From NCBI GenBank assembly GCA_964016885.1, contig OZ024740.1, positions 58,032,001 to 58,096,000 of the forward strand: a stretch of DNA of 64,000 nt, written 5' to 3'. The position numbers were made by a program, and so were the translations under genes. The DNA is from Eledone cirrhosa. Taxonomy: Eukaryota. Below, one piece after another: positions 1 to 64,000 of this stretch. Below the pieces are notes generated by a model. It was given only the letters and a program-made list of their open reading frames with translations, was not told where the DNA came from and made no database searches. Each line of letters begins with the position of its first letter. The stretch's first letter is position 1.

Positions 1-46
1 CATCGAAAGCTACTTGAACCGTCCTTTGGACGGGTATTTTAGCTAG
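1..46 (+). mobile_element. 3' terminus of a Helitron-like element entering the window from the left
   Basis: Perfect hairpin CCGTCC-TTT-GGACGG (19-33), then CTAG (43-46) 9 nt downstream and a flanking T. This is the canonical Helitron 3' signature. Confidence 0.6.
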
Positions 47-472
47 TATATATATATAAAAGTCCACAACTCAGAATTTGCAACTTTTGCACAACTTAAG
101 CTATTAGATGAAAAATAACCATGAAATATAGTTACTGTCTTTGAAATAATTTTGAAATGAAATTACAAGATGAATGGATTTACGGTCATACACAATATCA
201 AACAATAAGCGGTGCAACACTTTATTCATAGAAAGATATGAACTCCATATACTGAAAAAGAATTTCTTTCTTTAATTTGAAAGAAATGAACTGCTCATTG
301 CATCCATTATGCACAAAATCTATAAATTGATAGCATTACTTATATAGTTTTAAGACACAAATGAATATTCCCGTCAGTTTTGTTTATCTTTTTCAAATTG
401 AAACCAAGAATATGAATAGTCTTAAACAGCGATTGTAGTTCAGAATCCTATTTTTATTCAGAAAGCATTTTA

Positions 473-654
473 TAATAATTGTTTCTACTTTTGGCACAAA
501 GCCAGCAATTACCCAGTACATTACTGATGCTTTATTTTATCGACCCCATAAGGATGAAAGGTAAAGTTAACCTCTGTGGGATTTGAACTCAATCCGTAAA
601 GGGACGTAACTATGCTGGAAAGCATGGTGTCCGACTCTCTACTGATACTGCCAA
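473..654 (-). mobile_element. tRNA-type SINE, family 1
   Basis: Reverse complement of the 3365-3545 copy. Has an A-box-like TGGCAGTATC head, a GAGTTCAAATC B box, the core GCCTTTCATCCTT..GGGGTCGATAAA and an ATT tail. Confidence 0.85.
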
Positions 655-664
655 TAATGATATC

Positions 665-1165
665 TAATTTAGGCAGAAGCTCAACAATTTTGAGAGAGGG
701 GAAAGCTGATTAAATAGACCCAGTAATTGACTGGAACTTTATTTTATTGACCCTGGATAAATGAAAGGCAAAATTGACCTCAGTAGATTTTGAACTTAGA
801 ATGTAATGGGCTGTATTTAAATGACACCTAGCATTTTGTCTGACACTAATGATTCTGACTATTCACCACCCTAAAGCTATTTCTAATAATAGGAATATTA
901 ACTACTTATATAGGAATGAAGCCTTACAGTTGTGATGTTTAATAATGGTTTATGATGTAGGCACAAGGCCAACAATTTTGGGGGAGAGGAATGTTCATTA
1001 AATAGACACCAGTGCATTACTGGTACTTTATTTTATCAACCTCATAAGGATGAAAAAAGCAAAGCTAAACTTGGTGGGATATGAAATCAGAACGTAAAGG
1101 GCTGTAACTTTAGGCTGCGAAGCATAGTGTCCAATGTTCTACTGATATTGATAATCCACTGCCCT
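665..1165 (-). mobile_element. two older diverged family-1 SINE copies (about 665-870 and 955-1165)
   Basis: Degenerate matches to the same core (ttttattga/atgaaaggcaaa/ttgaact) and the tail ggcacaaggcc. Confidence 0.7.
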
Positions 1166-1659
1166 TTGGAACAATGGGAAGGTTTAGTGTTTAGTAATTT
1201 ACTACTGTTATTTGCATATAACTGAAATGGAGTAATGTATTTAAAAAAATTAGAACTTTCTCCAATACTTATTATTGAAGACAAATATTAGTGGGGTTTT
1301 GTTACCTATTAGTATCACTTGGATTAATTCCCATCTCTGTACATGAAATTATATACCACCTTTTCAAGTGATTTCATGCCTCTCACTTTTTCCTCCTGTA
1401 ACTTCGGATAAATACACACCTCATTAAGCTCAAGCTCATTTCATATATAGTTGTATTCATGTGTAAACAAATTTATCATAGCACCAGCACTAAAAAGGTT
1501 GTCTTGTCTCCTGGAAGGTTAAGAAGTCCTATAGATAGTCTCTGTTTTCGAAAGTGAATGTGATTGAGAGAATGTGATTAGGAAGAGATGTTATGACTGG
1601 GAAGTTGGAGAAGAGACAATAGATATGAGGACATCTCATTAAAAAATATTTTGTTAAGT

Positions 1660-1940
1660 GGTCATGTCTGTAAAGTAGTTGTATAGGTGTCACAACAAAA
1701 AGCACCCAGTCCACACTGTAATGTGGTCGTGTTGGTGACATGACAAAAAGCACCCTGTGCTCACTGTAAATGAGGTTGGCATTAGGAAGGGCATCTAGCT
1801 GTAGAAACCAAGCCAAAATCAGTTCTGTATGTGCAAGATGTGGTTACCTGACCTAGCATTGCCCACAACAGGACAACTTGTCTAACCCATGCTAGCATAG
1901 GAAAATTGATGTAAAACGGTGATGATGATAATGACAATAA
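1660..1940 (+). mobile_element. short element made of the RTE-A/B-type 3' tail
   Basis: AAAAAGCACCC repeats, GGTTGGCATTAGGAAGGGCATCTAGCTGTAGAAAC, CCATGCTAGCAT and a (GAT)n tail, matching 20545-20804. Confidence 0.8.
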
Positions 1941-2739
1941 TGAAAGAACTAGATCAAGGAACAATACTTCAGAATCAGGGAATTATATAAAATAAAACAT
2001 GCATAAGTAAAATGATGGTAATCCTTGAGACTGTTTACGACAACTAAATGTTAAAAATATGATCACTATCATAGCTGTTTCAATAGTATGCTATAATTAT
2101 TTTATTTTCAAATAGAAATTAAATTAACACAAATAAATATTTAAAGAAGAAAAGATAATTACAATATTTACAACACAGTATTTAAGATAAATTAGGCATA
2201 GAATATATTTTGTTCAAAGACATTGTAGAGGTCACTGCAGTAAAATAACAATTATTGTAAAATAGCTATTGTAGGATCACAAAAATATCAAATAGAGAAT
2301 CAATATAAGCTAACGCAAATATCTACAAACATGAAGAAAACATGTTTTGTCTTCAGAGAGGCCAATAGGTATAAAATAGAAACGGAAGTATCAGAGAACA
2401 TTGAAGCAAAGGAAGAATCTATAAGAAAAAAGTAAAAATATTGAGTAGGAGAGGAAACTTAAACTCAAAGTAAATTATTTGCTATGACCAGACAGAAACA
2501 AGAACATTTTCTACACAAGTATCCCTTATGTTATGAACTACATTCACAGACATTGTAAAATATATATAACACTAATAATTTTCAGATATAGCTTATATTT
2601 CTGCCTTTATGGGAATTTAAGTAAATTTTAACTATTTTCAAAACTATAATCAGGTCATATATGCATTAAAAAATCTTTTCTTTTTCGAAATAATATTTAA
2701 TGTCTATGACATGGAAGTCAATGGGAAAATAAGTTTTCT

Positions 2740-3150
2740 GTTGTAGAATTTGTCAAAACTGAATGTTATTTGCAGACATGACAAATCTGTAAGATAGATA
2801 CTCTGAAAGCTCAGCCAACTGAAGTAGGATGATAAAACCATAAATCACAAGATATCTTTGAAAGTATATACAAAACCATGTTCTGGAGTTTGTCTGCTTT
2901 CTATGCCAAGCACAAACAAGAGCAAGATTGGTCTTTTCTCATAGACACATCAATCTCAACATGCTACAATATATCTCTGAATGAAATGGAAAAATTGTCT
3001 AAATACAATGACCTGAAAATAGAAATAACCTGAATGATATTAGGTACAACAATTATAACAAAATTAACAAACATATAACCAAGCTCCTTCATATTTATAT
3101 AACATACAAAAAAAAATAACACTACTAGGTATAGCACATATATAACCTAC
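2740..3150 (+). mobile_element. decayed 3' coding end (restriction-like endonuclease region) of an R4/Dong-type non-LTR retrotransposon
   Basis: Manual translation gives LIDTSIS..NISLNEMEKLSKYNDLKIEIT and KITLLGIAHI, resembling the RLE C-terminus of the R4/Dong clade. Contains stops and frameshifts. Confidence 0.65.
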
Positions 3151-3364
3151 TGTAAAAATCATGTCCTCAAAGCATATATACATATTTACCCATTCTACAC
3201 ACAACTATTCTATGCACATGAAAGCCACAGACATTATATGCTTGGTTATGTAGTAGAAACACAGTAAATGGATATTCTTTTCATAAAATATATTTAAATA
3301 TAAGTATAATAATTATAGTGAGAATAATACTTTTTAACTTGCATTAAATTTATACGTGGGAATG

Positions 3365-3545
3365 TGAATTGGCAGTATCGGTAGAGAGTCGGACACCATG
3401 CTTTGAAGCATAGAGTTACGTCCCTTTATGATCTGAGTTCAAATCCCGCCGAGGTTAACTTTGCCTTTCATCCTTACGGGGTCGATAAAATAAAGTACCA
3501 GTAATGTACTAGGTAATTGCTGGCCTTGTGCCTAAAATAGAAACA
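3365..3545 (+). mobile_element. tRNA-type SINE, family 1, with 22-bp TSD
   Basis: Pol III A/B box-like motifs (TGGCAGTATCGG, GAGTTCAAATC). TSD ATTAAATTTATACGTGGGAATG at 3343-3364 and 3546-3567. Confidence 0.92.
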
Positions 3546-3558
3546 ATTAAATTTATAC

Positions 3559-3737
3559 GTGGGAATGGGAAGTTGTGATCTTTATAATTCCCTAATAGTT
3601 ACAATTGAGAACATACAAGAGTGGGAATGGGAAGTTGTGATCTTTATAATTCCCTAATAGTTACAATTGAGAACATACAAGAGTGGGAATGGGAAGTTGT
3701 GATCTTTATAATTCCCTAATAGTTACAATTGAGAACA
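3559..3737. repeat. 62-bp tandem repeat, about 2.9 identical copies
   Basis: Unit GTGGGAATGGGAAGTTGTGATC...GAGAACATACAAGA starts at 3559, 3621 and 3683. Confidence 0.95.
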
Positions 3738-3964
3738 AATAACTGTTGTTTCAACTGTTTTGAATGCATGTAGAACTACTACAACTATGGCTAAATCTGG
3801 AATTCAAGGAAACTAGCACTGGTCTGTGTTAGCAATAATTAGTCAATAAAATGGTTTGATAAGTTCAGTTGCCATGAGGAAAGGGCCTGAAACAGATCCT
3901 TCACTCCCTACTACAGATAGTAAGCTATTTTTTTTTTTTTCCATTAGAAGATAATACCTATAGA

Positions 3965-4145
3965 AATATTGGCTCTCCATTGGTTCCGATGACAAATGTT
4001 CCTATTGACTTGATCAATGGAACAGCATGCTCAAGATATTAATGTGCATGTGCACCGTTAATGTTCTTAAGGAGATTCTGCATGACACATGGGATCTGAC
4101 AAGGCTGGGTGGACTGGAGCAAAGAGAAATAAAGTGTCTTCGAGG
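3965..4145 (-). mobile_element. SINE family 3 fragment
   Basis: Reverse complement resembles 33668-33960 and the AAGACACTTTATTTC..TTGCTCCAGT motif at 45383-45410. Confidence 0.55.
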
Positions 4146-4296
4146 ATCCAACCTATAAAAATATGACTTAGATGTAGCTTGACCTCTTAAAAAACAAAAT
4201 AGCATGAAAATTTAGAAATACTGTAGCAGTAGTTAACTTCAAATGTTTACCAATGAGAATTGTCTATTTTGCTAGAACAATACATAGCATAATTAA

Positions 4297-4298
<2 letters not shown>

Positions 4299-4341
<43 letters not shown>

Positions 4342-4354
4342 TGAGAGAGAGAGA
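4299..4354. repeat. (GT)n(GA)n microsatellite
   Basis: Directly visible. Confidence 0.95.
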
Positions 4355-5430
4355 AAATTCAATTGCGAAAGTAAATTAAATTTTCCGATAGAAAGGGCTA
4401 ACTTTTGCTGATGCAGAACAATAATTTCCTTGGATTCCACTGTTTTACTAACATTTAGTAATTTGGTCTCTTCCGGTATGTGAATAATAGTACTATTTTA
4501 ATATTGAGAGTTGTTCAGATTTTAATGATTGTTATCATAAAATATCAATGATGTTTTTAAAATACAAAACCTTTGTAGTCAAAAGCTATTTTTCTTATTC
4601 TGGTAATATAAATACATTTTTAAAATCTCAAACGTTGCTTTTTTTCTTTCATTATTTTTGACTGTAGATATTTTTTGTAGCTTTCTTTTAACATTACTAC
4701 TATATATACAAAATCAATAGAAACTACTTGTTTACATTTATTTTCTTTAAAAATCTTATACTCCACTTATATGAATGTCTTACAATTCTGTTATTTTGAA
4801 ATTTATATACTTTGTTGCCACATAGTTTGTATAGATAAAATAACTGGCTAATTTTGCCAAGGAAATATTTTTTGTATAAGTAACCAATTAATTACTGCAA
4901 TAAAGAAGGACAATGTTGTAAAGATTTGGTATTTCAAATGTAATTTATTAAAATTTACTTGACTTTTTATCCCCACTTCCTCTAGATTTATTGAGACATA
5001 ACCTGTTAAGTATTTTTTTAAAATTTGCTGCCCTTTTTTATATTTACTAGAATGGAGGCAGAGTTGTTAGAACATCAGATAGAATGTCTTGCAGTATTCT
5101 TTCTGACTCTCTGCTCAGTTCAAATCCTGTAGAGTTTAACTTGCCTTTCATCATTTACTAGTATCTTATATATCTGAATATAACTAGTGACTATATTTCA
5201 TTTATGAAAGTATCACTTTTATTTATCATAAATGTATTTCATGAAGTTAACACCTGTAGAAGATTTCTCTAAGAAATTTATATGGATTTTAATAACTTAT
5301 TGAGTATTACATTTACTACAAGGAAGCAGATATTTTCTTGTGAAATATGTTTTCACTCTGTCTCACATACACAATAAATAAATTGATGAAATTAACTGTC
5401 TGAATATTTACCATTATTAACTATTACTAA

Positions 5431-5614
5431 CTGACAGATTGTCAGTATCTGTAGAGTGTCAGACACCATGCTTTGCAGCATAGTTATGGCCCCTTATGGT
5501 CTGAGTTCAAATCCTGCCGAGGTTAACTTTGCCTTTCATCCTTACAGGGTCAATAAAATAAAGCACCAGTAATGCACTGGGGTAATTGCTGGCCTTATGC
5601 CAAAAGTAGAAACG
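5431..5614 (+). mobile_element. tRNA-type SINE, family 1, with 18-bp TSD
   Basis: High similarity to 3365-3545. TSD ATTATTAACTATTACTAA at 5413-5430 and 5615-5632. Confidence 0.92.
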
Positions 5615-6378
5615 ATTATTAACTATTACTAATGATATCATCATCAATGTTTTTCCCCATGTAGGCATGGGTGGGTCAGCTGTACACTATATTGCCAGTC
5701 ATCTTGATCTTTTGTTAGCTATCTGGAAGGCCCAGCATCCTCACAACCAATATTATATATTCCAATCTTGTTCTGCATGGAAAGCAGCTGTAAAATTATG
5801 ATGATTACATGTTTTCTTCTGACACAAGTTCCCTTCATATATTGGCTGTAGTAAACTGAGAGAGTAGCAGGGCTTCTTTTAACTTTCCTGTGCATTTGAG
5901 TAGTTTATTCATTGTTAATCTATCAGATCTTACATCTTTTGCATACATGTTGTTTGCATTATATAACACAGTAAGAATTTCTACCTATTCCTTCTCTACA
6001 TATTGAGCAAAACCATTTCTATGATGGTACTGAAATTTGTGCTTAATACAGTGATCATTGTCATGTGCTACTTTAGCTATTTGCTCATGAATTTACCAAA
6101 ACAATGAAAATGTTGACACTGTGCACAAAATAGCCCACTTCTAGCTGGAAGACATGCTGTACCAATAATTGGAATGGATTGTTCATTATGACTGCTAACA
6201 ATTAACATCTCTATGGAGCACTTCTAAGTCTTCAGCTTTGCTTAAATATATCACAATACTTTCATTCTGTACAAGCAAAATCCATGAACCACCAACTATA
6301 TCTAAATTACAAGTCCAACTATTACTATTGTGCCAGGAAATTTATTGTCATGACTGGCTGAGATAACTTCAATATATA

Positions 6379-6700
6379 GGTGCAGGCATGGATGTGTGGT
6401 TAATGAGTTTAGTCCTACTGCATGGCACTTTAGGCAAGTTTCATCTACTAAAATGCCAGGTTGGCCAATGCCTAATAAGTAAAATTTGGTAGACAGAAAC
6501 TGCAGAAGTTCATGGTGTATGTGTTCATTTCTATGTTTATATCCCATAACATAAGTTTGACAAAGAGATGAATATAATAAGAACCAGACGTCAAAAAAGT
6601 AAGTACATAGGATAATACGATTAACTAAAGTCAAAAGCACCGTTCCAATATGGCAATAGTCTAATGGCTGCAACCAGTAAATGAATGAAAGAATAAATAT
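6379..6700 (+). mobile_element. SINE family 2 (diverged)
   Basis: GCAGGCATGG..GTGTGGTTAA head, GGCAAGT core-like motif and TTTGGTAGACAGAAACTG; similar to 35222-35381. Confidence 0.65.
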
Positions 6701-8419
6701 AACATGATGTCATTAAATCAATGTTTTTGAATAATTTTTAAATCTACGCTGTTAAATCTAAAGAATTGGTAATATTACATTTATAACACGTCATGCAATT
6801 GTACTAGAGGTTACAAAGGAGGAACAGGAAAACTCCTAAATATCAGAACTATGGAACATCAAAAAGCTCTACTCAGATTTGAAATGACTGTCAGAAATTT
6901 CAGAATGGGCATGGTCTGAAAATGGAACCATGATGGTATGAGGTAATGTTTCTATTACAGACAAAAAGCTGCAGTGAAAATTATAGAAAACAGAAGGCTG
7001 TGTTTAGTGTGTTGACTGAGAACCTAATCAGACTTGGTATATTCTAATATGGAAGCTATTATGAGAAAATGATTAACATTTAAAAAATGTTTCCACCAGT
7101 ATTAATAACTCATCTAAAAAACTTCATTCTGAGTTTTGATTTTTATTTAAAACCCATGTAAAGACAAAATTAAGTGAAATTGCTTTAAATTTAAAGTACA
7201 TCTATCTTTGCTGTAGACTTATCTCACTAGAAAAATAAAATCAATATTAAAGTGCTATGTATTGATGTATTCATAGATTAGTAGTAGTAGAAGTAGCATC
7301 CTCAAAAGCATGACTCCATAGTTATACATACTTTATACATATATTTGTATAGTAGTACTAGTTGACCTATGAGTTTTGCATAGCCAGTTACTATATAAAC
7401 TATTTTCCATTGCCATTTGCCATGATGTTTGGAAAATCTTTAGCAAAGGTATTGTGTTAGACATCAGGCATTCCATATATCACCACTCATCAGAATTACT
7501 TTCAAGCTATTCTTTTATGGCATGTTTTAATTAGGTGCTGAATTAATAATCTTTAGAGTATGGCTTGTTTGCATGTCGCCCACCTCACTGGAATCTATTC
7601 ATCTGCACAAGACTCATCCCTTCATCTTTCTCCCAAGCCCTGTGGCAATGGAGTGCTCTGTGATGGAGTCAGGATCAGGTTGGATCTAGAAGTCTCTAGC
7701 ATGGCCCCTGCACATAGGTGACATATGGCTAATGGTTGCTGGAGGAAGCCTCTCTAATTTTCACATTATCCACTCAGTTGTTCTTCTGAACTTAGTTTTC
7801 TCATACGTTTATGCTTTTCAACATTAATGGCCTAGTTACTGTCAAAGAATTGATGCTGTTGTGCTGGTTATAAGACCTACACCCTCCTACACGAAAATTT
7901 GTATACACATAATCTCATCACTTCTTATCTGGTTTGCACACCTTGCATAATTCCTTAAACAGGGACCTTACATCCTTATTTTCAGAAAGTCCTATAATGT
8001 GAACATGACAACCTTGTCACATTCAACAAACCTGCAATACTGATATATATCTCCAAAAAACATTACCCACAATGTAACAGCTTTACTAATAAACAATGCA
8101 CAGTTAAAACCAATAGTAGGCAGAAACTCACGATTGGGTGAGTGGACAGCAGGACGATTTTCAGAAGAACTCCCATCAAGGAACAGTTTCAGCCCTTGAT
8201 TCCACTCTAAGGGTGTTGAGCCCATCTAGGTCAAAACTCTTAGGTGTTTTGCTGCTGTTTTTCTCCTCCAGCAGGTAATCTTGTTTCCCATTCCTGTTGA
8301 CTACACCACATGGTCACAAATACCATCGGTAGATCTAACGCTTCACATCTATTTAAACAGCAATCATGATTTGTTGTATCTTAACTTAATTCCAGTTGTC
8401 ATTCCTATTTGACCATAGC

Positions 8420-9150
8420 CACATTGAGCTTTCCTAAATTGTCAATACAAGGCTTTATAATTTTGAGGATTATTTGTGGTAAGATAAGAAATAGTATGTC
8501 TGCAAATTCCAGCTGATTGATCCTATATCCGCCAGTTTTGATACCATTTTCAACCCAGCTAAGCATATCAATCCTGTTCATGAAGATTATGAACAGGAGA
8601 AGTGAGAGTTTGCACCTTGATGGAGTCTGCCACCCACATTGGTTTTGGCTTGGTAACATTTATCCAAACACAAATACTAGAGCATTCATTTATGGATATC
8701 AGGGCAACAAGAAGCTGTCTATCGATATCATTACCCTGCAGAACCTTCCACAACAGGTCCTGTGGAATGTGGTCATATGCATTTTCAAGGTCTATGAAAC
8801 AAGCATAAACTTCTTGGCAATACAATTTCTCAAAGACCAGCCTCAGTGTGAATATTTAGTCAGCTGTACTGCATCCAGGGCCAAAAACACACTGTTCGTC
8901 AGCTAGCTTGGACTTGACAATATCTCTACCTCTCTTTGTCAGACACTTAGCTTGGACTTTACCAGGGAGGCTTCACAAGGAGAATCCTCTTTAATTGGAG
9001 CTATCTCTCTTGTCTCTCTTTTTGAAAATTAGGACTATCACTTCTAGTTGCCATTGCTTCGGTGTCTTTCTACATGAGTCAGCCAGAGGTTACCTTCTCT
9101 AGTTAAGGCTTTTGATACAACAGCTTTCTTGATTCCTCTGAACTTGGTGA
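8420..9150 (-). mobile_element. decayed RT fragment of an Expander/Rex3-like RTE LINE
   Basis: ORF fragments CFIDLENAYDHIPQDLLWKVL and LSLLLFIIFMNRI..INQLEFAD correspond to RT motifs. Confidence 0.8.
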
Positions 9151-9904
9151 CTGTATACCACATTTACTTAAACAAAATTGTTGCAACTGCGTATTCTATT
9201 AACGACGCTGTGTCCTTTTCATATTCTACTTCTTATCAAGTTTCCCTTCAACTACTAGTGTGAAAGAATTCAAATTGAGCACTAGTTGTATTATCATCCA
9301 TCCAGGTGTTGATATCTCCCAGTTTAGAAGGGTTGAATGACAATGATGCTATCTCTATTTTTCATACCTTTTTATTAAAAAAAAAAAAAAGTAGCAGATT
9401 GATAAATGTTTATCATTATAAGATATTGAACTCAATTATTACTAGATTATATATATATAAAATCATCATTTTATATCTGTTCTTCCATTCGTTATTCATC
9501 AAACTACTGTTGTCTTAGATGAGCTGGAAGCCACATCTCTCTTAGATATTTTCTAGTTTTGGGATAGTTTCTATAGATAGATGCCTTTCCTTTATTTAAG
9601 TTGCATATATACTTTTCTCATTTACCAGTTTTACAGAATTAATCTTTTTCGATTCACATGGAATCTGAAAGCTTAGAAATTCTTTAATGTTCTTTTCTAA
9701 AATAAATCCAAGTTAACTGAAACAATTCTGTAAAACTAGTAAATGAATTGACAGTATAGCATACTCTGCTCTCTGAATCATTGAGTACTTTACTTTGTAT
9801 CTGTGAGCATTGTTCTCATGAGCAAAATATAAGAATTTCTACTTATGTTTATGTATATATGTATGTATATATATAACTATATAAGTGCTTTATTATGATG
9901 TGTG

Positions 9905-10120
9905 AAGAGCAGTCAATTAACAGAATGGTTAGAGTATCAGACAAAATGCATTGCAGTCTTTATTCCGAATCTTTACTTTCTGAGTTGTAATCTATCTGAG
10001 GTCAATGTTGCTTTTCATCCTTCCAAAGTCGATTAAATAAAGTACCCATCAAGTATTGAAGTTATAACCAACTTCCCTTCCCCTCCAATTTGCTTGCCTT
10101 TTACTTAAATTATAAAACTA
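9905..10120 (+). mobile_element. diverged family-1 SINE whose tail is split by the Helitron
   Basis: Core gcttttcatccttccaaagtcgattaaataaagtacc. The tail ...tataaaacta continues as ttat at 14100. Confidence 0.65.
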
Positions 10121-10235
10121 CTAGCAGAATGGCCCGGCGTTGCTCGGGATTTGCTATAGGGTTCTTATATATTTGATATATATTTATCCTTATCGAACCT
10201 CGTGAAATAAATACGTTTGTTTATATTTTGTTATT

Positions 10236-10807
10236 CATCATCATCATCGTTTAACGTCCGTGTTCCACGCTTGCATGGGTTTGGACGGGAGTTTTCCCAC
10301 TTGAGGCAAGAGTGATTGTCTTGCTCGCATAGGACTGTCTGGCGGGTTTTCTACAGCTGGATGCTCTTCCCAACACCAACCACATTTACAGTGTGGGGCT
10401 GGGAGGTTTTTACCGTGTTGCCTACACGGCCACATTACAGCGTGGACTGTGTGTTTTTTTGTCATGACAGCTACACGATCTCCTTTGTTTCGGCCTGGAT
10501 GTTGTGGCACCAACATAACTTTACATTGAAAGGGGCGGTGTGGATGGGGTGGGGGTGGTGGGACGGGGGTGTATTTTGTTAGGGATGCCTACTGACTGTA
10601 GTAGGTTTTACTTTGTATTTAGGTAAGGCGGGTCTTCTCTATTACTGAGTACCGCCAAAGGTCTCGGTCCAGTGACATTGTCTTGGAGAGGTGTAAGTGT
10701 GTGAGGTCGGAATTTATCAGCTCGTCCCAGGTTTTTCTGGGTCTGCCTACTCCGTAGCTACCGTCTATCTTTATTGCCCTGCACTTTGTTATACAGCTGT
10801 CGTCTTG
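10236..10807 (-). mobile_element. 5'-truncated RTE subfamily A copy inserted in the Helitron
   Basis: ORF end IKIDGSYGVGRPRKTWDELINSDL, 3' UTR and (GAT)n tail. Confidence 0.9.
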
Positions 10808-11672
10808 CAAAAATATCTGTCCATAAATATATAATTATATATATATATATATATTAAAATAACAGACTAAAGTTTAAGCAAAGAATCACTGCTTTCACCC
10901 TTAACGGGATATTCTACCTAAAAGCAGTATGAAGTACATACACTAAGACTAATTGATGTAATCTTTGGCCTTGTTTGTTTATATTTTGTTTTTGTGTATG
11001 CAAAAATATCTGTACACGAATATCTATATTAAAATAACATATTAATGTTTAATCAAAGAATCGCTGCTTTCAACCTTAACGGGATCTTCTTAAACTAAAA
11101 AAATCAATCTGGAAAACAGGAAGATGATACTTTGGTTCGTGAAGACGTTCCCTGACATAAGAATATATATACACACACACACTGATCGCATCATAATGAC
11201 GTAATGCAGACAGTCAGGCATACAGACAGATATTATGAAGGCACGACGTCATATCTATGTATCTATCTAAAAAGAGAAAGACTAAGAGAAAGAGATCGCT
11301 AAATCGCCTAATGCGGTCCCTAGAGCATTGAAAATTTGAAATTTTTTTTGCTCAAAACACTTCCGGGGTCATACGAGTTACATGTATAAAGTTTGAAAAA
11401 AACCGGTTGGGTACTTCTCGAGTTTTAGGGAAACAGACACACAGACATCCTCTGTTTTATATATATAGACTAGCAGAAAACCACCCGGTGGGCGGTTTTC
11501 TGCTAGCAAATCTAGTGTATATACTGATATTGTTGAGATTTGGATGGGAAATGTTTTCGGCACCACATGTTCACCGTCTCTCGGTGTGTCTTTTATGCAT
11601 ATATAAATATATATGTTATCTATACGGTGAAATCTTTGAAATAAATATATGTTAAAACGAAAAAGGAGAAAA

Positions 11673-13788
11673 TAAATAACTGGCGGTTAGAAAAAAATAT
11701 TCCTATGAAATTTTAATCATACCATTAGGTGTGAATAAGGAAATATTTTTTTATTGTCAAAACAAATGTTCAAAAGTTAAACTTCAATTTTTTGAATTAT
11801 TTCCAATTTTTTCATGAAATTGAACACTGGACATTGGCTGCTGGAAATGGAAATTAAATCGTATTTAATTGTATTTAAATTTCTAACCTTCTTTTATTAT
11901 TTATATTTTTCAATAAGAAATAAAAAAAAACAACAAAAAAAATTGAGGAAAAAAATTGAACAAATCAAACGTAGGTTATGGAACTGCGCAATCTGATTAA
12001 TAAATTACCTCATCAGCAGCAACCTTCTTCAAATGGTCCTTATTATCAGCAGCAACAACCACAAATTCAATGGCAACCTTCTTCGCATGGAGTCAAGTCA
12101 GAACCGCCTTGAACTGGTTACTTCTGGCTTGTGCAAGGTGTCTCTATAGCAACCAGCGATTCCCTCGGCCTCAGTGACCAAAGTCAGTGGAGATGGGAAG
12201 GTAATGTTTCTGTAGCACGTGTTTTAGCGTCTATTCACTCTCTCTCCCTCCCTCTCTCCCTGCCGCTATCCCCCTCTCGTAGTCTGTCTATTTCTTTCAC
12301 TCGCACTCTCTCTCTACGCATGTGTTTCCACTGTCAGACAGACAGAGAAATTGCTGGTTATATATATAAGTAGACTAGCAGAAAACCACCCACCGGGTGG
12401 TTTTCTGCTAGTATATATATATATTACACACACAGAAATGTATATATATTTCTGTGTGTATATATATATATATTACACACACAGAAATGTATATATATTT
12501 CTGTGTGTATATATATATATTTCTGTGTGTATATATATATATATATTACACACACACAGAAATGTATATATGTTTCTGAAGCACTCCTCAATTCCCCCTC
12601 TCTCCCTCCCGCTATCCACCTCTTGTAGTCTCTCTCTTTCTTTCACTCTCTCTCTACGCGTGCGCAAAATCATTCGCATGTGCGCACATGTTTCCACTGT
12701 CGGACAGACAGACAGAGAAATTGCTGGTTATATATTATAAGGAAATTACATATACATATGTAACTATGTATATCATCATCATCATCCCCATTATATATAT
12801 ATATAATATGGGCCGAAGCCGAAAAAAATTTTGTTTAGCAGCTTTAATTGCGCCTTAATTTTATTCAAAAAATTGTATACTAACATATTCGAATACCAGG
12901 CACTATTGGAATCAACAATAGCAGCGTCCTGAGGGTCATTACAAAACACAAATTCACGAGAACTAGTGTTTAAGGCTTGGAAGGTGGTAAAAAAATCCAC
13001 AAAATCTTCCATTCTTTTAAAAAAAAAATTTATTTTTAATAATATTTAAATAACTGGCAGTTAGAAAAAAATATTCCTATGAAATTTTAATCATACCATT
13101 AGGTGTGAATAAGGAAATATTTTTTTATTGTCAAAACAAATGTTCAAAAGTTAAACTTCAATTTTTTGAATTATTTCCAATTTTTTCATGAAATTGAACA
13201 CTGGACATTGGCTGCTGGAAATGGAAATTAAATCGTATTTAATTGTATTTAAATTTCTAACCTTATTTTATTATTTATATTTTTCAATAAGAAATTTAAA
13301 AAAACAACAAAAAAAATTGAAAAAAAAAATTGAACAAATCAAACGTAGGTTATGGAACTGCGCAATCTGATTAATAAATTACCTCATCAGCAGCAACCTT
13401 CTTCAAATGGTCCTTATTATCAGCAGCAACAACCACAAATTCAATGGTAACCTTCTTCGCATGGAGTCAAGTCAGAACCGCCTCGAACTGGTTACTTCTG
13501 GCTTGTGCAAGGTGTCTCTATAGCAACCAGCGAATCCCTCGGCCTCAGTGACCAAAGTCAGTGGAGAGGGGAAGGTAATGTTTCTGTAGCACGTGTTTTA
13601 GCGTCTATTCACTCTCTCTCTCTCCCTCTTTCCCTCCCGCTATCCCCCTCTCGTAGTCTGTCTCTTTCTTTCACTCGCACTCTCTCTCTACGCATGTGTT
13701 TCCACTGTCAGACAGACAGAGAAATTGCTGGTTATATATATAAGTAGACTAACAGAAAACCACCGGGGGGGGGGGGGGGTTCTGCTAG
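11673..13788. repeat. about 740-bp direct duplication (11673-12411 and 13047-13788, offset 1374)
   Basis: Near-identical blocks, reflected in the duplicated ORFs 11814/13188 and 12131/13505. Confidence 0.95.
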
Positions 13789-15385
13789 TCTATATATCTA
13801 AAACAGAGAATGTCTGTCTGTCTGTCTGTCTGTCAGCTCACTAAAACTTGAGAACCATTCAACCGATTGTTTTCAAACTTTAGACATGTAATACTTATGG
13901 TCCTGTGAGTGTTTTGAGCAAAAATTATTTTAAATTTTCAATGCCCTAGGGACCGCATTAGGCGATTTAGCGTTCTCTCTATATAATTCTTAGTCTTTCT
14001 TTTTAGATAGATACATAGATATAACATTGCGCCCTTATAATATCTGTCTGTATGTCTGGTAGACAGACAGAGAAATTGCTGGTTATAGATATAAGTAGAT
14101 TATATGCACACGCATGTATATATTTGAAGTAGGGATTTTGCTCTATCGTTATTCCAATTTTCCCATTAATATAGCATTCTTCAGTGTTACTCTCCGCCCC
14201 ACACACACACATATATATAGAATAATGTGTTTCTACAAATGAACAAAATATTTCTAAATTCTATTTTTAAATAGTCTATTTATTTGCGATTACTCATCAT
14301 AGAGACGAATTAGGTTTTCCAATTCATAGAAAAGTGGTCGTTTATTTATTAGATAAATACTTTATAAAATGGGGTAATATTTTTATTTGTATAAAAATAT
14401 AAATAAAATTATGAAACATTTGTAAACAGATCCCATCTTTTTCAGATAAGTGAACTTTAAATATTATAATTTTAGGCATAACTGAAGTCTATAAAATTGT
14501 TTGTCTTTAATTTTCAGAAACCTTTGAGGAATATATTAATTGCAATCAATTCCATATATCTTTAGATTGCAATAAATAAATAAATGAATGATTGAGCCAA
14601 AGGATATATTTTATCATTATCATTGCATAATAGGGATGATCAGTTATATTTGAATAAATTAATTTTGTTCTATATGTTAATTTGCAATCTTTTTGTTAGC
14701 CATTGAGTAAATATGAAGAAAATAATACCTTTTATGTGAAATAAGATGAATTGTCTGTTTTATCATAGTTATACAGATAGATTTGTATTATGTACAAAGA
14801 TGATTAAGAATAAAAGTGGTCTTTTGAAATGCATATTTGGCAGAAATTTTCTGCATAATATCACATCAACAAAAGGCTTAAATTCTCAGTTTGTCAAGAT
14901 TTGGTATTATGCTACACTTAGAAAACTTGATAAAATTCAGAAAATATGCAAATATTTTTTATGTTTACTGGAAATGCAGCTAGTTATATCTGACAAATTG
15001 TTTTCAATGAAAATGAAATAATTGATTATGAAAATAACAGTTTATTTATTGTTGTGCAGATAAAAATCATTATGAGCATAAGTTTATTTTAGAAATAAAA
15101 TTAAAAAATTATTTTTCTTTTGTATCAATTTTGCTATTAATTTATTTCTTTAATATAGATATGATTTAAAAAAAATTATAGTATTAAAATCTAAATTGTT
15201 ATTATATTTGAATATACAGAAGGAATTACATGCACAAAGGGATACAATGTGTGCTTGTAATCCAGAAAATACTTTTACTTTAAATACTTCAACATTTTAA
15301 AAATCTTTAAACTTTTCCAGAATTCTTATTAAAATGTTGAATGATTTTTTTAAAGCCTGATGATTTCTATTTGCTGTTAAGTTAA

Positions 15386-15637
15386 CCCTTTCCTAACCAT
15401 ATTTCTTATGAAAGACATGGTATGTGATTTTCAAATTATTTTGAAAACAATTAGGGATTTAGAGAGATTTAGTAATATAACCAATTTTCTTATTATGAAG
15501 CTAATGTTTAGAACATAAGTTAACAAAGGTTCTTACATAAAATTATGATGGAAAGTAGTTTTTGGTTAAATATACACACTTTAAAACAAACATTTTGTAT
15601 CACAGAACCAAGACCAATTTCAGATTGTTTAGAAAAG
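15386..15637. mobile_element. TTAA-flanked MITE (piggyBac-like), family 2
   Basis: TTAA|CCCTTT start and AAAAG|TTAA end; internal similarity to 56448-56698. Confidence 0.6.
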
Positions 15638-16506
15638 TTAAACGCAACTACCAACTGGTAACTATACAGTTGAAATAGCTACCAAACTGTTCCAAGTTAC
15701 TCTAAGGCATCATCATCATTGTTTAACATCTATCTTCCACGCTAGCATGGGTTAGACGGGAGTTGTCCCAATTTGAGGCAAGATTGGTCGGGTGACGGTG
15801 TCTCACTCGTATAGGACTATCTGGCAGTTTTCTACGGCTGGATGACCTTCCTAACACCAACCACATTTATAGTGTGGACTGGGAACTTTTTACCATTACC
15901 TACACGGCCACATTACAGTTGGACTGTGTATTTTTTGTTGTGACACCTACACGATCTCGATCTCATTATCTCATTAATTTGGACTGGATGTTGTGGTACC
16001 AACTTTACAGAGAAAGGGTGATGTTGGTGAGAGTGGGGGTAGTGGGTTGGGGTGTATATTTGGTTAAGAGGTGCCTACTGACTGTAGGTTTGTACATAGG
16101 CAAGGTGGGTCTTCTGTATTACTGCGTGGCGCCAAAGATTTCGGTCCAGTTACATTGTCTTAGAGAGGTGCAAGTGTGTAAGGTCAGAATTTATCAAATC
16201 GTCCCAGGTTTTTCTGGGTCTACCTACTCCGTAACTTCCATCAATTTTGATCGCCCTGCACTTTTTTATACAGCTGTCATCTTTTATACGCATCACATGA
16301 CCATACCAACGTAGTCTTCTCTCAAGTAAACAGTATCTGATACCTCTTATTCCTAATTTCTCACTTAGTTCATTTATGTTTTGCCGTTCGCGTATATTAT
16401 TATTACACATCCAACGGAGCATGCATTCTTCGTTCCTTTCCAGTCTGCGCAGGTCCTCTGCACACAATGCCCATGTCTCACTGCCATGTAACATTGCTGT
16501 TCGTAT

Positions 16507-19500
16507 AAGCCACCCATTACCTCCCGTTCCCTCTTCGCCCATTCCACCTCACTCATCTTGAAGCTATTGAAGAGATAAGACACTCTATTCTGAAAGGCTA
16601 AAATGAATCACTAGAGTTGATTTGGCTTCGTTCCAGTCATCCATCCATACAAAATTTTTCGAAGGTATTTAGCTCCCTACCTCACAGCCACTTTATTATT
16701 CTCCCACCATGCTGACTCTGTCTATTTTTTCTCGTCTCTGTCTATTTTTCCCATCAAAGGCTTCAGGCCATGATGCTATTATTATTAATATTATTGTTGA
16801 TGTATTCTATCGGCTATTTTGCCATGCGGCGACCCTCTCTCTCTATGATGGCTACCCTCTCTCTCTATGATGGCTACCCCCCCCTCTCTATCTATCTCTC
16901 TATGATGGCTACCCTCTCTCTATCTATCTCTAAGCCACCCATTACCTCCCGTTCCCTCTTCGCCCATGAATCACTAGAGTGATTTGGTTTCGTTCCAGTC
17001 ACCCATTTTGACGGCGACCCTCTCTCCCTACCTCACAATCCCCCCCCCCCCCCCCCCCTCACACCACCACTCCCACCCCCATCACACCACCACTCCCACC
17101 CACCCCTCACACCACCGCTCCCACCCACCCCCTCACACCGCCACTCTCACCCACCCCCTCACACACCCACCCCCTCACACCACCACTCCCACCCACCCCC
17201 TCACACCACCATAGCCTATTCGACCAATCAAACCTCAGCATGCCATTTCTTCTGCTACTACTACTACTACTACTACTACTACTTAACTACTACTACTACT
17301 ACTACTACTACTTAACTACTACTACTTAACTACTACTACTACTTAACTAACTCTCTCCTCCCCTGTCCCAGCCCAACACACCCTGCCATTATCCCACTGC
17401 CACTGTTCTTCTAGCCCTCAATTTTCCTACCGTTACGGATGGATGAGCTGAGAATAAATTTGAGCAACTCTGAATCAATAGATGAAATATGAATCTGCGA
17501 GCTACCAAGCACCCATGTGAAGCGCCAATCCAGAGACCCTTCCCTACGAGTGTCGACAAATGCCCAAAACTCCGAGTTGGTACCATCAATGTAGGCTCAA
17601 TGAAAGGAAGAGCAGGAGAAATCGTAGAAATGCTAGAGCGAAAGGAAATTGATGTATGCTGTGTGCAAGAGACTAGATGGAGAGGAGAGTCTGCTAGAGC
17701 CCTTGTAGGAAAAAGTCGGTGCTACAAATTTTTCTGGGTGGGAAATGACGATGGGATGGGTGGTGTAGGTATACTACTAGCTGACAAGTAGGTAGATAAA
17801 GTAATCTCAGTGTACAGGGTAAATGCAAGCATCATTAAACTCAGACTAGTCCTGAATAAGACAATTACCACAATAATATCAGCTTACACACCCCAATCGG
17901 GGCTGCCAGACGAACTTAAGGATAGGTTTTACGAGTCCCTAATGCACACTACTGCTCTAACAGACGACAATGACTTCCTAATCATCGCAGGAGATTTTAA
18001 CGGACACGTAGGTAAACACTGTGACGGCTCCAATAGAGTACATGGAGGCCATGGGGTTGGCACAAGAAATGAGGAAGGATTCAGACTTCTAGAATTCTGC
18101 GACGCCAATGACATGTCGATATGTAACACAAACTTTAAAAAACCCGACAACCACCTGATCACCTATAGATCAGGGGAGCACTCTAGTCAGATAGATTTTA
18201 TCCTCATCAGAGGACGTGACAGATGGACGGTCGTAAACACAAAAGCCTTCCCTAGTGAGGAATGTACATCCCAACATAGCTTAGTTGTCAGCGACCTCAC
18301 AGTCAGAACTAGACGAACCTGGAAACAGAGGCCAACCTGGAGAAGAAAGATCTGGAAGCTGAAAGTCCCCTCAACCAGTAACAGATTTAAAGATATTTTA
18401 CTCAACGCCTACGACAGTAAAGAAGAACAGATAGAGACATTCAATGTAGAACTGGGAGTTCCTAAAAAATAACTTACTAGAGGCGACTGATGAGGTCTGT
18501 GGCTGGAGTAAGACCTCAAGCAGGAGGAGAGTGACTTGGTGGTGGAACAATAAGGTAGATGAGGCAGTTAAGGCCAAGAGACAGGCATGGAAAGAATGGA
18601 AGAACGGGGGGAGCAGGGTACATTACATAGAGACCAAGAGGGAAGCTAGGCGACAAGTATACTTAGCTAGGAGAGAAGCAGAGGGTAGAAAATTTAAGCA
18701 TGTTTTGCAACGTGAGGACCAGAAACAGGAGGTGTTCAAGATTGCGAGGCAGTGTGTCAGAGAGAGTTGTGATGTCATTGGAGAGAAGTGTATCCGGAAT
18801 GATAAAGGTGAGCTTGCCCTCACAAGTGCTGAGAAGAAAGATGCATGGAAGAGTCATTATGATAGATTACAAAATGAGGAGAATGCATGGGAAGAAGAGA
18901 CCCTACCCCAAGTAGACTCTATAGAGGGGCCAGCAGTACAAGTCAGCAGCAACGTAGTAAGTAAGGTAATCAAAGATATGAAGATGGGGAAGGCAACCGG
19001 TCCATCGGGTATAGCTGCCGAGAAGCTGAAGGCATCTGGGTCTGTAGGTCACACTATAACCACACGTATTGTTAACCAGGTAATACTAGAAGGTGTCATA
19101 CCAAAAGATTGGTGCAGTAGCATCAATGTCAACTGCTACAAAGGTAAAGGTGATGCACTAGATAGAGGAAACTATAGAGGTATAAAGCTGATGGACCAGG
19201 TCATGAAAGTAACAGAAAGAGTTATAGCACAGTTGATTAGGGACCGGGTGAAACTAGACGAGATGCAATTTGGGTTTGTACCAGGAAGAGGCACCACTGA
19301 TGCCCTCTTCCTTGTCAGGCAGTTACAGGAAAAGTACCTAGCTAAAAGTAAGCCACTCTACCTGGCATTTGTCGACCTTGAGAAAGCCTTTGACAGAGTT
19401 CCACGTGCTGTAATCTGGTGGGCTCTTAGAAAACTAGGAGTAGATGAATGGCTTATGAAAGTGGTACAAGCCATGTATAGGGGAGCAGTCAGCAAAGTTA

Positions 19501-20804
19501 GGATTAGCAATGAGTATAGCGAGGAATTTAGCGTACAGGTTGGGGTCCACCAGAGCTCTGTTCTTAGCCCCTCCTGTTCATCATAGTCCTGCAGGCAATA
19601 ACGGAGGAGTTTAAGACCGGATGCCCATGGGAACTCCTGTATGCTGATGACCTCGCACTTATAGCTGAATCTATGGTAGAACTAGAGAATAAATTCCAAA
19701 CTTGGAAGCAGGGACTAGAAAGAAAAGGTGTAGGTAGGAACTCCATTCTCTGCCCCAAATGCAAACAATGGGTACACAAGAGATGTAGCGGGATCTCAGG
19801 AAAGCTTAATTAAGAATGTAGGATTCACATGCAGCAGCTGTGCTGGGACAGCAAGCAGCAAACAGCCACAGGAAACAAGTACCACCAATCTCTGGGAGGG
19901 CTCTGTAGAAACAGTAGACAGCTTCTGCTACCTAGGTGACCGAATTAGCAGCGGAGGTGGGTGTTCAGAAAGTACAATAGCTAGGGTAAGAACGGGATGG
20001 AAGAAGTTTAGGGAACTACTACCACTGCTAGCTGCAAAAGGCTTCTCCCTCAGAATGAAAGGCAGACTGTATGATGCGTGTATCTGAACAGCGATGTTGC
20101 ATGGTAGTGAGACCTGGGCGCTGAAGGTGGAAGACTTACGTAGATTAGAGAGAAACGAAGCCTGCATGCTCCGATGGATGTGTAACTAATATACGTGAAC
20201 GACAAAGCATAAAGGAATTGAGAGAGAGACTGAGCATAAGAGGAATCAAATGTTGCGTGCAGGAGAGGCGGTTACGCTGGTATGGACATGTGATGCGTTT
20301 GAAGGATGACAGCTGCATAAAAAGGTGCATAGCACTAGAAGTCGATGGAAACCGCGGAGTGGGGAGACCCAAGATGACCTGGGATGAGGTGATAAAAGCC
20401 GACCTTACCCAATTACACCTCTCAAAGGCAATGACACACGACCGTGACCTCTGGCGTCACGCAGTAATACAGAGTACCCGACCTCCCATGGGTACAAGCT
20501 GAAGCATATAGACAATATGCCCCCACACCCCCCACCACAAGGTGGTCGTGGAGGTGGCACGGCAAAAAAGCACCCAGCCCACACTGTAAAGCGGACGTGT
20601 AGGCGCCACGAAAAAGCACCCAGCACTCACTGTAAATGAGGTTGGTGTTAGGAAGGGCATCCAGCTGATGAAATCAAGCCAAATCAGTTCCTGTATGAGC
20701 AAGGCATGGTCAGCCGACCAGACACTGCCCACAACAGGACAACCCGTCTAACCCATGCTAGCGTGGAAGAACGGACGTAAAACGGTGATGATGATGATGA
20801 TGAT
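16507..20804 (+). mobile_element. near full-length RTE-clade LINE, subfamily B
   Basis: About 1-kb 5' UTR, APE + RT coding region, 3' UTR and (GAT)n tail. Confidence 0.95.
17489..20502 (+). pseudogene. disrupted APE endonuclease-reverse transcriptase ORF of RTE-B
   Basis: APE motifs GTINVG, CCVQETRW, AGDFNGH, SQIDFIL. RT motifs NYRGIKL, QFGFVPG, FVDLEKAFDRV, GVHQ.S, YADD. TAG at 17789, frameshifts near 18450 and 19570, internal deletion near 19720. Confidence 0.93.
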
Positions 20805-22720
20805 ACAGGCATCATACAATCTGCCTTTCATTTTTAGAGAGAACCCTTTAGCGGCCAATAGCGTTACAAGCTCTCTGAACTTTTCCCATCCCGTTCTTAC
20901 TCTGGCTACTGTACTTTCAAAGCACCCTCCACCACTGCTGATTTTGTCACCCGGGTAACGAGAAGTGGCCACTATTTCTATAGAACAATTTGGGCAATAG
21001 AAGGAGCTAGTTTCCTGTAGGCACTTGCTACTTATTGCACCTGAGCATCGGCCACATATAAAATCTACGTTCTTAGATAGCTTACCTGTGATCCCACTAC
21101 ATCTTTTATGTACCCATAGTTTGCATTTGGGACATAAAATGGAATTTCTACCTACTCCTTTCCTACACACTGAGCATGGCCATTTCTCAGAGGGCACCTC
21201 TGCCCTATTTTCCTTTCTACATACTAGAACTTTAGTCTTAGACAAGTTAACTTTAAGGCCTTTTGATTCTAGGTCATGATTCCATGTTTGGAATTTCTTC
21301 TCTAGTTCAGCCATAGATTCAGCTATGAGAGTTAGATCATCTGCGTAGAGAAGTTCCCATGGGCAGCCGGTAGGCTAAATCACGATTGCAGCTTCAACAC
21401 ATAAAAATCTTCTTCCAAATATCACAAACAACGTTCAAACTTAGATAAGTCACAATACTAGAAATTTAAGTAGTTAAAATAAAAACCAATAACATTAAAA
21501 TTGTTAACATATTATACATACACAAACTCTTGCTAGCAAGGGCAACAAATATTAAGTGATGATAATGGTACTGTAAAGTGGTAGTGCTGGTGTCACAGTA
21601 AAATGCTTCCAGTAAACTCTGTAAAATGGCTTGCATTAGGAACGGCATCCAGCTGTAGAAACCATACATATGAGCAAGATGTCTCATCTAGTCATGGACT
21701 ATAACAACCCATCCAGCTTATGTCATCATAGAAAACAGACATAAAATGATGGTAATATTTCACCAACCGTCTAACCAGACTGTGTAATGTACATCACATT
21801 AACACAGCCCTAGATGCTGTCTTTTGAAGTGAGAATGTCAAAACACACAACCCGTTCTGTGACAAAAAACAAAAATGATAAAGACAACATTTGAGGAAAA
21901 TCAATAACATTACAACTAAACTCTCCTTATATTGTAAATTTACACCAATACATCCACATTTTGAGTTCAAATACTGCAGTTATCAGTTTTGCCTTTCATC
22001 CTTTCGAGTTTGATAAAATAAAGTTCTAGTACTAGACAGTGGATTGGCAGGATTGGTAGTGTTGGATGAGATGCTTTGTAGTATTTGTTCTTGCTTTTTG
22101 AATTCTGAGTTCAAATCTCAGATCTCTGTGTGGCCTACTTGGATGATAGATAATCTGTTGCTCATTTTAACACCACTACTTAGTCTTTGGATGGTTTGAG
22201 AATGCCTTTCTCTCTCCCTCTCTAATTAAAACAGTAAAAAGCTAACTCTAATGATTCAGCATCACAAACAACACGAAGTTCCATATTATGAACTGAAAGT
22301 GATGACTGTATGAAACAGGTACAAAAATTGTTTAAAAGTAACCTATTGACATATGTACAAACAAGTACATAAGCACCAAAAGTTCATATAAAGAAATAAT
22401 AGATCAGAAAAACAGAAAAAATGGAAGTACCACTACTGTCTTTCTTCTTGAGACCACATCTGTACAATACACTAGAAATGCAAACCTTAAAAAATGAAAC
22501 GAACAAAGACACATTTACTTAATAAACATATACATACCATCATACCATCACTAATCTAGCTTATTGGCCTGCCTGGTCATATACCCCAACTACAATACAA
22601 ATATATACTCCCGAATACCATTATAGGAGAATTCAATGCATGCAGCACATCTTGGTATCAAAACAACTAATTTATTAAGAAAGAAAAAATAATGGTTAAA
22701 ATATCAAAACTAACATACTA

Positions 22721-24287
22721 CAGTAACGGCCATAATGGTTCAGACACCTAAATATCCACCACAAAACTTTCATTAGCTTCAAAACTAAGGAACATTATGA
22801 ACTCAAAGTTGATACATGCTAAATTATAAATATCAACTGAATATGGCTTAAATGATGCTTGTTTAGAATCATTGAAAAACATGTTGCAAGGTAAAGAGTA
22901 TTTCTATTAAAAATTGAGGTCAAAATGATTTGGACATTGTTCGAACTTACTTAATTACTGATGTATGTGCATGTTTGGCTGCTGTGAGGCATGCCTAAGC
23001 ATCATGCACTAACACAACATGTCTAGGGGCCTTGAAGCACCTGCCTCTATCCAGGAGACAATTAAGTTGCACCAGGAAGATTGTCTAACCATCAGTCATA
23101 ACTGACCCAAAAGTGTCATACATGATATACTAAAAAGATATGATGCCACAGGCTCATGTAACTGGAATTTCAACAGGTAGACCAAGAAAAACCTTGAAGA
23201 AAGATGATCAAGCCGTTGTCTGTATTGTAAAACAGACCATTTCTAGACAGCAGCAGTGGTTTCCTGTGAAATAAACGACTCTGGGCATCAGTATCTCCAG
23301 GAAGACTATCATGCCACCTAATGAAACAAAATATGCAAGCTTATACTCCAGCAGTCAAGCTGTTGATCAGTAAGAAGAATAAGAAAACTCAATTATTCAT
23401 CACCACTAAACATGTTCTATGGACAGAAAACCAATGAGCTAAACCACTTCAGCAATGAATTGAAGTTTAACTTGTTTGGGTCAGATGGCAGAAAGTTTGT
23501 TTGTCAAAAATTAGCAGCTAATTGCAAGAAGAAAAGTGTTAAGTTTGGTGGAGGAAGTGTTATGGTGTGAGGCATAATTTCAGCAGAAGGTACTGGCTCA
23601 CTTGTACGCTTGCATGGCAAGGTGAATGCTGACGTATATAAAGAACTTTTATAGGAACATTCAGTACCTCATATGAGGGCCACCTCGGCCCAACCTGCAA
23701 TTTTTATACAGGATAATGCTCGTTGCCATATGGAAAAGTTTGCGAGAACTTTCCTGGAGCAGGAACAAGTATCATGGACTGGCCTGTTCAAAGCCCCATC
23801 TTCATTCCGATTGAAAATGTTTGGAAGATGTTAGGTGAGAAAACAAAGGAGAGAAACCCAAGCACAATCGAAGAACTTTGGAAAATATTACAAAATGAAT
23901 GGAAGAAAATAACACTAGGAGAATGCCTTCACTTAGGCTGCTCCTGTGGCAGATGTCAGAGCATAACTGACAATAAGAGTTTACTTACTAAGTACTAGTA
24001 TATTTTAGCAGCCACAAGTTTATTAGTTAACTGTGTTGTTATACTCTTTTATCCACTATATTATATTATGTCTGAATCATTTTGACCAACTCAATTTTTG
24101 AATAAAAATACTCTTTTGCTCATAACTTGCATTTCAATGATCTGAAACAAATATAATTTTAACCATATTCAGTTGATATCCATAATTTAACATGTATCAA
24201 TTTTGAGCTTTTAGCGGTTTTCAGTTTTGAAGCTACTGAAAGTTTTGGGTTGGACATCTAGTTGTCCGAACTATTATGGCCATACTG
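22721..24287 (+). mobile_element. complete but decayed Tc1-family DNA transposon
   Basis: TA|CAGT...ACTG|TA ends. Imperfect TIRs of about 155-170 bp (22721 to about 22877 vs about 24133-24287). Transposase remnants between them. Confidence 0.92.
23019..23998 (+). pseudogene. Tc1 transposase pseudogene
   Basis: Fragments GRPRKT, KFGGGSVMV*G, IQDNARCH and MDWPVQSPIFIPIENVW; multiple stops and frameshifts. Confidence 0.9.
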
Positions 24288-24360
24288 TATATACATAAGC
24301 TACTGAGGATAATTTTATAGAAAAAAAAACAAAAAAAAAACGTCTTTATAAGTATATATT

Positions 24361-25103
24361 CTGTTTGAACAAAAAAATTTGCACTTTTGGAGAATGAGAA
24401 ATTTCACAAATTTGTGCACACCCTGGGCCGGTAAAAGAATTTATTTGGGTCATTTTCATCCAACTTGAAAATATGTCAAATACCTTGAGAATTATTCACT
24501 GTGTTCCACCCAAACATGCTCATATATGTCCTTAATAGATTCTACATTTGTTAAAATTGATTATTTTGAAGTATTTCAATGAAAAAGCTTTATTTTTACA
24601 ACTAAACATATCTATTTGAAATTTTGCCTAATTCCAACCAATTTAATGTCAAATTTCTTTACAATTATTAACTTGGTTGCTCCAGAAGTAACATTTAGTG
24701 TTTATATAAGTTATTCTACACCTGTTAGGACAAAGAAATTTCTGCTTTTGGAATATTCAAAATTTTAAAAATTTTCACACATCTGCTCCTGTCGAAAAAC
24801 TTATTTTAGTTGTTTTCACCTAACCTATAAAATGTCAAATATCTCAAGAATTATTCACTTTGTTGCACCTAAACATGCTAAGATATGTTCCCAATAGATT
24901 CTATATTTAAGATTGATTATTATGTGGTAATTGAATGTAAAAATAATAATTTTATTTTTACTACTAAACATACTTATTTGAAATCTTGCCTCATTCCATC
25001 TTGCTTAATGTCAAATTTCTTTACAATTATTGATTTGGTTGCACCAAAAGTGGCATTTACTGTTGATCACTTTATACCTGTTAGGATGAAAAAAAAATTC
25101 CAC
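24361..25103. repeat. diverged tandem duplication, period about 360 bp
   Basis: Matching blocks, e.g. atgtcaaata..gaattattcact..aaacatgct and taatgtcaaatttctttacaattatt, recur about 360 bp apart. Units begin near 24361, 24721 and 25077. Confidence 0.85.
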
Positions 25104-25155
25104 TTGATAAACATTTATTTAGTTTCAATGTGAAAATAGAACCCTGGATAAATTA

Positions 25156-28100
25156 GAGGAGTGTTGATGGCATCTTAAAGGTGGTGGTGGTGTTAATTTA
25201 CAAATCTGCAGACTCAATTCCCGGGCCCCCTTTAAAATATGTAGTGACCCATACCATTCACTGAAATCATACTAAAAAATTTTTCCAAGGGCCGGAACCA
25301 CCCTGTACATACCCCCTGAAGTTGAGGATGGTCGAAAAGAAGGAAAAGTCTGCTATTATTGCACCTATACTCGATATTTTTTCATCACAAGGGGGGTTTT
25401 TGGGGTCGATAAACTCATTTATGGTTTCTTTTTTGCACTACGACCATCCAATATGCCGGAAATGCCGGATATGGGAAACTGTTATTGAACCAACTATATT
25501 GACTAATATATCATTTTTCATGAATGGCTTATTTTAAACGCATTTCCGAAGACAAAATGAGCTTAACTCTAGTCTATGGCTTGAAAAAGTTATTATGCAT
25601 GATTCATTGGTACATTATCATTGGTTTATTTTAAATTATAATTGTTCAACAAGTGATCTAAAGCATCTTTAAAGTCCTGAACAGTAGCATCCGTTTTGCA
25701 GCTGACTTTCTCCAGATAAACCCTCAGATTTCGCACGTAAGTATCCACATCTAGTTTCTGATAATTTCTTTTCAGTTTGAAAATGTCGCTGGTTTTTGGT
25801 ATCGATAGCGAAGTGTCCCTTGCATATCTAATTTCTAAATACAACCTTTCTATTTTATCTGTTTCCGAAGCTGTATCGCTCTCCATATATGTATCTATCT
25901 CCTCCTTTTTAGTGAAAGGACCACCTACAGATTTTAGATAATCAAGGTCCTTGTTTCGTCGCTTGTCGGTGGCGATATTGGCATTTTTCTTGGTTGCGAG
26001 GCCTTCGCGTGTCAACTCCTCCTTTCTTACAGTCCATGCTTTCATAATTTCTGGTATTTGGCCGCCTTTTCTAACCAACTTCCTGTATTTGACGAAAGAC
26101 CCCGACTCATTTTCGATCAGGTCTTTAGCTTTCATCTTTACTTGAGATGAAGAAGCGGCGGCCAATTGTTTCGCGCCTCGGTGAGTCAATTCGTAATTAA
26201 TAAAGCCCACGCCTCTTTCTAAATCGAGGTTGTGAATAGCCGCTTTTTCAAGTTTGGCAGTGTCCATCTTTGATAAGGCGTATGGAGAATCGTGGGCTTC
26301 TCCAAATCCGAATATGTCGCACTTTTGCTTCTGGAAGCCATCACCCAACTTCGGTAAGAGCACCTTTATGACTTTGAGTACATCATCTCAACTCGCTGGT
26401 CACCGCATTTATTGCATCGCACATTTCGTCATCATATCGGATCTGTCTGAAACGTTCTTCTGATACGAAACTCAAAGCTGGTTGGTCGGTAGATAATAAT
26501 TTGCTGGGATCAATATGTATCAAATCGTCGTAGATCTTATTGAAGGTTATCGCCAGTTTGGGATAGTCCGTCGCTTGTGCAGTCGTGAGTGATAAGAATG
26601 GCTCTACCAAATGCAATCCGATGATAACTCCACTGCAGAACAACACCCGGAGGAAGTCCATATTCATGAAACAGCACACTATGCACGCCAACTGGTTAGT
26701 TACATGTTCGAATTTCTGAACGTATGCGGCTACATCGTCTAGGTGATACAGCGTAACTGCACAAGTTATGGTAAGCCGATTGAACCGTTCATCTTTCAAT
26801 GAAACGGACTTGTTTTTGTGTGGATGTATAAACGAGTCAGTCATTCGCCTTGTTCCAATTTTTGTGGTAGAAATCATGGCATATCAATCTTGTTATACAG
26901 TCGAGGGCTTGCTCTGTGACGCTTGAGGCATTAGTAGTTGCATTCACTAGAAAACTCGAGAAGATTTTGTCTCTACCAAATTTTGTTTTCAATTTCAGAC
27001 CATAGCTTTGTCAAAACCCTGTTGAACATGAGAGAAGGATGAACATTACAGAAAAGAGGGTCTGGAACGTGTTCAGTCTCTAGTTTTTCAGTTAGGATCA
27101 CCTCAACATCGAAATTGTGGGATGTCTGATCAGTTGTCACAAAATCAATTTTTTCGAAGAGCAATTTGACTTGCAGCTTCTAGTATGGACAAAACAGCCA
27201 ATTTTAAATCAGTCAAGTTCTGTCGCGATTCAGGCGCTATCGGTAACGTAGGAAGCGCTCTGTACTTTCCACCAACTGTCATGCCCTGTACACTGAAAGA
27301 TCCAACACCTTGTTTTTTGGACCCGTCGTCGTGATAGGTAATCACGCTGTTGGTATCTGAAGACATGATTTCCTTAACTATGCAGTCCAGTGCCATCATT
27401 TCAATACTTTTCCGCTCTCTCGAATATTACGTTTATGAGGTAAAGTATTGATATCGATCACGTCGATTTCGTCCATTCCCTGTCAAACAATTTATTTCCA
27501 ACAACTACTATCGCGGCATTAGCCTGATTTTCAGACATATGAGTTATGGATTTCAGTTCATCGATAATTTCGTATACTTCCGGCTTTATTATCCTCTCAC
27601 TGATTCGTAGGTGTCTGAAACATGGGGGTAGAAGATCATCTCCGAAGTCCAATGATGCCACACCATTACGGTTCTTAGGAACTGACGGCGCACTGTCAGA
27701 TGAGAAATCAATGTCCGCAACTTGTTCGTTGTCTTCGGTAGAGTCCGAAGACACATCCATAAATAATTGGATTATTTCTTGCTCTTTTTCAGCTCTCTGC
27801 CTCTGTCTTTCCAAAGATTCAATGTCACCTTTCCTCCTTTTCATTGTCTTTTCGCACTTTTTATCTATGAAATTCTCACAAAACCTTTCACAGTCCTTGC
27901 GCTGATCATGAAGGAATTCCCACTCATTGTCCGTCATGCTGACTCCGTGGTAGTTTTCTAGTCTCTTCCTCACTACGGCATTCTCGCAGAATATATCAAA
28001 TATATAATCCACTTCGTTGTTAAATTTTTTAACCTCCAAGTATTTTTAATTTCTCCTGTTCTTCCTCGTTTGATATAGTCGTTGAAATTCTGCATATAAT

Positions 28101-28860
28101 TGAAGTATTTTCCATTTTATATGTTTTATCGTCACTATATATACGTTACAGAAAATCCAGTGTTCTGATAGCACATATGAGAGGGACAATGCTGCTTCTT
28201 CTTTTGATCTCTGACTCTGGCCTGCTCGTGATGGTCGCATTAGATACATCATGTTTGTGATAACATTCCTTTTTGTGGGTAGAAGTCCATTGGGGAATCC
28301 TGCAGTTTCCACATATTCCAGTTCACCGAGAATCTTCTTCGCAGACGATCACAATGGTAATTTTGTGTGCCTGTATGCCATTTCAAAAATTGGACATTAA
28401 TCTGAAAGTACGAAAGATATGGTGCATGTGAGATCACAGGGAAATACAGGTTCAGCTACAGAAGGAAGCAATAACGAATTCGGTAGACGTTAAACATGAG
28501 GAACTATTTATTACATGAGACAACATAACTCTTGCAGTGAAAAATTATTGTACCCGCCATATCGAATTTTGGTCGCCATCTTGGATTTTGGTTGCTATTC
28601 TGGATTTCCAGGTCGTAATGCAAAAACAATACCATAAATGAGTTTATCGACCCCCAAAACCCCCATTGTGATGAAAAAATATCGAGTATAGGTGCAATAA
28701 TAGCGGTCTTTGCCTTCTTTTTGACCATCCTCAACTTCAGGGGGTATGTACAGGAGGGTTCCGGCCCTCGGGAAAATTTTTTAGTATGATTTCAGTGAAT
28801 GGTATGGGTCACTACATATTTTAAAGGGGGCCCGGAAAAAATCTATATTTATCACCCCTC
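25156..28860 (-). mobile_element. Sola-like (Sola2/Sola3) DDE DNA transposon
   Basis: Termini GAGGAGTG...CACCCCTC followed by TTAA (left flank ATTA). 225-bp subterminal inverted repeats at 25221-25445 and 28611-28835. Long transposase remnant inside. Confidence 0.75.
25626..28381 (-). pseudogene. about 900-aa DDE transposase broken by a few stops and frameshifts
   Basis: Six abutting ORF pieces. Candidate catalytic motifs ITYHDDGS, FVTTDQTSHN and HNLDLERGVG; CxxH motif CNVHP; N-terminal LPTK and WEFLHDQR. Confidence 0.8.
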
Positions 28861-31789
28861 TTAAAGGGAAGATCAAACTAGCAAGTTTCATATTTGATTA
28901 AAGACTCATCAGAGATTATTTACCTCATTTTATAATCTACCAAGATTAAGAAGCATAGATCTTATAGATGTAAAAAATTTAACAAGCATAACATAATTCA
29001 CAATGGTACAAGGTTGATGGTGAAACACTATTTACTATATTATTAGTACAGTGTGTTCATGATTAAATATGTATATTAGTGCAGAGATAGTACTTGAGTC
29101 GTGTTAAGATATAACAACCTCTTTAGTGCTGGTGCCATAATAAAATTTTCCCAGTACACTCTGTAAAGTGGTTTGTTTAGGAAAGACATCCAGCTATATA
29201 AACTATACAAACAATGAAACGTATTGAGACATTTCAGAGGACAGTAGCTTCAATTATCTGTAATGTCCAGCACATGTCAGTATGGAAAGACATATAAAAT
29301 GATGATGCTGGTGGAAGTCATATTCTATATGTTTAATAAATATATATTTAGTCTTTTGAAAATAGAGCCTGTGGATAAACTATAGTGATTTGGTTGTGAA
29401 GATCTAAATGACTAATTTTATCTTAAAGTCTCATTGGTACTTTAGTTCTTAATGCCCAACTGTCTTTCAACTTTGTTCCATTATGTAAATTTGTTATGCT
29501 TGTCATAATTTTGTTTGTTTCCTATATAAAGTCTATGCTTCTTACCATGCTTTACAAGCTGCAGAAGTTAAGCAGTCTCTGATAAGTCTTTAGTGAAAGA
29601 CAAAACTCTAGTTGATTTAATCCCCAATTCAAGCTGCTGAAGCCTCTAGTTTATTAATGGGGTCTAATTTCATAGTTAAGCTAAAAATGTGTGCATTAAA
29701 CATATTATATATGACTTCCATATACATATTTATTGGTAAATGTAGTTTGGTATAACAATTTAAACTTTAAATGTAACCTCACCAGAATTTAAATATAACA
29801 TGCAATTTGTTGTATTTCCTATAAGAATCAATAGTTTATGGGTTTTGATATAAAATTCCCCTGTTGATATGCATTATATCTCTGAGCAAATTATTTTTCT
29901 CCATACTTATACTGGTCCTAGAGATATTCTTAGAGATAATACTTGTAGTTTTCTTGCACAGCACTAACCTATGATCTCTAAAATTGCTTCAAGTAGTGTA
30001 ATGGTGCATTTAGTTAATTTAGATATATGAGAAACTCATCTTCTTTCTCTGGTTAGCAGTAGTAAAAGCATCTTGTGAAATATTTGTCTATATATAACAT
30101 TTGCATTGCTACATTTAATGTTATATACATATGTTAAATACTGCAAATAAATGATAATGCTTTGTTACATAGGCACTAGATAATACATTTTGCCTGAAGT
30201 ATAAGTGAGAATGTCACAAATATATTTCTTTGTTTTCAAATTTCAACAACAGAAAGTATTAAATTTAGTTATTAATTTAGTATTTTATTTGAATGTGTAA
30301 TAATTGTTTGTCATTTTCAGCTATCACAGAAAAATATTAATATAATATGACTTTAGGATCCAAACTTCCTGTAAAATTTATTGTCAATGTATATGTATGG
30401 CGTTAGAACTGTTGCTTGTTACTGCTGTACACAACTTCCTTTTGTGTTGAGCAGACAGAAAAAGGCAGCTGTTTCTTTATTTTTCTTGTTCATATTTCCC
30501 TGTCATATAATATCTTGTTTTATACAGTTTAATCTTAAATGGTGGCAAATTATCAGAGTTGTTAGAGTGTCAGATATAATACTTTGCACTATTTGTTTTA
30601 CTTCTCTGTGCTTTGAGTTCATGTCCTGCCAAAGTTAACTTTAATCTGTTTGGGATCAATAAAGTACTTGTCTAGACTAATGGCTTCGTGGAATCATTAA
30701 CTAGTTCATCAGGATTCCTTGCATTATCTGTTTGTACTTTTTGTATTCTGAATTCAACTTTCACTTGCTTGTTGTGGGAAACAGATAGAGGAAGGGTAAT
30801 GGAGGTACAAGGGAGTGGCTGTCACCACTAGAGGCAGGTATGAAAGGGGTACAACATTTCTTCTGGCCCTATGATGCCTATTAATTATAACATGTATATA
30901 TCAACAATACATTAGGATACTGCAGTACTGTATTTAAAACAATAATTCCATTTGATTAGTCAGTTACAATGCTCACATATGTACCAAAATAGCTACATCA
31001 TTATTTGCCACATTTAGCCCAAAATTTGAACTGGTTGCTAATCAGCACTTGTAAATTGTAAGGGACTGATATGACTAGATACTGATCAAGACTCTTTGCT
31101 GATTCAATTGTGCTAATTTTACTACATCCTTAAAATATGCAAAAAACAAACTAAATGCATGGCACAATCATACTGTGTTTGCAACTTTCTATGCTATGAT
31201 ATTTGTGCTCATCTACTTCATATTTGAAATCTTATGTTGATTTCTTTAACCTCTAAAATAACACCAGTCCAAACATATGCAATTGCTTGAATATTTCAAG
31301 AGAATATTCACCTTGACTCTAATGCACCATTCTGAACCATCACTGTCAAAGGTAAACTGTAATAAGTCTCTATCCTGTAATATATGGAATGTAACAATTG
31401 AAGGCACCACACTTACTGTCACAGTTATGTATCTTTTGAGTGTATTTGTGAAAACAATATATATTGTAAGTGTTTAATTACTTCTGTCTAAGGTATTTAT
31501 TTTAGTATGCTGAACAACAGAATTTGTTCGTTATCTTTTTCATATATTGTTAATAAGCCACTGCTAACTGAATCAATAAGGTTCAAACTCTATCCACAGC
31601 ACAGCTTTTCAGGTATGGGCCAGATATTTACTTTTTGTTGGTGCACTCTGTAGTGAGTAGTTACTGCTTATTACTTTGATGTGTTGAGTTGCATCAACAC
31701 TATTATTGTCAGCATTTAAATATCCGTACTTTAAAGCTGATATATGCTGGATGGATTGCAATATGACATATAAGCATATATTTCTTTGT

Positions 31790-32070
31790 TTCATTTCTGC
31801 ACCATCTTATTTATCTGTTTAAACATTCTCACATCTAATATTATTTCTTTCCATGTCTTATTTGGTCCACTTATGCCTCTTTTAGATATTAGATTCTGAC
31901 CTTTCAACCAACAAATGTGACCCATTCTTATTACATGCCCATACTAATGTGGCCTCTTCTTTGTCTACTGGCCTCTTCATTGGCCAGTAGCTTTAATTCC
32001 TAATTTCTTTTTCAGTTCACTTGTATTCAGCTTTTCAGGTAATTAAATGTTGCATATCCAGGTGCTATAT
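31790..32070 (-). mobile_element. old RTE 3' coding remnant
   Basis: Minus-strand translation fragments WICNI..ELKKKLGIK..YGHVIRM. Confidence 0.55.
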
Positions 32071-33667
32071 TTCACCATTAAGGAGCATTACTTTTCTTAC
32101 ACAACCATTATAAATATTGTCTTTCAAACTTAAACTATAATACTCTTATTGGAACATATCCTTCACTTTTGTTCACATTGTTCAGAAGTATGAATGTTGA
32201 ATAATTTATTCTACATGGAGTCATATTGACAAATAAATTATCTGGTGAAAAATGTTTGTTGCATTTTCTCAATTATCCAAGATCTGGAAAGGCAACAGCT
32301 ACTGAATACATAAGGGTAATTTTATAATTCCAATGTATTTTTTCTAATTGTATATGTTGAAAGCACAAAATCGTTCTAGAAATAACCTTTGAATTGCATA
32401 CTCAGTACTGTTCATCTGTAAACTTTGGCTCTGCACACAAGATACAATGGAATCACTAGTGGACTAACATAGAACTATGACTTTTAGATGCACTAAATGT
32501 ACATGATTAGTTAGTAGCAGAAACCATGAAACAGTTCAATTACTCTGATGATTAGAAATACAGTAATGAAAGAATTAAAGTGTTGTACTGTAGTCCTGGT
32601 CACACACAATGCAGCTGAATTATGGCACATATGTATTCAGCCTAGCTATTATGACTAGTGCCTGCAGAAGTGACTGCACTCCTATTGACATAAAAGTGGT
32701 AAATGTCATCTGATGGGTTAAAAACTGTTATTTGGTGACAGTGGAGGGTAAGAGTAAGAAATGGCAAGTGGTGGGGTCAGATGTAAAAATATTGGACCTC
32801 ATAATGCAAATGACTGTATAACAGATCTAGCCAAATATCTAGATACAAAAGTGTTATGAAGTTTATAGTGGGTTGTAACTGTCTGAGAAAATTACTTCAT
32901 TTTAAAAGAATATTTAATAGTAATTAAAAGATGATTAAGAAGCTAGAGGTAATGTTTGTAGTTCATTAAAAATTACTCCAAAAATTAAAAACAAATTAAA
33001 TAATTAGAACTTATTGTGAATTCATGAAATAGACTATTGTAGATATGATGCCATAAAATGTCTAAGAATCTGTACACTTTTCTTTTAAACTATTATGATT
33101 TTTCTTTTCTTAACAGATGATGCATTTCATTTTCTAAATGAGTTTTCAATTTCTAAATAAGTTTTCAATTTCTTGATATTTATTTCCTCTCTGGTATCCT
33201 TCCGTATGAATTAAAAACTTAAATTAGTGTTGAAATGAATTTTCAAGCAACATTGATCTCCCAATATCCCCAAACTCTGTTTTGTGGTGTGTGTCTATTT
33301 ATAGCTGGAATAGATTAAAAGTTGTTTTGCATCTTTTGAATAACTATTACATTCAGTTTTATATTTTATTTTTACAAATTTTTATTTCCTATAATCTTTG
33401 ATTAAAAAGTGAAATACAAATCATTAACACTTAATAGTCAATTGAATGTTGCTTGCTATATGTGTAACAACTGAGAAACATTTTAATCACTGTGCTCTAT
33501 GAATTTGTTATATTCAATGAGATGAAAAATATTGCTTTTCAAAGTTAGCAGTTCACTGTTTTTATATTTTGTAAAAGAATCATTAAAAGTATACCTTGAA
33601 ACTTCATTTTATAATTCCCCAGTATGCTTTATTAAAGGCAATTACTTGAACTATTAATGATTGTATG

Positions 33668-33960
33668 AAGGCACGTGTATTAGTAGTTAGGGTGTTTGAT
33701 TCTGGATAGGGTGGTGTATTGTGTCCTAAAACAATTTATTTCACATTGTTACTGTCCAAAATTCAGTTGTACCAGTAATTCAAAGGACTAGCCTTGTCTC
33801 TCACTGAGTCATGCTTGATATATCTGAGAATTAAATTATGAGTACACATGTTCGTGGAATGCTCAACCACGTGTATGCTAATTTCACTAGCAGGCTGTCC
33901 CATTGATCAAACAACTGAAACACTTATTGTTGAAACCAAAAGAGGTCCAACAACGACATC
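33668..33960 (+). mobile_element. SINE family 3 (diverged)
   Basis: tRNA-like head; similarity to the reverse complement of 3965-4145. Confidence 0.55.
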
Positions 33961-34140
33961 AATCATTGCAAGAAAAGTGAGTTGCACAAATACAAGAATG
34001 CCTATATTTAGTCACATCCCTTTATATCCTGAGTTCAATTCATACTAGGTCTCAATAAAACAAGTACCAAAATGTATTGCAAAGTTGATTCAATCAACTA
34101 TTTCCTTTCCTTGCATATTGGTAAATCAACAATGAATTGA

Positions 34141-35080
34141 TCATCATCATCATAATCATCGTTTAACGTCCATCTTACACGCTAGCATGGGTCTGGACGG
34201 GAATTTTCCCACTTGAGGCAAGATTGGTTGTCTTGCTCAGGACAGTCTGGCGGGTTTTCTACAGCTGGATGCACTTCCTAACACCAACCACGTTTACAGT
34301 GTGAACTGGGAGGTTTTTACCGTGTTACCTACACGGCCACATTATAAGCGTGGACTGTGTGTTTTTTTTGTCGTGACACCTACACGATCTCATTTATTTA
34401 GGACTGGATGTTGTGGTACCAACATAGCTTTACATCGAAAGGGGTGGTGTAGATGGCGGTGGGGGTAGGGGTAGTGGGACGGGGGTGTATTTTGGTTAAG
34501 AGGTGCCTACTGACTGTAGGTTTCGCTTTGTACTCAGGCAAGGCGTGTCTTCTGTATTACTACGTAGCGCCAAAGATCTCGGTCCAGTGACATTGTCTCG
34601 GAGAGGTGTAAGTGTGTGAGGTCGGATTTTATGAAGTCGTCCCAGGTTTTTCTGGGTCTATCTACTCCGTAGCTACCGTCTATTTTGATCGCCCTGCACT
34701 TTTTTATACAGCTGTCGTCTTTCATGCGCATCACATGACCATACCAACGTAGTCTTCTCTTGAGTAAACAGCATCTGATCCCTCTTATTCCTAATTTCTC
34801 ACTTAGTTCATTTATGCTTTGCTGTTCGCGTATATTACTATTACACATCCAACGGAGCATGCAAGCTTTGTTCCTCTCCAGTCTGTGTAGATCCTCTACA
34901 CACAAGGGCCATGTCTCACTGCCATGTAACATCTCTGTTCGTATGCAGGCATCATACAGGCTGCCTTTTATTTTTAGAGAGAAACCTTTAGCGGCCAATA
35001 GTGCTATAAGCTCTCTGAACTTTTTCCATCCCGTTCGGACTCTAGCTACAGTACTTTCGGAGCACCCCCACCCCTGCTGA
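34141..35080 (-). mobile_element. 5'-truncated RTE subfamily A
   Basis: ORF 34534-35142 (ARVRTGWKKFREL..LHGSETW..RLRWYGHV), 3' UTR and (GAT)n tail. Confidence 0.92.
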
Positions 35081-35221
35081 AGTGTAAAACTAGTTCTGTA
35101 GTCATTATTCTTATAGTTATTTTTCTTGAACATGAAAAACATGCCTGAGATATAAAAGCTGAAATTTTTTTTATTGCCTGTAAGTTAATATAAATCTCAG
35201 ATAAAAAATATTAGATACGTA

Positions 35222-35381
35222 CAGGCATAGCTTTGTGGTTAAAAAGTTCACTTTGTAATTATGTAGTCTTGAGTTTATTCCACTGCACAGCAACTTGAGC
35301 AAGTGTCTTATACTATAGCCTTCAGCCAACCAATGCCTTGAGTGGAATTTGGTGAGCAGAAACTGAAGAAACTCATTGTAT
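35222..35381 (+). mobile_element. SINE family 2, 5' part
   Basis: tRNA-like head and CTTGAGCAAGTGTCTT core; interrupted by the RTE tail at 35382. Confidence 0.65.
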
Positions 35382-36490
35382 ATCATCATCATCATCATCA
35401 CCATTTTATGTCCATTCTTTCACACTAGCATGGGTTGGATGGGTTGTCCTGTTGTGGGCAGTGCCAGGTTGGGTAATCTTGTCTTGCTCATAGGGGAACT
35501 GATTTGGGCTTGATTTCTACAGCTGGATGCCCTTCCTAACATCAACCTCATTTACAGTGAGTGCTGGGTGTTTTTTTACCATGGCGCCTACATGACCACT
35601 TTACAGTGTGGGCTGGCTGCTTTTTTGTCGTGACACCTCCATGACCACTTTGCAGTGGGAGGGGGATGGGGGCATATAGTCTATATGCTTCGGCTTCAGC
35701 TTGTACCCGTGGAAAGTCGGGTCTTCTGTATTACTGCGTGACTCCAGAGGTCACGGTCCTATGTCATCCCCTTTGAGAGATGCAAGGTCAGCTTTTATCA
35801 CCTCATCCCAGGTCTTCTTGGGTCTCCCCACTCCAAGGCTTCCTTCGACTTTTAGTGCTCTGCACCTTTTTATACAGCTATCATCCTTCATACACATCAC
35901 ATGTCCATACCAACGCAACCTGCTCTCCTGCACACAGCATTTGATTCCTCTTATGCTCAGTCTCTCTCTCAGTTCATTTATGCTTTGCCGTTTGCATATA
36001 TTACTATTACACATCCATCGGAGCATGCAAGATTCGTTTCTTTCTAATCTACCTAAGTCTTTTACACACAGCGCCCAGATCTAACTACCATGTAACATTG
36101 CTGTTCGTATGCACACATCATACAGTCTGCCTTTCATTTTGAGTGAAAAGCCTTTTGCACCTAGCAGTGGTAGTAACTCCCTGAACTTCTTCCATCCAGT
36201 TCTTATCCTGGTTACTGTACTTTCAGAACACCTACCTCTGCTGCTAATTCAGTCACCTAGGTAGCAAAAGCTGTCTAATGTTTCTATAGATCCCTCCCAG
36301 AGTTTGATCATGCTTGTTTCCTGTGGCCATTTGCTGCTTACTGCCCCCTTGCAGCTGCTACATGTAAAGCCTACATTCTTAACTAAGCTTCCTGAGATCC
36401 CACTATATCTCTTGTGTATCCATGGTTTGCATTTGGGGCAGGGGATGGAATTCCTACCTACATCTTTCCTACATACTGAGCAAGGCCATT
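35382..36490 (-). mobile_element. 5'-truncated RTE subfamily B-like copy
   Basis: Begins at KWPCSVC (PHD start) and runs to the 3' UTR and (GAT)n tail; homologous to 19730-20804. Confidence 0.9.
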
Positions 36491-36815
36491 AGTTATTGCT
36501 TTATTAGGTAGGTATTTATAATATAAATTAACAAAAGGCTCTCATATCAAATTATGTTGGAAGGTTTTAATTTAGATAGGGACTCTTTATAATGAGTAGT
36601 TTTGATTTGTGGAAAAATGGATATAAAACGATGATGATGATATAGTAATTTTATCTATTTGTAGACAATCAGAAATTATGATCCTCTCATAGGCTTCTAT
36701 AATGAAAGTACTTATTGTAAAATTATACTGAAATGTCTAGGTATATATTTTCTTAAATTAACTTATATCTCATTAGGAAATGTTTTGTACTTTTCCTATT
36801 CGTTTTGTCATTAAT

Positions 36816-36846
<31 letters not shown>

Positions 36847-37639
36847 TAAGAGATAAACAAGGGCAAGAGATAATTGTAATTGTTTTCATAAAATCCCCCC
36901 CCCCAAAAAATCCCCCCCCCCCCCCCAAAAAAAAAAAGGAATTAGAATTTATATAGTTTTGAGAGTCTTTGGAAATATATTAATTTGAAATAATTTTTTT
37001 TTTTTTACTTAGTAACTTAAATATAAAAAATTATTAAATCTATTAATTACCACAGTAGTTTTTCTTTTGTTTTACATCTACCTCTTGATTTAAGATAATT
37101 TAGTTTCCACTTTATTGTAATTTTGTAATTTTATTTCATGCTGAAGTAGGATAAAAAGCACCCTTGTACTTTTCAATAGAATAGTAATTGTCTGTAGTGT
37201 GAATAGACCTGTCAGGTCTCCTTATAACATATATAAAACTATTTCTGTATTTCATCTAGTATCAATAAACTCACTGTGCGTGGAAGGCTGTTTTCATATC
37301 CACAACACAGTTACACACAGATAATTAGGCCTTTCTTTTTAAAGAAAGGTTCTCTGCTAAATACCTTGGTTGTTGCTGCAATTATATTGTATTTTAAATT
37401 ATATATATCCGTAGCTGAAGCATATATATAGCATGCACCACCCCATGAAGACAAGCTGAAGTATACAGTCAGTGAAGCCTCAAGCCCACACTGTAAAGTG
37501 GTCTTGATGGCGATACAACAAAAAGCACCCAGCCCTCCCTGTAAAGTGGTCGTGTTGGCGACACAACAAAAAGTGTCCAGTCCATGCTAGTGTGGAAAAT
37601 GGATGTTAAACAATAACAACCAAATACTTCAAATGGTTC

Positions 37640-39795
37640 ACATTCAGTTGCAGTGGTATAGGGTAAAACATAGCTTACAGTTGGACAAAGACTCACTTCT
37701 ACAAACTGGGTGGCTTTTATCCAGTGCTCAAACTCCTGGAAAGCCAAAGTTTTCTTTATATATCTTATAACTGTTCTACCTTCTCAAATTACAGCCAAAC
37801 GTTTTGGTCCCTTGCTTAAAGGATCATTACCAACTTCATGTGAAGTTTTCTATCTATCAAGATGGCTTTGAAAGTGATGCTCCCATGAGAAAGATTTTGC
37901 ATTTGCTGCCCACTTTGCACTAAACTCCACATACTTGACAAAATTCCTTTTCCCTGAAACAGTTCCTTGTTTTACAATACTCTGTTTTACAGTGTTTACA
38001 TTTATAGATAAAACTCCAATTATGATTTTAAGAACACTTAAGATATGCTCTAAATACCAGATTAATAATTGTTTCTACTTTTGGCACAAAGCCAGCAACT
38101 ACCCAGTACATTACTGGTACTTTATTTTATTGACCCCGTAAGGATGAAAGGCAAAGTTAACCTTGGCGGGATTTGAACTCAGACCGTAAAGGGACGTAAC
38201 TATGCTAGAAAGCATGGCATCCAACCCTCTACTGATACTGCCAATTATTAATAATTGTTTCTACTTTAGGCACAAGGCCAGCAATTACCCAGTGCATTAC
38301 TGGTACTTTATTTTATCGACCCCGTAAGGATGAAAGGCAAAGTTAACTTTGGCGGGATTTGAACTCAGAATGGCAAGGGCCGTAACTATGCTGGAAAGCA
38401 TGACGTCCAACCCTCTACCGACACTGCCAATCCATTATTAATAATTGTTTCTACGTTAGGCACAAGGCCAGCAAATTAGCCAGTGTATTACTGGTACTTT
38501 ATTTTATCGACCCCCGTAAGGATGAAAGCCAAAGTTAATTGTTTCTACTTTAGGCAGAAGGCCAACAATTACCCAGTGCATTACTGGTACTTTTATTTTA
38601 TCGACCCCATAAGGATGAAAGGCAAAGTCAACCTCGGCGGGATTTGAACTCAGATCGTAAAGGGACGTAACTATGCTGCAAAGCATGGCGTCCGACCCTC
38701 TACCGATACTGCCAAAGTTAATAATGAAGGTTAGTTATAAAACTAAATCTTTCCAAATTCTTGATTATTTTCAAAATTGTTTGAAAATTTTCAACAGTGT
38801 CTATCATTATAAATACGGTAAGGAAAGGGCTAAAATTTTCCTTTGCCACCCCACCAGTCTCTATTACATATGCAAAAACACTTTTGTTGTTCCAAACCTG
38901 CAAGACCATTAGCATTGACAATTTACTTTCCATTACTCTCAAACAATGTATTTTGGTCAAACTTTACTCCTTGCCAAAGTCTTCAATCTTTCTCACTCTT
39001 CAGGGATCTACTCCTACATTTAGAAATCAGCTTCAGTGAGATCTATATTCAGGAGGGGCCACCTCTTTGACTCTGCCAACTAGTGAGGTATCACTCTTCT
39101 TTCCAGCATCTCAAAGGCAATGGAAGCAGTTCCTCAAACTGAACATAAACTGCATTAATCTCATCAGTTTTGAAAGTCCTGAGCAAATCATGGACAATGA
39201 CAAGATAAATAATATCACAGAGAGACTGTCTCCTTGAAATATACCCCTGTGATATTCTATTTTATCAGTGAAAATAGAGTCCTCCTGTTTTTAACTTTAG
39301 GATAGTAGCCCAAGAAGAAGACAGCTTCTCTATGGCTCTGATAATAATGTCTGGGACTTTAGCAAGTCAGAGGGCCTCTATCAACCAAGAGTGGGGAACA
39401 TAATCAAAATCTTTCCTGTACTCCAGCCAGACTGTAGCCATATTCCTCCTAAGTTGTTGCACCTCCGACATCACAGTTTTATTGATTAGGAGTTGTTCAG
39501 CACACCCCCATACACCTTTCTTTCCAGCTGCTTGTCCATCTGTGATGATGTTATTATTTTCACAATGATCTTGGAGAAATAGGTTCAGGCAGGCTGTATA
39601 CATCTTAAACATCAGGTTCTGGCATGCAATGGGTCGGTAGCTTTTTGCCAAGTGGGTGTCTTTGTTCTTGGGGACCAGTATTGTTTGTGCTAATGTGAAC
39701 CATTTTGGTATAAGTGTATCTCCCTTGAGAACTTATTGGTAGAGGTTGATAAGATACATCCGATAGAATATCAGTTTTTTGTACCAGTAGCCAAC
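37640..39795 (-). mobile_element. decayed R4/Dong-type RT fragment interrupted by a SINE array
   Basis: ORF 39367-39651 (YRPIACQNLMFKMYT..GQAAGKKGVWGCAEQLLINK..VWLEYRKDFDYVPHSWL) plus a GIFQGDSLS-like remnant near 39225-39250. The left boundary is uncertain. Confidence 0.75.
38062..38716 (-). mobile_element. head-to-tail array of family-1 SINEs (3 full copies + 1 half)
   Basis: Units at about 38062-38244, 38245-38430, 38435-38537 (3' half) and 38538-38716; flanked by TTAATAAT on both sides. Confidence 0.92.
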
Positions 39796-39852
39796 ATCTG
39801 TATATATGCATATATGTATGTATGTATATATATGTATGTGTATGTATATGTG

Positions 39853-39883
<31 letters not shown>

Positions 39884-39982
39884 AATGGAAAAGTATGAAA
39901 CAAAATTTCATTTCTCACTTTTAGTACGGATGATACTTAAATGTAAGTATGTATGTATACGTACATACATATATGTATACAG

Positions 39983-40034
<52 letters not shown>

Positions 40035-40037
<3 letters not shown>

Positions 40038-43000
40038 ATCATCATCATCATCGTTTAACGTCCATCTTCCACGCTTATATGGGTTTGGACGGGAGTTTTC
40101 CCACTTGAGGCAAGAGTGGTTGTCTTGCTCGCATAGGACTGTCTGGCGGGTTTTCTACGGCTGGATGCCCTTCCTAACACCAACCACGTTTACAGTGTAG
40201 ACGGGGAGATTTTTACCGTGTTGCCTACATGGCTACATTACAGCATGGACTGTGTTATTTTGTCGTGACACCTACACGACCTCATTTGTTTCGGACTGGA
40301 TGTTGTGGTACCAACATAACTTTACATTGAAAGGGGTGGTGTGGATGGGGTGGGGGTAGTGGGACGGGGTGTATTTTTGTTAGAGGTGCCTACTGACTGT
40401 GGTAGGTTTCACTTTGTACTTAGGTAAGGCGGGTCTTCTATATTACTGTGTAGCGCCAAAGATCTCGGTCCAGTGACATTGTCTTGGAGAGGTGTGTGTG
40501 AGGTCGGAATTTATCAAGTTGTCCCAGGTTTTTCTGGGTCTGCCTACTCCGTGGCTACCGTCTATTTTTATTGCCCTGTACTTTTTTATACAGCTGTCAT
40601 CTTTCATGCGCATCACGTGACCGTACCAACGTAGTCTTCTATCGAGTAAACAGCATCTGATCCCTCTTATTTCTAATTTTTCCCTTAGTTCGTTTATGCT
40701 TTGCCGTTCACGTATATTACTATTACGCATCAAGCGGAGCGTGCAAGCTTTGTTCCTCTCCAGTCTGCGTATATCCTCTGCACACAATGCCCAGGTCTCA
40801 CTGCCATGTAACATTGCTGTTCGTATGCAGGCATCATACAGACTGCCTTTCATTTTTAGAGAGAACCCTTTAGCGGCTAATAGTGATATAAGCTCTCTGA
40901 ACTTTTTCCATCCAGTTCTGACTCTAGCTACTGTACTTTCAGAGCACCCTCCACCACTGCTGATTTTGTCATCCAAGTAACGGAAGGTGGTCACTATTTA
41001 TATAGAACCATCTGTGCAATGGAATGAGCTAGTATTTTGTGAGCACTTGCTGCTACTTATTGCACCAGAGCACCAGCCACATATAAAATCTATATTCTTA
41101 GTTATCTTACCTGTGATCCCACTACATCTTTTATGCACACATACTTTGCATTTGGGACATAAAATGGAGTTTCTGCCTACTCCTTTCCTACACACTGGCC
41201 ATTTCCTGGATGGGACCGGTGCCCTATTTTCCTTCCTACAAACTAGAACTTTAGTCTTAGACAGGTTAATTTTAAGGCTTTTGATTCTAGGCCATGCTTC
41301 CATGTTTGGAATTTCTTCTCTAGTTCAGCCATTGATTCAGCTATGAGCGTTAGATCATCTGCGTATAAGAGTTCCCATGAGCAGCCGGTCTTGAACTCCA
41401 CTGTTATAGCCTGAAGGGCAATAATAAATAGTAAGAACGGAGCCCTGATGAACACCAACTTTTACGCTAAACTCTTCACTATATTCGTTGTTAATTCTAA
41501 CCTTGCTGACTGTTTCTTTATACATGGCTTGTATAGCTCTCACAAGCCATTCATCAATACCTAGTTTTTTAAGAGCCCACCAGATAATGGAACGGGTGAC
41601 TCTGTCAAAGGCTTTCTCCAAGTCAACAAAAGCTAAGTATATGGGTTTACTTTTAGCTAGGTACTTCTCCTGTAGTTGCGTACAATGAAAAGAGTGTCTG
41701 TGGTACTTTTACCTGACACAAACCCGAACTGCATTTCATCTAGATCAATTCGCTCTCTGATTAGTTGCGCTATTACTTTTTCTGTGACCTTCATGACCTG
41801 GTCGATTAATTTAATGCCTCTATAGTTACCTCTATCTAGGGCATCTCCTTAACCCTTGTCGCAGTTAATGATGATGCTGCTACGCCAGTCCTTCGGAACA
41901 ACCCCATTCTCTATGACTTGGTTTACTATCCGGGTGGCCATAGTGTGTCCCACCGTTCCAGAAGCTTTCAGCATTTCAGCAACTATTTCCGAAGGCCCAG
42001 CCACCTTACCCGTTTTCATATCTTTGATTGCCTTTCTTATTATACTACCTTCGACTAACACTGCTGGTCCCTCTATTGGATCGATGTGGAGGGGACTGTC
42101 TTTCTCCCATTTATTCTCCTCATTTAGTAGCCTTTCGTAGTGACACTACCAAGTTACCTTCTTATCAGCGTCAGTGATGGCAAGTACACCATCATCATTA
42201 AGGACACACTTCTCCCCGACAATATCACGGTTTTCCTTGACACATTGCCTAGCCATCCTGAACACCTCACGTTTTTGGTCCTCGCGTTGTAGAACATGCT
42301 TGAACTTTCTTTCCTCTGCTTCGCTTCTTGCGAAGTGCACTTGTCTCTTAGCTTCCCTCCTGGCCACTTGATAGTCTTCTCTACTTCCCCCATCCCGCCA
42401 TACTTTCCAAGCCTGCTTTTTGTCCTTAATTGACTCTTCCACCTTACTGTTCCACCACCACGATACTCTCCTCCTGCCTATAGGCCTGCTCCAGCCACAG
42501 ACTTCATCTGCCGCCATCAGCAGGTTTGCTTTCAGGAATTCCCACTGTTCCTCTATATTGTACGACTCTAATTGCTCTTCCTTATTGTCGAAAGCATCAA
42601 GTAATATGCTTTTAAATTTATTACTTGTTGTGGGGTCCTTTAGCTTCCATATTTTTCTCCTGTGGATAGTCCTCTTCCGTTGTCGAGTACGTCTTGTCCT
42701 GACTACGAGGTCGCTAATTATGAGTATGTTGAGAGGTGCATTCTTAATGGGGGAGGGATTTAGTGTCTACAACAGACACTCTGTCACGTCTTCTGGTAAG
42801 GATATAATCTAACTGGCTGGTATGTTCCCCTGATCTGTAGGTGAGCAAGTGATTGTCTCGTTTTTTGAAGTTAGTGTTACAGATAGTTAGGTTATTTGCG
42901 TCACAGAATTCCAGGATTCTGGAGCCTACCTCATTTCTAATACCAAACCCATAGCCTCCATGGATTCCGTCATAGCCGTCACAATGTTGACCAACGTGGC

Positions 43001-44221
43001 CATTTAGGTCGCCAGCAATAATTATATAGTCACTGTCGGTTATTTGGGAGGTAGTGAGCATCAGTGTTTCATAGAATCTGTCTTTTATAGCGCCAGGCAG
43101 TCCGGATTGGGGTGCGTACGCAGATATTACTGTCACAGTAGTTCTATTTAGAACAAGTCTTATTTTAATTATTCTGTCGTTCACTCTATTTACGTCTATT
43201 ATCTTATCCACCCATTTTTCTGCTAACATGATTCCTACCCCACCCAGCCCATTGTCATTTCCCACCCAGAAAAGCTTATAGCATCGTTTTTTACCCACAA
43301 TGAATCTAGCAGACCCGCCCCTCAACCTGGTCTCTTGGATACAACAAACATCAACCTTCTTACGTTCAAGCATTTCTACAACCTCGTTTGAGCGACCTTT
43401 TAAGGTGCCTACATTCATGGTACCAACTCTGAAGTTTTGGATTGCGTTTGGTGGGGTGAGGGGGATGGGGTTGGGGTTATGTTGGCCATGCGCGGCCGAA
43501 ACAAAGAGGAGGAGTCCTTGCCCTTTCGTCCGGCAGCATGAGGTGAATTTGTCATTATCTTTGGCATTGTCTCTGAGTGTCCAGATTCTCCAGAATTCCT
43601 TAGTCAATCCATCATATCGAAAAGCAACCAGAAGTGATAGCATAGGCCGCTGACTTATGATTGGTCCAAATAATAATGGTGGAGAGTGGGGGTGGGCAGG
43701 AGGGGTTTAAATAAAGCATATAACAGTAACAAGCGATATACTGGGATTTTAAAATACACAAGATTATTTAGAACAGCCAGACAGAATTATAGAATAGCAT
43801 TGAGAAAGTAGGATTGGATTCTGGGCGATTATACAGATATATGGATGAATGAACCGAAGGGTGGGGAGACAAGAAGAAAATGTTATTTTTACATTACATT
43901 TCGTAGAAGTGGACTGACCATTAATAAGAGTTGACAAATTCTGAGATTCGTACCTCGTAACAGGTTTATTTATATTTGGTCCGAGTAGGGTGTGAGAGAG
44001 AGAGAGAGAGACCAGACAGGCACGTATGTGATAAAGAGGGGGGGGGGGGTGACAGAGATTTAGAGGGACTAGGGAGGCCATTTTTATGAATCCTGGAAAA
44101 TTTCGGCCAAAATTAAGATTAAGCGAGGAGAAGTTTTTAAATAAAGCATATAACAGTAACAAGCGATATACTGGGATTTTAAAATACACAAGATTATTTA
44201 GAACAGCCAGACAGAATTATA
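40035..44221 (-). mobile_element. near full-length RTE-clade LINE, subfamily A
   Basis: (GAT)n tail at 40035, 3' UTR, RT/APE coding region, and 5' UTR with an 86-bp direct repeat. Inserted in a (TA)n tract. Confidence 0.93.
40420..43643 (-). pseudogene. disrupted APE-RT(PHD) ORF of RTE-A
   Basis: ORF pieces with GTMNVG, CCIQETR, AGDLNGH, LEKAFDRV, GVHQGS, YADD, the PHD and LHGSETW; several frameshifts. Confidence 0.92.
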
Positions 44222-45354
44222 TACATACATGCACACATATATATATGTACGTATGGGTTTACCGAACATTTATTATAATGTTTGGTTTGTAAACAAACAA
44301 ATAGCCCGAATTACGCTGTACAGTGTTCAGGCAACCATCGTCGCCTTTTTGTTCAACACTGACACAGGAATGATGTACTAGTTTCAAGCTTATTAGCTAT
44401 CGTCAGCATCGTATACCTTCCTGCCAGATGATTGAACGTCTGAAAGTATATACTTTCCTTATGCATATTAAAAGCTGAGCAGCCTAATTTGCATATCGAG
44501 TGAGTTAGTCGGCCGGGTGCACTGAAAACGTTAAATGGAAAAGAATGAAACGAAATTTCATTTCTCACTCTTAGTACGGTACTTACTTAAATGTAAGTAT
44601 GTATGTATACGTATATACATATATGTATACAGACGTACAGTAGTATGTATATATATACATACATGCACATATATATATATGTACATATGGGTTTACCGAT
44701 ATGCAAATTAGGCTGCTCAGCCGTTAATATGCATAAGGAAAGTATATACTTTCAGACGTTCAATCATCTGGCAAGAAGGTATACGTTGCTGATGATAGCT
44801 AATAAGCTTGAAACTAGTACATCGTTCCTGTGTCAGTGTTGAACAAAAAGGCGACGATGGTTGCCTGAACACTGTACGGCGTAATTTGGGCTGTTTGTTT
44901 GTTTACAAACGAACAAACCGAACATTATAATAAATGTTCGGTAAACCTATACGTACATATATATATGTGTGCATGTATGTATATATATATATATACATAC
45001 TGCTGTACGTCTGTATACATATATGTATGTACGTATACATACATACTTACATTTATATATATATGTAAATCATATATATATATATATATGATTATGTCAT
45101 TTATTTTGTCTGACCTATTTAGCTTGACTCGTTTTTTGGTTTAGGTGGTTAATGGCTTCTTGACCACCTTCTCAGTTAGTATGGCCTTTATAACCTATGT
45201 ATGGTCTTTTTTAGCCGATGGCTGTGCTTGCCAGCATGACTCGGAATTTGCGTTATGTTTCGCTTTTTCTACCCGCCGAAATGCGATTCTCGCTGAATTT
45301 ATACTTGTATATATATATATATATACATTATTGCTCAAAGAAACACATCTCTCA

Positions 45355-45673
45355 GACCGGGTGATGTGTTGTTTCCTTGAACAAGACACTTTATTTCACA
45401 TTGCTCCAGTTTACTCAGCTGTAAAAATGAGATAATAGGACTGGGGTCCCTATCATTCCACTGCAAAATGGTTGTGGAGGTGCCACAGCAAAAAAGCACC
45501 CAGCCCACACTGTAAAGTGGACGTGTAGGCGCTACGGAAAAAAAGCACCCAGCACTCATTGTAAATGAGGTTGGTGTTAGGAAGGGCATCCAGCTATAGA
45601 GATCAAGCCAGAATCAGTTCCCGTCCCACCCTTGCAAGCAAGGAAAAGCGGACGTAAAATCATGATGATGATG
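45355..45673 (+). mobile_element. SINE core joined to an RTE-B-type 3' tail
   Basis: CCTTGAACAAGACACTTTATTTCACATTGCTCCAGT core, then AAAAAGCACCCAG repeats, AGGAAGGGCATCCAGCT and a (GAT)n tail. Confidence 0.65.
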
Positions 45674-45974
45674 AATTAACATAAGAACATATTAATTAAT
45701 TCCATTTAATTAAACTGATTAAGTTGAAATGTTATGTATCTTACGACAATACAAGAATAAATGTAGACAATGGTGTAAATATTTAATTTGACATTTAAAT
45801 GAGTATTTAAATGTCAAATTAAACATGAATGTTTATCTTTACCTTATCTTGCTAAAAGAACATACTGTTTCAGAAAGATTACGCAAATAATGTCGCTCAT
45901 TTTATTAATTTAAAATTAAATCAATTATGAAAGTCTAGATTTATAAAAAAATTATCACCATTGTATATCTTGTT

Positions 45975-46700
45975 CACCCACTTATTCATGGGCATGTTGT
46001 AGGGGCAGAGTCCTCAAACACTCCTTCCAGTGGGTCCTGTCAGAAGCAACTGTTTCCAATTGATCTGGCTGGATCTCTGAGTGTGACCAGCTGAGCTCAT
46101 GGATGTTATCCAACTATCTTGCTCGGGGTCTACCCCTGTGTCTCCTGCCGGTTAGTTTTACCCATAAAATCTGTCAAACAATTTTTTTTTTCTGAGACGT
46201 TCTAACCAGATGCCTGTAGTGTCAGAGCTGCGATCTCTCAATTAGGTAAAGTAGTGGTTCTATCTGGAGTGATTATCTGATCTCCAAGCTACACACTCTA
46301 TTGAGTAACATTACTTCAAAGACCCTTTGGAGGAACATTATTTCGGCCACTTGTATTCGCGATTGTATTCTATTGCTCATTACCTAAGATTTATGATCAC
46401 AGGTGAGGGTTGGTATGAATATGGAATTAAAGATAGTGAGTTAGGCTTTTACACCTACTGTTCTTTTTCTGATTACCAAATGCTGAAGCTGGCACATTAC
46501 TGCACCAGCTCCTGTAATTCTTGTACTTAATTCAGCCTCCTGCCTGCCATCATTCGTGAATTTATCCACCTGCTTCTGTGGAACTCCACTCACACATAGA
46601 GTGCACTGCGCAGGTTTATTTGAGAGGACGAGTGTCTGACATTGCAGCACTGATTTTCATTCCAGTCATGCAGAACTCTGCATCAAACCTATCAAATGCA
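45975..46700 (-). mobile_element. 3' part of an Expander/Rex3-like RTE LINE
   Basis: Minus-strand translation GRRHRGRPRAR*LDNIHELSWSHSEIQPDQLETVASDRTHWKECLRTLP. Confidence 0.7.
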
Positions 46701-48468
46701 TGTAATGAGATAATTTAACATTTTCATATTATAAAAAGTCTTTAAAAAGTTAACCTCTTTATTTTAATTATTCATGTCACTATACTATTCATGGAAAAGC
46801 TATACCTGCCTTTAACAAAAACAAAAAAAGACACAGTAATTTGCTATGAGATGGCGGTAATATATTATGTCTTGTGCAAAGTGTTTTGTATCTATCTTTT
46901 CCTAATCAAAAATATTAGAAATAAAACAAAATTCTATTGTCTCTGGAATCTGTTTCTCTAGATTAGTGATTCCTAACCCTTTCTCTGCCATTTACTCTCT
47001 TGATTAATGTATTTTGCTATTTATCCCTTTACTCACAAATTAAAATATAGACTAAACAATAGAGTATATAGCAAACATCACAATTTGTTCCACTTTTATT
47101 ATATCCACATTTGCCATTTTGTAATATATCTATGATCCCTCTCAGCAAAAAGATATGTAATTTAAGATATGCTTCAATAAGCTTTGTATAATATATAACA
47201 CATGATCAGATAGATATATTTATGACCAGTCATGTAAATGTTTACCCCCACAGAGTAAATTTACATCTAGTTGAGAAACACTGCTCTAAATAGATTATAT
47301 CCATTTTCCAGAATAGTGCCATTTGTTATAAATTCTATATAGCTTGGTGGAACAAAATGAAGTGTCATTTTTAAATCATTCCTTACTAAATAAAAGGAAG
47401 ATTATGCATACACTGGGGTAGATTAATAACATGCTATTATTTGTGTTTGAGTAAAACAGAGGCTAAAAATATTTCTAACATTATTGTAATGTAGTATTGA
47501 ATACATGAATATAAAAAGTAATATATAGCCTAAGGAGTGAACAAGACTCTGTTGAGAACTACATGAGAAATATTTTAGTTTTCTAAAATATATGGTATTA
47601 ACATTTTTTGTTGTTAAAACTAACTAAATTGTTAGCTCTTTACTGGAAATACAGTGAAGAACTTCAAAGATCAATGAGGAGATTGTGAGGTTTGCATTTG
47701 AAGTGGTTGGACAGTGTAGAATTAAAGGAACATTTGTAAGTTGTCAACTGCATGAGTGTAATGCTGAGCCTGGCAGGAGGGGAGACAGCATAGATGGAGT
47801 GAGAAGATAAATGCATTAGGTGGGCTTCAGAGTGAAGGTAATATACAATTAGCTAGCTTTGAGGTGTAGGGGCTGTTACTGTCGAAAAAAAGTAGTGTGA
47901 TGAGATAGTACATTTATATATATATAGGCTAAAAGTAAAAGTGTATTTGTAAATGACCCTTTGCGAATAGGATGGCTTTCTTTTGGATGTAATTTAGGAT
48001 ATCTATGTGCTTAGCAGCAGTACTATCATAGATATAGGGAACAATATTCCATTGAGTCTCACTTGGGTTTTATAGAGAGTCAGAAACTGTTCAGAGTAGA
48101 AGTATTTTCCTATCTTAAAGAGGGAGGCTGGTTTGTGGGATGCATCTTTTCCCTATATTATGAATATGAGATTGCCAGGAAAGATCATTAGTGGTTGGGA
48201 AATGTAGCATTTGGAGTCATGTAAGGGTTTTGTGTGTTGTCGAAGACTAGAGAGGGTGATGTACAAGATTGTTTCCTGTTGAAGATCAGTGATTGTGTCT
48301 TTATGCTGTTGAAGGAGATCAGATTGAATTCCCTGTTCATAGAGGCAATAGAGGTTTGATTTAGAGTGTCTAGATGTTATGCTTGTGAGCAACAGGGTAA
48401 AGAAGAGTGACGATTAGCACCATTTGTATAGGCGTTGATATTATAAGTGGCTGTAAGTAGGTCATTAA

Positions 48469-48676
48469 CCCTTTAGTATTCACATTACTCTATATATACT
48501 ATTATATTTCCATGATAAATGCTTTATCTCACATAATTATCTCGCATAATATCGAATCTGAGATTTTGAAAGTACTTATTTTGAGAACAATACCTTAACA
48601 TCAGTTTGAGTGACCAGTTACAGCCAGTTTCAATAGAAAAAGGTAGAGAATTCTGGCCGGTTTGAACATTAAAGGG
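48469..48676. mobile_element. TTAA-flanked MITE (piggyBac-like), family 1
   Basis: TTAA|CCCTTTAGTATTCA...TGAACATTAAAGGG|TTAA; second copy at 60776-60996. Confidence 0.85.
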
Positions 48677-48899
48677 TTAATGTACAGGAGGAGGATGGAG
48701 GATTGGCAGAGACCTTAGAGAGTTAAACAAATGCTTAGCAGTAGTTGTTATAGGCCTTTGCTTTCTGAATTCAAATTCTGCCACAGGCAATTTTGCCTTT
48801 CATTCCTTCCAGGATTAAAAATACCAGTCAAGCACTGGGGTCAATTTAATCGATTTTCTCTTCACCCTAAAATTGCTGGCCTTGTACCTAAATTAGCAA

Positions 48900-49400
48900 T
48901 GATAAATGTACCTGAGGCAAAGTGTTAGGGAATAATCAAATCTTTAAAGTACACCAGAGTTAATAGTGTGGGTTAGCTGGAGTCTTCATAAACACAAGTT
49001 GTAATGGTTCAATCTAATAGGAATCTTTTAATCCTTTAAATGAATAAGATGGAGCTCATATGCAGCAGTTTAGATATGAGATTATCATGCTGGAATCAGT
49101 CAAAGGCTTTTCTGCTGTCAATGCAAAAACATTGTTGATTTGCTGAATTTTCAAGTACAATGGACAACTGCTGAGTGATGTAGGAGAGTAGAATCACAAT
49201 AGATCTAGCTCTACAGAATGTATACTGGTGTTCACTGATAGGTGTTTGAAAACATGCTGGCGTGTCCCTTCACCTAGAATGGCAAACACTCTGATTATAT
49301 GAGTATCATTCTTATCTCTAACACCTCAAAGCCAATGGATGCAGCTATTAAGTATCCAAGATAGAGATATATTCCTATAGAGAAAAAGGAAGGTTTCTTT
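48900..49400 (-). mobile_element. decayed CR1/Zenon-like RT fragment (probably extends across about 47.8-49.8 kb)
   Basis: Minus-strand translation ISEHQYTFCRARS..LLSYITQQLS..CIDSRKAFD*FQHDNLISKL. Confidence 0.6.
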
Positions 49401-50242
49401 GGCAAAGATAGGGGACTAGTTCTGGTGGTTAATTGGCAGCACCATTTGAGTGTAAAAAATGCTTTGCAGTATTTGTTCAAGCCCTTTGTAATCTGAGTTC
49501 AAATCTTTTCTTGGTTATCTTTATCTTTTGTCCTTTCAAAGTCAATGAATTAGAGTACCAGTTAAGGATGGTAGATCAGTGGAATTGTGAGAGCGTTGGG
49601 TGAAATGTCTTGTAGTATATGTTCTGGCTCATTGCATTCTCAGTTCGTAGATGGTAGATTTAATATGTTACCTGGTTTAACATCACTACCTTGTCCTTGT
49701 ATGTATTTAGCAGGCTTCACTCTGTTGGAAGTATTAGTCTCCAGTTTCAGGATGACTTTCTCTTTTTCTCCAATCAGTCTTTGGAGCCCTAAACAATTAA
49801 AAGGTCATAGGTGCTCCTCTTCCTTCCCTGACTAAAAGATGGGTAACAGCAGACGATGTTGCTATAGCAGATGGTTTTATTTGTTTGAAGTTACTGATGT
49901 CAATCATCATCATTGATTTTATGTTATCTTTTCATGCAGAGATAAGTTAGACAGGACTTTTTAAGGTAATGTTTTACTGCCAAATGTCTTTCCTGACACT
50001 AATTCTTTTTGTAGCTTTTTACAACATGTAGGGATATGTGTACCTATTCTAAACTGGACACACATGGTTCCACGTGTGTGTGTGTGTACACATACACACA
50101 CTGGCCTTTTTATTTTGCATCAACACCAATTTGTCACAAGTCACTGGTTATACAAGACAGTAGTTTAAAAATTTTCCTCAATCAATTGCCTTGTCATTTA
50201 TTCAATCAATGTATTATCACTATCTTTGCTTTGAAACTTCTA

Positions 50243-50245
<3 letters not shown>

Positions 50246-50295
<50 letters not shown>

Positions 50296-50326
50296 TCCCT
50301 CTCTTTCTCTCTCTCTCTCTCTCTCT
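50246..50326. repeat. (CT)n microsatellite
   Basis: Directly visible. Confidence 0.95.
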
Positions 50327-50599
50327 CCACACACATACACGCATACATACATATATTTCATTAAGCAATGTCATGGACTTTTAAAATTAAGATTGTAGAA
50401 AGTTCTAAATTACTAAGTGCATCCTGGTTATCCCCTCTCTTTCTTTTGTAGCAGTTTTTTAATGCTTGGTGAAATTGGTGGCAAGTAGACTACAAAGCTG
50501 TATAAATTCATCTGGTTTATGAACCCTTCAAATGTGGTTGGGCAGCCATCCAAAGTCTCTTCATTTCAGTCATAGAAAACCAATACCAACACAGCAACC

Positions 50600-52700
50600 C
50601 TCTGCCGCAGTCCCTCTTTCTATATGTTCCAAACTTTAGAGCTACCACCATCAATGCTGGTATAATGAACAGTGGTTTAGGGAAGATAGTAGAGATGCCA
50701 GAGCAAAAGGAAGTGGATGTATGCTCAGTACAAGAAACTAGGGGTGGGTAATAGCCATGGGCTAGGTGGAATAGGTATTCTGATTGAAGAAAAATGGATA
50801 GATATGGTAATTAAGGCAGATAGCGTGAGTGATAACATTCTTAAGCTTAGGTTAGTCTGAGATAAAACATCAGTAACACTTATCCTTGCATAGACACTAC
50901 AATTAGGACTGCCAGATTAAATGAAAGACAACATTTATGAATCCCTTATGCAGACTACCAATTTGATGAGTGACTGTGACTTAGTAATCATGGCTGGCAA
51001 TTTTAATGGATATGTTAGGCAATGCTGTGATGGTTTCCATGGTATCCACTGAAGCTTTGGGTTTGATAAAAGAAATGAGAAGTGATCAAGGCTGCTGGAG
51101 TTCTGTGAAGCTAATGATCTGACTATCGGCAATACTAACTTCAGAAAACCACCTGATCATTTATAAGTCATATGAGCACACAAGCTAGATAGATTTTATT
51201 TTCACCAGAAGTTGAAATAGACCGATTGTTCATCATCATCACCGTTTTACGTCCGTTCTTCCACGCTAGCATGGGTTAGACGGGTTGTCCTGTTGTGGGC
51301 AGTGTCTGGTCGGCTGACCATGCCTTGCTCATACAGAAACTGATCTGGCTTGATTTCTACAGCTGGATGCCCTTCCTAACACCAACCTCATTTACAGTGA
51401 GTACTGGGTGCTTTTTCGTGGCGCCTACACGTCCACTTTACAGTGTGGGCTGGGTGCTTTTTTGCCGTGGCACCTCCACGACCACCTTGCGGTGGGGGGA
51501 GTGGGGGCATATTGTTTATATGCTTCAGCATGTACCCATGGGAGGTCGGGTACCCTGTATTACTGCGTGACACCAGAAGTCACGGTCGTGTGTCATTGTC
51601 TTTGAGAGGTGTAGTTGGGTAAGGTCGGCTTTTATCACCTCATCCCAAGTCATCTTGGGTCTCCCCACTCCGCGGTTTCCATCAACTTCTAGTGCTCTGC
51701 ACCTTTTTATGCAGCTGTCATCCTTCATACGCATCACATGTCCATACCAGCGTAACCGCCTCTCCTGCACGCAGCATTTGATTCCTCTTATGCTCAGTCT
51801 CTCTCTCAATTCATTTATGCTTTGTCGTTCACGTATATTACTGTTACACATCCATCGGAGCATGCAGGCTTCGTTTCTCTCTAATCTACGTAAGTCTTCC
51901 ACCTTCAGCGCCCAGGTCTCACTACCATGCAACATCGCTGTTCGGATACACGCATCATACAGTCTGCCTTTCATTCTGAGGGAGAAGCCTTTTGCAGCTA
52001 GCAGTGGTAGTAGTTCCCTAAACTTCTTCCATCCCGTTCTTACCCTAGTTATTGTACTTTCTGAGCACCCACCTCCGTTGCTAATTCGGTCACCTAGGTA
52101 GCAGAAGCTGTCTACTGTTTCTACAGGGCCCTCCCAGAGATTGGTGGTACTTGTTTCCTGTGGCTATTTGCTTGCTGTTTCAGCACAGCTGCTGCATGTG
52201 AATCCTACATTCTTAATTAAGCTTCCTGAGATCCCGCTACATCTCTTGTGTACCCATTGTTTGCATTTGGGGCAGAGAATGGAGTTCCTGTAAATACAAA
52301 TTCCCTTCCTGATGGGGAGCGCATTTCCCAACAAAACTTTGTAGTTAGCGATTTTAGTTAGGGCTAGACAAACTTGGAAACAGAATACAATTTGGAGGAG
52401 AAGGACATTGAAGCTGAGGGATGTTTTGGCCAGTGTCAAATTCAGGGATGCCCTGCTGCTTATGACATTAAGGAAGAGGAGATAAAGACTTACAACACAA
52501 AACAGTGGGTGTTCCTGAGAGATAACCTACTGAAGGCCACAAGCATGGCCTATGGCTAGAGTAAGGCCCCAGGAAGACAGAAAGTTACATGATGCTGGAA
52601 TGCTGGGTGGATGAGACATTTAAGATTAAGAGACAGGTATGGAAAGACTAGCAGAATGAGAGAAGCAGAGAACAATACCGAGAAGCTTGGCATCAGATAA
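50600..52700 (+). mobile_element. old RTE APE-region remnant split by an RTE-B insertion
   Basis: IVEMPEQKEVDVCSVQETR, AGNFNG and LLEFCEANDL; resumes at 52290 with VNTNSLPDGE. Confidence 0.8.
51230..52289 (-). mobile_element. young 5'-truncated RTE subfamily B
   Basis: Near-identical reverse complement of 19736-20804; ORF 51525-51974. Confidence 0.93.
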
Positions 52701-54559
52701 CCCATTCAAGCATGGAAAATAGACATAAAATGCTGAGAAAGACGATAATGATTTGTATATGGAGACCTTTACAGGTGTTATGTTGAGTGGGTACAGTTTT
52801 GAGTTAGAATTAAATCAGGCAGCAAATGTGAAATGTATCTTTATTTGTTAGCTTAGCTTATAAAGAGAGCTATCATGGTTGAGGAATGGCTAGGAGGGTG
52901 ATACCACAAAGTTGTTGGCCATAGTTTTAGATACCAAAAGGATTGGTTTCAACTTGTGAGGTGAATGAGCTTGCAGACTGTGTAATGCACATAGGCATCA
53001 TATGAATATACAGAGTTAATGATGACTGATGAAAAAGTTAGTTGTAAAAACAGAAAAAAGAATGAGATAAATGGAGTTTTTTTATGTGGAAACTGTTCAC
53101 CTAGTATTGAACCTATACATCATACAGTAAAGAAAGAAAAAAAAAAAAAAAAAGATAGAATCTGACTGAAAAAACAGTAAATCCTATTGCACTTTGGGAA
53201 AACGGGAGTAATCTTACTGTTTATGACAATTGATTGAAACTTTTTGACAATATAAACAATAAAGATTGGAGTGAGGCTGGTTTTGAAGCCAATTGATGAA
53301 AGCAGCAACCATGTTTTGGTCTTATTCTATTCAATTGGCATGATTGAGAAGCAATCAGTATACATAGAAAAAGGAGTGTAGTGGCACACGTGAATATCAA
53401 CAATATGGCTAAGGCAAAAGTACCTCAGGTGTGTGTGTGCTGTGTACTAAATACAGATATGGTAAGATCTCATATATGTAATATTGTGAGTTGAAAAACT
53501 TGGATTAACTGGTGTCATCCAAGTTATTAGTAGGTAAACATTTCTGGGAGTGTTTAAAATTTAAAGATAGAAGCAAGAGAACTCCATTAAATCCAATTAA
53601 CTGAACATTTTGGACAATGTAGACAATGTGAATTGGCATGGATCTGGTTTTTAAAGCTAAATGGTGAAATGTTAGACATATTTTGGTCTTATTAGACCTT
53701 CTCAGTAAAGCATATTTTACTCACTTGGCAAGACTAAGAATCATGTATATAGAAATAGAGGGAATGTAGTGATGCTCATTATGAGTATCAACATGTTAAA
53801 TTATAATGATCAGTCAACATAAAATACTTTTTATTCATGTTAGAAAAAGAAATATTGATTAACTGTTAACCTAATATTTTCTATTTTCATATACCTGATT
53901 GAACTAAGTAAAAATCTTTACAACTCAAGTAATAGCTCATCTCAAAAATATATAGAAAAGTTAGATTCTTTCCTCTATTAACAGTAGTTCTTAACATCTT
54001 TGTTTCATGCCCCATCATGACACCTGAGAACATTTGAATTCAGTCATTTGCATAATTTTTATCGGTTTAAAAAACATTTTTTAAGCTGAATGTTATACTT
54101 TATGCCTGGAATTATTAGATAATCCTCTATTTATGTGACAATGCTGGAAGTAGTATTAGTAGTGACACAGTGCTATGAGTTTCAAAGGGATGGAAAAAGC
54201 CCAGCTTATACATTTAGCATCAAAGGGCTTTCTTATCTCAAAGAAAAGCAGCCTATACAAGTGTATATGATGGGTATTACCGTGCTACCTTGTTCCTTCA
54301 GCTGATGCCTCCCAGCATGTGAAATTTTCATCTACCTCTGCAGGTACTCTTTCTAAACAAATATCAGAATCATCCTCCAGGTCTCCAATCTTTTGAAGTT
54401 TTCTTTTCTCAACATTAATCCTCAGACCAAGATGGGTAGTACTATATGGCAATTAAGTAAGGGTGCCAAATGGATTTTACACCTTTTTCTTTTACTCATC
54501 CCAAGCAAGGCTATTAAAATGCAAGGGGTTTCTGAGAAGGGAGAAGACAGAATACAATT

Positions 54560-54790
54560 CAGAGAGATGACAATGACTGATGTGGCTATTGAATTTTTGA
54601 AAATTGTAGTGGTCAGGAAAGCATGAAGTTCAATATTCTAAGTCACAATTACAAAGCAATGTGTTAAATATGGTGTTGTTGAGCATAAGTTGATAAACAA
54701 GATCAAACATCAAAATGAGGGCACATATATAAAGTGTTGTTGTGAGTTTGTAATGGAAGTAAAAATATAATAGAAGTGTACCAAGGGAGA
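54560..54790 (-). mobile_element. CR1/Zenon-like 3' remnant
   Basis: Minus-strand CFPDHYNFQKFNS, matching the motif at 63510-63545. Confidence 0.45.
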
Positions 54791-55824
54791 CTTAAAATAA
54801 GATTGATTGTGACTTAAGAGTATTGAGCTTCAGATATATGACACAAGCTTAAAGTATATGAAATGGTATTTATGTAGACCAGTCTAACTCAAGCTTAAGT
54901 GCAAAAATGTATGTTTAATTGAAAATGAAGTTTCTTCACTAGATTCCGAAATTGCTTTGCTAATTCCTTTTATGAAAACATTCAGGTGTTAAACAAGTTT
55001 AATATGAACAAAAGTACACTAGGAGTCAGTATTTCATATTATTTACTTCACATTTCACTGTAAACGTAACTGCTGTAAATTGTTTGAAATATTCCTATAT
55101 TTTCTATGGATAATATATAACTACTATAAGGCATATTATCAATTTAAGCTGTTATTTATTCTCCTAAAATTAATTTATATGGCATATCAGGGTCAACATC
55201 AATAAAGCTATCTTTTAGCAATGTTTTATTGAAAAATTAAGTACTTTCTAAATTTAAAGATATTTATTTCAGTTTTATGAGATAATTCCAATTTACTTTT
55301 TACTATTTTTGTTTTATTTGGACAAAGTGAATCTTTGTAGAAGGTTGTGATTTATAATTCATATAGATTATTGTTGTTATTCTAAGAAAGTGACTACAAT
55401 AAATTAAGGGAAACCATCCAGTGAATATTGATTTATTGACCTGTAAATAGCTTGTTGATTGCAGTTCCTCAAAGCACTTACATTGACAACAATGGAATTC
55501 AATGAAATGGTGGTATTTTGAATTGATACGATATAAAATATTGATAATTGAAGAATATGATTTATGCTTTTATAGGTATAATAAATCATAGGAAATATTT
55601 TCTTAACTGGCGACGATATACACACATTGCATAGGTTTTAATATTATTCATGATTTTTTTGGCTTGTACAAGAAACTTTCCGAGAGCTTAATTCTATTTT
55701 AGTCTCTGAAAACATTATATAACTTAAATTTGATAGTAAAGTAATAATAATTAACTACTGAATTAAAATAAAATTACTATTTCTTATTAATATTATTCTA
55801 GTTAATATATATATATGATATATA

Positions 55825-55825
<1 letters not shown>

Positions 55826-55879
<54 letters not shown>
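55826..55879. repeat. (TA)n microsatellite
   Basis: Directly visible. Confidence 0.95.
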
Positions 55880-55885
<6 letters not shown>

Positions 55886-56447
55886 CTGGATGGAAAATAC
55901 AATTCAAGGCAATAAAATAATATTGTTTATTCATAAATTATACTTGCAAAGTTTGGAATTTATATGTTCTTATATAGTTTTGTGAAAAGGTTATATATAT
56001 CGTTAATGTATTGCAATATGGTTATGGATTATTGCAGAAGAAAAATGTGATTCCATAACCACAAGAGCTGTTTTTTTCTATTGCAAGATTGACTTGAAGA
56101 AATTTATTGGAATTCTAATCATATTACCAATAAAAGGATTTTTCTTGCCTATAAAAAAAGGAAATCGAATGGTGCATAAGTTAGGAATGTCATACTGCAT
56201 TGTGATATCATGTATCTGTTATAGGTTGTATACTTTTAAGGATTGATGAACAGCATAGATTTATTTTGGGATTTCATTGGATTATGTAGCAGCTAAAAGC
56301 AATATGACCTTACAAACTAGGTTCAGAAAGAATTGTATCTACACTACTTTTGCAAAATCTTTTTACAATGCTACTTGATATCTTTTATAATTTGAATTCT
56401 GGTAAAATTCTTAAGCTAAATAGATCGCTGAAAAAAATATCATTTAA

Positions 56448-56698
56448 TTCTTTGGTTATCATATTTCTAATGAAATACACTGTCAATGGATTTTAATTAA
56501 TTTTGAAAATAATAAAAATTTGGAGGAATTCAATAAAATAACTAACGTTTTTATTTGTAAGCTGATTTTTGGAACATTACTTAAACGTTTTCTTAAATAA
56601 AATTATGATGGGAGGTCTTATAAGTGTGAACATTTTAAAATGGGCAGTTTTATAGCATACAACCATGGCTGGTTTCAGGCAAGTTGGTATTAAAATGG
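56448..56698. mobile_element. TTAA-flanked MITE, family 2 (diverged)
   Basis: TTAA at both ends; internal similarity to 15386-15637. Confidence 0.55.
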
Positions 56699-58096
56699 TT
56701 AAGAGAAAGAGATACAAATAGTGATTTTACTGAAGAAGCTTATAATCCTTATGCTCATATATATATTAGAAAAACAAATGTACTGAGGTTTTATTTCTCT
56801 ACTAAAATGAAGGAAAATAGTAAAAGCTCTAATAGTTCCTATTCAGTGACTTTTAAAAATTTATGCCACTGCTCAGATAATCAAAAATTTTTCAAGAACT
56901 CTAAGAAGATTCATAGTTTTACCTGCTAAAAAAAAAGTATATATTTGTTACTGTGCACTAGCACAAATGTTGATACATAGATATCAAAGCAAACCAACAA
57001 ACTATTGCATTAAACATTTCTTCAGCAGGATTTGTGCATGAATTGATGTTGCTCATCCAAATGATAAATATATTTGTTAAGGAAGTAGAAAAACCTGTGC
57101 TATTCTTAAACATTAAAATTATATTTTATAAACTAAGCACACATCTATGCATTCACTCCTATGTACAAAACACGCACACACAAAGAATACAGCTGCTTCA
57201 GTGTCAGCTGTCAGACTATCTCCATCATTCTAGAATAATGGTACACCCTCAAGATTATATTTAGGCCCCAGAGGACATTTATTAACATATGTGTATTTTA
57301 TCAAAATACAATAACGATAATAACAAGTCAAAACCATGTAAAACTGTGCTCTTGTCCTAAGCAAAAAGTAAATGATGAAGATGACTTACAATGTTAACAT
57401 ATAAAGAATGAGCCTGTGTGTTCTGGCTCTTAATCCAATCAGCTACAAAAAGAAAAACAAATCATGGGAATCAAAGTAAAAATGATACAAATTTTATAAA
57501 GCAACCTTCAATAGGAAAAAAAAAATACATAATTCATTCTCCTGGGTGCAAAAACCTATGAAGCAATGGTGATTGGATTGACAACTTGTTCTGAAGATCT
57601 CAATTCAAAAAATCTGGAATCTGGAATATTGGTAAAAGAAACATGGAAATTACCTGTCAGTTTGATGTTACTCATGAGGAATTCTTATGGTTTTTAGTTT
57701 ACAGCCTGAATATTAATGATAATATTCTAATTTTTGCATTAATTTCCTATATAATTGTGTGTGTGTATGTATATATGTGTGTGTGTGCATGCACGCAATC
57801 ATAACTAACATTTTCTTTCTAAATAAATTTGAAATGCTGGTTTAAATTCTAAAATCATTTTAAAGTTTGTTTTTTGTAAATAAAATACATATTGCTATAT
57901 TTTCACAAATTTAATAGAGATTTTGTTTCAAATATTTATGCTTTCTGTAAAATTAGATTATTTTCAATTATTTCTTTTAATTAAATCTTACATATAATTT
58001 TATTCAATGTATTTTATTTGTGTAGTTTGGTTGGCTATATATTTCTAAGTAAACTATTTCTAAGTGATATTTACTGTTATGTGTAAATACGTTTTT

Positions 58097-58381
58097 AATG
58101 AAATGAACTTATGAAACAAACAAATCTCAGATGGGTACCAAACTTTATCTTAACCATAAATTTAATTCAGCTACCAGTCCAGGTTTTGCTGCCTGACAAG
58201 TCAAAGAAGGCAACTGTTTCAGTATCAGCCACCTTCTTATATGAAATGAACATATGAAACAAACAAATCTAAGATGGGAACCAAACTTTATCTTAACCAT
58301 AAATTTAATTTGGCTACCAGCCCAGCCGTTGCTGCCTGCCAGGTTACAGAGGGCAAACTGTTCCAGTATCAGCCACCCTCT
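58097..58381. repeat. tandem duplication, period about 143 bp
   Basis: atgaaatgaac.tatgaaacaaacaaatct...cagtatcagccacc occurs twice. Confidence 0.9.
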
Positions 58382-59042
58382 GATAGGTTTGTGGTTGAGC
58401 CTGTGGCAGTGGAGACTTCCGGCAAGGTGGAGTGGCTGTTCCAGCACATCTCCCTCACCATACTCTGTCAGCTGGGACCACAAGGTGGACTGTCCCTTAA
58501 CATATGCTGTTTGTATACTATGTTTTACTTTACCAGTTGACCAAAATTACTTTTGTGACCCACATGTATTGGGCTCCATTCTAAATCTGTCCAGCTGCTT
58601 GGAGCTATTCTTAAATTCTGTTAAATGCTATATGATGTACACATGATACAGCACATGCATTTTCTAATATATACTTGCTTGTTGCTCATTGTGCTGCTAA
58701 ATGTTAGTATCTGGATAAATTAATGGTTTGCATAAGACAAACCCTATAGTTTATGTTTATTACTAATGCATTGAAGTGATTAAAGATGAGAATGATAGTT
58801 TAATAATATATTTCTAAGATATAATTGCATAAATGTTCATTGTGTATGTGCAATTGACATACAAGATTAAATGTATGAATAACTTTGGAGAGTTAACTAT
58901 TTACAGGGACAAATGTAAGGTTAGAGTTCAGGGCCTTGTAATTGGAAAGCAAACTTCTTATTGGAGGAACATGACTGGATAGGAAATGTATTGTATGTTT
59001 GCATATGTAAATTTTATAGTTACAGATATCTATTTCTATATA

Positions 59043-60502
59043 GGGCAGGCAAAATTCCTGAGATCCATGGACAAGTTCTCTCCAGCGGTCTCTGTCCTTC
59101 ATCATCGCCACCATGTCCTTCATCTCCCAGAGACCTGTCTCTGTCCTTAGGGCATCAATATATGTCAACCTCAGTCTCCCTCTTCTAGTGTGTCCGTGTA
59201 GGGGCTCCCACAGGAGCATTGAATTCAGTGTCAACTCTGAATGTCGGTGAGCATGTCCAGCTAATCAGTCTCCTCTGTGTTACTCTCGAGCTGACTTTTG
59301 GAAGGCTCCTGTTCAGCTCTGTTCTTCATCCTCAGTGTATACTGATTAATGTTCAGAGCCATCCTCAACATTCTCGTGTAGCACCCATCCACCATCTGAG
59401 TGAGTTTCTTGGTCAGTGTCCAAGTTTCAGACCCATACAGCAGCACAGACTCCACTGTAGCAACGAAGAGCGGATCTTCTGGTCTTCACAAAGGTCCGAC
59501 TTCTACACCAATCTCAAACTGTGGCACGCCGCCCAGGCTTTGTTCTTCCTCTCAACCACATCATCCTCTGTGTTCCCGATCTTTGCTCCCAGATGCAGGA
59601 AGTCCTCAACCAACTCTAGCGGCTTCCCGCCTACATTCATAATCTTCTCCGGCTTCTTAACGTTCTACCAGATACTTCGTCTTAATCTCATTCATTTTCA
59701 GCCCCGCACTCATTGACAGGCAGCTGTTTGAGGAACTGGATATTGAGACCCTTTGCCAGAGAGGAGCTTCAGAGAGCCAAGAAGATGGAGTGGCATTAGA
59801 GGTGATGAGGTGTGATTTTGGTGATATCAACCTGGATTCTGTAACCAGGCATGGAGAAGGCAGTTGCCCCGAATCAGTGGAGGATGAGTAATATCATTCC
59901 AGTGTCAAAGAAGGGAGATCTCTCTAACACCAACACAACTACAGGGAGATCTCACTGATATCACTTGTGGCAAAGACCCTCAACAGGATGATTCTTAATA
60001 GGATCCAGCCCGAGATGGAGAAGAAGCTCAGAGACAACCAGAATGGTTTCAGAGAGGGAAGATAAACCACCAGTCACATCCTGATGCTGAGGAGGATATT
60101 AGAGGGAGCTAGAGCAAAGAGTTTTCCTGCTGTCATGGTTTTCATTGACTTTAGGAAGACCTTTGATTCTATGGACCGTCACTGCCTGATGATCTTACAG
60201 GCTTATGGAATCCCCAAGAAGATAGTGGACCTGATATCACTGCTCTACACCAACACCAGAGCCCAAGTCATTACACCTGACGGAGTTCTTTGAGATACTG
60301 ACTGGAGTGCTACATTGGCGCCCTACCTTTTTATTATTGCAGTGGACTATTGTATGCACTTTGCGCTGGAGAAACACCAGGACTGTAGCTTTACTGTAGC
60401 ACTGGCTCAGAGAAGGAGAGTTAAGGCTAAAAAGATATCAGATGCTGAATTTGCTAATGACTTAGTTTGGATGACAAACACAGTGAAGGAGGCAGAGGAG
60501 TT
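59043..60502 (-). mobile_element. RTE-clade LINE (third family) with an inverted 5' segment
   Basis: 3' part on - (59043-59715: GLKMNEIKTKY, ESVLLYGSETW, DRDRWRELV). RT part on + (59716-60502: QNGFREGR, FIDFRKTFDS, LAPYLFII, EFAND). Confidence 0.88.
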
Positions 60503-60775
60503 ATAGATATATATAAATATACAAATGCACATGGTATGTTATAGTTGATCATTAAGTGTTCAAAACAAACATTTGTGAAAAGAATATCATAACAGTCAAG
60601 TAAGCTGGAGTGACACTAACATATCCTTTTACATTTTGAAGCGTGTGAGATACACATAGATACATGCATGTGATTGCAAAGGTGAGTGTGATACTAAAGC
60701 AGAGACAAATGCCAATGTCCACTTGTTATAAGAATTAACATAATATTGTTCATTACCTTTAGTAAAACATGTTAA

Positions 60776-60996
60776 CCCTTTAGCATTTACATTACTGTAT
60801 ATTTACTATTATATTTCCAAGGTAAAGGCTTTACCTCACATAATTGTCTTGCATAATATGGAATCTATGAGATTTTGATATTATTTACTTTAAGAACAAT
60901 ACCTTAATATCAGTATGAGCTGCTGGTTACAGCCAGTTTGAAGAGAAAGAGGTGAGAGAATTCTGGCCAGATATGGCCGGATTAAATGCTAAAGAT
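60776..60996. mobile_element. TTAA MITE, family 1
   Basis: TTAA|CCCTTTAGCATT start; homologous to 48469-48676; right end degenerate. Confidence 0.75.
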
Positions 60997-61244
60997 CTAA
61001 ATTTGCATTTTCCAATAACATTTATAGTTTGGTATAGCATTTATTGACAGTAAGTCACAACATAGATATATTTGCATGAAACCCCTATGCTCATGAGTAC
61101 CCTAGAAAATATTCTGCATGCTCATGCATTATAATGGCCCTGTCAACCATTTGCTAGTTTTTGTTGCACTTGATGGTTTTGTTGTTTAATTTTAAGATTT
61201 ATGAAGCTATCTTATATACTATCATGGAAAAACAGACATAAAAT

Positions 61245-61413
61245 GGCAATATCAGTAGAGGGTCGGACGCCATGCTTTGCAACATAGTGTTACAGTCTGA
61301 GTTCAAATCCCGCCGAGGTTAACTTTGCCTTTCATCCTTATGGGGGCGATAAAATACAGCGCCAGTAATGCACTGGGGTAATTTCTGGCCTTGTGCCAAA
61401 AGTAGAAACAATT
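61245..61413 (+). mobile_element. tRNA-type SINE, family 1
   Basis: Same head, B box, core and ACAATTATT tail as the other copies. Confidence 0.88.
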
Positions 61414-61659
61414 ATTTCAGTTTGACTACAATATTTTCTGTGGAAGTACTTGGAAGAGTTACATGTTTTTAATAATATGTTAAATTTTGTAGTTCTGGAA
61501 ATCCTAAATAAGTAATTAAGTTAAAAAATAAATAAATAATTTCCATTCATTGCATCACTTCCTTAATTAGATGTAATCTATCCTAACTTTTGAAATCAAG
61601 TCTTTTAACTTAATTGATAACCAAATGAAAGTGAGAAAAATTAAGAACAATATTGAAAT

Positions 61660-61695
<36 letters not shown>

Positions 61696-62339
61696 TACAT
61701 ACTGATATTACTTAAGTGCAGAAACCAAAAAACAAACTCATATTTAGAGCATTGCTTTTATAGAATATATAATTATGCTGTTTATTTCAATACTTTTTAT
61801 CTTAAACTTATCTTAAATATATTAAGAGTTGTTATTGTCTTATATATATTGATTATCTAGTTATGATTTTTGAAATCTATGTTATCTTAATCTTTAATTC
61901 TATAATACTATAATACTATAAATCTTTTTTTCTTAGTAATAGTATTATTTAAAAAAAAAAATTAGACAAATTTTGTTTCATGTACTTATTAGACTTTGAA
62001 GTTATAGTTTTACTTTGGAAATGATTGCACTTGATTAAGTTCGCATAACCCTTATAATTTGTATAAAATATCCTCTTTATTTTTGATAGTGCAGTAAGAT
62101 TGCTTATATACCAGATAATGTGTTATCTGAATTGCTAATGACAATTAATTGTTACTTCTTAGCTGCATTATTATTTTCTGTTCAATCTTTAATATTTCAG
62201 AAGTTTTAAATTTGTCAATAGTATCAGAATTTAATGATATCAGGAAAAGTGTAGTATTTAAATAGTAATTTAAATAAAATTAGCATGGTTTGGTATTAAC
62301 CACTCACATACCCAAATTACTTTGCTCAAAATAATTCAG

Positions 62340-62725
62340 TTTTGACAAATGTACCCAGTACACTCTGTAGAGTTGTGCTGGTGCTACAAAAATGCACCTA
62401 GCACATGCTGTAAAATGATTGGCATTAGAAAAGGTATTTAGCTGTAGAAAGCATGACAAAAATGGGAATGTATGAGTAAGATGTTGCTCTCAAACCTCTG
62501 TCTCAGACCATGATGACTCATACTAGCATATAAAATGGACATGATCCTTGTGTGAAATGCCAAGAAATCCCAGTAGAAGCCCAAGGAAAACATGGGCAGA
62601 AGTTGTGAGAGCTGATCTTAAATTGTTGCAGCTTGAAGAGCTGATGATGAAGGACCCCAATGAGTGGAGGTATGCTGTGCTTGAAAACACTTGCAAGCAT
62701 GGAAAAGCTGACATAGAATGATGAT
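62340..62725 (+). mobile_element. RTE-tail short element followed by an old RTE 3' end
   Basis: Tail motifs at 62340-62545, then PRKTWAEVVRADL..WRYAVLENT joined directly to GCAAGCATGGAAAA..ATGATGAT. Confidence 0.7.
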
Positions 62726-63299
62726 CGAAAGGGTGGAAGTTCATAAATATAAGTCTTTTATGCATATAATTTGTCCTTTTATTTTCTAACTATCAATAGA
62801 AGTAGATAACAATAGATCTTGTTGGTAAAGATAATGCAATAGAAATTTCACAGCATGTTGTTTAAGGAAACAGTTAACATAAAAGAGAATTCCAGTATGG
62901 AAATTTCAGATCTTAAACTGCAACTTCAATGAAGTCATAAGGCATAGGTCAAATATCATCTATACGCTTTATTTCAAATTTTCGTGTAATAGCTGTGATG
63001 GCGACTTAATTCATATATGATAAACCTTATATATATCTCAAAACTGATTACTCTTATTGATAAAAATTGCATACTAACCTATAAAAAAAGTTTCTGTTAT
63101 TTCTTTGTTTACAAATATCATCAGCTTAACAACACTGTACAATGTATTGATAAAGCAATCGACTAATTGCAACTGTCATATTATGTGGTAGATATCTATG
63201 TTGGGATCTGCAAAGTAAGGCCTCATTAGGGAAATCTTTCAAATATTCATAATTTTTTTGTAGTTAAAAAATTACTGATCACCTTCTATATTAGGGGAC

Positions 63300-63665
63300 A
63301 TAAAAATTCTTGATTGGGATTTTCATGGAAATTCTTCTGGGGAGTGTTCTACTTTGTTGCTATATCTTCATGAGTTTTAATAGAGTACCAGATTTGTGGC
63401 TAGGTCTCATCCCTTTAGAATTGAAGTTCCTAAATGTAATCCCAAATTCTATTCTGATAGTTTCTTCCCTCACACATCTCACCTATGGAATTCTCATCTG
63501 GCTTCTTACTTTCCTGGCCACTACAATTTGCAAAAATTCAAAAGCAATGTTAATTATCTTCTCTTTCCTTGAATTATGTTCTCTTGGTTTTCTCCTTTTC
63601 CCTTTTCTATAATGCCTTGGATTTTAGTGGTGTTATTGATGTGAGTAAATAAAAAGAAAAAGAAG
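63300..63665 (+). mobile_element. CR1/Zenon-like LINE 3' end
   Basis: HPFRIEVPKC..PHTSHLWNS..FPGHYNLQKFKSNVN followed by an A-rich tail. Confidence 0.65.
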
Positions 63666-64000
63666 GAAAAGTGTATACTAAAATACTGATAATTTTAGGT
63701 TGTCCCTCCTATAATATATTGTTTAATTGTTTTAAAGTCAACAAATTATTTCCAGCTGTCAATATGAAGTGTAATAAAATTGTTTTTCACCGAAGGATCA
63801 ACTTAAATTACAAATGAACATTTGAAAGTTTTCACAGATATCAAGTTATTAATAATCAACTGCATAATATGGCAATTGTGATTGGTCAATTGTTTTATTG
63901 GGTCATTGTACAATGTAGTTGATTGGCTGTACAATTTAAGCCCTTAAATTTGTGAATAGAAATTTGGAAATAGTTAGAATAGTGGATCTATAATGAAAAA

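Follow-up and report, generated by a model that had tools for sequence, protein, structure and literature searches.

A young Helitron family with a palindromic 3' end sits in front of other Helitrons in the genome of Eledone cirrhosa

The palindromes found in a 64,000-nucleotide stretch of the Eledone cirrhosa genome (contig OZ024740.1; hereafter, the window) are the 3' ends of a young non-autonomous Helitron family with four body types. All 70 exact copies of the palindrome, or hub, whose flanks we examined lie directly on another Helitron's 5' end, and 68 of these 5' ends start with TC. A preliminary description of the window had read the hubs as parts of a fold-back or rolling-hairpin system and overlooked this near-obligate placement at the 5' ends of other Helitrons, which is their main feature. 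We call the family B and its body types F1 to F4; these names, together with A1 to A8 and F0, are labels coined in this analysis. B belongs to the Helitron1 (HLE1) group, and the way it targets is new, as observed in a single genome.

The three hubs are present where they were first placed, at 11470-11506, 12375-12411, and 13749-13788. Hub 2 is indeed a perfect 17-bp stem with a 3-nt loop and folds with a z of -11.3, while hubs 1 and 3 have folding z values of -5.9 and -5.0. A half-site search returned six matches in the window, with 0.16 expected by chance, and none of 100 shuffles reached six. It was also borne out that two kinds of arm, A and B, adjoin the hubs with zero gap, that these are Helitron-type ends, and that the outer 3' end at 10121 has nine letters in common with the hub arm. 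The genome search for the 37-mer that the preliminary description had proposed gave 782 matches at no more than one mismatch in the 3.0-Gb genome, with non-random flanks, compared to 0 matches for a reversed control. The hub is therefore not a one-off or local accident, and the same 782 copies reject an assembly artefact for the family, a rejection that does not extend to the G run of hub 3. A TIR element or MITE was rejected because the two ends are unrelated and there is no target duplication. Helentrons (HLE2) are reported to use a T|T target and to have short terminal inverted repeats (PMC11417382); this assignment was rejected given the A|T target and the TC and CTAG ends seen here. What had been missed is that, across from these arms, hubs 1 and 2 adjoin the body of an element, and that this body is conserved.

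On the minus strand of the window, three B elements and then an ordinary Helitron form a head-to-tail chain:

10121 to 11469, minus strand: ordinary non-autonomous Helitron of type A3, 1349 bp, the resident "host" that ends the chain
11470 to 12374, minus strand: B element with body F3, 905 bp, with its B 5' end at 12374 and a hub as its 3' end
11470 to 11506, minus strand: hub 1, the palindromic 3' end of F3, directly on the host's 5' TC
12375 to 13748, minus strand: B element with body F2, 1374 bp, in which another B 5' end lies internally near 12745
12375 to 12411, minus strand: hub 2, the perfect 17-bp palindromic 3' end of F2, on the 5' TC of F3
13749 to 14099, minus strand: B element with body F4, 351 bp, with its B 5' end at 14099 and an inverted A2 fragment as its body
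13749 to 13788, minus strand: hub 3, the degenerate 3' end of F4, containing a C/G run
13789 to 14058, plus strand: 5' piece from an A2 Helitron, captured in inverted orientation (the outward arm A of the preliminary description)
14100, minus strand: the A of the A|T target, flanking the chain at its 5' end; the matching T lies at 10120 and a target duplication is absent

As read from the flanks, with A at 14100 and T at 10120, the insertion was A|T without duplication. The A3-type host has its 5' TC at 11469, a short hairpin, and a CTAG ending at 10121, and its 3' end has 1871 exact copies in the genome. A dispersed repeat is nested in it at ~10236-10806 and occurs again at 15708-16283; the two copies have a CAT run at their start and are 77-86% alike. 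Another high-copy repeat at 15380-15600 shows a very deep pile-up in all four sequencing runs compared. Hub 1 is the form that ends F3, with 480 exact copies genome-wide. The F2 body has a TA/CA minisatellite ahead of its hub, and short forms beginning at its internal 5' end were found alone (L023, L046, L049). F4 hubs typically contain variable C runs, and F4 was seen at further loci (L043, L048, L065, L251, and more). Chains elsewhere in the genome have other element orders.

To define the family, we took the first 70 exact matches by position among the 782 hubs, all from one genome; two of these, L031 and L032, represent one duplicated locus. These two (G000:C2 101.34 Mb) lie 12 kb apart with identical structure and flanks, a local duplication. 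By hand count, a conserved body was present on one side of all 70 hubs (F1 in 28, F2 in 32, F3 in 9, and F4 in 1), conserved up to the CTAG of the hub, with the downstream side variable. Where visible, the bodies trace back to a common 5' end, the arm B noted earlier, which has 1572 exact copies in the genome; the F3 subterminal motif has 1060. The B 5' end, the conserved body, and the hub therefore make up one non-autonomous Helitron. Its 5' end begins with TC, its CTAG fits the CTRR of Helitron 3' ends, and an A precedes 19 of 21 chain-leading B 5' ends. The inner, G+C-rich stem of the hub ends 11 nt before the last base, and the outer stem is an addition. F3 has an extra CTAG; that it serves the opposite strand as a canonical 3' end was considered and rejected, as by eye this CTAG matches F0 subterminal sequence instead.

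The position of B was followed beyond the 70 loci. For F3 ends chosen without requiring a hub, and sampled like the other loci in order of position, 30 of 30 ended in a hub and then the 5' end of a Helitron. Across the genome, TCT came next at 450 of the 480 exact F3 ends. The ends of F0, an older relative that has another 5' end and almost the same palindrome, were followed by TCT in only 27 of 703 cases; true Helitron starts were found at 2 of 20 such TCT-followed ends examined, and none of 30 examined F0 copies adjoined a Helitron 5' end. Ordinary A ends were followed by a 5'-end motif, which is stricter than TCT, in 63 of 1871 cases (~3%). Hub ends with TG or TT directly after them numbered 49, mostly F0, and the six loci examined of the eight listed with the young loop were all mutated yet host-linked. 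Pattern counts, here and below, are exact-match lower bounds.

F0 (L101-L160) is itself a free-inserting family, with its own 5' end, a palindrome running from CTAG to CTAG, and a GAA loop; its 3' ends number at least 1669 and its 5' ends at least 2327. Nine F0 3' ends lie on one strand ~50-60 kb apart at G000:C1 143.3-143.8 Mb, likely a tandem segmental duplication. The palindrome alone was rejected as the cause of targeting because F0, with nearly the same palindrome, inserts freely.

The target choice of B is selective among Helitron 5' ends. The hosts, typed by eye and counted by hand, comprise at least a dozen 5'-end types, including B itself, several A subfamilies, and unrelated families; one host (L251) is a RepHel-coding element with F4 in front. 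A hub was carried by 456 of 1852 A1 5' ends. At F0 5' ends, hub junctions numbered at most 12 for 2327, and 9 of the 10 examined were F0-F0 tandems. Plain TA runs served as targets for 8 of 56 A ends and for 0 of 25 F3 ends.

Nearest-neighbour divergence without CpG was 0.7-1.1% for B bodies and 4.3% for A1, hub-linked and free copies alike. The host was older than B in 26 of 28 pairs (p ~1e-5), a comparison covering the A1 hosts with a readable core, with L032 dropped as a duplicate and four rows of the pair table re-oriented or relabelled by hand. In a same-sequence control, the F4 body showed 1.4% divergence and its A2 hosts 3.2%, while at L251 the gap was small (96% vs 94%). The hosts thus show roughly threefold the divergence of B, and these sequence comparisons make it likely that B inserts directly before Helitron copies that were already resident. 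No empty site, where a host lacking B would lie at the same flank, was seen in the sequencing runs; in a relative, X1, a contig ~95% identical stops near the hub-host junction. The summed contig depth of the bin with the B 5' end, which is not a copy number, was 30790 in X18, 9 in X1, 0 in X15, and 36 in X9, a difference between runs that hints at a lineage-specific burst of B.

We propose that B sits before the 5' TC of other Helitrons by integrating at that cut site in residents, which we regard as probable. A RepHel transposase acting in trans would peel B from its own 5' TC to the CTAG of the hub. Integration would be a strand exchange, a step to which we give somewhat better than even weight, at a resident 5' end recognised and nicked by the same transposase, with the 3' end of B joining the resident's T and the flank's A joining the T of B. 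Chains would grow through repeated use of B 5' ends as targets, since B 5' ends themselves serve as such. Loop flips, arm corrections, and inverted captures like F4 would be occasional template switches at the hairpin rather than a way of replicating. Ordinary families have ~3% such junctions, so B would have turned a side reaction into the rule. More broadly, we lean slightly towards viewing B as an origin-targeting parasite of Helitrons, one that would use near-exclusive strand exchange at 5' ends, have taken up roughly one in four host starts, and form new subfamilies via palindrome fold-back.

Candidates for the enzyme are abundant, with 3704 RepHel candidates in the genome; among 20 loci examined of 150 listed, none was a RepHel-coding element with its own B ends. 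One locus (L252, 1146-6300) has an unbroken frame of 1718 codons with a Helitron domain and is a candidate intact transposase. Near-identical RepHel-domain hits were observed in G000 at C20 3.5-5.2 Mb, C27 13.0-15.5 Mb, C19 35-40 Mb, and on C16. Many of them share an open frame of 362 aa, and those on C20 are spaced ~100-170 kb apart in one orientation; these are probably large segmental repeats in tandem, each with a Helitron inside.

The junctions could also arise by hitch-hiking, in which a leaky hub terminator or an extrachromosomal joint of B and host would let the two co-integrate at ordinary AT sites. Helraiser is reported to read through weak 3' ends (PMC4778049), every chain ends in another element's 5' end, and many chains reach an ordinary 3' end. 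Hub-headed elements were also somewhat enriched among the A elements that abut a 5' end (11 of 25 vs 8 of 37 others, p 0.09), in a table from which 40 of 102 rows were left out as tandems or for want of a readable 5' end. The same comparison served to ask whether the B 5' end carries the targeting trait, with this p of 0.09, and no determinant of targeting was found. We nevertheless consider hitch-hiking unlikely: the hosts are of a dozen or more unrelated types, about three times more diverged than B, and of the same age as free copies. This age gap only weakens the explanation, because an old donor copy could be peeled late. The distances of B and its host were uncorrelated in 9 F2 and 13 F3 pairs, which also speaks against it, though weakly, the test having little power.

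Less likely still is a strict target-sequence preference that matches A-type and B-type 5' ends, with the resident not nicked as an origin. Ordinary flanks consist of a T and AT-alternating letters, loosely resembling a 5' end, and B avoids the 5' ends of F0, whose sequence is different, both as this reading would have it. Against it, the TA runs that took 8 of 56 A ends took none of the 25 F3 ends, no hub was found before a look-alike motif outside Helitrons among the loci examined, and several hosts are alike in little beyond their first letters.

In parvovirus rolling-hairpin replication, flip and flop forms occur in similar numbers, the whole hairpin is inverted, hairpins are present at both ends, and inverted concatemers are formed. 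The terminal palindrome of B likewise occurs in two loop orientations, as the preliminary description had noted, with the flips a minority of 5 in 69 exact copies by hand count (F1 1 of 28, F2 4 of 32, F3 0 of 9) and of 5 in 57 for F1 in a genome-wide search. In F0, 36 loops were flipped and 1669 matched the left arm. The left-right asymmetry of the stem was kept in 24 of 30 flipped F0 loops, so only the centre turned in these, and whole-hairpin flips in F0 numbered just 5 to 8. A coupling of flips to stem perfection was predicted and ruled out (24 of 30 not). Template switching is reported to invert loops and correct arms at hairpins generally (PMC8794818), and the flip pattern fits this rather than a hairpin transfer in each round. 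At five loci (L018, L065, L016, L049, L295), the letters just outside the hub had been altered into a mirror image of those across it (TC into TA, or TA into TC), in some cases together with a flipped loop and in others not.

Hairpin-centred fold-back, raised in the preliminary description, was found as one private case. At L278 (~1270-1730), the first 193 bp of the host are duplicated in inverted orientation, centred on the hub. The inverted copy shares 99.5% identity with the host at its own locus, whereas no other host exceeds 94%, and because of this near match we conclude that fold-back happens in place. The arm A that points outward from hub 3 on the plus strand is present as described; it is not a separate element, being the body of the recurring F4 element. 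Among A2 sequences, the 17 F4 bodies group into a single clade (support 99/94, with the bootstrap not settled), so the arm is an inherited capture that was acquired once. The F4 pieces are ~1.4% apart, compared to 3-6% for A2 copies. An origin of F4 by fold-back, as seen at L278, is simpler than use of the hub on the opposite strand. At L355, two A-type Helitrons in a long inverted arrangement flank a short remnant that includes part of a B 5' end, possibly another fold-back product.

The rolling-hairpin model, with the hub as a self-primed bidirectional nick and termination site that yields inverted concatemers, has a perfect palindrome with CTAG at both ends, both loop orientations, the fresh hub-centred inverted duplication at L278, and the inverted F4 body in its favour, yet it is largely refuted by flip ratios far from one half, and we consider it highly improbable, with whole-hairpin flips rare, F4 arisen once, loops inverted at hairpins by template switching, chains running head-to-tail (all four elements of the window lie on one strand), and Helraiser reported to cut only the plus-strand junction, exactly where the ends meet (PMC5876387). 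B also differs from parvovirus termini in that its flips are mostly loop-only and its hairpin is at the 3' end only, with no inverted concatemers.

B integrating at resident 5' ends was compared with known systems. It is like the canonical HLE1 elements Helraiser/Helibat1 and wheat Xuan in its 5' TC, 3' CTAG, stem, A|T target without duplication, and variable captured bodies (PMC4778049, PMC13286980, PMC11417382), and its stem spacing, 11 nt before the last base, equals that reported for Helraiser (PMC4778049). It differs from them in that its stem also pairs the terminal CTAG and that another Helitron nearly always supplies the target T as its first base. Published cases include Helitrons in tandem arrays or as isolated self-insertions (PMC5148889, PMC5876387, PMC12001565) and composite Helitron elements (PMC4224331). 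The arrays and self-insertions in plants, bats, Fusarium (FoHeli4), and Metarhizium have 3'-to-5'-end junctions like those of B; one FoHeli4 was inserted 2 bp before the 5' end of another, and one triple tandem was described (PMC5148889). Known arrays are, however, rare or made of the same element, whereas the placement of B holds for ~94-100% of the family, across host families, and is selective. We found no family targeting the 5' ends of other Helitrons in the literature, supplements and subscription papers aside, nor in the available portions of PMC6544945, PMC13286980, and PMC11417382; the family may be catalogued in Repbase or Dfam without this trait noted.

Outside Helitrons, the HUH relaxase TrwC is reported to integrate transferred DNA into a resident oriT, its own nick site (PMC3264647). 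TrwC thus uses an HUH nick site as an integration target, as proposed for B; the TrwC reaction belongs to bacterial conjugation and is experimentally shown, while B is a eukaryotic non-coding element with an inferred step and a candidate RepHel enzyme. Tx1-type retroelements target other transposons. They resemble B in using mobile elements as landing sites and differ in their chemistry, and B hits the exact start and leaves its host intact.

Target choice and cutting by Helitrons are poorly resolved, and insertion is described as occurring at generic AT sites. A family with a cognate 5' end as its target in nearly every case suggests that origin nicking and target nicking can be the same reaction, and integration of B at such cut sites would make Helitron target choice directly testable. 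The targeted B and the free F0, with nearly the same 3' ends and different 5' ends, could be compared experimentally as a matched pair. In B, a transposon acts on a large scale as a parasite of its own class (456 of 1852 A1 starts), which is a route to chimeric Helitrons, and B may be a lead toward site-specific integration. If the proposed integration is true, B would be a eukaryotic counterpart of relaxase integration into oriT.
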